Origin: a virus
Taxonomy: Duplodnaviria; Heunggongvirae; Uroviricota; Caudoviricetes
Length of the DNA stretch: 11,042 nucleotides
Direction: 5' to 3' (one strand)
Virus record (IMG/VR): IMGVR_UViG_2740892442_000010
The translations under genes and the position numbers were made by a program. The notes below the pieces were generated by a model. That model had not been told where the DNA came from. It ran no database searches and worked only from the letters and a program-made list of their open reading frames with translations. This document shows positions 1-11,042 of this stretch, in pieces. Within the stretch, counting starts at the first letter, position 1; each line of letters begins with the position of its first letter.

Positions 1-282
1 ATGTCTGCCAGCACCCTAATTTCTATTGCAGAACAGGTAGAAGATGTTATGGGGGGCGAGCACTGGTCATTGCACGATCTGCGCAGAACGTGCAAAACAA
101 AAATGGCTGAACTTGGAGTAGCACCTCATGTTTCGGAGAAAATTCTCGGGCATAAGCTCACGGGGATGCTGGCTGTTTATGACCAGTATGACTACATCCC
201 CGAGCAGCAGGACGCAGCAGAATTATGGGCTAAGAAAATTCAAGAGTGTTCGGAAATCAATCCTTTATCTTTGCAAAACTGA
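1..282 (+). CDS. int: Tyrosine recombinase (phage integrase), C-terminal catalytic portion only; 5' end lies left of the window
   Basis: ORF runs from the first base to a stop at 280-282. Translation carries the C-terminal tyrosine-recombinase signature in order: HDLRRT (His-x-x-Arg), LGHK (His), VYDQYDY (candidate catalytic Tyr). The Met at position 1 is internal, not the true start. Confidence 0.8.
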   Translation: MSASTLISIAEQVEDVMGGEHWSLHDLRRTCKTKMAELGVAPHVSEKILGHKLTGMLAVYDQYDYIPEQQDAAELWAKKIQECSEINPLSLQN

Positions 283-469
283 ATAACTTCCTTGTAGCGA
301 AAGAGGCGCCGCCTTTCGGTGGGTGGATTTCTTCCACTTCCCGAGGGAATGGTGTCCCTGATTGCTCCCACTGTTTACGCTTCCGGTAAAAAGTAGTTCT
401 GGAGATACCACCAAGCATCTCCTGAACACGCTCGCGGTTTATTAGAATCGGCTGAATATTGATTGTCAT
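257..469 (-). CDS. Small HTH DNA-binding protein, AlpA/Xis-like (putative excisionase or transcriptional regulator)
   Basis: 70-aa ORF with GGAG 11 nt upstream of the ATG at 469. The segment LGGISRTTFYRKRK...FP resembles the AlpA/excisionase-type helix-turn-helix (L-x-G-[IL]-S-R-[ST]-T-[IF]-Y-R). The 3' end overlaps the integrase stop by 26 nt in convergent orientation, so the C-terminal residues are uncertain. Confidence 0.5.
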   Translation of the reverse strand: MTINIQPILINRERVQEMLGGISRTTFYRKRKQWEQSGTPFPREVEEIHPPKGGASFATRKLFSFAKIKD

Positions 470-590
470 TTGTATGGTTTCTCCATAAAGAAATAAACCG
501 TTCAGTGGCGGTTATTGTCGGTTGCGGTAGATCTGGCGATCTTGAGAAACTGTCAGGCCTCATCGAGTGTGAGGCTGTATGATTCCATAG

Positions 591-935
591 TTAGTCCTTG
601 CGTAGTTCTCTGATTCTTCTGTAAGTCTCTGGTGCTTTGTTTCCGTGTATCTTCATTTCAGACTTCAACAGAGCAACGAGAGAATCCCATTCGTTGAGGA
701 TGCCTTTGAATGCCGGAACGCGCTTTGCAACCTTGTCGAATGAATCTCTGATTTCTGGAATCTGCTCAACAAGTGCAACGCATCGTCGGAAATCGGCTGC
801 GTCATGTGGAGCGCCGAAGTGATGACCATAGATATTCTTTTTCAGTCCACATGCGATTGAGGCAAGAGTTGCGCTACTGATGCCGACATCGCCAGTCGTT
901 TGCCATTTCAAAATCTTCATAGCCAAATCTGACAT
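591..935 (-). CDS. Hypothetical protein, 114 aa from the ATG at 935 (six-frame ORF extends to 962)
   Basis: Minus-strand ORF. The internal ATG at 933-935 is preceded by GGAGA (complement of 942-946) at about 7 nt spacing; the upstream ATG at 960-962 sits inside the loop of a GC hairpin and has no RBS. No recognisable motif. Confidence 0.5.
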   Translation of the reverse strand: MSDLAMKILKWQTTGDVGISSATLASIACGLKKNIYGHHFGAPHDAADFRRCVALVEQIPEIRDSFDKVAKRVPAFKGILNEWDSLVALLKSEMKIHGNKAPETYRRIRELRKD

Positions 936-946
936 TTCTTGTCTCC

Positions 947-969
947 AATAAAAAACCGCCATCAGGCGG
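947..969 (-). terminator. Putative rho-independent terminator on the minus strand (short GC stem plus U-tract)
   Basis: Minus-strand read: CCGCC-TGAT-GGCGG (5-bp all-GC stem, 4-nt loop; + coordinates 956-969) followed immediately by TTTTTTATT (complement of 947-955). The stem is short, so strength is uncertain. Confidence 0.4.
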
Positions 970-1035
970 CTTAGTGTTCTTTCAGTTCTTCAATTCGAAT
1001 ATTGGTTACATTGTTTTCATATATGAATAAATAAT

Positions 1036-1215
1036 TTAGCTTTTTTCGTTGCTTCCGCGTTCTTTATTATTTTTACTAAACTCGTTTTTACCGCGCATTC
1101 CAAATGCGTCTTTAGAGTTGTTGTATCCGCAATCACTGCACACATAATCTCCAGACCATCCACGCCTTGTTTTTTCTTTTGCAATATTTCCAGAACCGCA
1201 TTTTGGACAAGACAT
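1036..1215 (-). CDS. Small zinc-ribbon protein (CxxC-x19-CxxC) with Lys/Asn-rich C-terminal tail
   Basis: ATG at 1213-1215 preceded by GGAGG with 7-nt spacer (minus strand ggaggtagtgatATG). Product MSCPKCGSGN...YVCSDCGYNN has two CxxC pairs typical of a zinc ribbon. The longer ORF to 1248 lacks an RBS. The overlapping ORF 1017..1256 in another frame is rejected. Confidence 0.6.
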   Translation of the reverse strand: MSCPKCGSGNIAKEKTRRGWSGDYVCSDCGYNNSKDAFGMRGKNEFSKNNKERGSNEKS

Positions 1216-1268
1216 ATCACTACCTCCAAAGCATGAGTGAGATGACAACGTAACATTGATTGGAAATT

Positions 1269-1282
1269 AACAATATATTGTT
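1269..1282. promoter_or_regulatory. Perfect 14-bp palindrome AACAATATATTGTT upstream of the zinc-ribbon gene (candidate operator)
   Basis: AACAATA/TATTGTT is exactly self-complementary. It lies in the 96-bp intergenic gap between the Ead stop (1312) and the zinc-ribbon start (1215), 54-67 nt upstream of that ATG. Confidence 0.3.
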
Positions 1283-1311
1283 GATGTAAAAGATATGTAT
1301 AAGATTCGCTA

Positions 1312-2217
1312 TCAGAGCGGCGGTTCTGGTAGCGGCATCCAGTGGGTTACATTGCGGCTCTGCGTTTCGAAGAACTCCTCACCATTGCGGACAACATCAA
1401 AAAACTCACCGTCTCGATATTGCGCATAAAGAACGAATGCGCCATCACATAAAATAATTACGTGCTGACCATCATCTGGCATTCGCTCACTACAGCTTAT
1501 CCAACCATCCGGAGTTACCGGATAGTTGCCAGACAGCGCATTCTGCAACCGTTCCAGCTTCACGTATTCCTGAACTCTGTTTCCGTCGCACGTCTGAAGC
1601 CATTGAGCAGCCTTTTGCGCATCAGTGTGAAAGGCACAAGTGCGACCGTCATCAAATTGCATTTTGTAGAGGTCAGCAACCTGTTCAAACTCCGTTTGTG
1701 GCAAGTTGTAAGTTTGGCTTACAGGTTTGGCACCATGAAGCATGGCGGCACGACAGGCGTTCCAGCCTCTCACCTCTGCAATAGCTGCAACCGCATCAAC
1801 CGCATACATGCTAAGAGGGTTCGGCATTGGTTTTTCTTCCGGTACTACTGGCGATTGCTGTTTAACTTCTAAATCAGCAATTCTGTCAACTACGGCATCT
1901 ACTGCATCTGAAAAACTGAAACAGTTACTCCATTCCGGCCTGTTCCCGGTTGCTGCAAAATACATATCAGCTAAAGCATACTCAGCATGGTCACGCTCGT
2001 TGATGAGTTGCTCTTCGCTTTTCTCCAGTTCAGCAATACGCTTACTCCCATCCGAGATAACGCCCTCGTAATACTCACGCTGCTCGTTGAGTTTTGATTC
2101 AAGTTCACCGAACTTACGGACAAGATATTCAGCGTTTGTTTCGTTAACCTTTAAATCTCGTGGGATGCATTTACCTTTCAGAAATCCATCCATCTCAATT
2201 AGTGACATTTGTTTCAT
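1312..2217 (-). CDS. Ead/Ea22-like early-region protein with C-terminal DUF551-type domain
   Basis: Long minus-strand ORF. The C-terminus ...[12 protein letters not shown] matches the characteristic DUF551 ending found in lambdoid-phage ea-region proteins. Start assigned to the ATG at 2215-2217, which overlaps the upstream stop as ATGA (translational coupling); the ORF track begins at a GTG at 2235. Confidence 0.7.
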
Positions 2218-2396
2218 TTCTTCCCACTCCGCCACATCGCATTCAGATATTTGTTTTGATTTACTGATGGAAAAGAATTTCTCTTAAGCAATTCCTCTCT
2301 CGATGGCATTGGCTTTACGCGTTGGCGAATAATCATTTCTGCCGGAAGAATGCCGGGATTGTATGCAAGTCCTCTCATGGTAAATTCCTCAGTCAT
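2214..2396 (-). CDS. Small hypothetical protein (about 60 aa), translationally coupled within the ea operon
   Basis: The ATG at 2394-2396 overlaps the stop of the upstream ORF (minus strand aATGacTGA), and its own stop overlaps the Ead start (ATGA). No recognisable motif; the start could instead be the next Met (MRGL...). Confidence 0.35.
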
Positions 2397-2685
2397 TACT
2401 GATAGCGCCATAGCGTGAGCGGTAATTACGCAGGCGCGGGTCGATATATTCAGGGAAGTGGGTATATGTGGCTTTGCGGAATGGTCGGATTGATGTCTGG
2501 TAAATTCGCTCTCGTTCTTCTTTCTCTGCAAGCCATATACAGTGGCGAAATTCCTTTTCCTCTTTCGTTTCCTGCGGTAGCGACATTATCCGATCGTAGT
2601 TTTTTCTGAATTTATCCAGCACCTCCGATACGGAATTGCCGGAACAGCGGCGCGGGTCATCCGCACCATACAGAGGCGCTGGCAT
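2389..2685 (-). CDS. Hypothetical protein, 98 aa
   Basis: Minus-strand ORF with AGGAGAA 4 nt upstream of the ATG at 2685, starting 16 nt after the stop of the exonuclease-like ORF. No recognisable domain. Confidence 0.5.
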
Positions 2686-2701
2686 GGTTTTCTCCTGTTG
2701 A

Positions 2702-3199
2702 TTATTTAGCTAACTTTTTCCAGATCGCTGAAACGTATTTGGCTTGGTGAATGGCATCATCAAGCGCGTTGTGGCGAGTTCCTTTGAATGGCATATCTCG
2801 CTTAGGGTCGAATCCTATTACCTTCCCAAGTTCGACGATTGTTCTTACGTCGCGGTCATTCCACCACTGCCACGGAACTGGCTGCCCTGTCAGCGAATAA
2901 CTGTTGCGGAGAATAACGCAGTCAAATGATGCTCCATTCCCCCAAACCTGAACGAATTTGTGGTTGGCGTTCTTTATGATGAATTCAGATAACCATGAAA
3001 GAGCCGTTGAAAGCTCTTGAGTGTTGCTGGTTAGCGATTTTCTGGCTTCTTCACTCTGTTCCATCCACCATAAAATCGTTGAAGCGTCAGGACGCGCCCG
3101 ATATCGCATTGATGACTCAAGCGAGATATTTACCGAGAACTCTTCTCCTGTTTCTCCGGTATATGAATTTACGCCATACAGCAAACAGCGTGAGTTCAT
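2702..3199 (-). CDS. DEDD-type 3'-5' exonuclease-like protein (DnaQ/Rv2179c-like motifs II and III present); probably 5'-truncated at the deletion junction
   Basis: Translation contains WGNGASFD (Exo II-like, FD) and [13 protein letters not shown] (Exo III-like, H-x4-D), but no N-terminal D-x-E motif is visible. None of the candidate starts (3199, 3109, 3064) has a convincing RBS. The first about 11 codons are simply the reverse complement of the terminase-like fragment that begins near 3165. Confidence 0.45.
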
Positions 3200-3761
3200 C
3201 GACGCCGGGCATGACTATCCAGAGCGATGTTTTATGGCTGGTAACCAGCTTGGTAAGTCATTTACTGGTGCTGCTGAAGTCGCGTTTCACCTTACCGGGC
3301 GTTACGCGAACAAGCAACTGGTGATGATGGGGCTGAAGAAACCAGAAACACCTGAAGAGATGGAGATGGTACAGCAGGCTCAACAGCAGCCGCAGCAGCC
3401 ATCAGCAGAGCAAATTCAGGCGCAGGGTATCCTTCTGCAAGGTCAGGCTGAATTGCTCAAGGCAGAGAACCAACAGGCGCAGATTCAGGTTGAAGCCGCC
3501 AAGGTTGAAGCCCAAAACCAACTCAACGCCGCGAAGATTGCAGAAATCTTCAACAATATGGACCTCGACAAGCAGGCAGAACTGCGTGAGTACCTCAAGC
3601 TAGTAGGTCAATTCCAGCAACAGCGCAGCAAAGATGCTCGTGCTAACGCTGAGCTGCTTCTTAAAGATGCAGACCAGACTCATTCACAACGCATGGATTT
3701 CGCGAATCTTATGCGTCAAGTTCAAATCCCCTCCGGCGGAGTAGCCGAGACACCTCAATAA
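3021..3761 (+). pseudogene. Deletion-scar chimera: terminase large subunit N-terminal fragment (about 3165-3305) fused in frame to portal protein C-terminal fragment (about 3305-3761), P22-like
   Basis: Residues [47 protein letters not shown] carry a P-loop ([AG]-x4-G-K-[ST]: AGNQLGKS) typical of a terminase ATPase N-terminus. The sequence then switches abruptly to a Gln/Ala/Glu-rich helical segment (QQAQQQPQQ...[40 protein letters not shown]...) that I recall as the C-terminal barrel of the P22 portal gp1. The P22 order is 3-2-1-8-5 and scaffold/coat genes follow directly. An out-of-frame ATG at 3163-3165 (tatATGAATTTACG) suggests the native start was ATG-GAA-TTT (MEFTPY) with a 1-bp loss. 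Confidence 0.6.
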
Positions 3762-3774
3762 GAGAGAGTTAATC

Positions 3775-4686
3775 ATGGACCAAACCACCGACATTCAGGC
3801 TTCTGAAGAATTAACCCTGCCCGGCAATCATGCAGCGGCATCTGCTGATGGCTTAGTTGTCGATAATGCCAACGACAACGCAGGTCAGGAAGAAGGCTTC
3901 GAGATTGTCCTGAAAGACGATGAGAAACCAAAACAAGACCCGGCAACTAATGCTGAATTTGCCCGTCGCCGCATCGAACGCAAACGCCAGCGTGAGCTTG
4001 AGCAGCAGATGGAAGCGGTTAAGCGTGGAGAGTTGCCGGAGCACCTGCGGGTGAACCCTGAGTTACCAAAACAACCAGACCCTAACGATTATCTTTCCGA
4101 AGATGCACTGGCTAAGTACGACTATGACCAGAGCCGCGCACTGGCTGCCTTCCAGCAGGCAAACAGTGAATGGCAGATCAAGGCTATGGACGCACGAAGC
4201 CAGGCTGTCGCCGAGCAGGGTCGCAAAACTCAGGAGTTCACCCAGCAATCAGCGCAATACGTCGAGGCAGCCCGTAAGCACTACGACGCAGCGGAAAAGC
4301 TCAATATCCCTGACTATCAGGAGAAAGAGGATGCATTCATGCAACTGGTGCCGCCAGCAGTCGGTGCCGACATCATGCGCCTCTTCCCGGAGAAATCCGC
4401 TGCTCTCATGTATCACCTTGGTGCTAATCCTGAAAAAACACGCCAGTTGCTGGCGATGGACGGGCAATCCGCGCTGATTGAACTCACTCGACTGTCAGAA
4501 CGTTTAACTCTCAAGCCTCGAGCCAAGCCTGTTTCAGAAGCCCCGTTACCTGATGAACCAATTCAGGGACACGCTGTTGCTGCAAATATCTCTGCGATTG
4601 AAAAGCAGATGGAAGCGGCAGCAAACAAAAGGGATGTAGAGACGTACCGCAAGCTCAAGGCGCAACTGAATAAAGGAATTCGATAA
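3775..4686 (+). CDS. Phage scaffolding protein (P22 gp8-like), apparently intact, 303 aa
   Basis: RBS-like AGAGAGAG about 7 nt upstream of the ATG at 3775. Same length as P22 gp8, and the N-terminal region ([29 protein letters not shown]) and C-terminal basic coat-binding region ([15 protein letters not shown]) match my recollection of that protein. Stop overlaps the coat start as TAATG. Confidence 0.85.
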
Positions 4687-5732
4687 TGGCATTAAATGAA
4701 GGTCAACTGGTCACGTATGCTCTGGATGAAATCATCGAAACCGTCCAGAATCTGACGCCAATGGCGTCCAAAGTGACAAAATACACCCCTCCGGCAGAAT
4801 CCATGCGGCGTTCAAGCAACACCGTGTGGATGCCTGTTGAGCAGGAAGCGCCAACCCAGACTGGCTGGGATTTAACTGGCAACGCAACTGGGATTCTGGA
4901 ACTCTCCGTGAAATGCAACATGGGCGATCCGGATAACGATTTCTTCGAGCTTCGTGCAGATGACCTGCGTGATGAGCGTTCTTACCGTCGCCGCATCCAG
5001 GCATCCGCTAAAAAACTGGCGAATAACATTGAGTCAGCAATTGCCAAACAGGCAACTGAAATGGGCTCACTTGTTGTTCACGATACCCGCGCAATTGGTC
5101 CATCTACTGGCCTGTCTGGCTGGGATTTTGTGTCTGATGCAGAGCGCCTGATGTTCTCCCGCGAACTCAACCGCGACATGGGCATCAGTTACTTCCTGAA
5201 CCCTGACGATTACCGCAAAGCAGGCCGCAACCTGGTAGATGGTGACATCTTCGGTCGCGTTCCTGAAGAAGCGTATCGCAACGGTACTATTCAGCGTCAG
5301 ATTGCTGGCTTTGATGAAATTCTTCGCTCACCGAAACTTCCGGCAGTTACCAAGTCAACCGCTACTGGTGTAACTGTTTCTGGTGCGCAGAAGTTTAAGC
5401 CGCAGGCATACACCCTTGATACCGATGGTAACAAAGAGAACGTCGACAACCGTGTTGCAACGGTGACCGTATCCTCCACCACCGGATTTAAGCGCGGCGA
5501 CAAAATCAGTTTCACTGGTGTGAAATTCCTGTCTCAGATGGCGAAGAACGTGCTAACTGATGATGCGACTTTCTCAATCACCCGTGTGATCGATGGTACT
5601 CACATCGAAATCACGCCGAAACCGATTGCACTGGATGACGCGTCACTGACAAAAGAAGAGAAGGCTTACGCTAACGTAAACACCTCTCTTGCTGATACCA
5701 CTCCGGTAAACGTTCTGAACACCAGCCTATGA
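4686..5732 (+). CDS. Phage major coat protein (P22 gp5-like), 3'-truncated at 348 aa versus about 430 aa; likely nonfunctional remnant
   Basis: N-terminus [19 protein letters not shown]... and internal segments ([68 protein letters not shown]) match my recollection of the P22 coat protein. The ORF ends after ...[20 protein letters not shown], well short of full length, and the downstream P22 genes (4, 10, 26, 14, 7, 20, 16) are absent. Confidence 0.8.
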
Positions 5733-5823
5733 AAGAGCGATAAATAACGCTGCGAATGCCATCAGACCGCTGTTTGCTACTGAGGCAACACAGCAGTAAC
5801 GTATGGGAAATTGGATTCAATCG

Positions 5824-6213
5824 CTAACATTTTCTTTTTACTTTTCCAACAAAAGCTTTGGTTGAATCCATATTTCTATAACCGGAAATGGTTTTTGACA
5901 TTAAAACTGTTCCAGTAGGATGTATTACCCATGAGTCGATAACGCGTTGAGTTTCGCCATTCGCGCCGATTCCTATGATGGAGTTTTTAGACAATGCTTT
6001 GTAAGCCATGCCGCCCGCATCTGTCCCAGAATATGTGATGCTGGCATCTTCACCGTTTGTCTTAATGATGAATGTTCCACTAAAACCATCTTCTTCCGGA
6101 TGGAAATTATTTCGTTCTGAATAGCTTATTCCGCGCATATCTCCAACGACCCAGCACTCTGCTGTAGCCCCAAAAGATATGAATAAGAACATAGCAGTAA
6201 GAAATTGCTTCAC
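5824..6213 (-). CDS. Exported protein of unknown function with N-terminal signal peptide (moron-like cargo)
   Basis: Strong RBS AAGGAGG with 5-nt spacer before a GTG start at 6211-6213. N-terminus MKQFLTAMFLFISFGATA/ECW has a hydrophobic core and an A-x-A-type cleavage site. No recognisable catalytic motif. Divergent from the adjacent lipoprotein gene. Confidence 0.6.
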   Translation of the reverse strand: MKQFLTAMFLFISFGATAECWVVGDMRGISYSERNNFHPEEDGFSGTFIIKTNGEDASITYSGTDAGGMAYKALSKNSIIGIGANGETQRVIDSWVIHPTGTVLMSKTISGYRNMDSTKAFVGKVKRKC

Positions 6214-6330
6214 GCCAACCTCCTTAGTTTTGAGCAGGATACCATGAAAAAAGTAAACATCTTTTGCCTACTTCACATTTGAATGGTTTGTCATTAGGAT
6301 GTTTCCGGTTTTTTAAATATGGAAATTGAT

Positions 6331-6750
6331 ATGAAGAGGATTATTGGCGTCGTTGCTGGCGCTATATTGTTATCTGGGTGCGCAACTATTGTTGGTGACG
6401 AAACGCAGCTTGTGCAAGTGAACAGCAATCCTTCCGGTGCGAGCTTTAAGGTAAAAGACGAATCAGGCGTGATTGTTGCGCAAGGTAAGACCCCACAAGG
6501 AGTAACTCTTGCCAAGTCAGATGGTAGTTATTTTGGCAAAAAGAGCTACCAGATCACTATGGAAAAGGATGGGTACGAACCAGTTACCCTGCCAATCAAA
6601 GCCAATGCTAATGGCTGGTATATTGGTGGAAACCTTGTGTTTGGTGGGTTAATTGGTTGGCTTGCTGTAGATCCTTTTAATGGTGGGATGTATACCTTGA
6701 AGCCAAAAGAGGCAAACGCATCTCTTATACCATCAACAAAGCAAGACTAA
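6331..6750 (+). CDS. Lipoprotein (lipobox LLSGC) with PEGA-like beta domain and Gly-rich C-terminal segment
   Basis: MKRIIGVVAGAILLSG-C is a canonical signal II peptide with the lipobox Cys. PSGASFKVKDESGVIVAQGKTPQGVTL resembles the PEGA motif; the C-terminal segment GWYIGGNLVFGGLIGWLAVDPFNGGMY is Gly-zipper-like. An upstream in-frame ATG at 6319 is a possible alternative start but has no RBS. Followed by a strong terminator. Confidence 0.7.
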   Translation: MKRIIGVVAGAILLSGCATIVGDETQLVQVNSNPSGASFKVKDESGVIVAQGKTPQGVTLAKSDGSYFGKKSYQITMEKDGYEPVTLPIKANANGWYIGGNLVFGGLIGWLAVDPFNGGMYTLKPKEANASLIPSTKQD

Positions 6751-6758
6751 TAAATAGG

Positions 6759-6781
6759 ACCCACCTTCAGGTGGGTTTTTT
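6759..6781 (+). terminator. Rho-independent terminator (likely bidirectional) between the lipoprotein gene and mnt
   Basis: ACCCACC-TTCA-GGTGGGT (7-bp stem, 4-nt loop) followed by TTTTTT on the + strand, 9 nt after the lipoprotein stop. The last three codons of the convergent mnt ORF lie inside the 3' half of the stem. Confidence 0.65.
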
Positions 6782-7018
6782 GTACAAATCCTTCAGCGTA
6801 TCAAACACCATCTTCCTAACAAGTTCGGACTGCTCATCAGCGATGCGTTCTGCATCGTCTCGATAGTCTGAAATTTTGGATGGCTTTGATACAGCATCAG
6901 TCACTATCTGAACTAATTCTGAATTAAGAGAGCGGCCATTGGATTTGGCTCGCTGTTTTAGTTTTTCCTTTAATTCGTAAAGTAGCCGCAGATTAAATTG
7001 CGGGTCATCTCTTCCCAT
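6767..7018 (-). CDS. mnt: Mnt repressor (ribbon-helix-helix, Arc/MetJ family), P22 Mnt homolog, 83 aa
   Basis: Translation MGRDDPQFNLRLLYELKEKLKQRAKSNGRSLNSELVQIV...DAERIADEQSELVRKMVFDTLKDLYKKPT is near-colinear with P22 Mnt as I recall it (MARDDPHFNFRMPMEVREKLKFRAEANGRSMNSELLQIV...KKMVFDTLKDLYKKTT), with the same length and the RHH beta-strand FNLR motif. GAGG lies 8 nt upstream of the ATG at 7018. Confidence 0.85.
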   Translation of the reverse strand: MGRDDPQFNLRLLYELKEKLKQRAKSNGRSLNSELVQIVTDAVSKPSKISDYRDDAERIADEQSELVRKMVFDTLKDLYKKPT

Positions 7019-7081
7019 TCTTGATGCCTCGCTTTTGTGAGTGGAGCGGCATCTTATTATCTGCTGGTTGCATCCTCAATA

Positions 7082-7096
7082 AGACCACTGTGGTCT
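7082..7096. promoter_or_regulatory. Perfect 15-bp palindrome AGACCAC-T-GTGGTCT, candidate Mnt operator
   Basis: Exact inverted repeat 64 bp upstream of the mnt start codon. It resembles in style the symmetric P22 mnt operator half-sites (GTCCAC/GTGGAC type, recalled). A plausible leftward promoter for mnt (minus strand TTGAGG-17 nt-TAAGAT, + coordinates 7051-7079) sits immediately beside it. Confidence 0.5.
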
Positions 7097-7290
7097 CTTT
7101 ATTTGATTAATAATGCATCACTGCGGCCACGCTGCAGCGATTCCTTGTATCTGGAGCAAATTAAATGACAGATATTATAAATAGGAATTGTTATTTAATA
7201 ATATTTGAAAATGAAAATCATGGACGATAGGAATAAAAGTAGTACTTGTTATTTTTAAGTGACGCATTAAACGCATAAAGCATATGTCTG

Positions 7291-7319
7291 TTGATCAAGA
7301 TTCTTGCTTGTTGTAAAAT
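7291..7319 (+). promoter_or_regulatory. Candidate sigma70-type promoter upstream of the tailspike gene
   Basis: TTGATC (7291-7296), 17-nt spacer, TAAAAT (7314-7319); would give a leader of about 118 nt to the tailspike ATG. The region is AT-rich, so chance matches are likely. Confidence 0.25.
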
Positions 7320-7443
7320 AATTGTTTTGTTCATGTTGCATAGTTTTAAAGTGAATAGAAGATTATTTTTCAAAACAATTGCATCTTTGTCTGCAGTCAT
7401 TCCGTTTTCTTCAATATCTAAATTTTCAAACAGGATGACTAAT

Positions 7444-10176
7444 ATGCCTGATATAACTCCAAATGTTGTAATTGGGATGCCTTCTCAACTCTTCACTATG
7501 GCTCGTTCTTTTAAAGCCGTAGCTAATGGAAAAATTTATATCGGTAAAATTGACACTGACCCTGTAAATCCTGAAAACCAGATTCAGGTTTATGTAGAGA
7601 ATGAAGATGGTTCTCACGTTCCTGTTTCGCAACCAATCGTTATCAATGCTGCTGGATATCCTGTATATAACGGACAGATTGCCAAATTCGTTACTGTGAA
7701 AGGACACTCTATGGCTGTGTACGATGCTTATGGTACGCAGCAGTTCTATTTTCCGAATGTGCTGAAGTATGACCCGGATCAGTTACGGCAGCAATTAGAA
7801 GATCCTGATGGTGCTAAAAAATACCCTGAATTACAGATTGCACGATGGCGGGATGATAAAGACGTTCGCGGGTGGGGGGCGGATGACTCTGGGAATAGAG
7901 ATTCAACACAGGCTTTTCTTGACGCCGCATCTAGCGCAGGAAATAGTGGTTTGGTTCATGTGCCTTCTGGTGAGTTTATAGTTGATGCATCGAAAATAGA
8001 TATTTCACGCTTCTCCGGTGATGGTGTTCTAATCAGTAATGGTGTTCGCATTTCTGTTAATCCGCCGATGCAAAGTTTCTCCATTGGACAAAGAAAACTT
8101 GCGACCCTGAATTTTGGTGATGATATCAATGCGCCAACTATATATGCGAATGCACAAAATGCATTGCAGGGAATAGCTTGTGTAAGGCATGAAGGTATTG
8201 AGAAGGTTTTTATCACTCAACAGGTTGGAGGTTCTAACTGGGGAACGGACACCCTCACAAGGATCAGTGAGTGGCACTATACAAGCGATGGTTCAACTCT
8301 TTATGTTGTGACATTTACAGAGCCATTGCCTCTTGGTCACGGTTCAGATCTTTCTGCCACAATAGAGAACGGTGAACTATATCTGTTTACAACAACAATT
8401 GCTGAGACTGGTTCCTCTCTAGGAGGGAAGGGGTATTCAAAGACAAAATGGAAAGGGGCATCAACATCTGCTGAAGATATAACTCATTACCGAGTATTTG
8501 GTGAGCCGGGTGATAATAATCTGATTAACCTTGCGCAGCGGGCAAGTATTTGTGTATCTAATGATGGGCGATATGTCATATTAATTGCGACATCAAACGC
8601 TGGGACTGGCCGCTTTTTATACGTATATGATCGCAAAGAAGTGGAATCTTCTTCTAACCCAATGAAAGTTAGACCGATTAATGGTCCTGTTCCACTTGTC
8701 CGTGGTAAAGGTCAGTATGGTGCAACACTTCAGGGTATTACATCAGATAGCAGATATATTTACACAATTTGGGGTGGCGTTCCTGCAAGATGCGTAAGGA
8801 CAGTACAGATTTATGATATGGGTGGTACGCTAATACGTTCATTTCCTGTATCACTTGCCGCATCACTTTATACAGAGACTCAGTTAAATGGTTCTGACTC
8901 TAAAATCGGAGTTCCGGTTAGCTTTGAGCCTGAAGGGCTGGCAATAAGAGGTGATGAACTTGTCTGTGGTGCTATGGATGTATGGAAAAGCGCAGGGGAT
9001 GTTGTAAGCCATCGTGGTAAAAATTGGGTAAGTATTGTTACTGGTGATAACAAGGGAAATCTTCCGACAAACAGGTCTTATTGGTTAAAAACATCGCTTG
9101 CAGCGACAAGTGGTGAATGGGATTCAGGCGCAACATATAAATCAGGTGATTATACTCGCAGAAATAAGCATCTGTTTGGAATAGCAAACCTGTCTGATAT
9201 TCTTGGCAACCATCCAGTGCATGGTGCAGAATCCGATCCGTATACCGGAACCGCGCATCAATATTATGCTGGAACTGATATCGCCTTTAACCGTGAGCAC
9301 GGTTCATTTACTATTGCGATATTTGACGAAGCCATTGGAGAGTATACCAAATCCCTCGAGTTGAATTATGGAAATAACCTTAACCTGTTTGATACAGATT
9401 ACGGACATGACAATAATTCATGGGTAAGTACGAAAGCAGTATTCGACTCAAACTTTCGAGGTATGCAGTTCCGTTCTAAAGATGGGAATACTGCGGGTGG
9501 TGCTTATATTGATATCCATGCTGCTGATTGTCCATCTGCGGCTGGTGAGTTGATACTTGCCTCTACAGATGGAGGTGTCGTCAGACTTAAGCAGGGGAAT
9601 GTAACAGTATTTTCTGCGACTAAAGATACTACATCGACATGGGCGACGACGACATTAAGGCCAACAACTGATAACCAGGTATCACTTGGAAGGTCCGTTA
9701 ACCGCTTTTCTCAGGTCTACGCAGGGACTGCAACTATAAATACATCTGATGCAACAGAGAAAACGGAAGTCAGAACTCTTTCCGATAAAGAGCAGGCGGT
9801 TGGGTTAGCTCTTGTTGATGAAATTGGTTTTTATCAATGGCTTGATAGTGTAAAAAATAAGGGAGCTGATGCCAGACTTCATGCCGGACTTACGGTGCAA
9901 CGGGCAATGGAAATATTCAGAGAGAATGGACTTGATCCATTTAAATACGGAGCGATCTGCTATGACAGATGGGATGCATATACAGATACAGATCCAGCTG
10001 TTTATGATGATGAAGGTAACCTTGTTCGTGAGGCTATAACTATTACGCATGAAGCAGGAGAACGCTATGCATTCAGAAATGATGAATTACAGTATCTAAT
10101 GATTGCTGCATTAGGTATACGTCAGAAAAATATTATAAAGAGGATTGAAGAACTGGAAAATAAGCTTGCAAATTAA
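7444..10176 (+). CDS. Phage tailspike protein, mosaic: P22-type N-terminal head-binding domain, divergent receptor-binding/enzymatic body, C-terminal intramolecular-chaperone-like (peptidase S74-type) domain; 910 aa
   Basis: Start set at the ATG at 7444, with AGGA 8 nt upstream; the ORF track's upstream extension from 7291 is AT-rich and non-protein-like. The first about 115 aa ([59 protein letters not shown]...NVLKYDPDQ) closely match the P22 gp9 head-binding domain ([34 protein letters not shown]..., recalled), and similarity ends right after KYDPDQ. The C-terminal about 143 aa from Ser at 9745-9747 ([10 protein letters not shown]...) fit the S-D-x-x-x-K pattern of autocleaving chaperone domains. 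Confidence 0.85.
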
Positions 10177-10258
10177 CTATTTTACTGACACCTTAAGTCT
10201 CAATATTACCAATTGAAGTCTATGTTTTTTGGGTGTTTTAGTAATTTGTTATAGATAA

Positions 10259-10297
10259 ATGTCACTCCTTAAAGATATCGCATTCTAGGAGTGACAT
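10259..10297. other. Perfect 11-bp inverted repeat (ATGTCACTCCT / AGGAGTGACAT) with 17-nt loop in the convergent intergenic region
   Basis: Arms at 10259-10269 and 10287-10297 are exactly complementary, lying between the tailspike stop (10176) and the acetyltransferase stop (10332). No adjacent U-tract on either strand, so it is not a canonical intrinsic terminator. Confidence 0.4.
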
Positions 10298-10331
10298 GTG
10301 ATTTACTTGTCGTTCAATATATGGTGTGTTT

Positions 10332-11042
10332 TTATTGTTTTTCTTTTGTTAGGTTCCAATATTCACTTGTGGTTTTTATGGAGTCCTTATTAGGCTTTAC
10401 ATAAGGTTTATGTATGGAGAGATGAGGTCTTTCCCAGGCAATGTCTTTTTTTATTACTCTTGCTGGAACTCCTGCTGCAATAGAGTTATTTGGGACGTGT
10501 CCTTTAACAACAGCTGCATAGCCAATAACACTACCACTTTCGATTTCTGCACCACCAAGTATTGCCGCTCGGCGGCCAACCCAGACATGACTTCCAATAT
10601 AAATAGATTTTGGCATATTTATACGTTCACCTGTTACTACACTAAAAATAGGGTGGGAGTCATCAGTTTTAACTTCATTTCCACTTGAAAACATGCAGTC
10701 ATCGCCAATAATTATGCTTGAGTTTTCTACAGCAGAAATCATACCTTTACCAGTGCAAGTGAAATCAGAGCCTATTTTTATGGAGGAATTCTCACCCACT
10801 CTTATATGGGCTTGTATACCTTTGTTTGCGATATGGCATGGGCCAATTTCAAAATACCCATTGTTGCAGTCAAAATATATCTCAAAATATTTTAATGATG
10901 CATCTTTATGAATGATAAGTTTATTATTAGATCCTCTAAACTGAATTAGTTTGACGTCACAACTACCTTCGTACTGGATCTCATTACCCATTTCATCAGA
11001 ATACTTCTCTGCTTTTGTTAAAACAACTTTTCTAATTTTCAT
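10332..11042 (-). CDS. Hexapeptide-repeat (left-handed beta-helix) acetyltransferase; start coincides with the window edge, so the 5' end may extend beyond
   Basis: The C-terminal half IGSHVWVGRRAAILGGAEIESGSVIGYAAVVKGHVPNNSIAAGVPARVIKK shows the [LIV]-G-x4 hexapeptide periodicity and the AAGVPARVI ending typical of the LacA/Maa/NodL/WbbJ-like O-acetyltransferase family. Visibly AT-rich coding sequence. The ATG at 11040-11042 is the last codon in the window. Confidence 0.75.
   Translation of the reverse strand: MKIRKVVLTKAEKYSDEMGNEIQYEGSCDVKLIQFRGSNNKLIIHKDASLKYFEIYFDCNNGYFEIGPCHIANKGIQAHIRVGENSSIKIGSDFTCTGKGMISAVENSSIIIGDDCMFSSGNEVKTDDSHPIFSVVTGERINMPKSIYIGSHVWVGRRAAILGGAEIESGSVIGYAAVVKGHVPNNSIAAGVPARVIKKDIAWERPHLSIHKPYVKPNKDSIKTTSEYWNLTKEKQ

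Follow-up and report, generated by a model that had tools for sequence, protein, structure and literature searches.

The open reading frame (ORF) at positions 3021 to 3761 of the 11,042-nucleotide stretch of DNA analyzed here (the window) is very probably a nonfunctional deletion scar, that is, a fusion pseudogene within a heavily decayed P22-like (Lederbergvirus) prophage of Escherichia coli. A preliminary description of this DNA proposed an in-frame chimera in which internal deletion had joined the N-terminal, P-loop-containing part of a large terminase (TerL) to the C-terminal crown and barrel of a portal protein, and BLASTN, Pfam, PHROGs, and PDB searches bear this out. The fusion is an ordinary product of prophage decay and not a new kind of protein; one of the deletions happens to be in frame, and annotation pipelines consequently call the fusion a protein. 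From features of the sequence we infer that it is neither expressed nor functional.

Composition of the fused reading frame

The ORF keeps one frame throughout, from a GTG codon that follows an in-frame stop at 3018, and both parental segments sit in that frame. Residues 48 to 95 of the ORF correspond to TerL residues 35 to 82, and residues 95/96 to 246 correspond to portal residues 570/571 to 721. Its parts are as follows.

3021-3761, plus strand: chimeric ORF, 246 amino acids, with a GTG start at 3021
3021-3159, plus strand: chance-open 5' extension of the chimeric ORF, on the antisense strand of an exonuclease gene
3160-3304, plus strand: terL fragment, terL nt 101 to 245 of 1500 (TerL residues 35 to 82 of 499)
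3237-3260, plus strand: Walker A motif (P-loop) AGNQLGKS of TerL, seen in the translation and within the Terminase_6N match
3303-3761, plus strand: 3' fragment of the portal gene, nt 1708 to 2166 (residues 570 to 721 plus the stop codon)

The first 46 codons (3021 to 3158) are simply the exonuclease gene read in antisense and are open by chance. BLASTN of the window revealed no terL or portal homology in 3021 to 3159, and the minus strand of window positions 2601 to 3162 matches abc2 and the exonuclease gene of phage mEp235. The RefSeq/PGAP call comprises only 3234 to 3761, a 175-residue product (WP_241380463.1) named "terminase large subunit domain-containing protein" in RefSeq and "portal protein" in other records.

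Coliphage APC_JM3.2 (MG197996.1), in which a 1,500-nt terL is followed directly by a 2,166-nt portal gene, served as the reference for both halves. Over window 3160 to 3304 the nucleotide identity (BLASTN) is 97.2% to terL of this intact Lederbergvirus (E value of 4e-67) and 98.1% to a prophage terL of E. coli SCAID URN1-2021. Pfam Terminase_6N matches the ORF over profile positions 1 to 46 of 215 (E value of 1.6e-6, above the gathering score), PHROGs profiles place large terminase at residues 48 to 97, and AGNQLGKS fits the Walker A pattern [AG]x4GK[ST]. The remainder of a complete TerL ATPase fold (Walker B, catalytic Glu, and coupling motif) and the RNase H-like nuclease domain are missing, and the Pfam search gave no Terminase_6C match to the ORF. 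The native terL start, which overlaps terS, is likewise missing; the deletion at the upstream junction, J1 (see below), took terS entirely along with terL nt 1 to 100.

The preliminary description took an out-of-frame ATG at 3163 as the native start, displaced by a 1-bp loss, and this part of it fails. The sequence TATATGAATTTACG is identical in the intact terL genes of APC_JM3.2 and of a second prophage, where it is read as CTA-TAT-GAA-TTT-ACG (L34 Y35 E36 F37 T38); hence there has been no 1-bp loss at 3163, and the ATG, present and out of frame, is unchanged internal terL sequence. The true terL start, with the N terminus (M/V)ELDAILDNLSDEEQ..., lies 100 nt upstream of the J1 breakpoint and was deleted by J1.

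For the portal-derived part, window 3303 to 4000 matches APC_JM3.2 from portal nt 1708 through the end of that gene and into the start of the scaffold gene at 99.9% identity (BLASTN; E value of 0). PHROGs profiles assign residues 94 to 230 of the ORF to portal. In a PDB sequence search, residues 91 to 246 align with residues 567 to 725 of the P22 portal (3lj5; E value of 3e-55), and the barrel-only chain 9pdp also matches (E value of 5e-41); there was no match of the ORF to Pfam P22_portal (PF16510). The crown of the P22 portal spans residues 525 to 600 and the barrel residues 600 to 725 (Lokareddy et al. 2017, PMC5290284), and by these limits the portal piece consists of the last ~30 crown residues and the entire C-terminal helical barrel (P22 residues ~567 to 725). 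The ring-forming core of the portal (wing, stem, and stalk/clip; P22 residues ~1 to 525) is absent, portal nt 1 to 1707 having been deleted, and this includes the stalk, whose residues 344 to 398 bind L-terminase/gp4 (PMC5290284). The isolated P22 barrel (residues 602 to 725) is monomeric and largely unfolded in solution (PMC5290284). Judged by these alignments, the identities of both halves to terL and portal exceed chance by far.

Three junctions with short microhomologies

The rearrangements in and around the ORF map to three junctions, resolved to the base by comparison with intact parental genes. Breakpoints in the sequences below are marked by a slash.

3160-3162, junction J1: minus-strand exonuclease gene joined to terL nt 101, with 3-nt TAT microhomology
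3303-3304, junction J2: terL nt 245 joined to portal nt 1708, with 2-nt TA microhomology
5717-5720, junction J3: coat gene nt 1035 joined to the last ~83 nt of a gp16-like injection-protein gene, with 4-nt GAAC microhomology

Relative to APC_JM3.2, J2 is a 2,964-bp (988-codon) in-frame deletion. The parents read ...GGGCGTTA/TCCGGG in terL and ...GAGAGTA/CGCGAAC in the portal gene, and the window reads GGGCGTTACGCGAAC. Because terL and portal share a frame in the phage and 2,964 bp is a multiple of 3, the fusion stays in frame. Longer homology at J2 was considered and rejected; an imperfect GAACAA similarity lies downstream, 2 nt out of register, and the sequence puts the crossover at the TA. 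The terminase-portal junction, earlier placed near 3300 to 3320, is thus at 3303/3304.

The exonuclease parent at J1 is that of phage mEp235, which is 99.3% identical and reads ...CTCCGGTAT/TCGGG; the terL parent reads ...CTGCTAT/ATGAATTT, and the window reads CTCCGGTATATGAATTT. The preliminary description had the terminase fragment abutting minus-strand early genes near 3110 to 3165 through a second deletion, and this is what we find, with the junction at 3160 to 3162 and the minus-strand genes being those of the early left operon. J3 and the chimeric, truncated state of the exonuclease gene were not part of that description.

Microhomology had been suggested as a feature to look for at the junctions, and it is present at J2 (TA) and J1 (TAT), as well as at J3 (GAAC). 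By our own arithmetic, microhomologies of at least 2, at least 3, and at least 4 nt arise in random sequence with chances of about 0.16, 0.05, and 0.015, respectively. Finding 2, 3, and 4 nt at the three junctions is therefore improbable without the use of microhomology and points to microhomology-mediated illegitimate recombination, which we infer to be the mechanism at J1, J2, and J3.

Deletion product, natural family, or misassembly

A 233-residue form of the fusion with a proper start codon occurs in several metagenome contigs, as might be expected if the ORF belonged to a natural, full-length protein family combining an N-terminal TerL segment with a C-terminal portal segment and were not a deletion product. 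All members, however, share the identical nucleotide junction and are at least 98.8% identical to the window. They are also 97 to 99.9% identical to two separate, adjacent genes of intact phages, in which the two segments stand 2,964 bp of ordinary terL/portal sequence apart; high identity to both parents together with the absence of precisely this intervening stretch is the expected signature of a deletion scar. When the 233-residue form was compared with 5.8 billion clusters, no protein spanning both halves was found outside one cluster formed at ≥90% identity, and all other cluster hits cover at most 68% of the query, i.e., one half only. The preliminary description had named a natural family with this architecture as the observation that would speak against a chimera, and the sole cluster recovered carries the identical junction. 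A natural TerL-portal family is thus extremely improbable and, on these sequence comparisons, already effectively refuted.

Some of the carriers are low-coverage metagenome contigs, in which a misjoin of terL and portal reads during assembly could be suspected. Against this, the junction is present in the complete circular chromosome of E. coli TUM10008 (100% identity over 2600 to 4000), in independent NCBI isolate assemblies (L012, L014, and L015), and in ENA, JGI, and Logan data, and the probability that we attach to an assembly artifact is close to nil. The fusion is far better explained as a deletion scar.

Gene content and losses of the prophage remnant

The window matches the TUM10008 chromosome (NZ_CP135658.1) end to end with one 1-nt indel, and window positions 1 to 9761 are 100% identical to the draft assembly GCA_001630845.1. 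In the RefSeq annotation of TUM10008, the locus begins with espL1 (a pseudogene), an IS1-split tyrosine integrase, and small minus-strand early genes (DUF551, DUF2737, anti-RecBCD Abc2, and the 3'-5' exonuclease). It continues with the 175-residue terminase call, scaffolding, P22 coat (a pseudogene with the C terminus missing), and two small genes, and it ends with an Arc/Mnt repressor, tailspike, acyltransferase, and thrS. Genes follow one another here as in a P22-like (Lederbergvirus) prophage that has lost most of its middle, and RefSeq flags both int and coat of the remnant as pseudogenes. The genes flanking the fusion are as follows.

2702-3199, minus strand: 5'-truncated 3'-5' exonuclease gene (Rv2179c-like), carried in RefSeq as an intact "3'-5' exonuclease" (WP_098704034.1, 165 amino acids)
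3775-4686, plus strand: full-length scaffolding protein gene, 303 amino acids
4686-5732, plus strand: coat gene cut after nt 1035 of 1296 (345 of 431 residues), followed by three foreign codons and a stop

The exonuclease gene has lost its first 88 nt (29 residues of the 182-residue parent), including the DLET motif (Exo I, DxE), and its new N terminus consists of 13 codons read off antisense terL. Since the Exo I motif is gone, the product of 2702 to 3199, itself a deletion chimera to judge from its sequence, is probably catalytically dead.

Losses were scaled on Salmonella phage epsilon34, an intact colinear phage carrying the same exonuclease gene, with APC_JM3.2 as a further source for the content of the missing modules. 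On the epsilon34 scale, J1 accounts for ~16.3 kb, extending from the first 88 nt of the exonuclease gene through ssb, erf, kil, cIII, N, PL, the repressor, PR/cro, cII, replication, the nin genes, Q, PR', lysis, and terS with pac to terL nt 1 to 100. About 8 kb is missing at J3 on the same scale (the coat 3' end, gp4, gp10, gp26, gp14, gp7, gp20, and most of the last injection protein), which takes out all of the head-completion, needle, and ejection-protein genes. Together J1, J2, and J3 amount to ~27 kb of a ~40-kb genome, and the remnant is devoid of terS and of genes for the repressor, replication, lysis, head completion, and injection. That at least two deletions had removed the immunity, replication, lysis, and small-terminase regions and most of the terminase and portal genes was proposed earlier and agrees with the comparison to epsilon34 and APC_JM3.2; the recombination and nin/Q regions have gone too. 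The loss of essential modules, alongside an exonuclease, coat, and int that are truncated or split, is again in keeping with a deletion scar.

Several other features of the locus can be noted. At L001 4698-6682, immediately before window position 1, an IS1A element interrupts the integrase gene; window 1 to 282 is the C-terminal integrase fragment. The sole difference from TUM10008 is the 1-nt indel, in a G run at window position 307 within a minus-strand ORF (257 to 469); it alters the length of an AlpA/Xis-like DNA-binding ORF, which has 70 residues in the window and 76 in TUM10008. The 19.4-kb locus contains no tRNA gene, and the attachment site (espL1/yniD to thrS) is therefore not a tRNA. 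Nor did the window have any Rfam matches, and a structured RNA or tRNA as an explanation of the locus or its attachment site was rejected on the Rfam and tRNA scans.

At window 6767 to 7443, the next gene after mnt (83 residues, with Arc and Mnt domains) is the tailspike gene, with no arc, ant, or sar; this layout also occurs in the intact phage Gally and is therefore natural variation in the immI region, not a further deletion. The tailspike (window 7444 to 10176) is a full-length, 910-residue protein with a P22 head-binding domain and an endosialidase-chaperone-type C terminus, and a hexapeptide-repeat acyltransferase (window 10332 to 11042, minus strand) adjoins thrS. The tailspike and acyltransferase may represent lysogenic-conversion cargo that is still of use to the host.

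Distribution and order of events

An exact look-up found the 175-residue product on 109 contigs and in 240 index blocks, and the surroundings were those of this remnant every time; among 5,426 complete E. coli genomes, J2 (or J1 plus J2) is found only in TUM10008. The 90% cluster containing the 246-residue form also includes the 233-residue proteins, which have the native TerL N terminus and the identical LTGRY/ANKQ junction. These derive from metagenome contigs (L006 to L010) that have exactly the same J2; terS is intact in them and overlaps terL by the usual 23 nt, and the TerL N terminus is the native one. Two of the contigs (L008 and L010) carry J3 too, and samples with the 233-residue form include ERZ1756037 and ERZ28657917. 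The gene order of the contigs is DUF2560, terS, fusion, scaffold, 348-residue truncated coat, and mnt, and L008 is 99.98% identical to window 3160 to 7540. As J2 and J3 are present in these contigs together with terS and the native terL start, both predate J1.

A later stage is represented by L011 (ENA ERZ28651568 scaffold_189), a copy of the remnant next to thrS with an extra deletion of window ~3047 to 3205 that removes J1 and gives a 200-residue ORF (P0022). Further small deletions at window ~1989 to 2046 and ~6465 to 6505 bring the extra deletions to three in all. This looks like continued decay or an artifact of the metagenome scaffold. An earlier state in L006 to L010 and a further-decayed state in L011 fit the succession expected around a deletion scar.

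Other rearrangements of this kind can be seen elsewhere. In E. coli SCAID URN1-2021 (NZ_CP082824.1; L002 5901-6188), terL is cut after ~288 nt and adjoins minus-strand abc2, exonuclease, and ssb genes, several of which are frameshifted. We considered whether this strain shares the window junction, but the breakpoint differs, falling in the same part of terL, and the rearrangement is an independent one. By their Pfam content, database proteins P0047, P0053, P0058, and P0084 also resemble deletion chimeras in P22-like prophages (Rz lysis plus TerL-N, terS plus TerL-N, TerL-C plus portal, and Cro plus YdaS). Deletion scars in P22-like prophages seem to be common and to be called routinely as proteins.

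Expression, selection, and possible function

Neither half of the fusion can do its packaging job, as the rest of the ATPase, the nuclease domain, and the portal ring core are gone. Consensus scans identified no sigma-70-like promoter on the plus strand of 1250 to 4773 or on either strand of 2600 to 4000 (though read-through transcription may occur), and no promoter or terminator was found around the ORF within 2600 to 4000. Direct reading showed no Shine-Dalgarno-like sequence before the ATG at 3234 chosen by PGAP.

We considered whether the fusion is a domesticated interference protein that, once produced, disrupts the assembly or packaging of superinfecting P22-like phages. On this reading, the crown/barrel helix could coassemble with incoming portal subunits, or the TerL N terminus of the 233-residue form could titrate the small terminase. 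It would be in line with a fusion that is in frame, with a sequence unchanged across many assemblies, with the native start and terS coupling kept by the 233-residue form, and with the intact scaffold, tailspike, mnt, and acyltransferase genes kept by the remnant. It would also be in line with the single nucleotide polymorphisms (SNPs) in the ORF among the J2-sharing copies, which are skewed toward synonymous changes (12 synonymous and 1 nonsynonymous).

The SNP pattern is accounted for otherwise, however. Nine of the 13 variant alleles occur in a panel of just seven intact terL/portal genes, and the skew most plausibly reflects variation with its origin in functional genes; recombination with intact phages or mixed-read assembly could have brought in the shared alleles. 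All of the ORF variants sit in short, low-coverage metagenome contigs, and the four isolate copies have no differences among them and are identical to the window. SNPs private to the remnant (absent from the intact panel), counted over chimera and scaffold, are four nonsynonymous to four synonymous. On these counts we have set aside the 12:1 skew as evidence of purifying selection on the fusion. The copies are, moreover, too recent to reveal constraint: the window differs from the intact portal/scaffold stretch of APC_JM3.2 by 1 mismatch in 698 nt, and in so young an element an open frame says nothing about selection. That the frame stays open across J2 at all is a matter of luck with a 1-in-3 chance.

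Other observations also weigh against an interference protein. The window form lacks the native start, terS coupling, and PR'/Q in addition to any promoter-like site or Shine-Dalgarno sequence that we could find; L011 is further eroded at the ORF site; by itself, the P22 barrel is a largely unfolded monomer in solution (PMC5290284); and there are no divergent homologues with the same architecture. A component of a defense system was likewise considered and rejected, with PADLOC-DB defense profiles matching 0 families for the ORF and five neighboring ORFs. We regard a domesticated interference protein as very unlikely.

A more specific version, also speculative, is that a low-level TerL(N)-portal(crown/barrel) polypeptide, especially the 233-residue form, interferes with superinfecting P22-like phages as a dominant-negative decoy; such a decoy would either use its TerL N terminus to tie up the small terminase or use its crown/barrel helix to enter portal rings as they form. 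The prospects of this idea are very faint. If it were true, selection for the decoy role could explain retention of the remnant in many E. coli isolates.

Proposed history and significance

The preferred reading, a deletion scar, suggests the following history. A prophage of ~40 kb, sitting between what is now an IS1-split integrase and thrS in the E. coli chromosome, shrank to ~12 kb through at least three deletions, probably RecA-independent and microhomology-mediated, with 2 to 4 nt shared at each. The J2 deletion removed terL nt 246 through portal nt 1707, fusing TerL residues 1 to 82 to portal residues 571 to 721, and the J3 deletion took the 3' end of the coat gene through most of the last injection-protein gene. 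In the later J1 event ~16 kb was lost, beginning with the 5' end of the exonuclease gene and ending with the first 100 nt of terL; the fusion thereby lost the late promoter, the native terL start, and the coupling of its translation to that of terS. Any remaining product would presumably be an isolated P-loop attached to the crown-end/barrel helix of the portal, without the ring-forming core.

Two annotations should be amended: the ORF is neither a terminase nor a portal but a fusion pseudogene, and the adjacent "3'-5' exonuclease" is a truncated chimera without its first catalytic motif. The locus raises no new biological question, and its value lies in annotation and in illustrating prophage decay. 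It is a clean and datable case of stepwise prophage erosion, with three base-mapped deletions, an earlier stage in metagenomes, and a later one in another sample.

Comparison with known systems

The N-terminal half of the fusion is most like the P22 gp2-type large terminase (Pfam Terminase_6N/PHROG 2), with 97 to 98% nucleotide identity over terL nt 101 to 245 and the Walker A motif kept. In contrast to that enzyme, the ORF keeps only 48 of 499 residues, and the first 34 residues, the other parts of the ATPase, and the entire nuclease domain are absent. Its C-terminal half resembles the P22 gp1 portal (PDB 3LJ5/5JJ3; PHROG 156), aligning over the crown end and barrel, with the 99.9% nucleotide identity to the APC_JM3.2 portal gene given above. 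It differs in having no counterpart of residues 1 to 569 (wing, stem, stalk/clip, and most of the crown), and there can accordingly be no dodecameric ring, DNA channel, or terminase/gp4 docking site.

Defective (cryptic) lambdoid and P22-like prophages in Enterobacteriaceae, such as DLP12, Rac, and Qin of E. coli K-12, decay by deletion and IS insertion, and a survey of defective prophages was reportedly published by Bobay, Touchon, and Rocha (PNAS, 2014). By analogy with the E. coli K-12 cryptic prophages and with genome surveys, the remnant is a textbook defective prophage of a kind already known. The likeness extends to its position beside a host gene, the IS1-split integrase, the colinear gene order, the large deletions, the fused and truncated ORFs, and the cargo that has been kept. 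There is no categorical difference from these elements, and what is specific to this locus is an in-frame deletion that fuses two adjacent structural genes.

Follow-up and report, generated by a model that had tools for sequence, protein, structure and literature searches.

Cryptic lambdoid and P22-like remnants in Escherichia coli are marked by several internal deletions with short microhomologies, by IS insertion in the integrase gene, by loss of the regulatory, replication and lysis modules, and by chimeric ORFs at the junctions, with some complete genes kept by chance. Resident elements of another kind, the phage satellites, alter phage capsid assembly: SaPI1 CpmB acts as an internal scaffold and redirects the size of the capsid; P4 Sid, which lacks a phage homologue, assembles into an external cage; and SaPIbov5 Ccm has a complete capsid fold with 23% identity to that of its helper (PMC6893505). 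In P22 itself, the scaffolding protein gp8 is present in about 250-300 copies per procapsid and binds coat through a motif at residues 271-300 (PMC9965877).

The locus described here shares each of these features of cryptic prophages. It was analysed in a window of 11,042 nucleotides (the whole stretch of DNA studied), which corresponds to the E. coli TUM10008 chromosome between an integrase gene split by IS1 and thrS. A preliminary description of this window had noted a full-length scaffolding gene beside a truncated coat gene, and had offered two readings: an accident of decay, or a decoy that poisons capsid assembly in the manner of SaPI CpmB and P4 Sid. Our analysis indicates that the segment is very probably a neutral relic of accidental prophage decay, and we found no indication that the scaffolding gene was kept as an anti-phage weapon.

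Deletion junctions in a P22-like prophage

The remnant is about 12 kb long and derives from a P22-like (Lederbergvirus) prophage of about 40 kb adjoining thrS. An intact sister prophage with the complete P22 gene order occupies the same chromosomal site in strain MS 16-3, and the remnant is collinear with it in blocks at 99.3-100% identity, the exception being a divergent mnt segment at 6866-7125. The integrase gene is disrupted by IS1. The repressor, replication, antiterminator, late promoter and lysis modules are gone, as are most virion genes, and most head-completion and ejection genes are missing. The remnant thus combines collinearity with an intact prophage and absence of the induction and virion modules, as expected of a defective prophage. 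There is no essential difference from the cryptic lambdoid and P22-like remnants, although this one is unusually young, with 99.7-100% identity to the intact sister over most shared segments.

Three deletions, of 15.9, 3.0 and 7.4 kb, were identified, each with 2-4 bp of microhomology at its junction; their gene content was taken from the gene list of the intact prophage. Junction A (3160-3162; TAT microhomology in a three-way alignment) joins the exonuclease gene to the terminase large subunit at about codon 35. In BLAST coordinates, window positions 1-3162 correspond to L004 5536-8695 and positions 3160-3304 to L004 24604-24748. The roughly 15.9 kb lost at this junction held ssb, an erf-like recombinase gene, kil, the repressor gene, cro, the replication and nin genes, the antiterminator (gene 23 equivalent), the lysis genes and the small terminase gene. 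The early-left 3'-5' exonuclease gene (2702-3199, minus strand) is 5'-truncated: its native sequence stops at junction A (3162), its first 12 codons are antisense terminase DNA, it matches Pfam PF16473 from profile position 27 of 177, and it measures 498 nt in the window versus 549 nt in MS 16-3.

On the other side of this junction lies a fragment of the terminase large subunit gene (3163-3304, plus strand; about codons 35-82 of 499), which is 100% identical to L004 24604-24748 and gives a weak Pfam match to Terminase_6N. Junction B (3303-3304; TA microhomology, about 2.96 kb lost, from alignments and BLAST coordinates) fuses it in frame to a C-terminal portal fragment (3303-3761, plus strand; codons 570-721 of 721) that is 100% identical to L004 27711-28169, spans positions 558-673 of 681 of the portal family phrog_156 and closes at the native portal stop. 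The resulting chimeric terminase::portal ORF of 175 aa (3234-3761, plus strand), a RefSeq CDS in TUM10008, is a by-product of junction B. Junction C (5717-5720; GAAC microhomology in a three-way alignment) lies at the far end of the head segment, where positions 3303-5720 correspond to L004 27711-30128 and positions 5717-6865 to L004 37573-38721. About 7.4 kb is lost there, comprising the C-terminus of coat, gp4, gp10, gp26, gp14, gp7, gp20 and most of gp16; the 3'-terminal 79 nt are what remains of the gp16-like DNA-transfer gene (5721-5799, plus strand), out of frame with coat, to which they give a new stop codon. An Rfam scan of the whole window returned no RNA family, and searches for repeats and tandem repeats returned only short chance matches.

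These junctions suggest a simple history. A P22-like prophage of about 40 kb would have integrated between espL1 and thrS and would then have shrunk by about 26 kb in three deletions, each by illegitimate recombination at a microhomology of 2-4 bp, with IS1 inserting into the prophage integrase gene. One block, bounded by portal codon 570 and coat codon 345, would have been retained, and the 912-bp scaffolding gene was kept whole because no deletion endpoint landed inside it. Relaxed constraint would now be starting to show, in two private non-synonymous changes, one of them at an invariant glycine of the coat-binding turn.

The scaffolding gene and the truncated coat gene

The scaffolding gene (3775-4686, plus strand) has 303 codons. 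Its product matches Pfam PF09306 over positions 1-301 of 303 (E 3e-178, 592 bits), a full-length family match, and aligns over residues 1-303 with the 303-aa P22 gp8 chain (PDB 8i1v_H) at 84.9% identity, with the same length and domain layout; an NCBIfam search with the head genes gave no match. The Shine-Dalgarno-like sequence upstream is native: the stretch before the ATG at 3775, AAGAGAGAG-TTAATC, is identical in the intact MS 16-3 prophage. The stop codon and the start codon of coat share bases (TAATG at 4684-4688). The ribosome-binding sequences and the translational coupling of scaffold to coat are preserved.

The protein differs at only one of 303 residues from the scaffold of Escherichia phage APC_JM3.2. 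Codon 286 (4630-4632, plus strand) is AGG (Arg), whereas all relatives have GGG (Gly). Each of 120 homologues compared (58-99% identity) has glycine at this position, so that the arginine of the remnant is unique among 121 sequences. Residue 286 corresponds to G287 of P22 gp8 and falls within the coat-binding motif; in the predicted structure it sits mid-turn between helices 266-284 and 288-302, which form the C-terminal coat-binding helix-turn-helix. In our literature search, P22 G287 was named only in NMR work. The basic residues R292 and K295 are kept (P22 R293 and K296, which bind the coat N-arm). Scaffold function may be lost through G286R. The preliminary description of the gene as intact holds for its reading frame and not for this otherwise invariant residue.

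The coat gene (4686-5732, plus strand) encodes 348 aa: native codons 1-345 of 431, followed by ACC AGC CTA TGA. The Thr-Ser-Leu-stop tail is read from foreign DNA, the 3' end of the gp16-like gene. Alignment with full-length 431-aa coats places the end of native sequence at residue 345 (80%), and the match to PF11651 covers profile positions 1-344 of 423, short of a complete HK97 fold with its I-domain; RefSeq annotates the fragment as a pseudogene. In P22 gp5 numbering, with domain limits taken from PMC9965877, the fragment ends at the end of the I-domain and lacks the P-domain (358-416), with its beta-sheet, and part of the A-domain (346-357 and 417-430). With these residues missing, stable folding is doubtful. 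The fragment is 98-99% identical to full-length coats and 72% identical to P22 gp5 over residues 1-345, from which the early stop and a Q41R change set it apart; codon 41 (4806-4808, plus strand), in the F-loop, is CGG (Arg) versus Gln in relatives and is private to the remnant. The scaffold-binding N-arm residues D14, E15 and E18 are retained (role: PMC9965877).

The architecture given in the preliminary description is thus confirmed in most respects: the length of the scaffold ORF and its preserved start and ribosome-binding-like sequence, the coat cut at about 80%, and the reduction of portal and terminase to fragments, which we find to be joined in frame.

Age of the clone, substitutions and expression

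Queries spanning each junction found it in only one of 5,426 complete E. coli genomes, TUM10008 itself. In a large collection, the truncated coat was matched exactly on 118 contigs, the scaffold with R286 on 123 and the terminase::portal fusion on 109, and one and the same neighbourhood was present on all 24 contigs read. Comparison of the window with five other copies over 7-11 kb showed no more than one SNP in each, besides a 1-nt deletion of the window's own. Judged by this near-identity of all copies examined, the remnant is one young clone. Its presence in more than 100 assemblies indicates stable inheritance, which, given the near-zero divergence, is uninformative on selection in either direction. 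Of the 219 complete genomes that carry this head module, 216 retain 80% or more of scaffold and coat together (TUM10008 itself being included, at about 88%), and the scaffold-plus-coat query revealed no further genome with a similarly truncated coat. Other decayed copies (P0047, P0048) have deletions inside the scaffolding gene itself.

Over the scaffold and coat codons 1-345, two sites distinguish the remnant from MS 16-3, both non-synonymous and both private to the remnant: G286R in the scaffold and Q41R in coat, alleles not found outside it. Private changes in functional lineages, by comparison, number four non-synonymous and 25 synonymous, and MS 16-3 differs from phage APC_JM3.2 by three non-synonymous and 27 synonymous changes (Fisher p = 0.02; the p value lies at about 0.02-0.03 and the remnant sample is small, at two substitutions only). 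The pattern would be a first sign of relaxed rather than purifying selection. Under neutral drift, the scaffolding gene should have gained about 0.7 substitutions and would have escaped nonsense mutation with a probability of 0.97, so that an open scaffold ORF is the neutral expectation in so young a clone. The preliminary description had named inactivating substitutions in the scaffold as evidence against a decoy, and G286R, on its predicted effect, comes close to being one.

A consensus scan found no sigma-70-like site on the plus strand between 1279 and 4773, and scans of 1-6400 found no promoter or terminator consensus upstream of the scaffolding gene, although with such a simple consensus search read-through transcription may still occur. 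Unlike the P22 head module, the remnant lacks the late promoter and the antiterminator; since all regulatory genes were deleted with them, the head genes have no dedicated expression, and we infer that they are not expressed. None of the 10 window proteins matched PADLOC-DB at E <= 0.01.

Alternative readings and comparison with capsid-redirecting satellites

The decoy reading supposes that the remnant scaffold, with or without the coat fragment, disturbs procapsid assembly of an infecting P22-like phage. The scaffold could possibly co-oligomerise with that of the phage and bind coat abnormally, and the coat fragment, with its scaffold-binding N-arm, could possibly cap growing shells. Both ORFs are open, coupled and preceded by native Shine-Dalgarno-like sequences; R286 lies within the coat-binding motif, where a dominant-negative protein is conceivable in principle; and satellites do redirect assembly by scaffold-like and capsid-like proteins (PMC6893505). 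However, the deletions have removed the native late promoter and the antiterminator, with no consensus replacement, and at the copy number given above any leaky remnant scaffold would be far outnumbered by the phage's own. The private scaffold change falls on the invariant glycine of the coat-binding turn, stable folding of the coat fragment is doubtful for want of parts of the HK97 fold, and the substitutions fit relaxed rather than purifying selection. The architecture occurs in one clone, with no convergent occurrences among the 219 complete genomes, deletions enter the scaffolding gene in other lineages, and there is neither a PADLOC match nor any satellite feature; our literature searches on prophage-encoded scaffold or capsid decoys yielded satellite systems only. 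We therefore regard the decoy proposal as very unlikely. A narrower form, in which R286 scaffold and coat fragment made by low-level read-through act as a dominant-negative pair that cuts the yield of superinfecting P22-like phage, is highly improbable; there the remnant may be a capsid assembly blocker born of decay, not design. Were the decoy real, it would mean that the leftovers of decayed genes can be recruited to inhibit assembly; we found no pointer to this here.

Quite unlikely too is a role as a passive recombination reservoir, in which the 2.4 kb of head-module DNA is a homologous-recombination substrate for infecting phages. At the nucleotide level, the segment is more than 98% (98-100%) identical to the head genes of phage APC_JM3.2 and of numerous P22-like prophages in E. 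coli, and temperate phages take up defective-prophage DNA by recombination (PMC3945230); marker rescue or allele exchange is thus possible, but as a consequence of the presence of the DNA rather than a selected function. No sequence sign points to selection for such a role, the remnant has lost its own erf-like and ssb recombination genes, and exchange would spread G286R and Q41R, which were not found elsewhere. A PICI- or P4-like satellite with scaffold and capsid genes of its own has next to no probability: capsid-like proteins are encoded by some PICIs (PMC6893505), but here the integrase is split by IS1, replication and packaging modules are absent, and the scaffold is one residue away from that of a true phage. 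Simple deletions aside, the element is collinear with a complete prophage of the P22 type, which contradicts this reading. Accidental decay, the other reading of the preliminary description, is well supported by the microhomology junctions, the intact sister at the same site, the near-invariant young clone, the neutrally expected open ORF and lineage-private changes that are all non-synonymous.

A caution for studies of this kind is that an intact ORF in a young remnant is no evidence of selection; for the scaffolding gene studied here, neutrality alone gives a probability of about 0.97 that the frame is still open. Researchers of P22 assembly may find a useful natural variant in R286, the private replacement of glycine by arginine in the coat-binding turn.

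Comparison with the satellites shows how far the likeness extends. SaPI1 CpmB, which acts with CpmA, is like the remnant scaffold alpha-helical, related to phage scaffolds and encoded by a resident chromosomal element, and it too has a C-terminal coat-binding motif (PMC6893505). However, CpmB is small and diverged, with only the C-terminal motif in common with the helper scaffold, and belongs to the conserved cpmA-cpmB cluster by which a mobilisable island exploits its helper (PMC6893505), whereas the remnant is an immobile deletion element with a full-length phage scaffold carrying one substitution. With P4 Sid and SaPIbov5 Ccm, only the general idea of a resident protein that alters phage capsid assembly is common (PMC6893505); against the complete fold of Ccm stands a coat fragment of incomplete fold, 98-99% identical to phage coats. 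Mobilisable satellites have their own integration, replication and helper-exploitation modules, which the remnant lacks, and their capsid redirectors are diverged proteins, whereas here the scaffold differs at one of 303 residues. The locus is instead of an already known type and of little biological weight in itself: textbook prophage decay, seen at an early stage.

Scaffold, coat and neighbouring genes

The scaffold gene is full length, as the preliminary description had it: the open reading frame at 3775-4686 encodes 303 residues, matches Pfam PF09306 end to end and aligns over residues 1-303 with the 303-residue P22 gp8 chain of PDB 8i1v. The protein is 84.9% identical to P22 gp8 and one residue away from the scaffold of Escherichia phage APC_JM3.2. 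The start region is intact, the ATG being preceded by AAGAGAGAG-TTAATC, and an intact prophage has the identical upstream sequence. The scaffold stop and coat start overlap (TAATG), and the coat reading frame (4686-5732), whose match to the P22 coat profile runs from position 1 to 344 of 423, is native to residue 345, or 80% of the 431 residues of full-length coats, and then continues with Thr-Ser-Leu-stop. Terminase and portal are indeed fragments: terminase large subunit codons ~35-82 are in frame with portal codons 570-721, and the chimeric reading frame at 3234-3761 (plus strand) comprises terminase codons 59-82 and this C-terminal portal region. Annotation pipelines label the chimera as either a terminase-domain or a portal protein. 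The feature is thus real and was correctly described in all details.

With domain limits taken from PMC9965877, the coat fragment retains the complete I-domain (222-345), the P-domain spine helix and the larger part of the A-domain, as well as the N-arm, F-loop and E-loop. Missing are P-domain segment 358-416, where the beta-sheet of that domain lies, and two A-domain segments (346-357 and 417-430). A product of this kind is predicted to be incapable of a complete HK97 fold.

The TUM10008 chromosome of E. coli (NZ_CP135658.1) matches the window across all 11,042 bases, the one difference being a 1-base deletion in the window in a G run near 305. This deletion, absent from TUM10008 and four other assemblies, breaks a 76-residue excisionase-like reading frame (240-470, minus strand) and could be a sequencing error or a genuine frameshift of this copy. 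The flanks in TUM10008 are an IS1-split integrase gene beside a frameshifted espL1 on one side and thrS on the other. The annotated order runs from the integrase 3' end through minus-strand early-left genes (DUF551, DUF2737, anti-RecBCD, 3'-5' exonuclease) to the plus-strand 'terminase large subunit domain-containing protein', scaffolding protein and P22 major capsid protein pseudogene ('missing C-terminus'), followed by two small genes without assigned function, an Arc/Mnt-family repressor, a tailspike and an acyltransferase. The IS1A element that splits the integrase gene lies just upstream of the window (14172-14869 of locus L001) and, together with the deletions described below, has immobilised the element.

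The exonuclease gene (2702-3199, minus strand) is annotated as a normal CDS; its native N-terminus was lost at the first deletion junction, its first 12 codons are now antisense terminase DNA, and the truncated product is probably inactive. The tailspike (7444-10176, plus strand) is complete at 910 residues, with a P22 head-binding domain and a Peptidase_S74 chaperone domain. The hexapeptide-repeat acyltransferase (10332-11042, minus strand) adjoins thrS, and could be a surface-polysaccharide-modifying moron still of use to the host. The two small genes, both conserved in phages, belong to phrog_2651 (5824-6213, minus strand; no assigned function) and phrog_6823 (6319-6750, plus strand; weak PEGA/transthyretin-like similarity), and are located between the ejection genes and immI, the position occupied in P22 by superinfection-exclusion genes. 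Searches of the window against Rfam and the PADLOC defence profiles found no family and no match, respectively, and a repeat search found nothing notable.

Origin and spread of the remnant

An intact ~40-kb P22-like prophage occupies the same chromosomal site in E. coli MS 16-3. Its complete order is integrase, recombination, immunity, replication, nin, antiterminator, lysis, terminase, portal, scaffold, coat, head-completion, ejection, immI, tailspike and the same acyltransferase as in the window, identical in protein sequence. BLAST of the window against this prophage (locus L004) gave collinear blocks: window 1-3162 corresponds to L004 5536-8695 (8 mismatches, 4 gaps), 3160-3304 to 24604-24748 (0 differences), 3303-5720 to 27711-30128 (2 differences), 5717-6865 to 37573-38721 (8 differences) and 7126-11042 to 40159-44075 (9 differences). 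The blocks show that the remnant arose by three deletions, of about 15.9, 3.0 and 7.4 kb, and their overlaps, in agreement with three-way alignments, define junction microhomologies of 3, 2 and 4 bp (TAT, TA and GAAC). Microhomology this short typically marks illegitimate recombination. The scaffold gene is whole because it falls by chance within the block that was kept, which extends from portal codon 570 as far as coat codon 345. Between the last two blocks, 6866-7125 (part of the mnt-like repressor region, 6767-7125) carries a divergent mnt allele with ~80% nucleotide identity to MS 16-3, with neither arc nor ant present; this segment reflects either a fourth deletion or a mosaic exchange.

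Lost with the first deletion were cro and the repressor, the replication genes, late-gene antiterminator, lysis genes and small terminase, and also the region between the antiterminator and lysis genes, where the late promoter of P22-like phages sits. A consensus scan found no sigma-70-like site on the plus strand across 1279-4773; the nearest are at 4773-4800, within the coat gene, and at 6272-6300, downstream, and site counts are lower than in shuffled sequence. The upstream neighbours of the head genes are minus-strand genes and junction DNA. The head genes therefore appear, as far as promoter prediction goes, to have no dedicated expression route, though they may be transcribed by read-through.

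Each junction occurs in 1 of 5,426 complete E. coli genomes. In a large protein collection, exact matches to the truncated coat, scaffold and terminase::portal fusion were found on 118, 123 and 109 contigs, which rules out a singleton, and the neighbourhood was the same on all contigs read (24/24 for coat, 24/24 for scaffold). Over 7-11 kb, four independent assemblies and TUM10008 match the window exactly except for its own 1-base deletion and a single SNP in the acyltransferase gene, at 10513. The remnant marks a single young clone, and its frequency reflects clonal inheritance. Divergence within the clone is too small for a selection test.

Constraint on the scaffold and coat genes

Across about 2,560 sites, the head block and MS 16-3 show 2 differences, a rate that predicts ~0.7 substitutions for the scaffold gene. 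Since a stop codon results from about 4% of all possible substitutions, a wholly unconstrained scaffold frame would remain open with a computed probability of about 0.97, and the intact frame is uninformative on selection.

Changes were polarised with MS 16-3, NRG 857C and phage APC_JM3.2. The only remnant-private sites in scaffold and coat 1-345 are 4630 (GGG to AGG, scaffold G286R) and 4807 (CAG to CGG, coat Q41R), both non-synonymous, whereas private changes in the functional lineages comprise 4 non-synonymous and 25 synonymous. MS 16-3 and APC_JM3.2 differ at 3 non-synonymous and 27 synonymous codons (contrast with the two remnant changes, Fisher p = 0.02), and none of the 7 scaffold differences alters the protein. 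The direction, in this small sample, suggests relaxed constraint on the remnant. The scaffold is intact in its reading frame only, given the private change G286R.

Residue 286 aligns with G287 of P22 gp8 and is Gly in 120/120 homologues (58-99% identity), with Arg in the window only. In an AlphaFold2 model (118 homologues; pLDDT about 77-81 in this region) helices span 266-284 and 288-302, which places residue 286 in the middle of a three-residue turn. In the 2.6 Å P22 procapsid, the coat-docking helix-loop-helix of gp8 comprises residues 271-300; its R293 and K296 bind D14, E15 and E18 of the coat N-arm, and S285, two residues ahead of the Gly, forms a bond with N4 of the coat (PMC9965877). 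Replacement of this invariant turn Gly by a bulky, charged residue plausibly causes loss or alteration of function. The changed coat residue, Q41, is part of the F-loop (residues 34-50), and all ten relatives compared, P22 included, conserve it.

The scaffold-coat module is present in 219 complete E. coli genomes, 216 of which retain 80% or more of each of the two genes; most of the matches listed, indeed nearly all, are at 100%, with TUM10008, at about 88%, within this class. No second independent arrangement of scaffold plus truncated coat was seen among the 219. Deletions do reach into the scaffold gene in other E. coli: two independent deletion fusions of the same gene are P0047, in which lysis protein 1-125 precedes scaffold residues 25-303, and P0048, in which an unrelated C-terminal sequence follows scaffold residues 1-258, each on one contig. 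In addition, some P22-like prophages of other E. coli (matches H128-H132) carry inside the scaffold-coat segment a ~590-bp insertion with an HNH endonuclease annotation, which may represent a homing endonuclease of the head module.

Decay, interference and satellite systems

The preliminary description allowed for either an accident of decay or interference by the resident scaffold or coat fragment with capsid assembly of an infecting P22-like phage. Our analysis strongly favours an ordinary product of prophage decay, given the microhomology deletions, the intact sister prophage at the same site, the young clone and a reading frame whose openness is expected neutrally. Interference with an infecting phage is highly improbable. 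Against it stand the regulatory anatomy and the pattern of substitutions, the replacement of the invariant coat-binding Gly, a coat fold that is incomplete, and the failure of the arrangement to recur. The remnant DNA may also act as a passive recombination substrate for infecting phages, a role open to any such remnant (PMC3945230); this would be a consequence of its presence and not a function.

The suggested analogy with SaPI CpmB and P4 Sid fails in those defining features that could be tested, and mechanism and context differ. CpmB is a small diverged dimer that has only a C-terminal motif in common with the helper scaffold, and belongs to a conserved cpmA-cpmB cluster carried by a mobilisable island (PMC6893505), whereas the remnant, an immobile element derived by deletion from a full prophage, encodes a phage scaffold with one substitution. 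Unlike this scaffold, Sid is an external cage protein without a phage homologue, and Ccm has a complete capsid fold and 23% identity to the capsid protein of its helper (PMC6893505), whereas the remnant coat is a fragment.

Follow-up and report, generated by a model that had tools for sequence, protein, structure and literature searches.

Two separate cargo genes for predicted envelope proteins at the sieA position of a decayed P22-like prophage of Escherichia coli

The window analysed here, a stretch of 11,042 nucleotides, comes from a P22-like prophage of E. coli that is in decay and has kept two separate genes for exported cargo proteins at the position occupied by sieA in P22. One of them, ORF A, is transcribed leftward, and its product can be assigned by sequence to the family of 434 Hex and Shigella phage Sf6 gp38 (PHROG 2651). 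The other, ORF B, is transcribed rightward and codes for a predicted outer-membrane lipoprotein. With a probability of about 60%, we regard them as two separate morons of the gene 16–mnt slot, most likely expressed in the lysogen, within a prophage from which most virion genes have since disappeared. The likeliest role of ORF A would be to exclude heterologous P22-like or lambdoid phages at the periplasmic genome-delivery step, and we put the odds of this at roughly even. ORF B probably alters the periplasmic face of the outer membrane; that it blocks phage entry by doing so is a tentative suggestion. The features on which these readings are built are collected in Table 1.

Table 1. Features of the cargo slot and its flanks (positions refer to the window)
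Feature	Position	Strand	Remarks
Coat gene, P22-type	4686..5716	+	truncated at about codon 344 by deletion; context, not cargo
Gene 16 (DNA ejection protein) homologue, final 83 nt	5717..5799	+	bounds the deletion on the right; anchors the cargo cassette on the left
ORF A, 129-aa exported Hex-family protein (phrog_2651)	5824..6213	-	predicted signal peptide, codons 1-18 (6160-6213); mature start E-C-W, end Cys129
sieA-type leader	6211..6249	-	candidate -10 TTTCAT 6244-6249, SD AAGGAGG 6219-6225, GTG 6211-6213; from leader alignment
Candidate ORF B sigma-70 promoter	6272..6300	+	TTCACA / 17 nt spacer / TAGGAT; consensus match only
ORF B, 139-aa lipoprotein (phrog_6823)	6331..6750	+	lipobox LSGC 6370-6381
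ORF B beta-sandwich, residues 25-93	6403-6609	+	predicted fold
ORF B near-invariant glycine-rich segment and hairpin, residues 94-131	6610-6723	+	family conservation
Bidirectional intrinsic terminator closing ORF B	6759..6782	.	U6 tail on the plus strand; overlaps the mnt end on the minus strand
mnt repressor gene (Arc/Mnt family)	6767..7018	-	right-hand neighbour of the slot; Pfam Arc 5e-20, Repressor_Mnt 2e-17

The left flank of the slot was shaped by a deletion that fused the coat gene to the end of the gene 16 homologue. What is left of the coat gene matches profile positions 1-344 of 423 in Pfam P22_CoatProtein and is annotated by PGAP as a pseudogene lacking its C-terminus. The match to intact prophages begins exactly at 5717, that is, 83 nt before the stop codon of A35 gp16, and 81 nt of the gene 16 end are also conserved in JEP4 and phiv205-1. 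In intact relatives such as E. coli A35, ORF A and ORF B lie natively between gene 16 and mnt. Across the ORF A/ORF B region, G+C drops to 0.41-0.44 from ~0.50-0.53 in the structural genes. An earlier, sequence-only reading of this DNA had placed the two genes at the sieA position, and rightly so, for ORF A uses even the sieA leader. The same reading had them replace genes 4 to 16, which has to be given up: the deletion removed virion genes, while the pair is native beside gene 16 in intact relatives. Its view of both genes as mobile prophage cargo holds.

A SieA-type gene lies between gene 16 and gene 9, points leftward and has its own promoter, and ORF A agrees with this description in position, strand and leader. 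In the P22 record, sieA is found on the same strand as ORF A and likewise 22-24 nt after gene 16, with the sieA promoter annotated just upstream of a leader that is near-identical down to the Shine-Dalgarno sequence and the GTG start. The aligned leaders of ORF A, P22 sieA, Emek orf129, epsilon34 gp14 and JEP4 share 36 invariant columns, the invariant block being TGGTATCCTG..CAAAACTAAGGAGGTTGG.GTG, and a near-identical leader of this type is common to four different cargo genes. The AAGGAGG ribosome-binding site and the GTG start 5 nt past it, both noticed earlier in front of a signal-peptide gene, are indeed those of ORF A. A strict sigma-70 scan of that strand returned no promoter for ORF A; homology with the sieA leader suggests that a promoter is present here. 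Judging from these alignments, ORF A looks like a precise swap of coding sequence into the sieA cassette, with leader, Shine-Dalgarno sequence and GTG start all retained.

SieA, which the prophage expresses, prevents the entry of DNA through the ejection proteins (PMC10883804). It has predicted transmembrane helices (PMC10883804) and has been called membrane-bound (PMC3594210). Unlike SieA, for which several such helices are predicted, ORF A is a predicted soluble periplasmic barrel and ORF B a predicted lipoprotein. Both were rejected as SieA homologues, showing no sequence similarity to type A (P22) SieA: BLASTP against this type only gave E values of 1.2 for ORF A and 0.037 for ORF B, over short spurious segments.

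The candidate promoter of ORF B matches the consensus at 9/12 positions and is the sole promoter-like site within 5600-7300. An alternative ATG for ORF B is present at 6319. The strong terminator that had been read behind the lipoprotein gene is confirmed by folding, with the hairpin at 6759-6776 and its U tract reaching -14.5 kcal/mol (z = -3.1). It forms a hairpin on the opposite strand too, behind mnt, and the epsilon34 record annotates the corresponding feature as a terminator. The canonical lipobox is equally well founded: LSGC makes up residues 14-17, fits the pattern [LVI][ASTVI][GAS]C at the end of the signal peptide and, along with CATIVGD, is conserved in >100 relatives. Alanine at +2 predicts Lol-dependent sorting to the outer membrane. 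That both gene products are envelope-targeted, as originally proposed, is upheld as a prediction from sequence and models.

ORF B is predicted to fold as a transthyretin/CnaB-type sandwich, which is compatible with PEGA. The PEGA-like motif claimed before is a real match, though one below threshold (17.6 bits against a gathering threshold of 20.8 for Pfam PF08308), and 20 of 71 ORF B relatives match PEGA at E <= 0.1. What sets ORF B apart from PEGA and from transthyretin-like (carboxypeptidase regulatory-like) domains is its defining glycine-rich C-terminal segment, residues 94-123 of which are the best-conserved part of the family. Beyond the signal peptide, the protein has one moderately hydrophobic helix, which is glycine-rich. 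ORF B would then be an outer-membrane lipoprotein that joins a transthyretin/PEGA-like sandwich to a near-invariant glycine-rich hydrophobic helix and hairpin. Among the most divergent pairs, dN/dS is 0.03-0.07, indicating purifying selection. Searches of Pfam and NCBIfam with ORF B yielded only the sub-threshold PEGA match and a weak one to LEPBI_I2678, a profile search of PDB sequences marginal Ig-like repeats only, and the BFVD fold search a single unnamed relative. SlyB, a glycine-zipper outer-membrane lipoprotein, was considered and rejected, as hhalign gave a probability of 1-3%, over the signal peptides only.

In being a small phage-encoded lipoprotein predicted at the inner face of the outer membrane, ORF B resembles T5 Llp and phi80/N15 Cor. 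The analogy drawn with these proteins does not extend to homology. ORF B is not Cor (phrog_1119), since the PHROG match (E 0.003) is limited to residues 1-20, the signal peptide, and neither Cor nor Llp is present among the BFVD fold matches of ORF B, many of which are unnamed. A single receptor target is unlikely for ORF B because the phages that carry it use unrelated receptors. Another comparison is offered by relatives 68-71% identical to ORF B, which in siphovirus prophages have the tail chaperone gene on one side and the tape measure gene on the other; this is the exclusion-moron slot of HK97 gp15. Just as gp15 is a YebO-derived moron, ORF B apparently derives from a bacterial envelope protein family. 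The two are not homologous, however, gp15 being a small inner-membrane protein and ORF B a 139-aa predicted outer-membrane lipoprotein. The ORF B family is bacterial and comprises thousands of clusters, with members also at ordinary, non-prophage chromosomal loci, for example in Enterobacter. Overall, ORF B seems to have come from a very large family of bacterial lipoproteins, which phages captured repeatedly beside genome-delivery genes.

Expression data are available for GALLYPH_14 of prophage Gally, which is 100% identical to ORF B in protein sequence. Its log2(fpkm+5) values are ~10-11 in samples from macrophages and from non-LB culture (presumably DMEM), as against ~3-4 for the adjacent injection genes; from LB stationary phase to macrophages it rises 14-fold (log2FC 3.84, q 1e-31). 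The authors of the Gally study found the gene 3.3-fold over background in LB, with a cut-off of 5-fold, and did not score it as a moron. In the lysogen, this twin of ORF B is strongly transcribed, whereas the late genes next to it are silent.

The induction in macrophages also speaks for a different reading, in which ORF B and perhaps ORF A bring about lysogenic conversion and serve the envelope fitness of the host (under stress, in serum or in survival within cells); their counterpart would be lambda Bor and not an anti-phage protein. The close ORF B relatives at non-prophage Enterobacter loci speak for this reading, as do the porin morons found in prophages that carry ORF B relatives. The Gally gene is high also in non-LB culture, presumably DMEM. 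One objection is that its induction may mirror growth phase and not the host environment. A further objection is that the captures occurred independently in the two slots typified by SieA and HK97 gp15, both proteins proven to block the entry of DNA. This objection is a weak one because moron slots carry non-defence cargo as well. As the ORF B family is very large, bacterial and represented outside prophages, a host-fitness role for ORF B keeps a real chance, albeit a minority one.

For ORF A, the predictions point to the periplasm. Its N-terminus, MKQFLTAMFLFISFGATA followed by ECW, is a predicted type I signal peptide and the only hydrophobic segment of the protein. Relatives have different but equivalent signal peptides that end in A/S-x-A/S ahead of x-C-W. 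The AF2 model (pLDDT 90) is an 8-stranded up-and-down barrel, and ORF A is accordingly predicted to be a Sec-exported soluble periplasmic beta-barrel, in which the conserved cysteines lie on the first and last strands and may form a disulfide. The most divergent pairs show a dN/dS of 0.15-0.21, again in line with purifying selection. Neither Pfam and NCBIfam nor a profile search of PDB sequences gave a match to ORF A, and fold searches returned only generic barrels and sandwiches for ORF A and ORF B. Another periplasmic barrel is the lysozyme inhibitor MliC of E. coli; homology of ORF A with the MliC/PliC inhibitors was rejected (hhalign probability 1-3%, signal peptides only).

The affiliation with Hex is based on several comparisons. 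Both ORF A (E 6e-61) and 434 Hex (E 1e-58) match phrog_2651, BLASTP aligns the two over their full length (residues 1-129) with 27% identity and E 1e-12, and a profile search links them through 115 relatives. ORF A is equal to Hex in size and like it has a signal peptide followed by x-C-W and a C-terminal STKxFVGxVxxxC. Residues C20, W21, G28, D42, W95 and G123 are invariant in the family and C129 is nearly so; exactly two cysteines occur in the mature part of 78/79 members. The ORF A subgroup, with its 129 aa, shares 25-30% identity with the Hex subgroup. Hex-family genes always occupy immunity or cargo positions. Unlike ORF A, with its gene 16–mnt slot and sieA leader, the hex gene directly follows cI in the PRM operon; such placement downstream of a cI-type repressor with co-transcription from PRM, absent from ORF A, is a trait of the Hex subgroup and no sequence criterion.

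Hex, the heterologous exclusion protein, owes its name to the fact that lambda imm434 lysogens exclude P22, and hex is co-transcribed with cI (PMC3564112); for the exclusion phenotype, that paper cites Susskind and Botstein 1980. Only one study has addressed the mechanism of Hex; it places the protein in the cytoplasm, as a block to RecA-stimulated cleavage of the repressor (PMC3564112). ORF A might act in the same manner, shielding a repressor from RecA-stimulated autocleavage and stabilising lysogeny. In support of such a mechanism, hex deletion is reported to lead to ~30-fold more spontaneous induction in a recA-dependent way, and a Hex fragment to keep the 434 and P22 repressors from being cleaved in vitro (PMC3564112). 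However, the purified fragment begins at E43 (PMC3564112), precisely where signal peptidase is predicted to cut the Hex translation, and overexpression of the full-length protein was toxic (PMC3564112). All family members have two conserved cysteines and a signal peptide whose cleavage site is of the A-x-A type, and these features argue against the published cytoplasmic mechanism. ORF A, moreover, has no linked repressor gene, sits in a sieA cassette and belongs to a window without any complete lytic gene set in need of repression. We consider this mechanism improbable for ORF A. Rather, its link to Hex and the family-wide signal peptide and cysteine pair suggest that Hex itself is periplasmic.

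With ORF A placed in a family named for P22 exclusion, the sequence-only proposal of a superinfection-exclusion or defence moron gains some ground, and an exclusion role for ORF A is plausible. It loses some in that PADLOC models gave no match for ORF A, ORF B or Mnt and that the family of ORF B is also present outside prophages. Literature searches brought up no work on ORF B or on proteins of the ORF A type.

It could further be argued that in this strain ORF A and ORF B are silent leftovers of a dead prophage, still intact for lack of elapsed time. The prophage is heavily decayed, with IS1 in the integrase gene, a terminase fragment, the truncated coat gene and genes 4 to 16 gone, and the window copy of ORF A bears a private substitution, G113R, which is absent from the four close relatives compared. 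Against this, the window copy has intact reading frames, leader, ribosome-binding site and terminator, which match those of intact prophages at 99-100% identity. Lack of conservation would have told against the original proposal; both genes are intact and under purifying selection across their families. We therefore rate the leftover account as having little in its favour; it concerns the window copy alone and not the nature of ORF A and ORF B. The argument that retention in a gutted prophage betrays selection is itself weak, because the scaffold, mnt and tailspike genes have likewise been retained.

The two genes have mostly gone separate ways. Of 5426 E. coli genomes surveyed, 147 contain ORF A and 124 contain ORF B, but only 45 have the two side by side. 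The arrangement is identical in these 45 genomes; a pair in the functional sense, as proposed at the outset, does not survive the same counts. That they form one obligate two-component system, such as an effector with a partner or immunity protein, is suggested by their adjacency, their divergence around a 117-bp control region and the envelope targeting of both, yet we rejected it as very improbable on the co-occurrence counts and on mosaic boundaries at the start codon of the leftward gene, with ORF A having other neighbours in phages Emek and ST-35, ORF B other leftward genes in epsilon34, Gally and 720R6, and ORF B relatives being solitary in siphovirus prophages and chromosomes. ORF A and ORF B are separate modules that recombine independently and are mostly found apart.

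Returning to two separate morons as the preferred reading, it is tempting to go one step further and suppose that temperate enterobacterial phages possess an unrecognised exclusion layer of the periplasm and outer membrane, made up of Hex barrels and the ORF B family together. Once secreted, Hex-family barrels would intercept the trans-periplasmic machinery with which incoming phages eject their genomes. The ORF B family would represent a new and widespread class of entry blockers at the inner face of the outer membrane, directed against podoviruses and siphoviruses and recruited from a housekeeping bacterial lipoprotein family. We regard this extension as speculative and, on balance, doubtful. 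If it is true, the published cytoplasmic RecA model for Hex needs revision; and if Hex is periplasmic, the long-standing Hex exclusion phenotype needs a new explanation.

Our results portray the gene 16–mnt interval of P22-like phages as a cassette site, where different envelope cargo is swapped behind one conserved sieA leader, and hence as a convenient place to seek new exclusion functions. ORF B points to a very large, uncharacterised bacterial lipoprotein family that phages have captured repeatedly. Two proteins annotated as hypothetical, each present in ~2-3% of complete E. coli genomes, thereby gain a testable, specific hypothesis.

The two genes at issue, ORF A (a predicted exported protein of 129 aa) and ORF B (a predicted lipoprotein of 139 aa), exist as a reading of the sequence alone had described them: the RBS, GTG start and signal peptide of the former, the lipobox of the latter and the terminator were all confirmed. 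The window is a P22-like prophage remnant flanked by a disrupted integrase gene and thrS, and it is badly decayed, with several independent lesions across 1-5716 and 7019-11042. The E. coli TUM10008 chromosome matches it except for one base, a one-G difference in a short G run at about 304-307 (GG here, GGG in the TUM10008 record), which is probably a strain or sequencing difference and lies far from both ORFs. Neither arc nor ant is present between mnt and the tailspike gene, and prophage Gally of E. coli LF82 likewise lacks both.

Features of the prophage remnant and of related loci (window coordinates except in the last row)
Feature	Position	Strand	Remarks
IS1			inside the integrase gene, just left of the window
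Chimeric ORF	3021-3761		contains a terminase fragment
Scaffold gene			intact
Coat gene			truncated at about codon 344; followed in order by ORF A, ORF B, mnt, tailspike gene, acyltransferase gene
ORF A	5824-6213	minus	GTG start 5 nt 3' of AAGGAGG; N-terminus MKQFLTAMFLFISFGATA followed by ECW
ORF B	6331-6750	plus	N-terminus MKRIIGVVAGAILLSGC; canonical lipobox, +2 = Ala
Terminator of ORF B			G+C-rich 9-bp hairpin, then U6; -14.5 kcal/mol, z = -3.1
Tailspike gene	7291-10176 (longest ORF); PGAP start near 7444		C-terminal endosialidase-chaperone (Peptidase_S74) domain
Hexapeptide acyltransferase gene	10332-11042	minus	after the tailspike gene
Porin gene, three HK97-like prophage loci	10261-11424 (two); 10270-11343 (one)		locus coordinates

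The two ORFs had been thought to replace P22 genes 4 to 16, and this idea was refuted. Similarity to intact prophages begins at 5717, which leaves 83 nt to the stop codon of the gene 16 homologue; a deletion has therefore joined the coat gene to this gene 16 end. An intact P22-like prophage in E. coli A35 shows the full order: homologues of gp7, gp20 and gp16, ORF A (leftward), ORF B (rightward), mnt, arc, ant and tailspike. The G+C content is about 0.50-0.53 in the structural genes against 0.41-0.44 at ORF A and ORF B. Both genes are under purifying selection, with 18-26 synonymous against 0-4 non-synonymous differences in ORF B (dN/dS 0.03-0.07) and a dN/dS of 0.15-0.21 for the most divergent pairs of ORF A. 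The terminator sequence of ORF B also folds as a hairpin on the mnt strand.

ORF A matches PHROG 2651 (E 6e-61), as does 434 Hex (E 1e-58), the product of a gene downstream of cI annotated as 'repressor protection protein'. Over their full length ORF A and Hex share 27% identity (E 1e-12), and a profile search gathered 115 relatives (90% clustering) that link the 129-aa ORF A type with the 135-aa Hex type. Across the family C20, W21, G28, D42, W95 and G123 are invariant and C129 nearly so; the mature part contains exactly two cysteines in 78 of 79 members, and the residue before the first of them is D, N or E in 55 of the 79, which fits signal peptidase I and not a lipobox. AlphaFold2 confidently predicts an up-and-down beta-barrel (pLDDT 90, and over 95 across most of the mature protein). 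Genes of the Hex type overlap cI at its end, a 128-aa relative (47-50% identity to ORF A) is convergent to cI, and a relative in Aeromonas sits at one edge of an integrase island. Judged by these sequence comparisons, ORF A is a new Hex-family member, placed differently. Its codon 113 (5875-5877), at a position variable within the Hex subgroup, specifies Arg here and Gly in the four close relatives compared (SGYRNMD vs SGYGNMD). No relationship of either ORF to SieA (the type A protein of P22), Cor, Llp, MliC or SlyB was found.

P22 sieA, the superinfection exclusion gene, is on the same strand as ORF A, starts 22 nt after gene 16 and has an annotated promoter directly upstream. The leader of ORF A (6211-6249, minus strand) is almost identical to that of sieA (locus coordinates 2832-2870). 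A block of about 35 nt, TGGTATCCTG..CAAAACTAAGGAGGTTGG.GTG, is invariant in the five leaders compared, namely those of P22 sieA, ORF A, its orthologue Emek orf129, the hkcB homologue gp14 of epsilon34 and an unannotated 62-codon ORF of JEP4/phiv205-1. A common leader thus precedes no fewer than four different cargo genes that point leftward in P22-like phages (sieA, Hex-like ORF A, hkcB-like and the small membrane ORF), and at the opposite cassette edge gene 16 keeps a conserved 3' end; coding sequences have therefore been swapped precisely behind one expression signal. ORF A stands where P22 has its sieA coding sequence, between gene 16 and mnt, and the leader and the gene 16 3' end together form a cassette-exchange site. 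A strict sigma-70 scan found no promoter for ORF A, and we infer its transcription solely from the homology of its leader to that of sieA. The 62-codon ORF (JEP4, about 1615-1810, minus strand; also phiv205-1) begins VKKKFVNVAKCAIFIFFMTFYGF, apparently contains a pair of hydrophobic segments and may be a small membrane exclusion protein overlooked by annotation.

The suggestion that the two genes form a functional pair is contradicted by their distribution: among 5426 complete E. coli genomes, 147 have close copies of ORF A and 124 of ORF B, and only 45 the adjacent pair. ORF A is found with different rightward genes in phages Emek and ST-35, a Panacea-domain gene among them, and ORF B with different leftward genes in epsilon34, Gally and vB_EcoP-720R6. 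The mosaic boundaries are separate too (A module at 6244, B module at 6215), and these comparisons show the two genes to be independent modules. In loci with ORF A but no ORF B, a Panacea-domain protein and another ORF lie to the right (E. coli PA45B 3258-3707 and Emek 4366-5239, locus coordinates), followed by genes for a ClpP-like protease and Arc; such neighbours suggest that this slot also houses toxin-antitoxin or defence cargo.

ORF B matches PHROG 6823 (E 6e-86), which has no assigned function. A word-based search gave 728 relatives; the lipobox and CATIVGD are conserved, and NGWYIGGN..FGG.IGW..VDPFNGGMYTL is a segment with little or no variation in the family. The full profile search returned 5599 clusters (50% identity) at E <= 1e-3 and 2094 at E <= 1e-10, the named ones being only 'hypothetical' or 'PEGA domain-containing' (e.g. 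Zoogloea). The AlphaFold2 model (pLDDT 81) comprises a very confident sandwich (residues 25-93), a glycine-rich hydrophobic helix of low confidence (95-113) and a confident hairpin (121-131). Relatives occur in the sieA slot of P22-like prophages, in the tail chaperone-tape measure interval of siphovirus prophages, which is the exact slot of the HK97 exclusion moron gp15, and at ordinary chromosomal loci of Enterobacter (81% identity) and other bacteria. This resembles the recruitment of gp15 from the bacterial YebO family (PMC3594210). On sequence grounds ORF B belongs to a large, uncharacterised family of lipoproteins and serves phages as a moron. A porin gene (Porin_1/Porin_4) also sits between minor tail genes M and L in those HK97-like prophages of E. 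coli whose ORF B relative occupies the tail chaperone-tape measure interval.

GALLYPH_14 of Gally encodes a protein 100% identical to ORF B. In published LF82 RNA-seq (S1/S4 tables of PMC9928086), its expression, as log2(fpkm+5), was 6.2 and 4.8 in LB overnight, 9.8-10.5 in culture columns B1/B6 (presumably DMEM, a medium that the S1 legend lists), 11.0 in macrophages at 1 h and 9.4-9.5 at 6 h (log2FC 3.84 at 6 h against LB, q 1.4e-31), with about 2.3-4.2 for the adjoining injection-protein genes. GALLYPH_14 and the divergent leftward gene of Gally are transcribed autonomously and in a condition-dependent manner. Gally was called moron-free in that study because GALLYPH_14, 3.3-fold over background in LB, fell under the 5-fold cut-off applied there. 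GALLYPH_13 and GALLYPH_14 were under this cut-off only in LB overnight cultures, and both stood far above adjacent late genes in B1/B6 and macrophages. Similarity between Gally and the window begins only at 6321, so the promoter regions differ, and the expression result holds for the gene but may not hold for the promoter in the window.

ORF B would be anchored in the outer membrane, its conserved glycine-rich helix inserting into or assembling at the inner leaflet. That genome delivery is hindered as a result is a tentative proposal that we consider rather unlikely; otherwise envelope fitness may be improved. Its target is probably some conserved component of the host and not a single receptor, because copies 68-71% identical are found in prophages of both podoviruses and siphoviruses from different hosts.

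The name Hex stands for 'heterologous exclusion': P22 is excluded by Salmonella lambda imm434 lysogens, and not when these are hex mutants (PMC3564112). The same paper proposed an alternative role, in which Hex shields the repressor from RecA, and reported that overexpressed full-length Hex is lethal and that a stable fragment ('sHex') starts at Glu43 of the authors' reading frame. Counting residues on the published sequence and on the 434 hex translation (locus coordinates 2001-2405), we found that Glu43 is the first residue after the predicted cleavage site ANS/ECW. Together with the lethality, the conserved signal peptide and the cysteine pair, this suggests that the Hex family is exported. 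434 Hex is probably a secreted periplasmic protein, which fits poorly with the proposed cytoplasmic anti-RecA mechanism. Of the initial view of the locus as exclusion cargo at the sieA position, the position, the moron character of both genes and their predicted envelope targeting (signal peptide in ORF A, lipobox in ORF B) stand, while the functional pair and the replacement of virion genes do not. Since the Hex family appears exported, an envelope-level exclusion role is favoured for ORF A. Its Hex membership, cassette position and export signals lead us to propose, with a probability of about 0.5, that it is a secreted barrel interfering with incoming phage in the periplasm, where the likeliest target would be the ejection-protein conduit, which is also the target of SieA (PMC10883804).

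What the first reader, a model, noticed from the sequence alone, without database searches (positions are those of the whole stretch)
6767..7443. Orphan Mnt repressor with perfect palindromic operator; arc and ant deleted, leaving the tailspike gene downstream
In P22 the immI region is mnt, then the divergent Pant/Omnt, then arc, ant and gene 9. Here mnt is intact with a nearby plausible promoter, and an exact 15-bp palindrome (AGACCACTGTGGTCT, 7082-7096) sits where the operator should be. No arc or ant ORF exists in the following 350 bp of AT-rich DNA before the tailspike start. A retained repressor without its antirepressor target could confer immunity-like interference against incoming P22-like phages, or could now regulate tailspike expression.
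Basis: partly seen in the sequence, partly recalled or inferred. Interest (0 to 1): 0.55.

Follow-up and report, generated by a model that had tools for sequence, protein, structure and literature searches.

The report
Orphan Mnt repressor in dead prophage
This is a genuine phage Mnt repressor gene with its own operator and promoter but no antirepressor to control, an arrangement already described in several P22-like phages, and here it sits in a decayed E. coli prophage, so it is largely ordinary.

Summary
6767-7018(-) encodes a true Mnt (PDB 1MNT E=2e-31). AGACCAC-T-GTGGTCT (7082-7096) aligns base-for-base with the P22 mnt operator and abuts a conserved leftward promoter. No arc or ant remnant exists anywhere in the window.

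This mnt-only layout was not created here. It is the published configuration of phages ST64T/L, ST104, SE1 and Gally. All carry the same Mnt class (Gln6 instead of P22's His6) and the same operator arms, with a freely varying central base. In intact phages mnt is under strong purifying selection (median dN/dS 0.09).

The window itself is a prophage remnant with an IS1-split integrase and truncated terminase and coat genes. Its mnt allele carries three derived amino-acid changes against one synonymous change.

The AT-rich DNA is not a deletion scar. It is a 266-bp non-coding cassette inserted 13 nt into the old tailspike gene. The old start survives as a short upstream ORF. Other phages carry HNH homing-endonuclease genes at the same point.

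No rightward promoter overlaps the operator, so tailspike control by Mnt is unsupported. P22 itself has a different operator. Three contigs from other hosts do carry this operator in front of arc-ant.

The parts
6319..6750 (+). PEGA-like lipoprotein moron gene upstream of mnt (homologue of Gally GALLYPH_14 and epsilon34 gene 15)
   Evidence: The ORF has a signal/lipobox-like N-terminus and a weak Pfam PEGA match. Its Gally homologue is strongly expressed from the prophage.
6756..6779 (.). Bidirectional intrinsic terminator shared by the lipoprotein gene and mnt
   Evidence: The terminator scan finds it. The RNA fold is -14.2 kcal/mol. The same element is annotated as a terminator in epsilon34.
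6767..7018 (-). mnt: 83-aa ribbon-helix-helix repressor with a C-terminal tetramerisation domain, Gln6 specificity class. This allele carries derived changes P13L, G51D and K68R.
7051..7079 (-). Pmnt-like promoter: -35 TTGAGG (7079..7074), 17-nt spacer, -10 TAAGAT (7056..7051). The predicted transcription start is near 7044.
   Evidence: It is positionally homologous to the annotated P22 Pmnt. The hexamers are conserved in 45 unique contexts.
7082..7096 (.). Mnt operator (Omnt), AGACCAC-T-GTGGTCT, centred about -45 from the predicted Pmnt start. It is the only such site in the window.
7112..7164 (+). Conserved pre-gene-9 boundary sequence (bsq1-like), including the old gene-9 Shine-Dalgarno GGAG at 7153-7156
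   Evidence: It aligns with P22 16155-16203, Gally, SE1, epsilon34 and CUS-3, where it is annotated bsq1.
7165..7230 (+). Vestigial start of the ancestral tailspike gene. Its first 13 nt are ATGACAGATATTA. It now forms a 21-codon upstream ORF that runs into the insert.
7178..7443 (+). 266-bp AT-rich (GC 0.27) non-coding cassette that travels with this tailspike subfamily. It is found in phage JEP4 and 44 of 5426 E. coli genomes.
7291..7319 (+). Promoter-like site TTGATC-17-TAAAAT facing the tailspike gene. The hexamers are conserved and the spacer sequence varies among close variants.
   Evidence: It is not conserved in the more distant CFSAN064035 variant.
7444..10176 (+). Tailspike gene (910 aa) with a replaced N-terminus (MPDITPNVV...)
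   Evidence: Pfam Head_binding 1.8e-65 and Peptidase_S74. RefSeq annotates the CDS.

Best explanation
The region is an mnt-Pmnt-Omnt cassette of the 'mnt-only ant moron' type found in P22-like (Lederbergvirus) phages. It was inherited in that form and now lies in a decayed E. coli prophage. Shown: the gene encodes a full Mnt. The palindrome occupies the position of the P22 operator, two base pairs from the -35 of the leftward mnt promoter. It is the only such site in the genomes examined. Operator arms and Mnt residue 6 covary (Gln6 with AGACCAC, His6 with GGTCCAC). Inferred: an Mnt tetramer binds the palindrome, one dimer per 7-bp arm, and thereby sets the activity of its own promoter (autoregulation). 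P22's rightward Pant, the Arc operator, arc, sar and ant are all gone, so the repressor has no other target in cis. The tailspike gene is not under its control. That gene is separated from the operator by the old gene-9 leader, a vestigial start and a 266-bp inserted leader with its own promoter-like site. In intact relatives the cassette is kept by selection for a function that has not been established. In this remnant, which has no C2 repressor, no late promoter and no antirepressor, the allele is probably drifting.
For: Identity: 1MNT E=2e-31, 1QEY E=7e-12, Pfam Arc plus Repressor_Mnt. Operator homology and geometry. Significance of the palindrome. Covariation: about 114 loci (45 unique contexts) with the RDDPQFNLR strand carry AGACCAC-N-GTGGTCT or a single-mismatch variant 63-64 nt from the mnt ATG, with a central base of A, T, G or C. 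The 13 loci of the P22/epsilon34 kind (arc-ant present) with RDDPHFNFR carry GGTCCAC-N-GTGGACC; the five CUS-3-like His6 loci lack that operator. The published P22 Mnt half-site is GTGGACC, with position 7 weakly specified (PMC2726951). The arm here, GTGGTCT, differs at positions 5 and 7, and position 7 also varies naturally (T/G/A) in this class. There is one operator per genome in Gally, ST64T and P22. The Pmnt hexamers are conserved, the Pant-equivalent hexamers lack the key -10 bases, and conservation collapses immediately to the right of the operator. No arc or ant remnant is found. The same layout occurs in Gally, SE1 and ST64T and is described in the literature. Selection: median pairwise dN/dS is 0.09 over 189 pairs, but the window allele differs from its nearest relative by 3 non-synonymous changes and 1 synonymous change, including an otherwise invariant Gly51. 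Remnant status: IS1-split integrase, terminase fragment, coat protein covering 344 of 423 profile positions, and no portal, injection or immunity genes.
Against: No binding or transcription data exist for this allele. The direction of autoregulation is inferred only from P22. My recollection of Vershon et al. 1987 is that Mnt favours Pmnt, but I could not read that paper here. The Pmnt match to consensus is modest (8/12), and the scan tool did not flag it. The three derived substitutions might abolish function, in which case nothing is regulated. In Gally, mnt and tailspike RNA rise together in macrophages while upstream late genes stay silent. Some local rightward transcription into the tailspike gene therefore exists, and a link to Mnt is not excluded. 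The case for relaxed selection rests on only four substitutions.
Confidence: 0.72

Rival explanations
1. Trans-immunity. The orphan Mnt is kept because it represses the Pant-arc-ant operon of superinfecting or co-resident phages that carry the same operator. This would protect resident repressors from antirepressor-triggered induction.
For: mnt is under strong purifying selection in phages that have no ant. The operator is conserved to its last base although nothing conserved follows it. Three viral contigs (L089, L142, L153) carry an Mnt-like protein with the same RDDPQFNLR strand, the identical operator, and arc plus ant immediately downstream.
Against: Those three contigs are not from E. 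coli. No E. coli genome matches their mnt-operator-arc part, and the nearest phage is an Erwinia phage. The ant-bearing E. coli and Salmonella P22-like phages examined use other operators: P22 and epsilon34 use GGTCCAC, and CUS-3, Kapi1 and JEP4 use unrelated sites. Phage L, which has this Mnt class, is reported to lack functional immI (PMC8022706). A cis operator is not needed for trans repression. In this window there is no resident C2 repressor to protect.
Confidence: 0.2
2. Tailspike control. Mnt bound at 7082-7096 represses, or acts as a roadblock to, rightward transcription into the tailspike gene. That transcription could be read-through from the upstream moron, late transcripts, or a residual Pant.
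For: In the ancestral layout the operator lies only 68 bp upstream of the gene-9 ATG, with no terminator between them. In Gally the tailspike is transcribed from the prophage independently of the upstream late genes and together with mnt (log2 fold change 4.4 and 5.3). Villafane et al. suggest that the ant moron, and possibly Mnt and Arc, modulate late read-through into gene 9 (PMC2629481).
Against: The Pant-equivalent hexamers are GCGGCA/TGCATC here and TCGGCA with TGCATC, TATATC or TGTATC elsewhere, lacking the invariant -10 T6. No rightward consensus promoter is found in Gally or ST64T. Co-induction of mnt and tailspike is the opposite of simple repression. In this window a 266-bp insert with its own promoter-like site separates the operator from the gene. 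Deletion of mnt in Gally gave no phenotype in the one assay reported.
Confidence: 0.15
3. The palindrome is an RNA hairpin acting as an intrinsic terminator for rightward transcripts, not a protein-binding site.
For: The terminator scan flags AGACCACTGTGGTCT followed by CTTTATTTGA here and in Gally.
Against: The hairpin is weak (-6.4 kcal/mol, 3-nt loop) compared with -14.2 for the true terminator nearby. The T-tract is absent in ST64T and SE1, where the site is not flagged. All natural arm variants are single-sided with no compensatory changes. The arm sequence tracks the neighbouring Mnt recognition strand, even when the rest of the protein differs. The site is homologous to the experimentally defined P22 operator.
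Confidence: 0.03
4. Recent local deletion. arc and ant were deleted in this particular prophage as part of its decay, and the AT-rich DNA is the scar.
For: The prophage has suffered several large deletions and an IS1 insertion.
Against: Fully functional phages (Gally, vB_EcoP-720R6, SE1, ST160, ST64T) have the same operator-to-boundary-sequence junction without arc or ant. The Gally spacer is near-identical to the window up to 7177. The AT-rich segment also occurs in the viable phage JEP4, downstream of a different mnt and operator.
Confidence: 0.02

Closest known systems
Phage P22 immunity I region (mnt, Pmnt/Pant, Omnt, Oarc, arc, sar, ant)
   Same: The Mnt protein is homologous (73% identity, both domains). 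The operator sits at the same position relative to mnt and to the -35 of Pmnt. The flanking CTCAATA motif is shared. The 7-1-7 symmetric site architecture is the same.
   Different: There is no Pant, Oarc, arc, sar, ant or ant terminator. The operator arms are AGACCAC instead of GGTCCAC. The recognition strand is PQFNLR (Gln6, Leu9) instead of PHFNFR.
The 'mnt-only ant moron' of Salmonella phages ST64T / L / ST104 / SE1 / ST160 and E. coli phage Gally
   Same: The Mnt class is the same (68-96% identity) and the operator arms are identical. The Pmnt hexamer positions match. The operator is followed directly by the pre-gene-9 boundary sequence. The arrangement is described in PMC2629481 and PMC8022706. 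Gally mnt has been deleted and its transcription measured (PMC9928086).
   Different: The window adds a 266-bp insert after codon 4 of the old tailspike gene. It lies in a defective prophage. Its Mnt carries three private substitutions.
P22 Arc repressor
   Same: Both are ribbon-helix-helix proteins (1ARQ E=4e-5). The window Mnt has exactly the Arc beta-strand sequence PQFNLR.
   Different: Arc has no C-terminal tetramerisation domain. It binds a different 21-bp operator overlapping Pant and Pmnt, which is absent here.
Free-standing HNH homing-endonuclease cassettes at the 5' end of the tailspike gene (phage Kapi1, IMG/VR contig L075)
   Same: The insertion junction is the same, after ATGACAGAYATTA(C). 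The old start is retained and a new tailspike start follows the cassette.
   Different: The window cassette has no endonuclease ORF and no detectable similarity to those genes. Its only ORF is broken by 1- and 5-bp indels in relatives.

Membership tests
Mnt repressor (Pfam PF03869 Arc + PF11423 Repressor_Mnt; PDB 1MNT/1QEY) | N-terminal ribbon-helix-helix DNA-binding domain | tested here: met
   PF03869 E=5e-20 over residues 3-51. 1MNT E=2e-31 over residues 3-77.
Mnt repressor (Pfam PF03869 Arc + PF11423 Repressor_Mnt; PDB 1MNT/1QEY) | C-terminal coiled-coil tetramerisation domain | tested here: met
   PF11423 E=2e-17 over residues 53-80. 1QEY E=7e-12. Caveat: G51D changes an otherwise invariant glycine at the domain junction.
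Mnt repressor (Pfam PF03869 Arc + PF11423 Repressor_Mnt; PDB 1MNT/1QEY) | Base-contacting residues Arg2, His6, Asn8, Arg10 of P22 Mnt (own knowledge of Knight & Sauer work, which was not readable here) | tested here: inconclusive
   Arg2, Asn8 and Arg10 are kept and His6 is replaced by Gln. The change covaries with the operator arms across more than 100 loci, so it reads as a specificity variant rather than a loss.
Mnt repressor (Pfam PF03869 Arc + PF11423 Repressor_Mnt; PDB 1MNT/1QEY) | Specific binding of a tetramer to a symmetric operator next to its gene | not testable with these tools
   The site is present and conserved. Binding needs EMSA or footprinting.
Complete P22-type immI region | Rightward Pant promoter overlapped by Omnt | tested here: not met
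   The equivalent hexamers are GCGGCA / TGCATC, and no + strand promoter is flagged near the operator.
Complete P22-type immI region | arc and ant genes downstream of the operator | tested here: not met
   tblastn with two Arc proteins and Ant at E up to 10 returns only noise in 7019-7443 and in the whole window.
Complete P22-type immI region | sar antisense RNA | tested here: not met
   There is no Rfam hit other than terminator noise in 6600-7600. The P22 sar region has no counterpart in the alignment.
mnt-only ant moron (ST64T/L, SE1, Gally type) | mnt, Pmnt and Omnt followed directly by the gene-9 boundary sequence and gene-9 start | tested here: met
   Alignment with Gally and SE1. ST64T has the same Mnt class and operator.
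Intrinsic terminator | Stable GC-rich hairpin with a conserved U-tract | tested here: not met
   The fold is -6.4 kcal/mol. The T-tract is absent in ST64T and SE1.
Homing-endonuclease cassette (for 7178-7443) | Endonuclease ORF (HNH, GIY-YIG or LAGLIDADG) | tested here: not met
   The 60-aa ORF has no Pfam hit. Its only match among 5.8 billion proteins is one near-identical hypothetical protein. tblastx shows no similarity to the Kapi1 or L075 HNH genes.

The most novel reading that the evidence does not exclude
Orphan Gln6-class Mnt cassettes are a selected, portable 'anti-antirepressor' immunity module. They persist in phages, and even in prophage remnants, because they silence the ant operons of incoming phages that share the AGACCAC-N-GTGGTCT operator. 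The His6/GGTCCAC and Gln6/AGACCAC pairs would then be natural incompatible immunity specificities, created mainly by one protein residue and one base pair per half-site. A second, independent novelty would be that the 5' end of the P22-like tailspike gene is a homing-endonuclease target, and that 7178-7443 is a decayed cassette that now supplies a late-operon-independent tailspike promoter.
Probability: 0.15. Interest if true: 0.5.

Novelty: new member of a known kind. Interest (0 to 1): 0.22.

Why it matters
The practical value is mainly in annotation and interpretation. The 'Arc family DNA-binding protein' annotated next to tailspike genes in more than a thousand E. coli genomes is an Mnt with a defined single operator, not a toxin-antitoxin or partition component. 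The Gln6/AGACCAC versus His6/GGTCCAC covariation gives a natural, testable specificity pair for the ribbon-helix-helix recognition code. It also explains why phage L-type lysogens would not repress P22 ant. Strong purifying selection on mnt in phages without ant shows that the open question raised for phage L (new function or decaying relic?) has an answer for intact phages: it is functional. This particular copy nevertheless looks like a relic. None of this changes current understanding of immI.

Tried and rejected
(1) A genome-contig scan for AATAAGACCACNGTGGTC returned 30 chance hits in unrelated taxa and no Enterobacterales representative, so it was uninformative.

(2) An Rfam search of 6600-7600 returned only a sub-threshold terminator-like hit.

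(3) The 60-aa minus-strand ORF at 7218-7400 was rejected as a gene. It has no Pfam family. Its only database match is one near-identical hypothetical protein. Related copies carry 1-bp and 5-bp indels inside it.

(4) The insert could not be shown to be a decayed copy of the Kapi1 or L075 HNH genes, because blastn and tblastx find no similarity. It could still be a remnant of an unknown cassette.

(5) The 43-aa + strand ORF at 7037-7168 was rejected as an arc substitute. It has no family hit and no similarity to Arc.

(6) I looked for additional operators that would reveal a second Mnt target. None occurs at up to 3 mismatches in Gally or up to 2 in ST64T and the window.

(7) I tried to read the primary Sauer and Stormo papers on Mnt contacts (PMC30133, PMC286564, PMC55749). 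They are not held. Statements about Arg2/His6/Asn8/Arg10 contacts and about Mnt stimulating Pmnt therefore rest on my own knowledge.

(8) A search for E. coli prophages carrying the L142-type mnt-operator-arc-ant module found only a distal ant fragment matching in 6 genomes.
Full report
**What the window is.** The 1.4-kb stretch around the finding is 100% identical to the chromosome of E. coli TUM10008. It lies in a P22-like (Lederbergvirus) prophage next to thrS.

The prophage is a wreck. Its integrase is split by IS1. Early-left genes (anti-RecBCD, a 3'-5' exonuclease) abut a fragment of the large terminase. A scaffold gene follows, and then a coat gene that stops at position 344 of the 423-position Pfam profile. 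The element then jumps to a hypothetical gene, a lipoprotein gene, mnt, the tailspike and an acyltransferase. Portal, head-completion, injection, immunity (c2/cro), replication and lysis genes are all missing.

**The observation.** The minus-strand ORF at 6767-7018 encodes 83 residues.
- It matches the solved P22 Mnt N-terminal domain (1MNT, E=2e-31).
- It matches the Mnt C-terminal tetramerisation domain (1QEY, E=7e-12).
- It hits Pfam Arc and Repressor_Mnt above their thresholds.
- Identity to P22 Mnt is 73%.

AGACCACTGTGGTCT lies exactly at 7082-7096. It has two perfect 7-bp arms around a central T. With up to two mismatches it is unique in the window, against 0.02 expected.

An alignment with P22 shows the site is homologous to the annotated mnt operator. 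P22 reads CTCAATA-GGTCCAC-G-GTGGACC and the window reads CTCAATA-AGACCAC-T-GTGGTCT, with no indel back to the mnt start codon.

The hexamers that correspond position-for-position to P22 Pmnt are TTGAGG (7079..7074) and TAAGAT (7056..7051), with a 17-nt spacer. They match consensus at only 8 of 12 positions, so the scan tool did not list them. They are nevertheless conserved as TTGAGG/TTGTGG and TAAGAT/TATGAT in 45 distinct sequence contexts.

No arc or ant remnant exists. tblastn with P22 Arc, a second Arc, and Ant at E up to 10 gives only noise in 7019-7443 and across the window.

**The layout is inherited and already described.** The same structure occurs in viable phages: mnt, then the operator, then the conserved boundary sequence that precedes gene 9, then the tailspike start.
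- These include Gally, vB_EcoP-720R6, SE1, ST160 and ST64T.
- In Gally the spacer is almost identical to the window up to position 7177.
- Villafane et al. [quoted passage not shown]
- The phage L genome paper notes an mnt homologue without sieA, arc or ant. [quoted passage not shown]

It is not an event of this window, and the arrangement is not new.

**A distinct Mnt/operator specificity class.** I fetched 80 relatives of the Mnt gene from IMG/VR and 120 exact occurrences of the palindrome.
- Every Mnt with the N-terminal strand RDDPQFNLR (Gln at mature position 6) lies 63-64 nt from AGACCAC-N-GTGGTCT or a single-mismatch variant of it.
- The central base in this class is A, T, G or C.
- The 13 Mnt genes of the P22/epsilon34 kind, with RDDPHFNFR (His6) and arc-ant downstream, lie next to GGTCCAC-N-GTGGACC. 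The five CUS-3-like His6 copies have lost that operator.
- The rule holds for divergent proteins (59-68% identity). It also holds for proteins with an unrelated C-terminal half (L142, L089), provided the strand is RDDPQFNLR.
- The published optimal P22 half-site is GTGGACC, with position 7 the least specific (PMC2726951). The half-site here is GTGGTCT, differing at positions 5 and 7.
- Position 7 is also the one that varies naturally in this class (T/G/A).
- The Gln6 strand PQFNLR is identical to that of P22 Arc.

It is my inference that residue 6 reads position 5. It fits what I recall of Sauer-lab mutagenesis, but I could not read those papers.

A free central base, invariant arms without compensatory changes, and covariation with a protein strand all argue for a protein-binding site. 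An RNA hairpin is unlikely. It would be weak (-6.4 kcal/mol against -14.2 for the real terminator at 6756-6779), and its T-tract is missing in ST64T and SE1.

**What Mnt can and cannot control here.** Gally, ST64T and P22 each contain exactly one operator, and so does the window.
- The operator's left edge is 2 bp from the -35 of Pmnt. Its centre is about 45 bp upstream of the predicted start.
- The positions that form Pant in P22 read GCGGCA/TGCATC here. In relatives they read TCGGCA with TGCATC, TATATC or TGTATC, lacking the essential last T of the -10.
- No rightward consensus promoter is found in the ancestral-type spacers of Gally or ST64T.
- Sequence conservation collapses immediately to the right of the operator.

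The most economical mechanism is that a tetramer binds the palindrome and modulates only Pmnt.

**Selection on mnt.** In mnt-only phages the gene is clearly maintained. Median pairwise dN/dS is 0.09 over 189 pairs with dS above 0.05. This answers the 'relic or functional' question for intact phages but does not say what the function is.

The only experimental data come from Gally (PMC9928086).
- Gally's Mnt is 96% identical to this one, and its operator arms are the same.
- mnt is at background in stationary LB culture.
- It is induced about 40-fold in macrophages, together with the tailspike and neighbouring genes, while the upstream late genes stay silent.
- A delta-mnt lysogen is viable and shows no survival phenotype.

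*Interference with incoming phages.* P22 and epsilon34 carry the other operator class, so they should escape. The other ant-bearing E. coli P22-like phages I looked at (CUS-3, Kapi1) and JEP4 have unrelated operators. The idea is not empty, however. Three IMG/VR contigs carry the identical operator between a Gln6-strand Mnt-like gene and arc plus ant. They are not from E. coli, and their nearest phage infects Erwinia.

*Tailspike control.* This lacks a promoter to act on. A roadblock to read-through from the strongly expressed upstream moron cannot be excluded, given the Gally transcript pattern. In this remnant there is no resident repressor to protect and no late transcription to tune.

**State of this allele.** It differs from its nearest relatives by three non-synonymous changes (P13L, G51D, K68R) and one synonymous change. 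All three are derived relative to both the class consensus and P22. Gly51 is otherwise invariant across the divergent members. With an omega of 0.09, three or more replacements out of four changes is unlikely (about 4% by my binomial estimate), so relaxed constraint is plausible. The numbers are small.

**What the AT-rich DNA really is.** After the operator come the boundary sequence (7112-7164, equivalent to P22 16155-16203 and annotated bsq1 in CUS-3) and the old gene-9 ribosome-binding site and start, ATGACAGATATTA (7165-7177). Homology to ordinary tailspike genes stops there.

A stretch of 266 bp at 27% GC follows (7178-7443). The real tailspike gene then starts at 7444 with a changed N-terminus, MPDITPNVV. 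The old start survives as a 21-codon upstream ORF (7165-7230).
- The cassette occurs at 90-100% identity in phage JEP4 and in 44 of 5426 complete E. coli genomes, always in front of a tailspike gene.
- Its variants differ by 1-bp and 5-bp indels.
- Its only ORF has no family and it has no Rfam match. It is therefore non-coding.
- A TTGATC-17-TAAAAT site (7291-7319) keeps both hexamers while the spacer sequence varies among close variants. It is not kept in a more distant relative.
- In Kapi1 and in contig L075, two different HNH_3 endonuclease genes sit at exactly the same junction. Each is followed by a new tailspike start.

The 5' end of the tailspike gene thus looks like a recurrent insertion or homing site. 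I found no similarity linking the window's cassette to those endonuclease genes.

**Verdict.** The features are real and correctly located. The module is a member of a known kind, the mnt-only ant moron of P22-like phages. It belongs to a Gln6/AGACCAC specificity class that I have not seen described but which is a modest variation on P22 Mnt. The copy in this window sits in a dead prophage and shows signs of drift. Interest is low.

Noticed in passing
window 7165-7443; L005 (Kapi1) 2440-3075; L075 (IMG/VR 2737471864_000010): The first 13-14 nt of the ancestral tailspike gene (ATGACAGAYATTA[C]) form a recurrent insertion junction. The window and JEP4 carry a 266-bp AT-rich non-coding cassette there. 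Kapi1 and L075 carry two different HNH_3 homing-endonuclease genes on the opposite strand. Each cassette is followed by a new tailspike start codon and an altered N-terminus.
   Followed up: partly
window 7165-7230: The old gene-9 Shine-Dalgarno (GGAG 7153-7156) and ATG survive as a 21-codon upstream ORF (MTDIINRNCYLIIFENENHGR). Its length varies among relatives: a TAA at codon 17 shortens it in some.
   Followed up: partly
window 7291-7319: A sigma-70-like site, TTGATC-17-TAAAAT, faces the tailspike gene. Both hexamers are conserved while the spacer sequence varies among seven close variants. It could give late-operon-independent tailspike expression.
   Followed up: partly
window 1-6300 (locus L001 2700-9000): The element is a defective prophage. 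It has an integrase fragment (IS1 lies just outside the window), early-left genes fused to a terminase fragment, and a coat gene truncated at 344 of 423 profile positions. Portal, injection, immunity, replication and lysis genes are missing.
   Followed up: yes
window 6767-7018: This mnt allele has three derived substitutions (P13L, G51D, K68R) against one synonymous change relative to its nearest relatives, although the gene family has dN/dS of about 0.09. Gly51 is otherwise invariant.
   Followed up: yes
L074-L077 and L006 (CUS-3-like): These loci have tandem mnt genes. The P22-type (His6) copy has lost the GGTCCAC operator. A second mnt-like gene lies next to a different repeated motif (TGCGTACC) upstream of ant.
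   Followed up: no
window 6319-6750: This is a PEGA-like lipoprotein gene. Its Gally homologue (GALLYPH_14) is among the most highly expressed prophage genes (log2 about 10-11) and is further induced in macrophages.
   Followed up: no
L036 (IMG/VR 2541047745_000011): An IS1 element is inserted about 60 nt into the tailspike gene of a Gally-type prophage.
   Followed up: no
window 7444-10176 and 10332-11042: The tailspike has a C-terminal Peptidase_S74 intramolecular-chaperone domain and a weak endosialidase-like segment. A hexapeptide acyltransferase gene, probably for O-antigen modification, follows on the opposite strand at the prophage end next to thrS.
   Followed up: no
L144 (IMG/VR 2597490351_000002): The exact AGACCAC-G-GTGGTCT palindrome also lies between two divergent ribbon-helix-helix genes (strands EDPQMKIRL and DVQMKIRI) with no ant or tailspike nearby. 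It may be another member of this operator class in a different context.
   Followed up: no

What the first reader, a model, noticed from the sequence alone, without database searches (positions are those of the whole stretch)
7444..10176. Mosaic tailspike: P22 head-binding adaptor joined to a non-P22 receptor-binding body and a C-terminal chaperone-like domain
Similarity to P22 gp9 is high for about 115 aa and stops right after KYDPDQ (about nt 7790), a known module junction in P22-like tailspikes. The roughly 650-aa body has no resemblance to the P22 endorhamnosidase beta-helix that I can recognise, and shows blade-like segments ([31 protein letters not shown]) suggestive of a beta-propeller or other glycosidase/esterase fold. 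The last about 143 aa (from TSDATEK, Ser codon 9745-9747) look like an autocleaving intramolecular chaperone domain as in endosialidase-type tailspikes. The gene is intact in a decayed prophage, so it may be maintained as a polysaccharide depolymerase or as a donor module for tailspike exchange.
Basis: partly seen in the sequence, partly recalled or inferred. Interest (0 to 1): 0.6.

Follow-up and report, generated by a model that had tools for sequence, protein, structure and literature searches.

The report
P22-type tailspike with propeller receptor module
This is the tailspike gene of a P22-like E. coli prophage whose usual beta-helix enzyme body is replaced by a five-bladed propeller module otherwise known from Bacillus and Staphylococcus phages, followed by a self-cleaving folding chaperone; it is a modest new variant of a known modular design, not a gene the host is preserving.

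Summary
ORF 7444-10176 (910 aa) has a P22 head-binding domain (aa 1-113), a non-P22 body and a C-terminal Peptidase_S74 chaperone with the full catalytic set (D743, R754, T767|S768, K773).

The "maintained in a decayed prophage" idea fails:
- The same gene sits in apparently complete P22-like prophages in two other strains.
- All copies are 99.4% or more identical.
- One copy is truncated by an IS element.

Hosts carrying the same body are O4, O7 and O11, so specificity does not track O-serogroup. The body co-occurs 5/5 with a NeuO-like O-acetyltransferase, as in phage CUS-3.

Verdict: a new variant of a known modular kind, of moderate interest.

The parts
7444..10176 (+). Complete tailspike CDS (910 aa plus stop)
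   Evidence: identical to WP_098704038.1; 100% identical in strain EC24, 99.8% in MS 16-3, 99.1% in E4.
7444..7782 (+). P22-type head-binding (tail-attachment) domain, aa 1-113
   Evidence: Pfam PF09008, E = 1.8e-65. PDB: Sf6 gp14 7sg7 E = 9e-64; P22 gp9 chains E about 1e-48.
7783..7884 (+). Linker, aa 114-147, nearly identical in other E. coli P22-like spikes (CUS-3 endosialidase, Gally); the adaptor/body junction lies at or just after it
   Evidence: BLASTP alignments. Between the window and strain E4, 21 of 23 differing codons fall in codons 3-104, with none between 105 and 166.
7885..8058 (+). Small alpha/beta neck, aa 148-205; the surrounding motif (aa ~141-186) resembles the N-terminal cap of pectate-lyase-type beta-helices
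   Evidence: Weak PF12708 hit, E = 0.008, below cut-off. Profile hits to the start of polygalacturonase and phi29 gp12. Model pLDDT 76-89.
8059..8988 (+). Five-bladed beta-propeller 'platform' module, aa ~206-515, with family-invariant H299, K329, K333, D345, D374, Q430, D435, E495, E497
8989..9150 (+). 54-residue insert, aa 516-569, with conserved W..P..W; weakly CBM5/12-like; absent from GA-1 gp12
   Evidence: Clean gap in the BLASTP and MAFFT alignments to GA-1 gp12. Pfam CBM_5_12 E = 3e-4 to 1e-3, below cut-off and only in this protein.
9151..9630 (+). Distal beta-rich domain, aa 570-729, conserved across the family including GA-1 gp12; fold not assigned
   Evidence: Alignments. Model pLDDT about 58-82, with a low-confidence loop.
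9631..9744 (+). End of the trimeric stalk, aa 730-767, carrying D743 and R754 and ending at the predicted scissile bond T767|S768
   Evidence: Pfam End_tail_spike positions 122-160, 25.4 bits (cut-off 25), when the segment is scanned alone. Aligns with T5 pb1 Asp1239 and Arg1250 (PMC4690869). Low monomer pLDDT, as expected for a trimer-only fold.
9745..10173 (+). C-terminal intramolecular chaperone / Peptidase_S74 domain, aa 768-910; Ser768 (nt 9745-9747) and Lys773 (nt 9760-9762)
   Evidence: Pfam PF13884 above cut-off. PDB sequence hits: 7y5s E = 7e-36, T5 pb1 4uw8 E = 8.5e-33, K1F 3gw6 E = 4e-17, GA-1 3gud E = 1e-16, with residue-level alignments.
10332..11042 (-). NeuO-like hexapeptide sugar O-acetyltransferase, in the serotype-conversion slot after the tailspike; forms a cassette with the spike body
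   Evidence: Pfam Hexapep; NCBIfam hits to sugar and LPS O-acetyltransferases. 38.5% identity, E = 1e-35, to the CUS-3 neuO region. Found in exactly the same 5 of 5,426 genomes as the spike body.
6767..7018 (-). Mnt/Arc-type repressor of the P22 immI region, upstream of the tailspike (arc and ant are missing here compared with strain MS 16-3)
   Evidence: Pfam Arc plus Repressor_Mnt; context in MS 16-3.

Best explanation
This is the structural tailspike (receptor-binding protein) of a P22-like (Lederbergvirus) temperate phage, caught here in a recently decayed copy of the prophage. It is built from exchangeable modules. (1) A P22-type head-binding domain plus linker (aa 1 to ~147) docks the trimer on the tail. 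(2) The receptor module is a five-bladed beta-propeller 'platform' followed by a beta-rich distal domain. It is homologous to Bacillus phage GA-1 neck-appendage protein gp12 and, more remotely, to the staphylococcal phage receptor-binding proteins phi11 Gp45 and P68 gp17. (3) A short stalk and an S74 intramolecular chaperone drive trimer folding, and the chaperone then cuts itself off at T767|S768 using the Ser768/Lys773 dyad. By analogy with phi11 (inferred), each propeller binds a sugar of a surface glycan in the pocket at its central channel, lined by L241/Q242, H299-G-S301, L429/Q430 and E495/E497. The adjacent NeuO-like O-acetyltransferase probably modifies that same glycan in lysogens (inferred). 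The domain architecture, the homologies, conservation of the catalytic residues and the genomic context are shown here. Autocleavage, the nature of the ligand, and whether the propeller is also catalytic are all inferred or open. The gene is intact in this wreck only because the decay is very recent.
Against: The window's own propeller reaches only 12.1 bits on PF21311 (cut-off 23.7), and identity to the staphylococcal proteins is 11-15%. The pocket equivalence rests on short motif alignments and secondary structure, not on a 3D superposition, because I had no access to model coordinates. The alignment used for the model had only 14 sequences. GlcNAc binding by phi11 Gp45 was itself modelled, not observed (PMC4901313). 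All characterised P22-like tailspikes I know of are enzymes, so a purely binding spike would be unusual. No experiment exists on any Gram-negative member of this family.
Confidence: 0.72

Rival explanations
1. The propeller is a catalytic depolymerase (glycosidase, lyase or esterase) that cuts or deacetylates the host O-antigen or capsule, as in every characterised P22-like tailspike. The invariant acidic and histidine residues (H299, D345, D374, D435, E495, E497) would form the active site.
Against: The best structural neighbours, by a wide margin, are RBPs with no known enzyme activity. The same H/Q/ExEG motifs are conserved in those binders, so they need not be catalytic. There is no GH, PL or CE Pfam hit. 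The activity of propeller RBPs in phages is stated to be unclear (PMC12491483).
Confidence: 0.33
2. One reading: the host keeps the gene intact under selection, as a domesticated polysaccharide depolymerase or as a reservoir module for tailspike exchange.
For: The ORF is intact while the terminase, coat and integrase genes in the same prophage are broken. pN/pS against other copies is low, 0.08-0.2. The adaptor/body junction is demonstrably recombinogenic, since E4 carries a different head-binding allele on the same body.
Against: Complete prophages carry the same gene. The body differs by only 0-4 nt in 2,388 among four genomes, so being intact needs no selection. The low pN/pS comes almost entirely from the imported head-binding allele. 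In GMF065 the gene is 5'-truncated by ISEc31 while the acetyltransferase stays intact. The gene is present in only 5 of 5,426 genomes.
Confidence: 0.05
3. The spike is a conventional O-antigen-specific receptor-binding protein that recognises one serogroup. The mixed host O-types would then reflect O-antigen switching after lysogeny.
For: TUM10008 (O11), EC24 (O7) and E4 (O7) share an identical 8.5-kb chromosomal flank, which is compatible with one lineage that exchanged its O locus. O-antigen is the usual receptor of P22-like phages.
Against: MS 16-3 (O4) has a flank 1.43% diverged yet a virtually identical spike and acetyltransferase, inside a complete prophage. That implies recent infection of, or transfer into, a different O-type. 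A propeller RBP of PGN829.1 was reported at over 99.5% identity in prophages of O11, O83, O86 and O102 strains and judged not O-specific (PMC10408124). Propeller-bearing Klebsiella phages hit more capsule types (PMC12491483).
Confidence: 0.25

Closest known systems
CUS-3 endosialidase tailspike (E. coli K1 P22-like prophage)
   Same: The overall plan is the same: P22 head-binding domain plus linker (about 76% identity over aa 1-190, near-identical to ~147), then a beta-propeller receptor module, a stalk and an S74 chaperone (32% identity, E = 7e-15). In both, a hexapeptide O-acetyltransferase follows the spike gene (neuO; 38.5% identity to the one here).
   Different: CUS-3 has the six-bladed GH58 sialidase propeller (Pfam PF12217, PF12218, PF12195). 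None of those domains is found here, and the propeller here is five-bladed and of the phi11/GA-1 type. The acetyltransferase here is on the opposite strand.
Bacillus phage GA-1 neck appendage protein gp12
   Same: Colinear homologue of the whole receptor module, stalk and chaperone: E = 5e-77, 29% identity, aa 153-890 against GA-1 86-732. It is the best BFVD structural hit. Its chaperone domain is solved (PDB 3gud).
   Different: It has a different N-terminal attachment region (phi29-type collar instead of a P22 tail). It lacks the 54-residue W..P..W insert, aa 516-569. Its host is Gram-positive, and the function of its propeller is not characterised.
Staphylococcal phage RBPs phi11 Gp45, P68 gp17, 80alpha, NF5 (Pfam PF21311 Phage_RBD_prop)
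   Different: Only 11-15% identity, below the Pfam threshold for this protein. Those proteins have a coiled-coil stem and a 'tower', with no S74 chaperone and no P22 adaptor. Their ligand is glycosylated wall teichoic acid, which E. coli lacks.
P22 gp9 and Sf6 gp14 tailspikes
   Same: The N-terminal head-binding domain (Sf6 is nearly identical over aa 1-113; P22 chains E about 1e-48) and the gene's position after the immI region.
   Different: Their body is a right-handed parallel beta-helix endorhamnosidase with no cleaved chaperone. There is no similarity beyond aa ~118 (P22) or ~200 (Sf6).
Gally (AIEC LF82 prophage) and vB_EcoP-683R2 tailspikes
   Same: The same head-binding domain, linker and propeller body (45% identity over aa 1-726), in P22-like phages. 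Gally is productive.
   Different: They end in a different, uncleaved C-terminus (…GTGNTGW..) in place of the stalk and S74 domain. This is a different body subtype.

Membership tests
P22-like (Lederbergvirus) tailspike | N-terminal head-binding domain (Pfam PF09008) | tested here: met
   218.7 bits against a cut-off of 24, aa 1-113; PDB hits to Sf6 and P22 chains.
P22-like (Lederbergvirus) tailspike | Gene located after the immI (mnt/arc/ant) region at the right end of a P22-like prophage | tested here: met
P22-like (Lederbergvirus) tailspike | Right-handed parallel beta-helix endoglycosidase body as in P22 gp9, Sf6 and HK620 | tested here: not met
   No sequence match beyond aa ~118-200. The model is an antiparallel propeller. 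Only a weak beta-helix-cap-like motif at aa 141-186.
Peptidase S74 / C-terminal intramolecular chaperone domain | Pfam PF13884 above the gathering score, at the C-terminus of a tail spike or fibre | tested here: met
   31.7 bits against a cut-off of 22, aa 768-829; PDB homologues E = 7e-36 to 1e-16.
Peptidase S74 / C-terminal intramolecular chaperone domain | Catalytic Ser-Lys dyad with the upstream Asp/Arg folding sensor (T5 pb1: D1239, R1250, T1263|S1264, K1269) | tested here: met
   D743, R754, T767|S768 and K773 at identical spacing in the residue-level alignment (PMC4690869).
Peptidase S74 / C-terminal intramolecular chaperone domain | Actual autoproteolytic release after trimerisation | not testable with these tools
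   Needs protein expression and S768A and K773A controls.
Phage_RBD_prop (Pfam PF21311; phi11 Gp45-type platform) | Sequence match above the Pfam gathering score | tested here: not met
   12.1 bits against a cut-off of 23.7 for this protein. Four of nine relatives hit weakly, best E = 0.0011.
Phage_RBD_prop (Pfam PF21311; phi11 Gp45-type platform) | Five-bladed, four-stranded propeller fold closest to the phi11, P68 and NF5 RBPs | tested here: met
Phage_RBD_prop (Pfam PF21311; phi11 Gp45-type platform) | Sugar-binding pocket residues (phi11 M164/Q165, T211, M329/Q330) | tested here: inconclusive
   Conservative counterparts L241/Q242, S301 and L429/Q430 by motif alignment. No 3D superposition and no ligand data.
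GA-1 gp12-type appendage/spike body | Colinear similarity across propeller, distal domain, stalk and chaperone | tested here: met
   E = 5e-77 over aa 153-890; BFVD E = 4e-38, TM 0.59.
Endosialidase (GH58) tailspike | Six-bladed sialidase propeller with its beta-barrel insert (Pfam PF12217, PF12218, PF12195) | tested here: not met
   None of these domains is found. Only the last ~38 residues of PF12219 (the stalk end) match. No similarity to CUS-3 between aa ~190 and 738.
Five-bladed propeller glycoside hydrolases (GH43, GH62, GH32, GH68, GH130) | Family-specific catalytic carboxylates and a sequence-family match | tested here: inconclusive

The most novel reading that the evidence does not exclude
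The propeller module is a lectin-like, possibly non-hydrolytic receptor binder that recognises a glycan shared across O-serogroups, for example a capsule, enterobacterial common antigen or a common HexNAc epitope. That would let a P22-like podophage infect O4, O7 and O11 hosts, with the linked NeuO-like acetyltransferase masking the same glycan in lysogens. The whole receptor-plus-chaperone cassette would be shared by descent or transfer between phages of Firmicutes (GA-1, staphylococcal phages) and of Enterobacteria.
Probability: 0.2. Interest if true: 0.65.

Novelty: new variant of a known kind. Interest (0 to 1): 0.4.

Why it matters
P22-type tailspikes are the textbook beta-helix O-antigen enzymes. 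This one shows the same adaptor carrying a receptor module of the kind that Gram-positive phages use to bind teichoic-acid sugars, together with a self-cleaving chaperone. The role of propeller domains in enterobacterial phage receptor-binding proteins is described as unclear in recent literature, and such domains correlate with broader host range. Because this gene sits in a genetically tractable P22-like E. coli prophage, with apparently complete copies in MS 16-3 and E4, it offers a direct way to test whether these propellers bind or cleave and which glycan they see. The strict linkage with an O-acetyltransferase points to a receptor/modifier pair. For annotation, it shows that 'phage tailspike protein' covers a distinct and rare body family: about 150-280 clusters at 50% identity among 1.84 billion cluster representatives.

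Tried and rejected
- Beta-helix body: rejected. Only a short cap-like motif (aa 141-186) resembles beta-helix proteins.
- Endosialidase-type six-bladed propeller or Asp-box sialidase: rejected. No PF12217, PF12218 or PF12195 hit, and no CUS-3 similarity in the body.
- CBM5/12 identity of the aa 516-569 insert: left open. The hit is below threshold and occurs only in this protein.
- Coliphage SU10 as a precedent for propeller fibres: rejected. Its propeller belongs to the nozzle protein.
- Identifying PGN829.1 gp49 with Gally's spike: rejected, since they are only 46% identical. I did not verify that the paper's 'RBP1' is gp49.
- Promoter and terminator scans around the gene: nothing above chance.
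- Locus search by motif in species-representative genomes: only one hit, a Pseudomonas. That search needs exact motif matches and so undercounts. The exhaustive HMMER search gave 278 representatives.
- K-antigen (kps) typing of the hosts: not attempted, because no tool can search one chosen genome.
Pocket statements therefore rest on sequence and secondary structure.

Full report
OBSERVATION. The window holds an intact 910-codon ORF from ATG 7444 to the stop at 10174-10176. The window is 100% identical to the chromosome of E. coli TUM10008, where this ORF is annotated 'phage tailspike protein', WP_098704038.1. Pfam places a P22 Head_binding domain on aa 1-113 (218.7 bits) and Peptidase_S74 on aa 768-829 (31.7 bits, cut-off 22). 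Sequence search of the PDB matches aa 1-118 to Sf6 gp14 and P22 gp9, and aa ~723-905 to the chaperone-bearing ends of a phage tail fibre (7y5s), T5 pb1, K1F endosialidase and GA-1 gp12. Nothing matches in between.

THE JUNCTIONS. Against P22 and Sf6 the break is at about aa 115. Against E. coli P22-like spikes (CUS-3, Gally), near-identity continues to about aa 147 (…[33 protein letters not shown]). The junction is active. Between the window and strain E4, 21 of 23 differing codons lie in codons 3-104 (22 nt in 345, mostly synonymous), while the remaining 2,388 nt differ at 2 positions. A second junction lies near aa 721-730. The Gally and 683R2 spikes share the body up to that point but end in a different, chaperone-less C-terminus.

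THE BODY. Only about 16 proteins in the 5.8-billion-sequence collection share the whole body. They carry varied adaptors: P22 head-binding, T7 tail-fibre N-terminus, or none recognised. An exhaustive HMMER search of 1.84 billion cluster representatives finds 278 relatives at E <= 1e-3 and 154 at E <= 1e-30, with the propeller starting anywhere from residue 1 to about 800. An AlphaFold2 model of aa 117-767, built on a 14-sequence alignment, has mean pLDDT 75. Confidence is 80-95 over aa ~141-586 and low only in loops and in the trimer-dependent stalk. It shows twenty short antiparallel strands in five groups of four.

POCKET. In phi11 Gp45 a cavity proposed to hold GlcNAc is lined by Met164, Gln165, Thr211, Met329 and Gln330 (PMC4901313). 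Motif alignments put these opposite L241/Q242, S301 (in GHGS) and L429/Q430, all at conserved family positions. An E-x-E-G motif (E495, E497) is shared by the window protein, GA-1 gp12, phi11 Gp45 and P68 gp17. From the strand pattern, these motifs open what I take to be the innermost strand of successive blades; this is an inference, since I had no coordinates. This supports a sugar-binding site at the central channel. It does not establish catalysis, because the same residues occur in proteins not known to be enzymes.

OTHER SEGMENTS. Residues ~141-186 weakly resemble the N-terminal cap of pectate-lyase-type beta-helices, including phi29 gp12. Residues 516-569 are an insert absent from GA-1 gp12, with a sub-threshold CBM5/12 match. 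Residues 570-729 form a conserved beta-rich domain whose fold I could not assign.

CHAPERONE. Residue-level alignment to T5 pb1 (S1264A structure) and K1F (S911A structure) shows D743, R754, T767|S768 and K773 at exactly the spacing of T5 Asp1239, Arg1250, Thr1263|Ser1264 and Lys1269. These are the residues proposed to sense trimer folding and perform the cleavage (PMC4690869). The last 38 residues before Ser768 match the end of the endosialidase stalk model (25.4 bits, cut-off 25). Autocleavage is therefore strongly predicted but not shown.

CONTEXT AND THE 'MAINTAINED' IDEA. The window is a gutted P22-like prophage between espL1 and thrS. The integrase is split by IS1, only a terminase fragment remains, the coat gene is truncated, and most tail and ejection genes are missing. 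The P22 Abc2, exonuclease, scaffold and Mnt homologues are present. The exact spike body occurs in 5 of 5,426 complete E. coli genomes, and they form a decay series:
- MS 16-3 and E4: apparently complete P22-like prophages, from terminase to ejection proteins, then mnt/arc/ant, spike and acetyltransferase.
- EC24 and TUM10008: different partial deletions.
- GMF065: only a spike pseudogene truncated by ISEc31, plus the acetyltransferase.
Among four of the genomes, the body, the downstream gene and the intergenic DNA differ at 0-4 positions in 3.6 kb. Being intact here therefore reflects recency, not selection, and the spike is demonstrably not protected from decay.

RECEPTOR CLUES. PGAP names the wzx/wzy genes of the hosts as follows: O4 in MS 16-3, O7 in E4 and EC24, O11 in TUM10008. 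TUM10008, EC24 and E4 share an identical 8.5-kb thrS-pheT flank. MS 16-3 differs there by 1.43% while keeping the same spike. So the module has reached at least two chromosomal backgrounds and three O-types. This argues, though not conclusively, against strict O-serogroup specificity. It parallels two published remarks: that a PGN829.1 RBP recurs in prophages of several O-groups (PMC10408124), and that propeller-bearing Klebsiella phages hit more capsule types, with the fold's activity 'unclear' (PMC12491483).

Immediately downstream, on the opposite strand, lies a hexapeptide O-acetyltransferase (10332-11042). It is 38.5% identical (E = 1e-35) to the neuO region of CUS-3, and it occupies the same slot after the spike. 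It occurs in exactly the same five genomes as the spike body. By analogy with P22 gtrABC, Sf6 oac and CUS-3 neuO (established knowledge), this suggests a receptor/modifier pair acting on a surface glycan.

FUNCTIONALITY OF THE DESIGN. Gally, a P22-like prophage of AIEC LF82 whose spike has the same adaptor and a 45%-identical propeller body, produces about one virion per cell and lysogenises a cured host (PMC9928086). So a propeller body works on a lederbergvirus tail.

VERDICT. This is a real, ordinary-in-role but unusual-in-composition tailspike. It combines a P22 adaptor, a GA-1/phi11-type five-bladed propeller receptor module and an S74 chaperone. The closest known architecture is the CUS-3 endosialidase spike, which has a different propeller family. 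The modular principle, the chaperone and the propeller platform are each known; the combination, and the family's presence in enterobacterial P22-like phages, is uncharacterised. I rate it a new variant of a known kind, with interest 0.4. The binder-versus-enzyme question and the identity of the glycan remain open.

Noticed in passing
window 10332-11042 (-): NeuO-like hexapeptide sugar O-acetyltransferase (38.5% identity to the CUS-3 neuO region) in the serotype-conversion slot. It is found in exactly the same 5 of 5,426 E. coli genomes as the spike body and stays intact even where the spike is truncated (GMF065). No 5' heptanucleotide repeats of the neuO kind are evident in its translated N-terminus.
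   Followed up: partly
window 1-7440: Anatomy of the decayed prophage: integrase C-terminal fragment (1-282; IS1 lies just outside the window), DUF551/Ead protein (1312-2235 -), P22 Abc2 anti-RecBCD (2389-2685 -), 3'-5' exonuclease (2702-3199 -), terminase fragment (3021-3761), intact scaffold (3775-4686), coat truncated at ~346 of 423 profile positions (4686-5732). After that the sequence jumps to the immI region, with portal, gp4/gp10/gp26 and the ejection genes deleted.
   Followed up: partly
window 7019-7443: The arc and ant genes that sit between mnt and the tailspike in MS 16-3 and E4 are missing here and in EC24. Only ~425 bp of AT-rich DNA (GC about 34%) separates mnt from the spike, so the spike may now lie directly downstream of the Mnt-controlled promoter region. 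The promoter scan was not above chance.
   Followed up: partly
window 7444-7788 vs L007 20001-20345: Strain E4 carries a head-binding-domain allele 6.4% diverged at the DNA level (22 of 345 nt, mostly synonymous) on an otherwise identical spike. This is direct evidence of recent recombination at the adaptor/body boundary.
   Followed up: yes
window 7864-8001 (aa 141-186): The motif '[22 protein letters not shown]…VPSGEFIV' resembles the N-terminal cap and first rung of pectate-lyase-type beta-helices (PF12708 E = 0.008; phi29 gp12, polygalacturonase), although a propeller follows. It may be a vestige of a beta-helix ancestor or a common neck element.
   Followed up: partly
window 8989-9150 (aa 516-569): A 54-residue insert with conserved W530, P541 and W547, present in the Gram-negative family members but cleanly absent from GA-1 gp12. 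It has a weak, sub-threshold CBM5/12 (chitin/cellulose-binding) match.
   Followed up: partly
window composition, 7000-11042: GC falls from ~50-55% in the scaffold and coat genes to ~43% in the spike and ~34-37% in the flanking intergenic DNA and the acetyltransferase. This is consistent with the spike-acetyltransferase cassette having a different origin from the head genes.
   Followed up: no
L009 6001-7548 (Pseudomonas sp. NPDC096917, NZ_JBIWEO010000011.1): The only species-representative genome hit for the propeller motifs encodes a body 49% identical over all 511 residues, so the family extends to Pseudomonas (pro)phages. Its context was not examined.
   Followed up: no
window 6319-6750 (+) and 5824-6213 (-): Two conserved small ORFs between the ejection-gene remnant and mnt. 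The first is WP_000821222.1, labelled 'peptidase associated/transthyretin-like domain' in one record and hypothetical in another. Neither has a significant Pfam family, and both are also present in the complete MS 16-3 prophage.
   Followed up: no
L029 12408-15862 and L004 1-3468: P68 ORF17 (tail fibre) and GA-1 gene 12 occupy the same position after the upper-collar and lower-collar/adaptor genes in their small podovirus genomes. The propeller RBPs of these Gram-positive podophages are therefore syntenic as well as structurally related.
   Followed up: no

Follow-up and report, generated by a model that had tools for sequence, protein, structure and literature searches.

What does an acetyltransferase gene do at the very end of a prophage, facing the gene of the phage tailspike, and which glycan, if any, does its product modify? 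The question is raised by an 11,042-bp stretch of DNA (the window), which belongs to a decayed P22-like prophage lying between espL1 and thrS in E. coli TUM10008. Its genes comprise an integrase 3′ fragment, early genes, a terminase/portal deletion fusion, a scaffold gene, a truncated coat gene, two genes for small secreted proteins, mnt, the tailspike gene and the acetyltransferase gene (Table 1). The initial annotation had seen in the last of these a hexapeptide-repeat enzyme convergent with the tailspike gene and a candidate for O-acetylation of a surface polysaccharide, and the orientation of the two genes is as it described.

Table 1. Features of the window (positions count from its first letter).
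Feature	Position	Strand	Basis or remark
Right-hand part of decayed P22-like prophage	1..11042		100% identical to E. coli TUM10008, NZ_CP135658.1:491526-502568
Tailspike gene, 910 aa; P22 head-binding domain, propeller receptor domain, S74 intramolecular-chaperone domain	7444..10176	+	Pfam, model
Hairpin, perfect 11-bp stem, 17-nt loop; candidate bidirectional terminator	10259..10297		Inside the 155-bp spacer between the convergent genes
NeuO/OatWY-clade hexapeptide-repeat O-acetyltransferase CDS, complete, 236 aa	10332..11042	-	RefSeq WP_001313877.1, Pfam, PDB search, model

The 236-codon acetyltransferase ORF begins with an ATG at the last position of the window, 11042, and runs to a stop at 10332. 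The reading frame is closed by a stop 11 codons before this ATG, the RefSeq annotation of five genomes gives exactly the same CDS, and the homologues share the start position of the E. coli protein in the family alignment. The ATG at the window edge is therefore the true start, and not, as the initial annotation had thought possible, an internal codon of a gene continuing beyond the window. A tandem-repeat search finds nothing in or near the CDS, in keeping with the earlier remark that 5′ heptanucleotide repeats of the NeuO type are not visible. The GC content of 36.1% confirms the suspected AT-richness relative to the P22-like structural genes: the scaffold and coat genes have 51.7%, the tailspike gene 42.4%. 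The hairpin between the two convergent genes may, from its sequence, act as a terminator in both directions; the consensus terminator scan makes no call there because a T-run is missing.

The prophage is bounded by an imperfect direct repeat of ~110 bp of the thrS upstream region (attL/attR). The initial annotation had proposed to follow the sequence rightward for the true start, for 5′ repeats and for the host junction; beyond the window end, attR is reached at 235 bp and thrS at 372 bp, with the start at the window edge and no tandem repeats. The host sequence common to all 5426 complete E. coli genomes begins again 235 bp past the ATG, at the att duplication, so that the acetyltransferase gene is the last gene inside attR. 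It thus occupies the slot between tailspike gene and att, which had been called equivalent to that of P22-like conversion genes. P22 carries gtr between the tailspike gene and att, and the CUS-3 record shows neuO in the matching place, flanked by the tailspike gene and the int/att end. A place in a host operon that is also found in prophage-free strains would have spoken against a phage origin; the gene is absent from 5421 of the 5426 genomes, all of which have the thrS flank. Its location at att, restricted occurrence and base composition make the ORF most likely a lysogenic-conversion (moron) gene, whose product would alter the cell surface.

The five complete genomes that carry the gene are E4, MS 16-3, TUM10008, EC24 and GMF065. 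The prophage looks complete in E4 and MS 16-3, and has suffered different, independent deletions in the other three, to the point that the GMF065 remnant consists only of a 5′-truncated tailspike gene and the acetyltransferase gene. The acetyltransferase ORF is intact in all five genomes, and tailspike and acetyltransferase are 99.2-100% conserved among the hosts; the changes in the GMF065 allele of the latter affect three codons, two of them synonymously and one non-synonymously. The wider collection has records of 358 contigs that encode the identical protein. At each of the nine places read, the gene lies between thrS and the tailspike gene with the same layout on the thrS side. The thrS flanks of the five hosts fall into three backgrounds, 1.3-1.5% apart, and their O-antigen loci are of types O4, O23 and O7. 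The five hosts are thus not one clone, and the complete genomes represent only three independent host backgrounds.

The assignment to left-handed β-helix (LbH) acetyltransferases made in the initial annotation is borne out by sequence and by model. Pfam Hexapep matches the protein with an E-value of 5.8e-7 (29.4 bits, cut-off 27). An AlphaFold monomer model built on 67 homologues (pLDDT 96.5) shows a left-handed β-helix of short β-strand coils, and all top PDB matches of this model in Foldseek are LbH enzymes. Both kinds of search place NeuO nearest among characterised proteins, with Maa, LacA and WbbJ, the other relatives named for comparison in the initial annotation, far more distant. In the PDB sequence search (phmmer), the best matches are NeuO (3jqy, E 2.7e-32) and OatWY (2wlc, 5e-25), followed by Maa/LacA at 6e-14 or weaker, and identity to CUS-3 NeuO is about 36-38.5%. 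Foldseek gives 2e-11 for NeuO (TM 0.65-0.71) and 2e-10 for OatWY (TM 0.64-0.72), against about 1e-5 for Maa/LacA, the next-best value being 2e-5; normalised to the query, TM is 0.65-0.67 for NeuO and 0.36-0.45 for Maa/LacA/WbbJ-type matches. Maa, LacA and WbbJ belong to the same superfamily and have the same catalytic His/Trp arrangement, but the protein is a member of none of these families by the NCBIfam cut-offs, as the scores in bits fall far below them (Maa 56.4 vs 314, LacA 50.7 vs 347, WbbJ 54.2 vs 243) and the matches cover the C-terminal coils.

The active site points the same way. NeuO and OatWY have six active-site residues in common, Met134, His147, Trp171, Arg174, Trp220 and Arg222 in NeuO numbering (PMC3046976). 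All six are kept here and align, in this order, with Met117, His130, Trp154, Arg157, Trp203 and Arg205. His130 lies in the motif DDSHPIF and Trp154 in HVWVGRR, and both, together with Met117, are invariant across the 67 family members; His130 and Trp154 are the predicted catalytic residues, from their alignment with NeuO His147 and Trp171; in LbH acetyltransferases the catalytic histidine sits on a loop that projects from the helix, facing a conserved tryptophan. A further feature of the family, which NeuO lacks, is a conserved tail at the C terminus (about residues 207-236), in which Trp229 is nearly invariant.

The likeness to NeuO (CUS-3, E. coli K1, PDB 3JQY), the best match in both sequence and structure, extends to the genetic setting. 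In both cases the gene belongs to a P22-like prophage, sits between the gene of a capsule-specific S74 tailspike and the int/att end, and is found in a host with a group-2 kps capsule. There are differences, too. CUS-3 neuO contains 19 heptanucleotide (AAGACTC) repeats, which encode the poly-psi domain and underlie phase variation, whereas the gene described here has no such array. Moreover, neuO is co-directional with the CUS-3 tailspike gene rather than convergent with it, and CUS-3 is integrated at its own attachment site and not at thrS. OatWY (Neisseria meningitidis W and Y, PDB 2WLC-2WLG), the second-best match by sequence and fold, shares the catalytic His/Trp pair and the Met/Arg/Trp/Arg set. 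It acts on an ABC-transporter-dependent capsule, as is proposed below for the present enzyme, but is encoded in the capsule locus and not by a phage; its acceptor is the sialic acid of a hexose-sialic acid polymer.

The tailspike offers a first indication of the polymer. Pfam recognises Head_binding (2e-65) and Peptidase_S74, and the central receptor domain between them (about 7801-9200) is predicted to be a five-bladed propeller that folds like the phi11-RBP type (pLDDT of the propeller-domain model 71 overall, 80-90 over most of the propeller). This central domain shows 27.7% identity with gp12, the neck appendage protein of Bacillus phage GA1, and no sequence match to endosialidase catalytic domains, in contrast to the CUS-3 tailspike, which is an endosialidase. 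Because of the missing endosialidase match, the capsule and O-antigen loci of the hosts were typed.

MS 16-3 has a group-2 kps locus at pheV, whose region 2 encodes a 131-aa TagD-like cytidylyltransferase, a 369-aa TagF-like glycerophosphotransferase, a 701-aa Capsule_synth protein and a GT8 glycosyltransferase. Region 2 matches kTYPr type K117 gene for gene, an assignment based on the gene lengths (131/369/701 aa), on the position of Capsule_synth at 493-637 and on this being the only GT8 entry in kTYPr. K117 is a previously unknown type in the kTYPr catalogue (PMC13171606). The gene content points to a teichoic-acid-like polymer containing glycerol phosphate. The NeuO host makes polysialic acid by means of neu genes, whereas no neu genes occur in kps region 2 of the present hosts; the acceptor therefore cannot be polysialic acid. 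The E. coli K117 locus itself contains no acetyltransferase gene.

Other capsule types were considered and rejected. K2/K2ab does not qualify, as region 2 of K2 in CFT073 has a different gene set (a 1266-aa TagF-like polymerase, an XcbB/CpsF-family protein and others); K2 also has a candidate acetyltransferase of its own within the locus (PMC13171606). The K18 and K22 loci are identical (PMC13171606), and the gene might have been the "missing" acetyltransferase of K18. The host cytidylyltransferase is, however, of the 131-aa TagD type (glycerol-3-phosphate) and not of the IspD/TarI type, and the locus matches K117; K18 finds no support.

A megablast search of the 5426 complete genomes finds the full MS 16-3 region 2 in exactly the five that bear the acetyltransferase gene, and the tailspike receptor domain is confined to the same five even in the sensitive blastn mode. 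This rare K117 locus is the only surface-polysaccharide locus found to be both common and exclusive to the five hosts. Since this locus is common to all five and their O types differ, the surface polysaccharide that they share is the capsule and not the O antigen. The tailspike propeller is similar to phage proteins that bind teichoic acid; Gp45 binds glycosylated wall teichoic acid (PMC4901313, PMC4876445). The modelled resemblance fits a teichoic-acid-like capsule as the receptor, and the tailspike is a candidate depolymerase or binder for the glycerol-phosphate capsule. The co-occurrence with K117 could, however, stem from the host range of the tailspike alone and need not identify the substrate of the acetyltransferase, so that the argument for the substrate rests mainly on the gene neighbourhoods of the homologues.

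The closest relatives of the E. coli protein, closer than NeuO, are full-length homologues that are 44-64% identical and include the N- and C-terminal extensions. They are uncharacterised acyltransferases from Acidovorax, Pusillimonas, Alcaligenaceae, Pseudomonas, Arthrobacter and others (P0007, P0008, P0011, P0014, P0022 among them), which form the protein's own family. Most are encoded in chromosomal loci, in contrast to the E. coli copy and the copies at L007/L008, L009 and L015, which are borne by prophages. TagF-like (Glyphos_transf) genes are present in five of the nine genomic contexts examined, four of which also contain a TagD-like cytidylyltransferase gene. In an ABC-transporter capsule locus of Acidovorax, the gene of a 59%-identical homologue comes directly after TagD-like, TagF-like and Capsule_synth genes; these three are collinear with their region-2 counterparts in E. 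coli, at identities of 72, 44 and 39%, respectively. On the simplest reading of this arrangement, the E. coli prophage would provide in trans a function that is encoded in cis in the Acidovorax locus. The Pusillimonas homologue also lies in a capsule locus with TagD/TagF-like genes, and that of Arthrobacter in a teichoic-type locus. In Pseudomonas and on a metagenomic contig, the homologues belong to flagellar glycosylation islands with TagD/TagF-like genes, so that the acceptors of the family are not restricted to capsules. Three other prophages carry a homologue; in two of them it adjoins the gene of a propeller and S74 tailspike, and in an Aeromonas P2-like prophage it is located between the repressor and integrase genes. 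Judging from these homologous pairs, the tailspike and acetyltransferase genes may form a module. The pairing is not obligatory, as two Mu-like prophages have a homologous tailspike and no acetyltransferase, even when checked for a hidden copy.

These observations suggest that the gene probably encodes a lysogenic-conversion O-acetyltransferase for the K117 glycerol-phosphate capsule, similar to NeuO but free of a repeat-based phase switch. Enzymatic activity, substrate, effect on phage adsorption and expression in the lysogen are all inferred from computation. The product of the P22-like prophage just upstream of thrS would be a soluble, acetyl-CoA-dependent enzyme with the left-handed β-helix fold. 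By analogy with NeuO and OatWY, His130 would activate a hydroxyl of the acceptor for attack on acetyl-CoA bound where two subunits of a trimer meet; the enzymes of this clade form tilted, funnel-shaped homotrimers. Polymerisation of group-2 capsules takes place at the cytoplasmic side of the membrane and precedes export by KpsMT, so a soluble enzyme can reach the substrate there, as NeuO does. Acetylation would thus take place in the cytoplasm, on a group-2 (ABC-transporter-dependent) polymer prior to KpsMT export, and the acceptor would be the teichoic-acid-like glycerol-phosphate capsule specified by the K117-type kps region 2 of the host. The neighbouring tailspike would recognise the same K117 capsule, and O-acetylation would therefore change the phage's own receptor; it may thereby affect adsorption by its own spike and by related phages (superinfection exclusion), and may also alter the antigenicity of the capsule. 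For NeuO itself, effects on phage resistance, on immune recognition and on virulence are described (PMC3046976, PMC13001214).

O antigens are usually the targets of P22-family phages and are modified by them, and the gene occupies the gtr slot. This would suit a WbbJ-like enzyme that works in the cytoplasm, acetylates the O antigen or some other glycan linked to LPS, and so brings about classical serotype conversion; the NCBIfam WbbJ model indeed gives a weak match (54 bits). Such a role is quite unlikely, and the O antigen was rejected as a target, given that the three host O loci (O4, O23, O7) differ while tailspike and acetyltransferase are nearly invariant. The WbbJ score is also far under the 243-bit cut-off, the only shared and exclusive polysaccharide locus found in the five hosts is that of the K117 capsule, and homologues are encoded in ABC-transporter capsule loci and not in O-antigen clusters. 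The idea of a cytoplasmic enzyme that acetylates small molecules (a sugar, xenobiotic or antibiotic, as in the Maa/LacA/Vat/CatB type) and leaves the surface unchanged is highly improbable. Maa, LacA, Vat and CatB do appear among the weaker NCBIfam and PDB matches, but only through the C-terminal coils and with scores far under the family cut-offs (56 vs 314 bits). A cytoplasmic detoxifying acetyltransferase as the closest match was the result that the initial annotation had named as contrary to its proposal. Instead, NeuO and OatWY are closest, with sequence E-values better by 11-18 orders of magnitude and Foldseek E-values better by about 6, and the Met, second Trp and Arg specific to these two enzymes are conserved. 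The contexts of the homologues are glycopolymer loci or the neighbourhood of tailspike genes.

Whether the gene is still in use is a separate matter. It may once have been useful to the phage and now persist, unexpressed or non-functional, in decayed prophages: the prophage of the window is heavily deleted, and upstream of the acetyltransferase neither a convincing σ70 promoter (consensus scan) nor a convincing Shine-Dalgarno sequence is found, consensus scans for promoters and terminators near the gene giving nothing above the shuffled expectation. Yet the gene has outlasted independent deletions that removed most phage genes, its ORF is intact in every complete genome that carries it, with intact catalytic residues, and the identical protein recurs on the 358 contigs with a constant thrS-side layout at the nine places read. 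The GMF065 allele, with two synonymous changes against one non-synonymous, is a further point against an inert remnant, which is unlikely. Expression could also be phase-variable, as for neuO, with the switch residing not in coding repeats but in two C tracts that precede the ATG by 83 and 126 nt and to which the indels in the 372-bp spacer are confined among 14 loci. The tracts are C7/C7 in most loci (11 of the 14 are identical), C8 occurs in E4 and L023, and GMF065 has C6/C6. E4 and L023 have similar, not identical, gene content beside the tailspike gene, and GMF065 is a divergent allele; the lengths thus follow phage lineage, which speaks for inheritance and not for free variation. With 6-8 nt the tracts are rather short to slip efficiently, assemblies often contain errors in homopolymer length, and no promoter elements flank the tracts, all of which makes a switch of this kind very unlikely. 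Overall, the analysis supports the interpretation of the initial annotation and narrows its target to the K117 capsule.

A broader scenario can be put forward tentatively, with the balance of probability somewhat against it. The propeller tailspike and the acetyltransferase would constitute a portable two-gene module for teichoic-acid-like polymers, which travels from one phage backbone to another in Gamma- and Betaproteobacteria; the acetyltransferase itself would have been captured from Acidovorax-like capsule loci. O-acetylation of K117 in E. coli would then be determined entirely by the prophage and fixed by domestication. All five complete K117 genomes carry the acetyltransferase gene, also where the prophage is reduced to a stub. 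If this scenario is correct, the gene would illustrate in concrete terms how a capsule can be modified from outside the kps locus, a blind spot flagged by recent K-typing work (PMC13171606). The kTYPr authors raise this limitation of K-typing for K18/K22 and for K54/K96 (PMC13171606), and K-typing in silico that relies solely on the kps locus would then miss serologically relevant modifications.

The literature searched on NeuO-like or P22-like prophage acetyltransferases contains no earlier description of the gene, and no phage-encoded O-acetyltransferase for ABC-transporter-dependent capsules of E. coli other than NeuO was found in the literature searched. Most likely, the gene is a second example, distantly related to the first, of an E. 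coli capsule being modified by a phage enzyme, the capsule here being chemically different. If so, it would provide a genetic handle on the newly catalogued K117 type, and the tailspike paired with it could serve for typing or for phage-based targeting. Phage-borne acetylation of capsules would then be a general strategy rather than a peculiarity of K1.

The prophage in the window has decayed to a remnant, as seen at positions 1-5732 of the window and, immediately to its left, at 4298-6282 of L003 (the longer locus that takes in the window and its flanks). Its integrase gene is split by an IS1 element, the coat gene ends at residue 348 (full length about 430), and gp4, gp10, gp26, gp14, gp7, gp20, gp16 and ant are absent from the prophage of the window. 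One ORF looks like a deletion fusion that joins an N-terminal terminase fragment to a portal-like C-terminus (see table). In the E. coli genomes EC24 and GMF065 the same prophage carries different, independent deletions. The early-region genes listed in the table are the usual early-left content of lambdoid/P22 phages. At the outer ends, the sequence duplicated in attL and attR is the region directly upstream of thrS; the integration target is the thrS promoter/leader region, of which the phage carries its own replacement copy.

Features of the prophage and its flanks (window coordinates unless L003 is given)
Feature	Coordinates	Strand	Description
attL	L003 4009-4117		~110-bp imperfect duplication with attR, 86-96%
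attR	L003 17278-17387		past the window's right end; duplication with attL
Early-region genes	2702-3199, 2389-2685, 1312-2235	-	include Rv2179c-like 3'-5' exonuclease, anti-RecBCD (Abc2-type), DUF551/Ead-Ea22-like protein
Putative fusion ORF	3021-3761		Terminase_6N (Pfam) at aa 70-116; C-terminus Q/E-rich
Small conserved gene	5824-6213	-	129 aa, N-terminus signal-peptide-like, phrog_2651
Small conserved gene	6319-6750	+	143 aa, lipoprotein-like, weak PEGA-domain match, phrog_6823
Homopolymeric G tracts (C on gene strand)	L003 17120-17127, 17163-17170		outside window; 83 and 126 nt 5' of acetyltransferase ATG

Two small conserved genes lie with the structural genes on one side and mnt on the other. 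Because they are also found in the complete E. coli genome MS 16-3 and are retained in decayed prophages, they are candidates for further morons (lysogenic-conversion genes), with superinfection exclusion as one example of a function. The mechanical ORF of the tailspike gene starts at TTG 7291. RefSeq places the start at ATG 7444, which is also where the head-binding domain begins; the 51 intervening codons (7291-7443) are very AT-rich and probably non-coding. Across the 14 loci compared, the 372-bp spacer upstream of the acetyltransferase gene has indels at the two G/C tracts and nowhere else, with C7/C7 in most, C8 in two and C6/C6 in one. These length differences could be inherited or could be assembly errors. 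A perfect TATAAT, on the strand directed toward thrS, adjoins one of the tracts.

The first three kps region-2 genes of E. coli SE15 and SCU-102, two genomes with neither the tailspike nor the acetyltransferase gene, are 94-96% identical to those of the K117 capsule locus of MS 16-3. In place of the K117 GT8 gene, SE15 carries genes for a TPR protein and a 555-aa glycosyltransferase, and its region 2 is of kTYPr type K122. The TagD-like gene alone occurs at 98-99% identity in 55+ other genomes, and the K24 and K122 cytidylyltransferases are 97% identical (kTYPr table). These last two observations indicate that glycerol-phosphate capsule loci exchange genes modularly.
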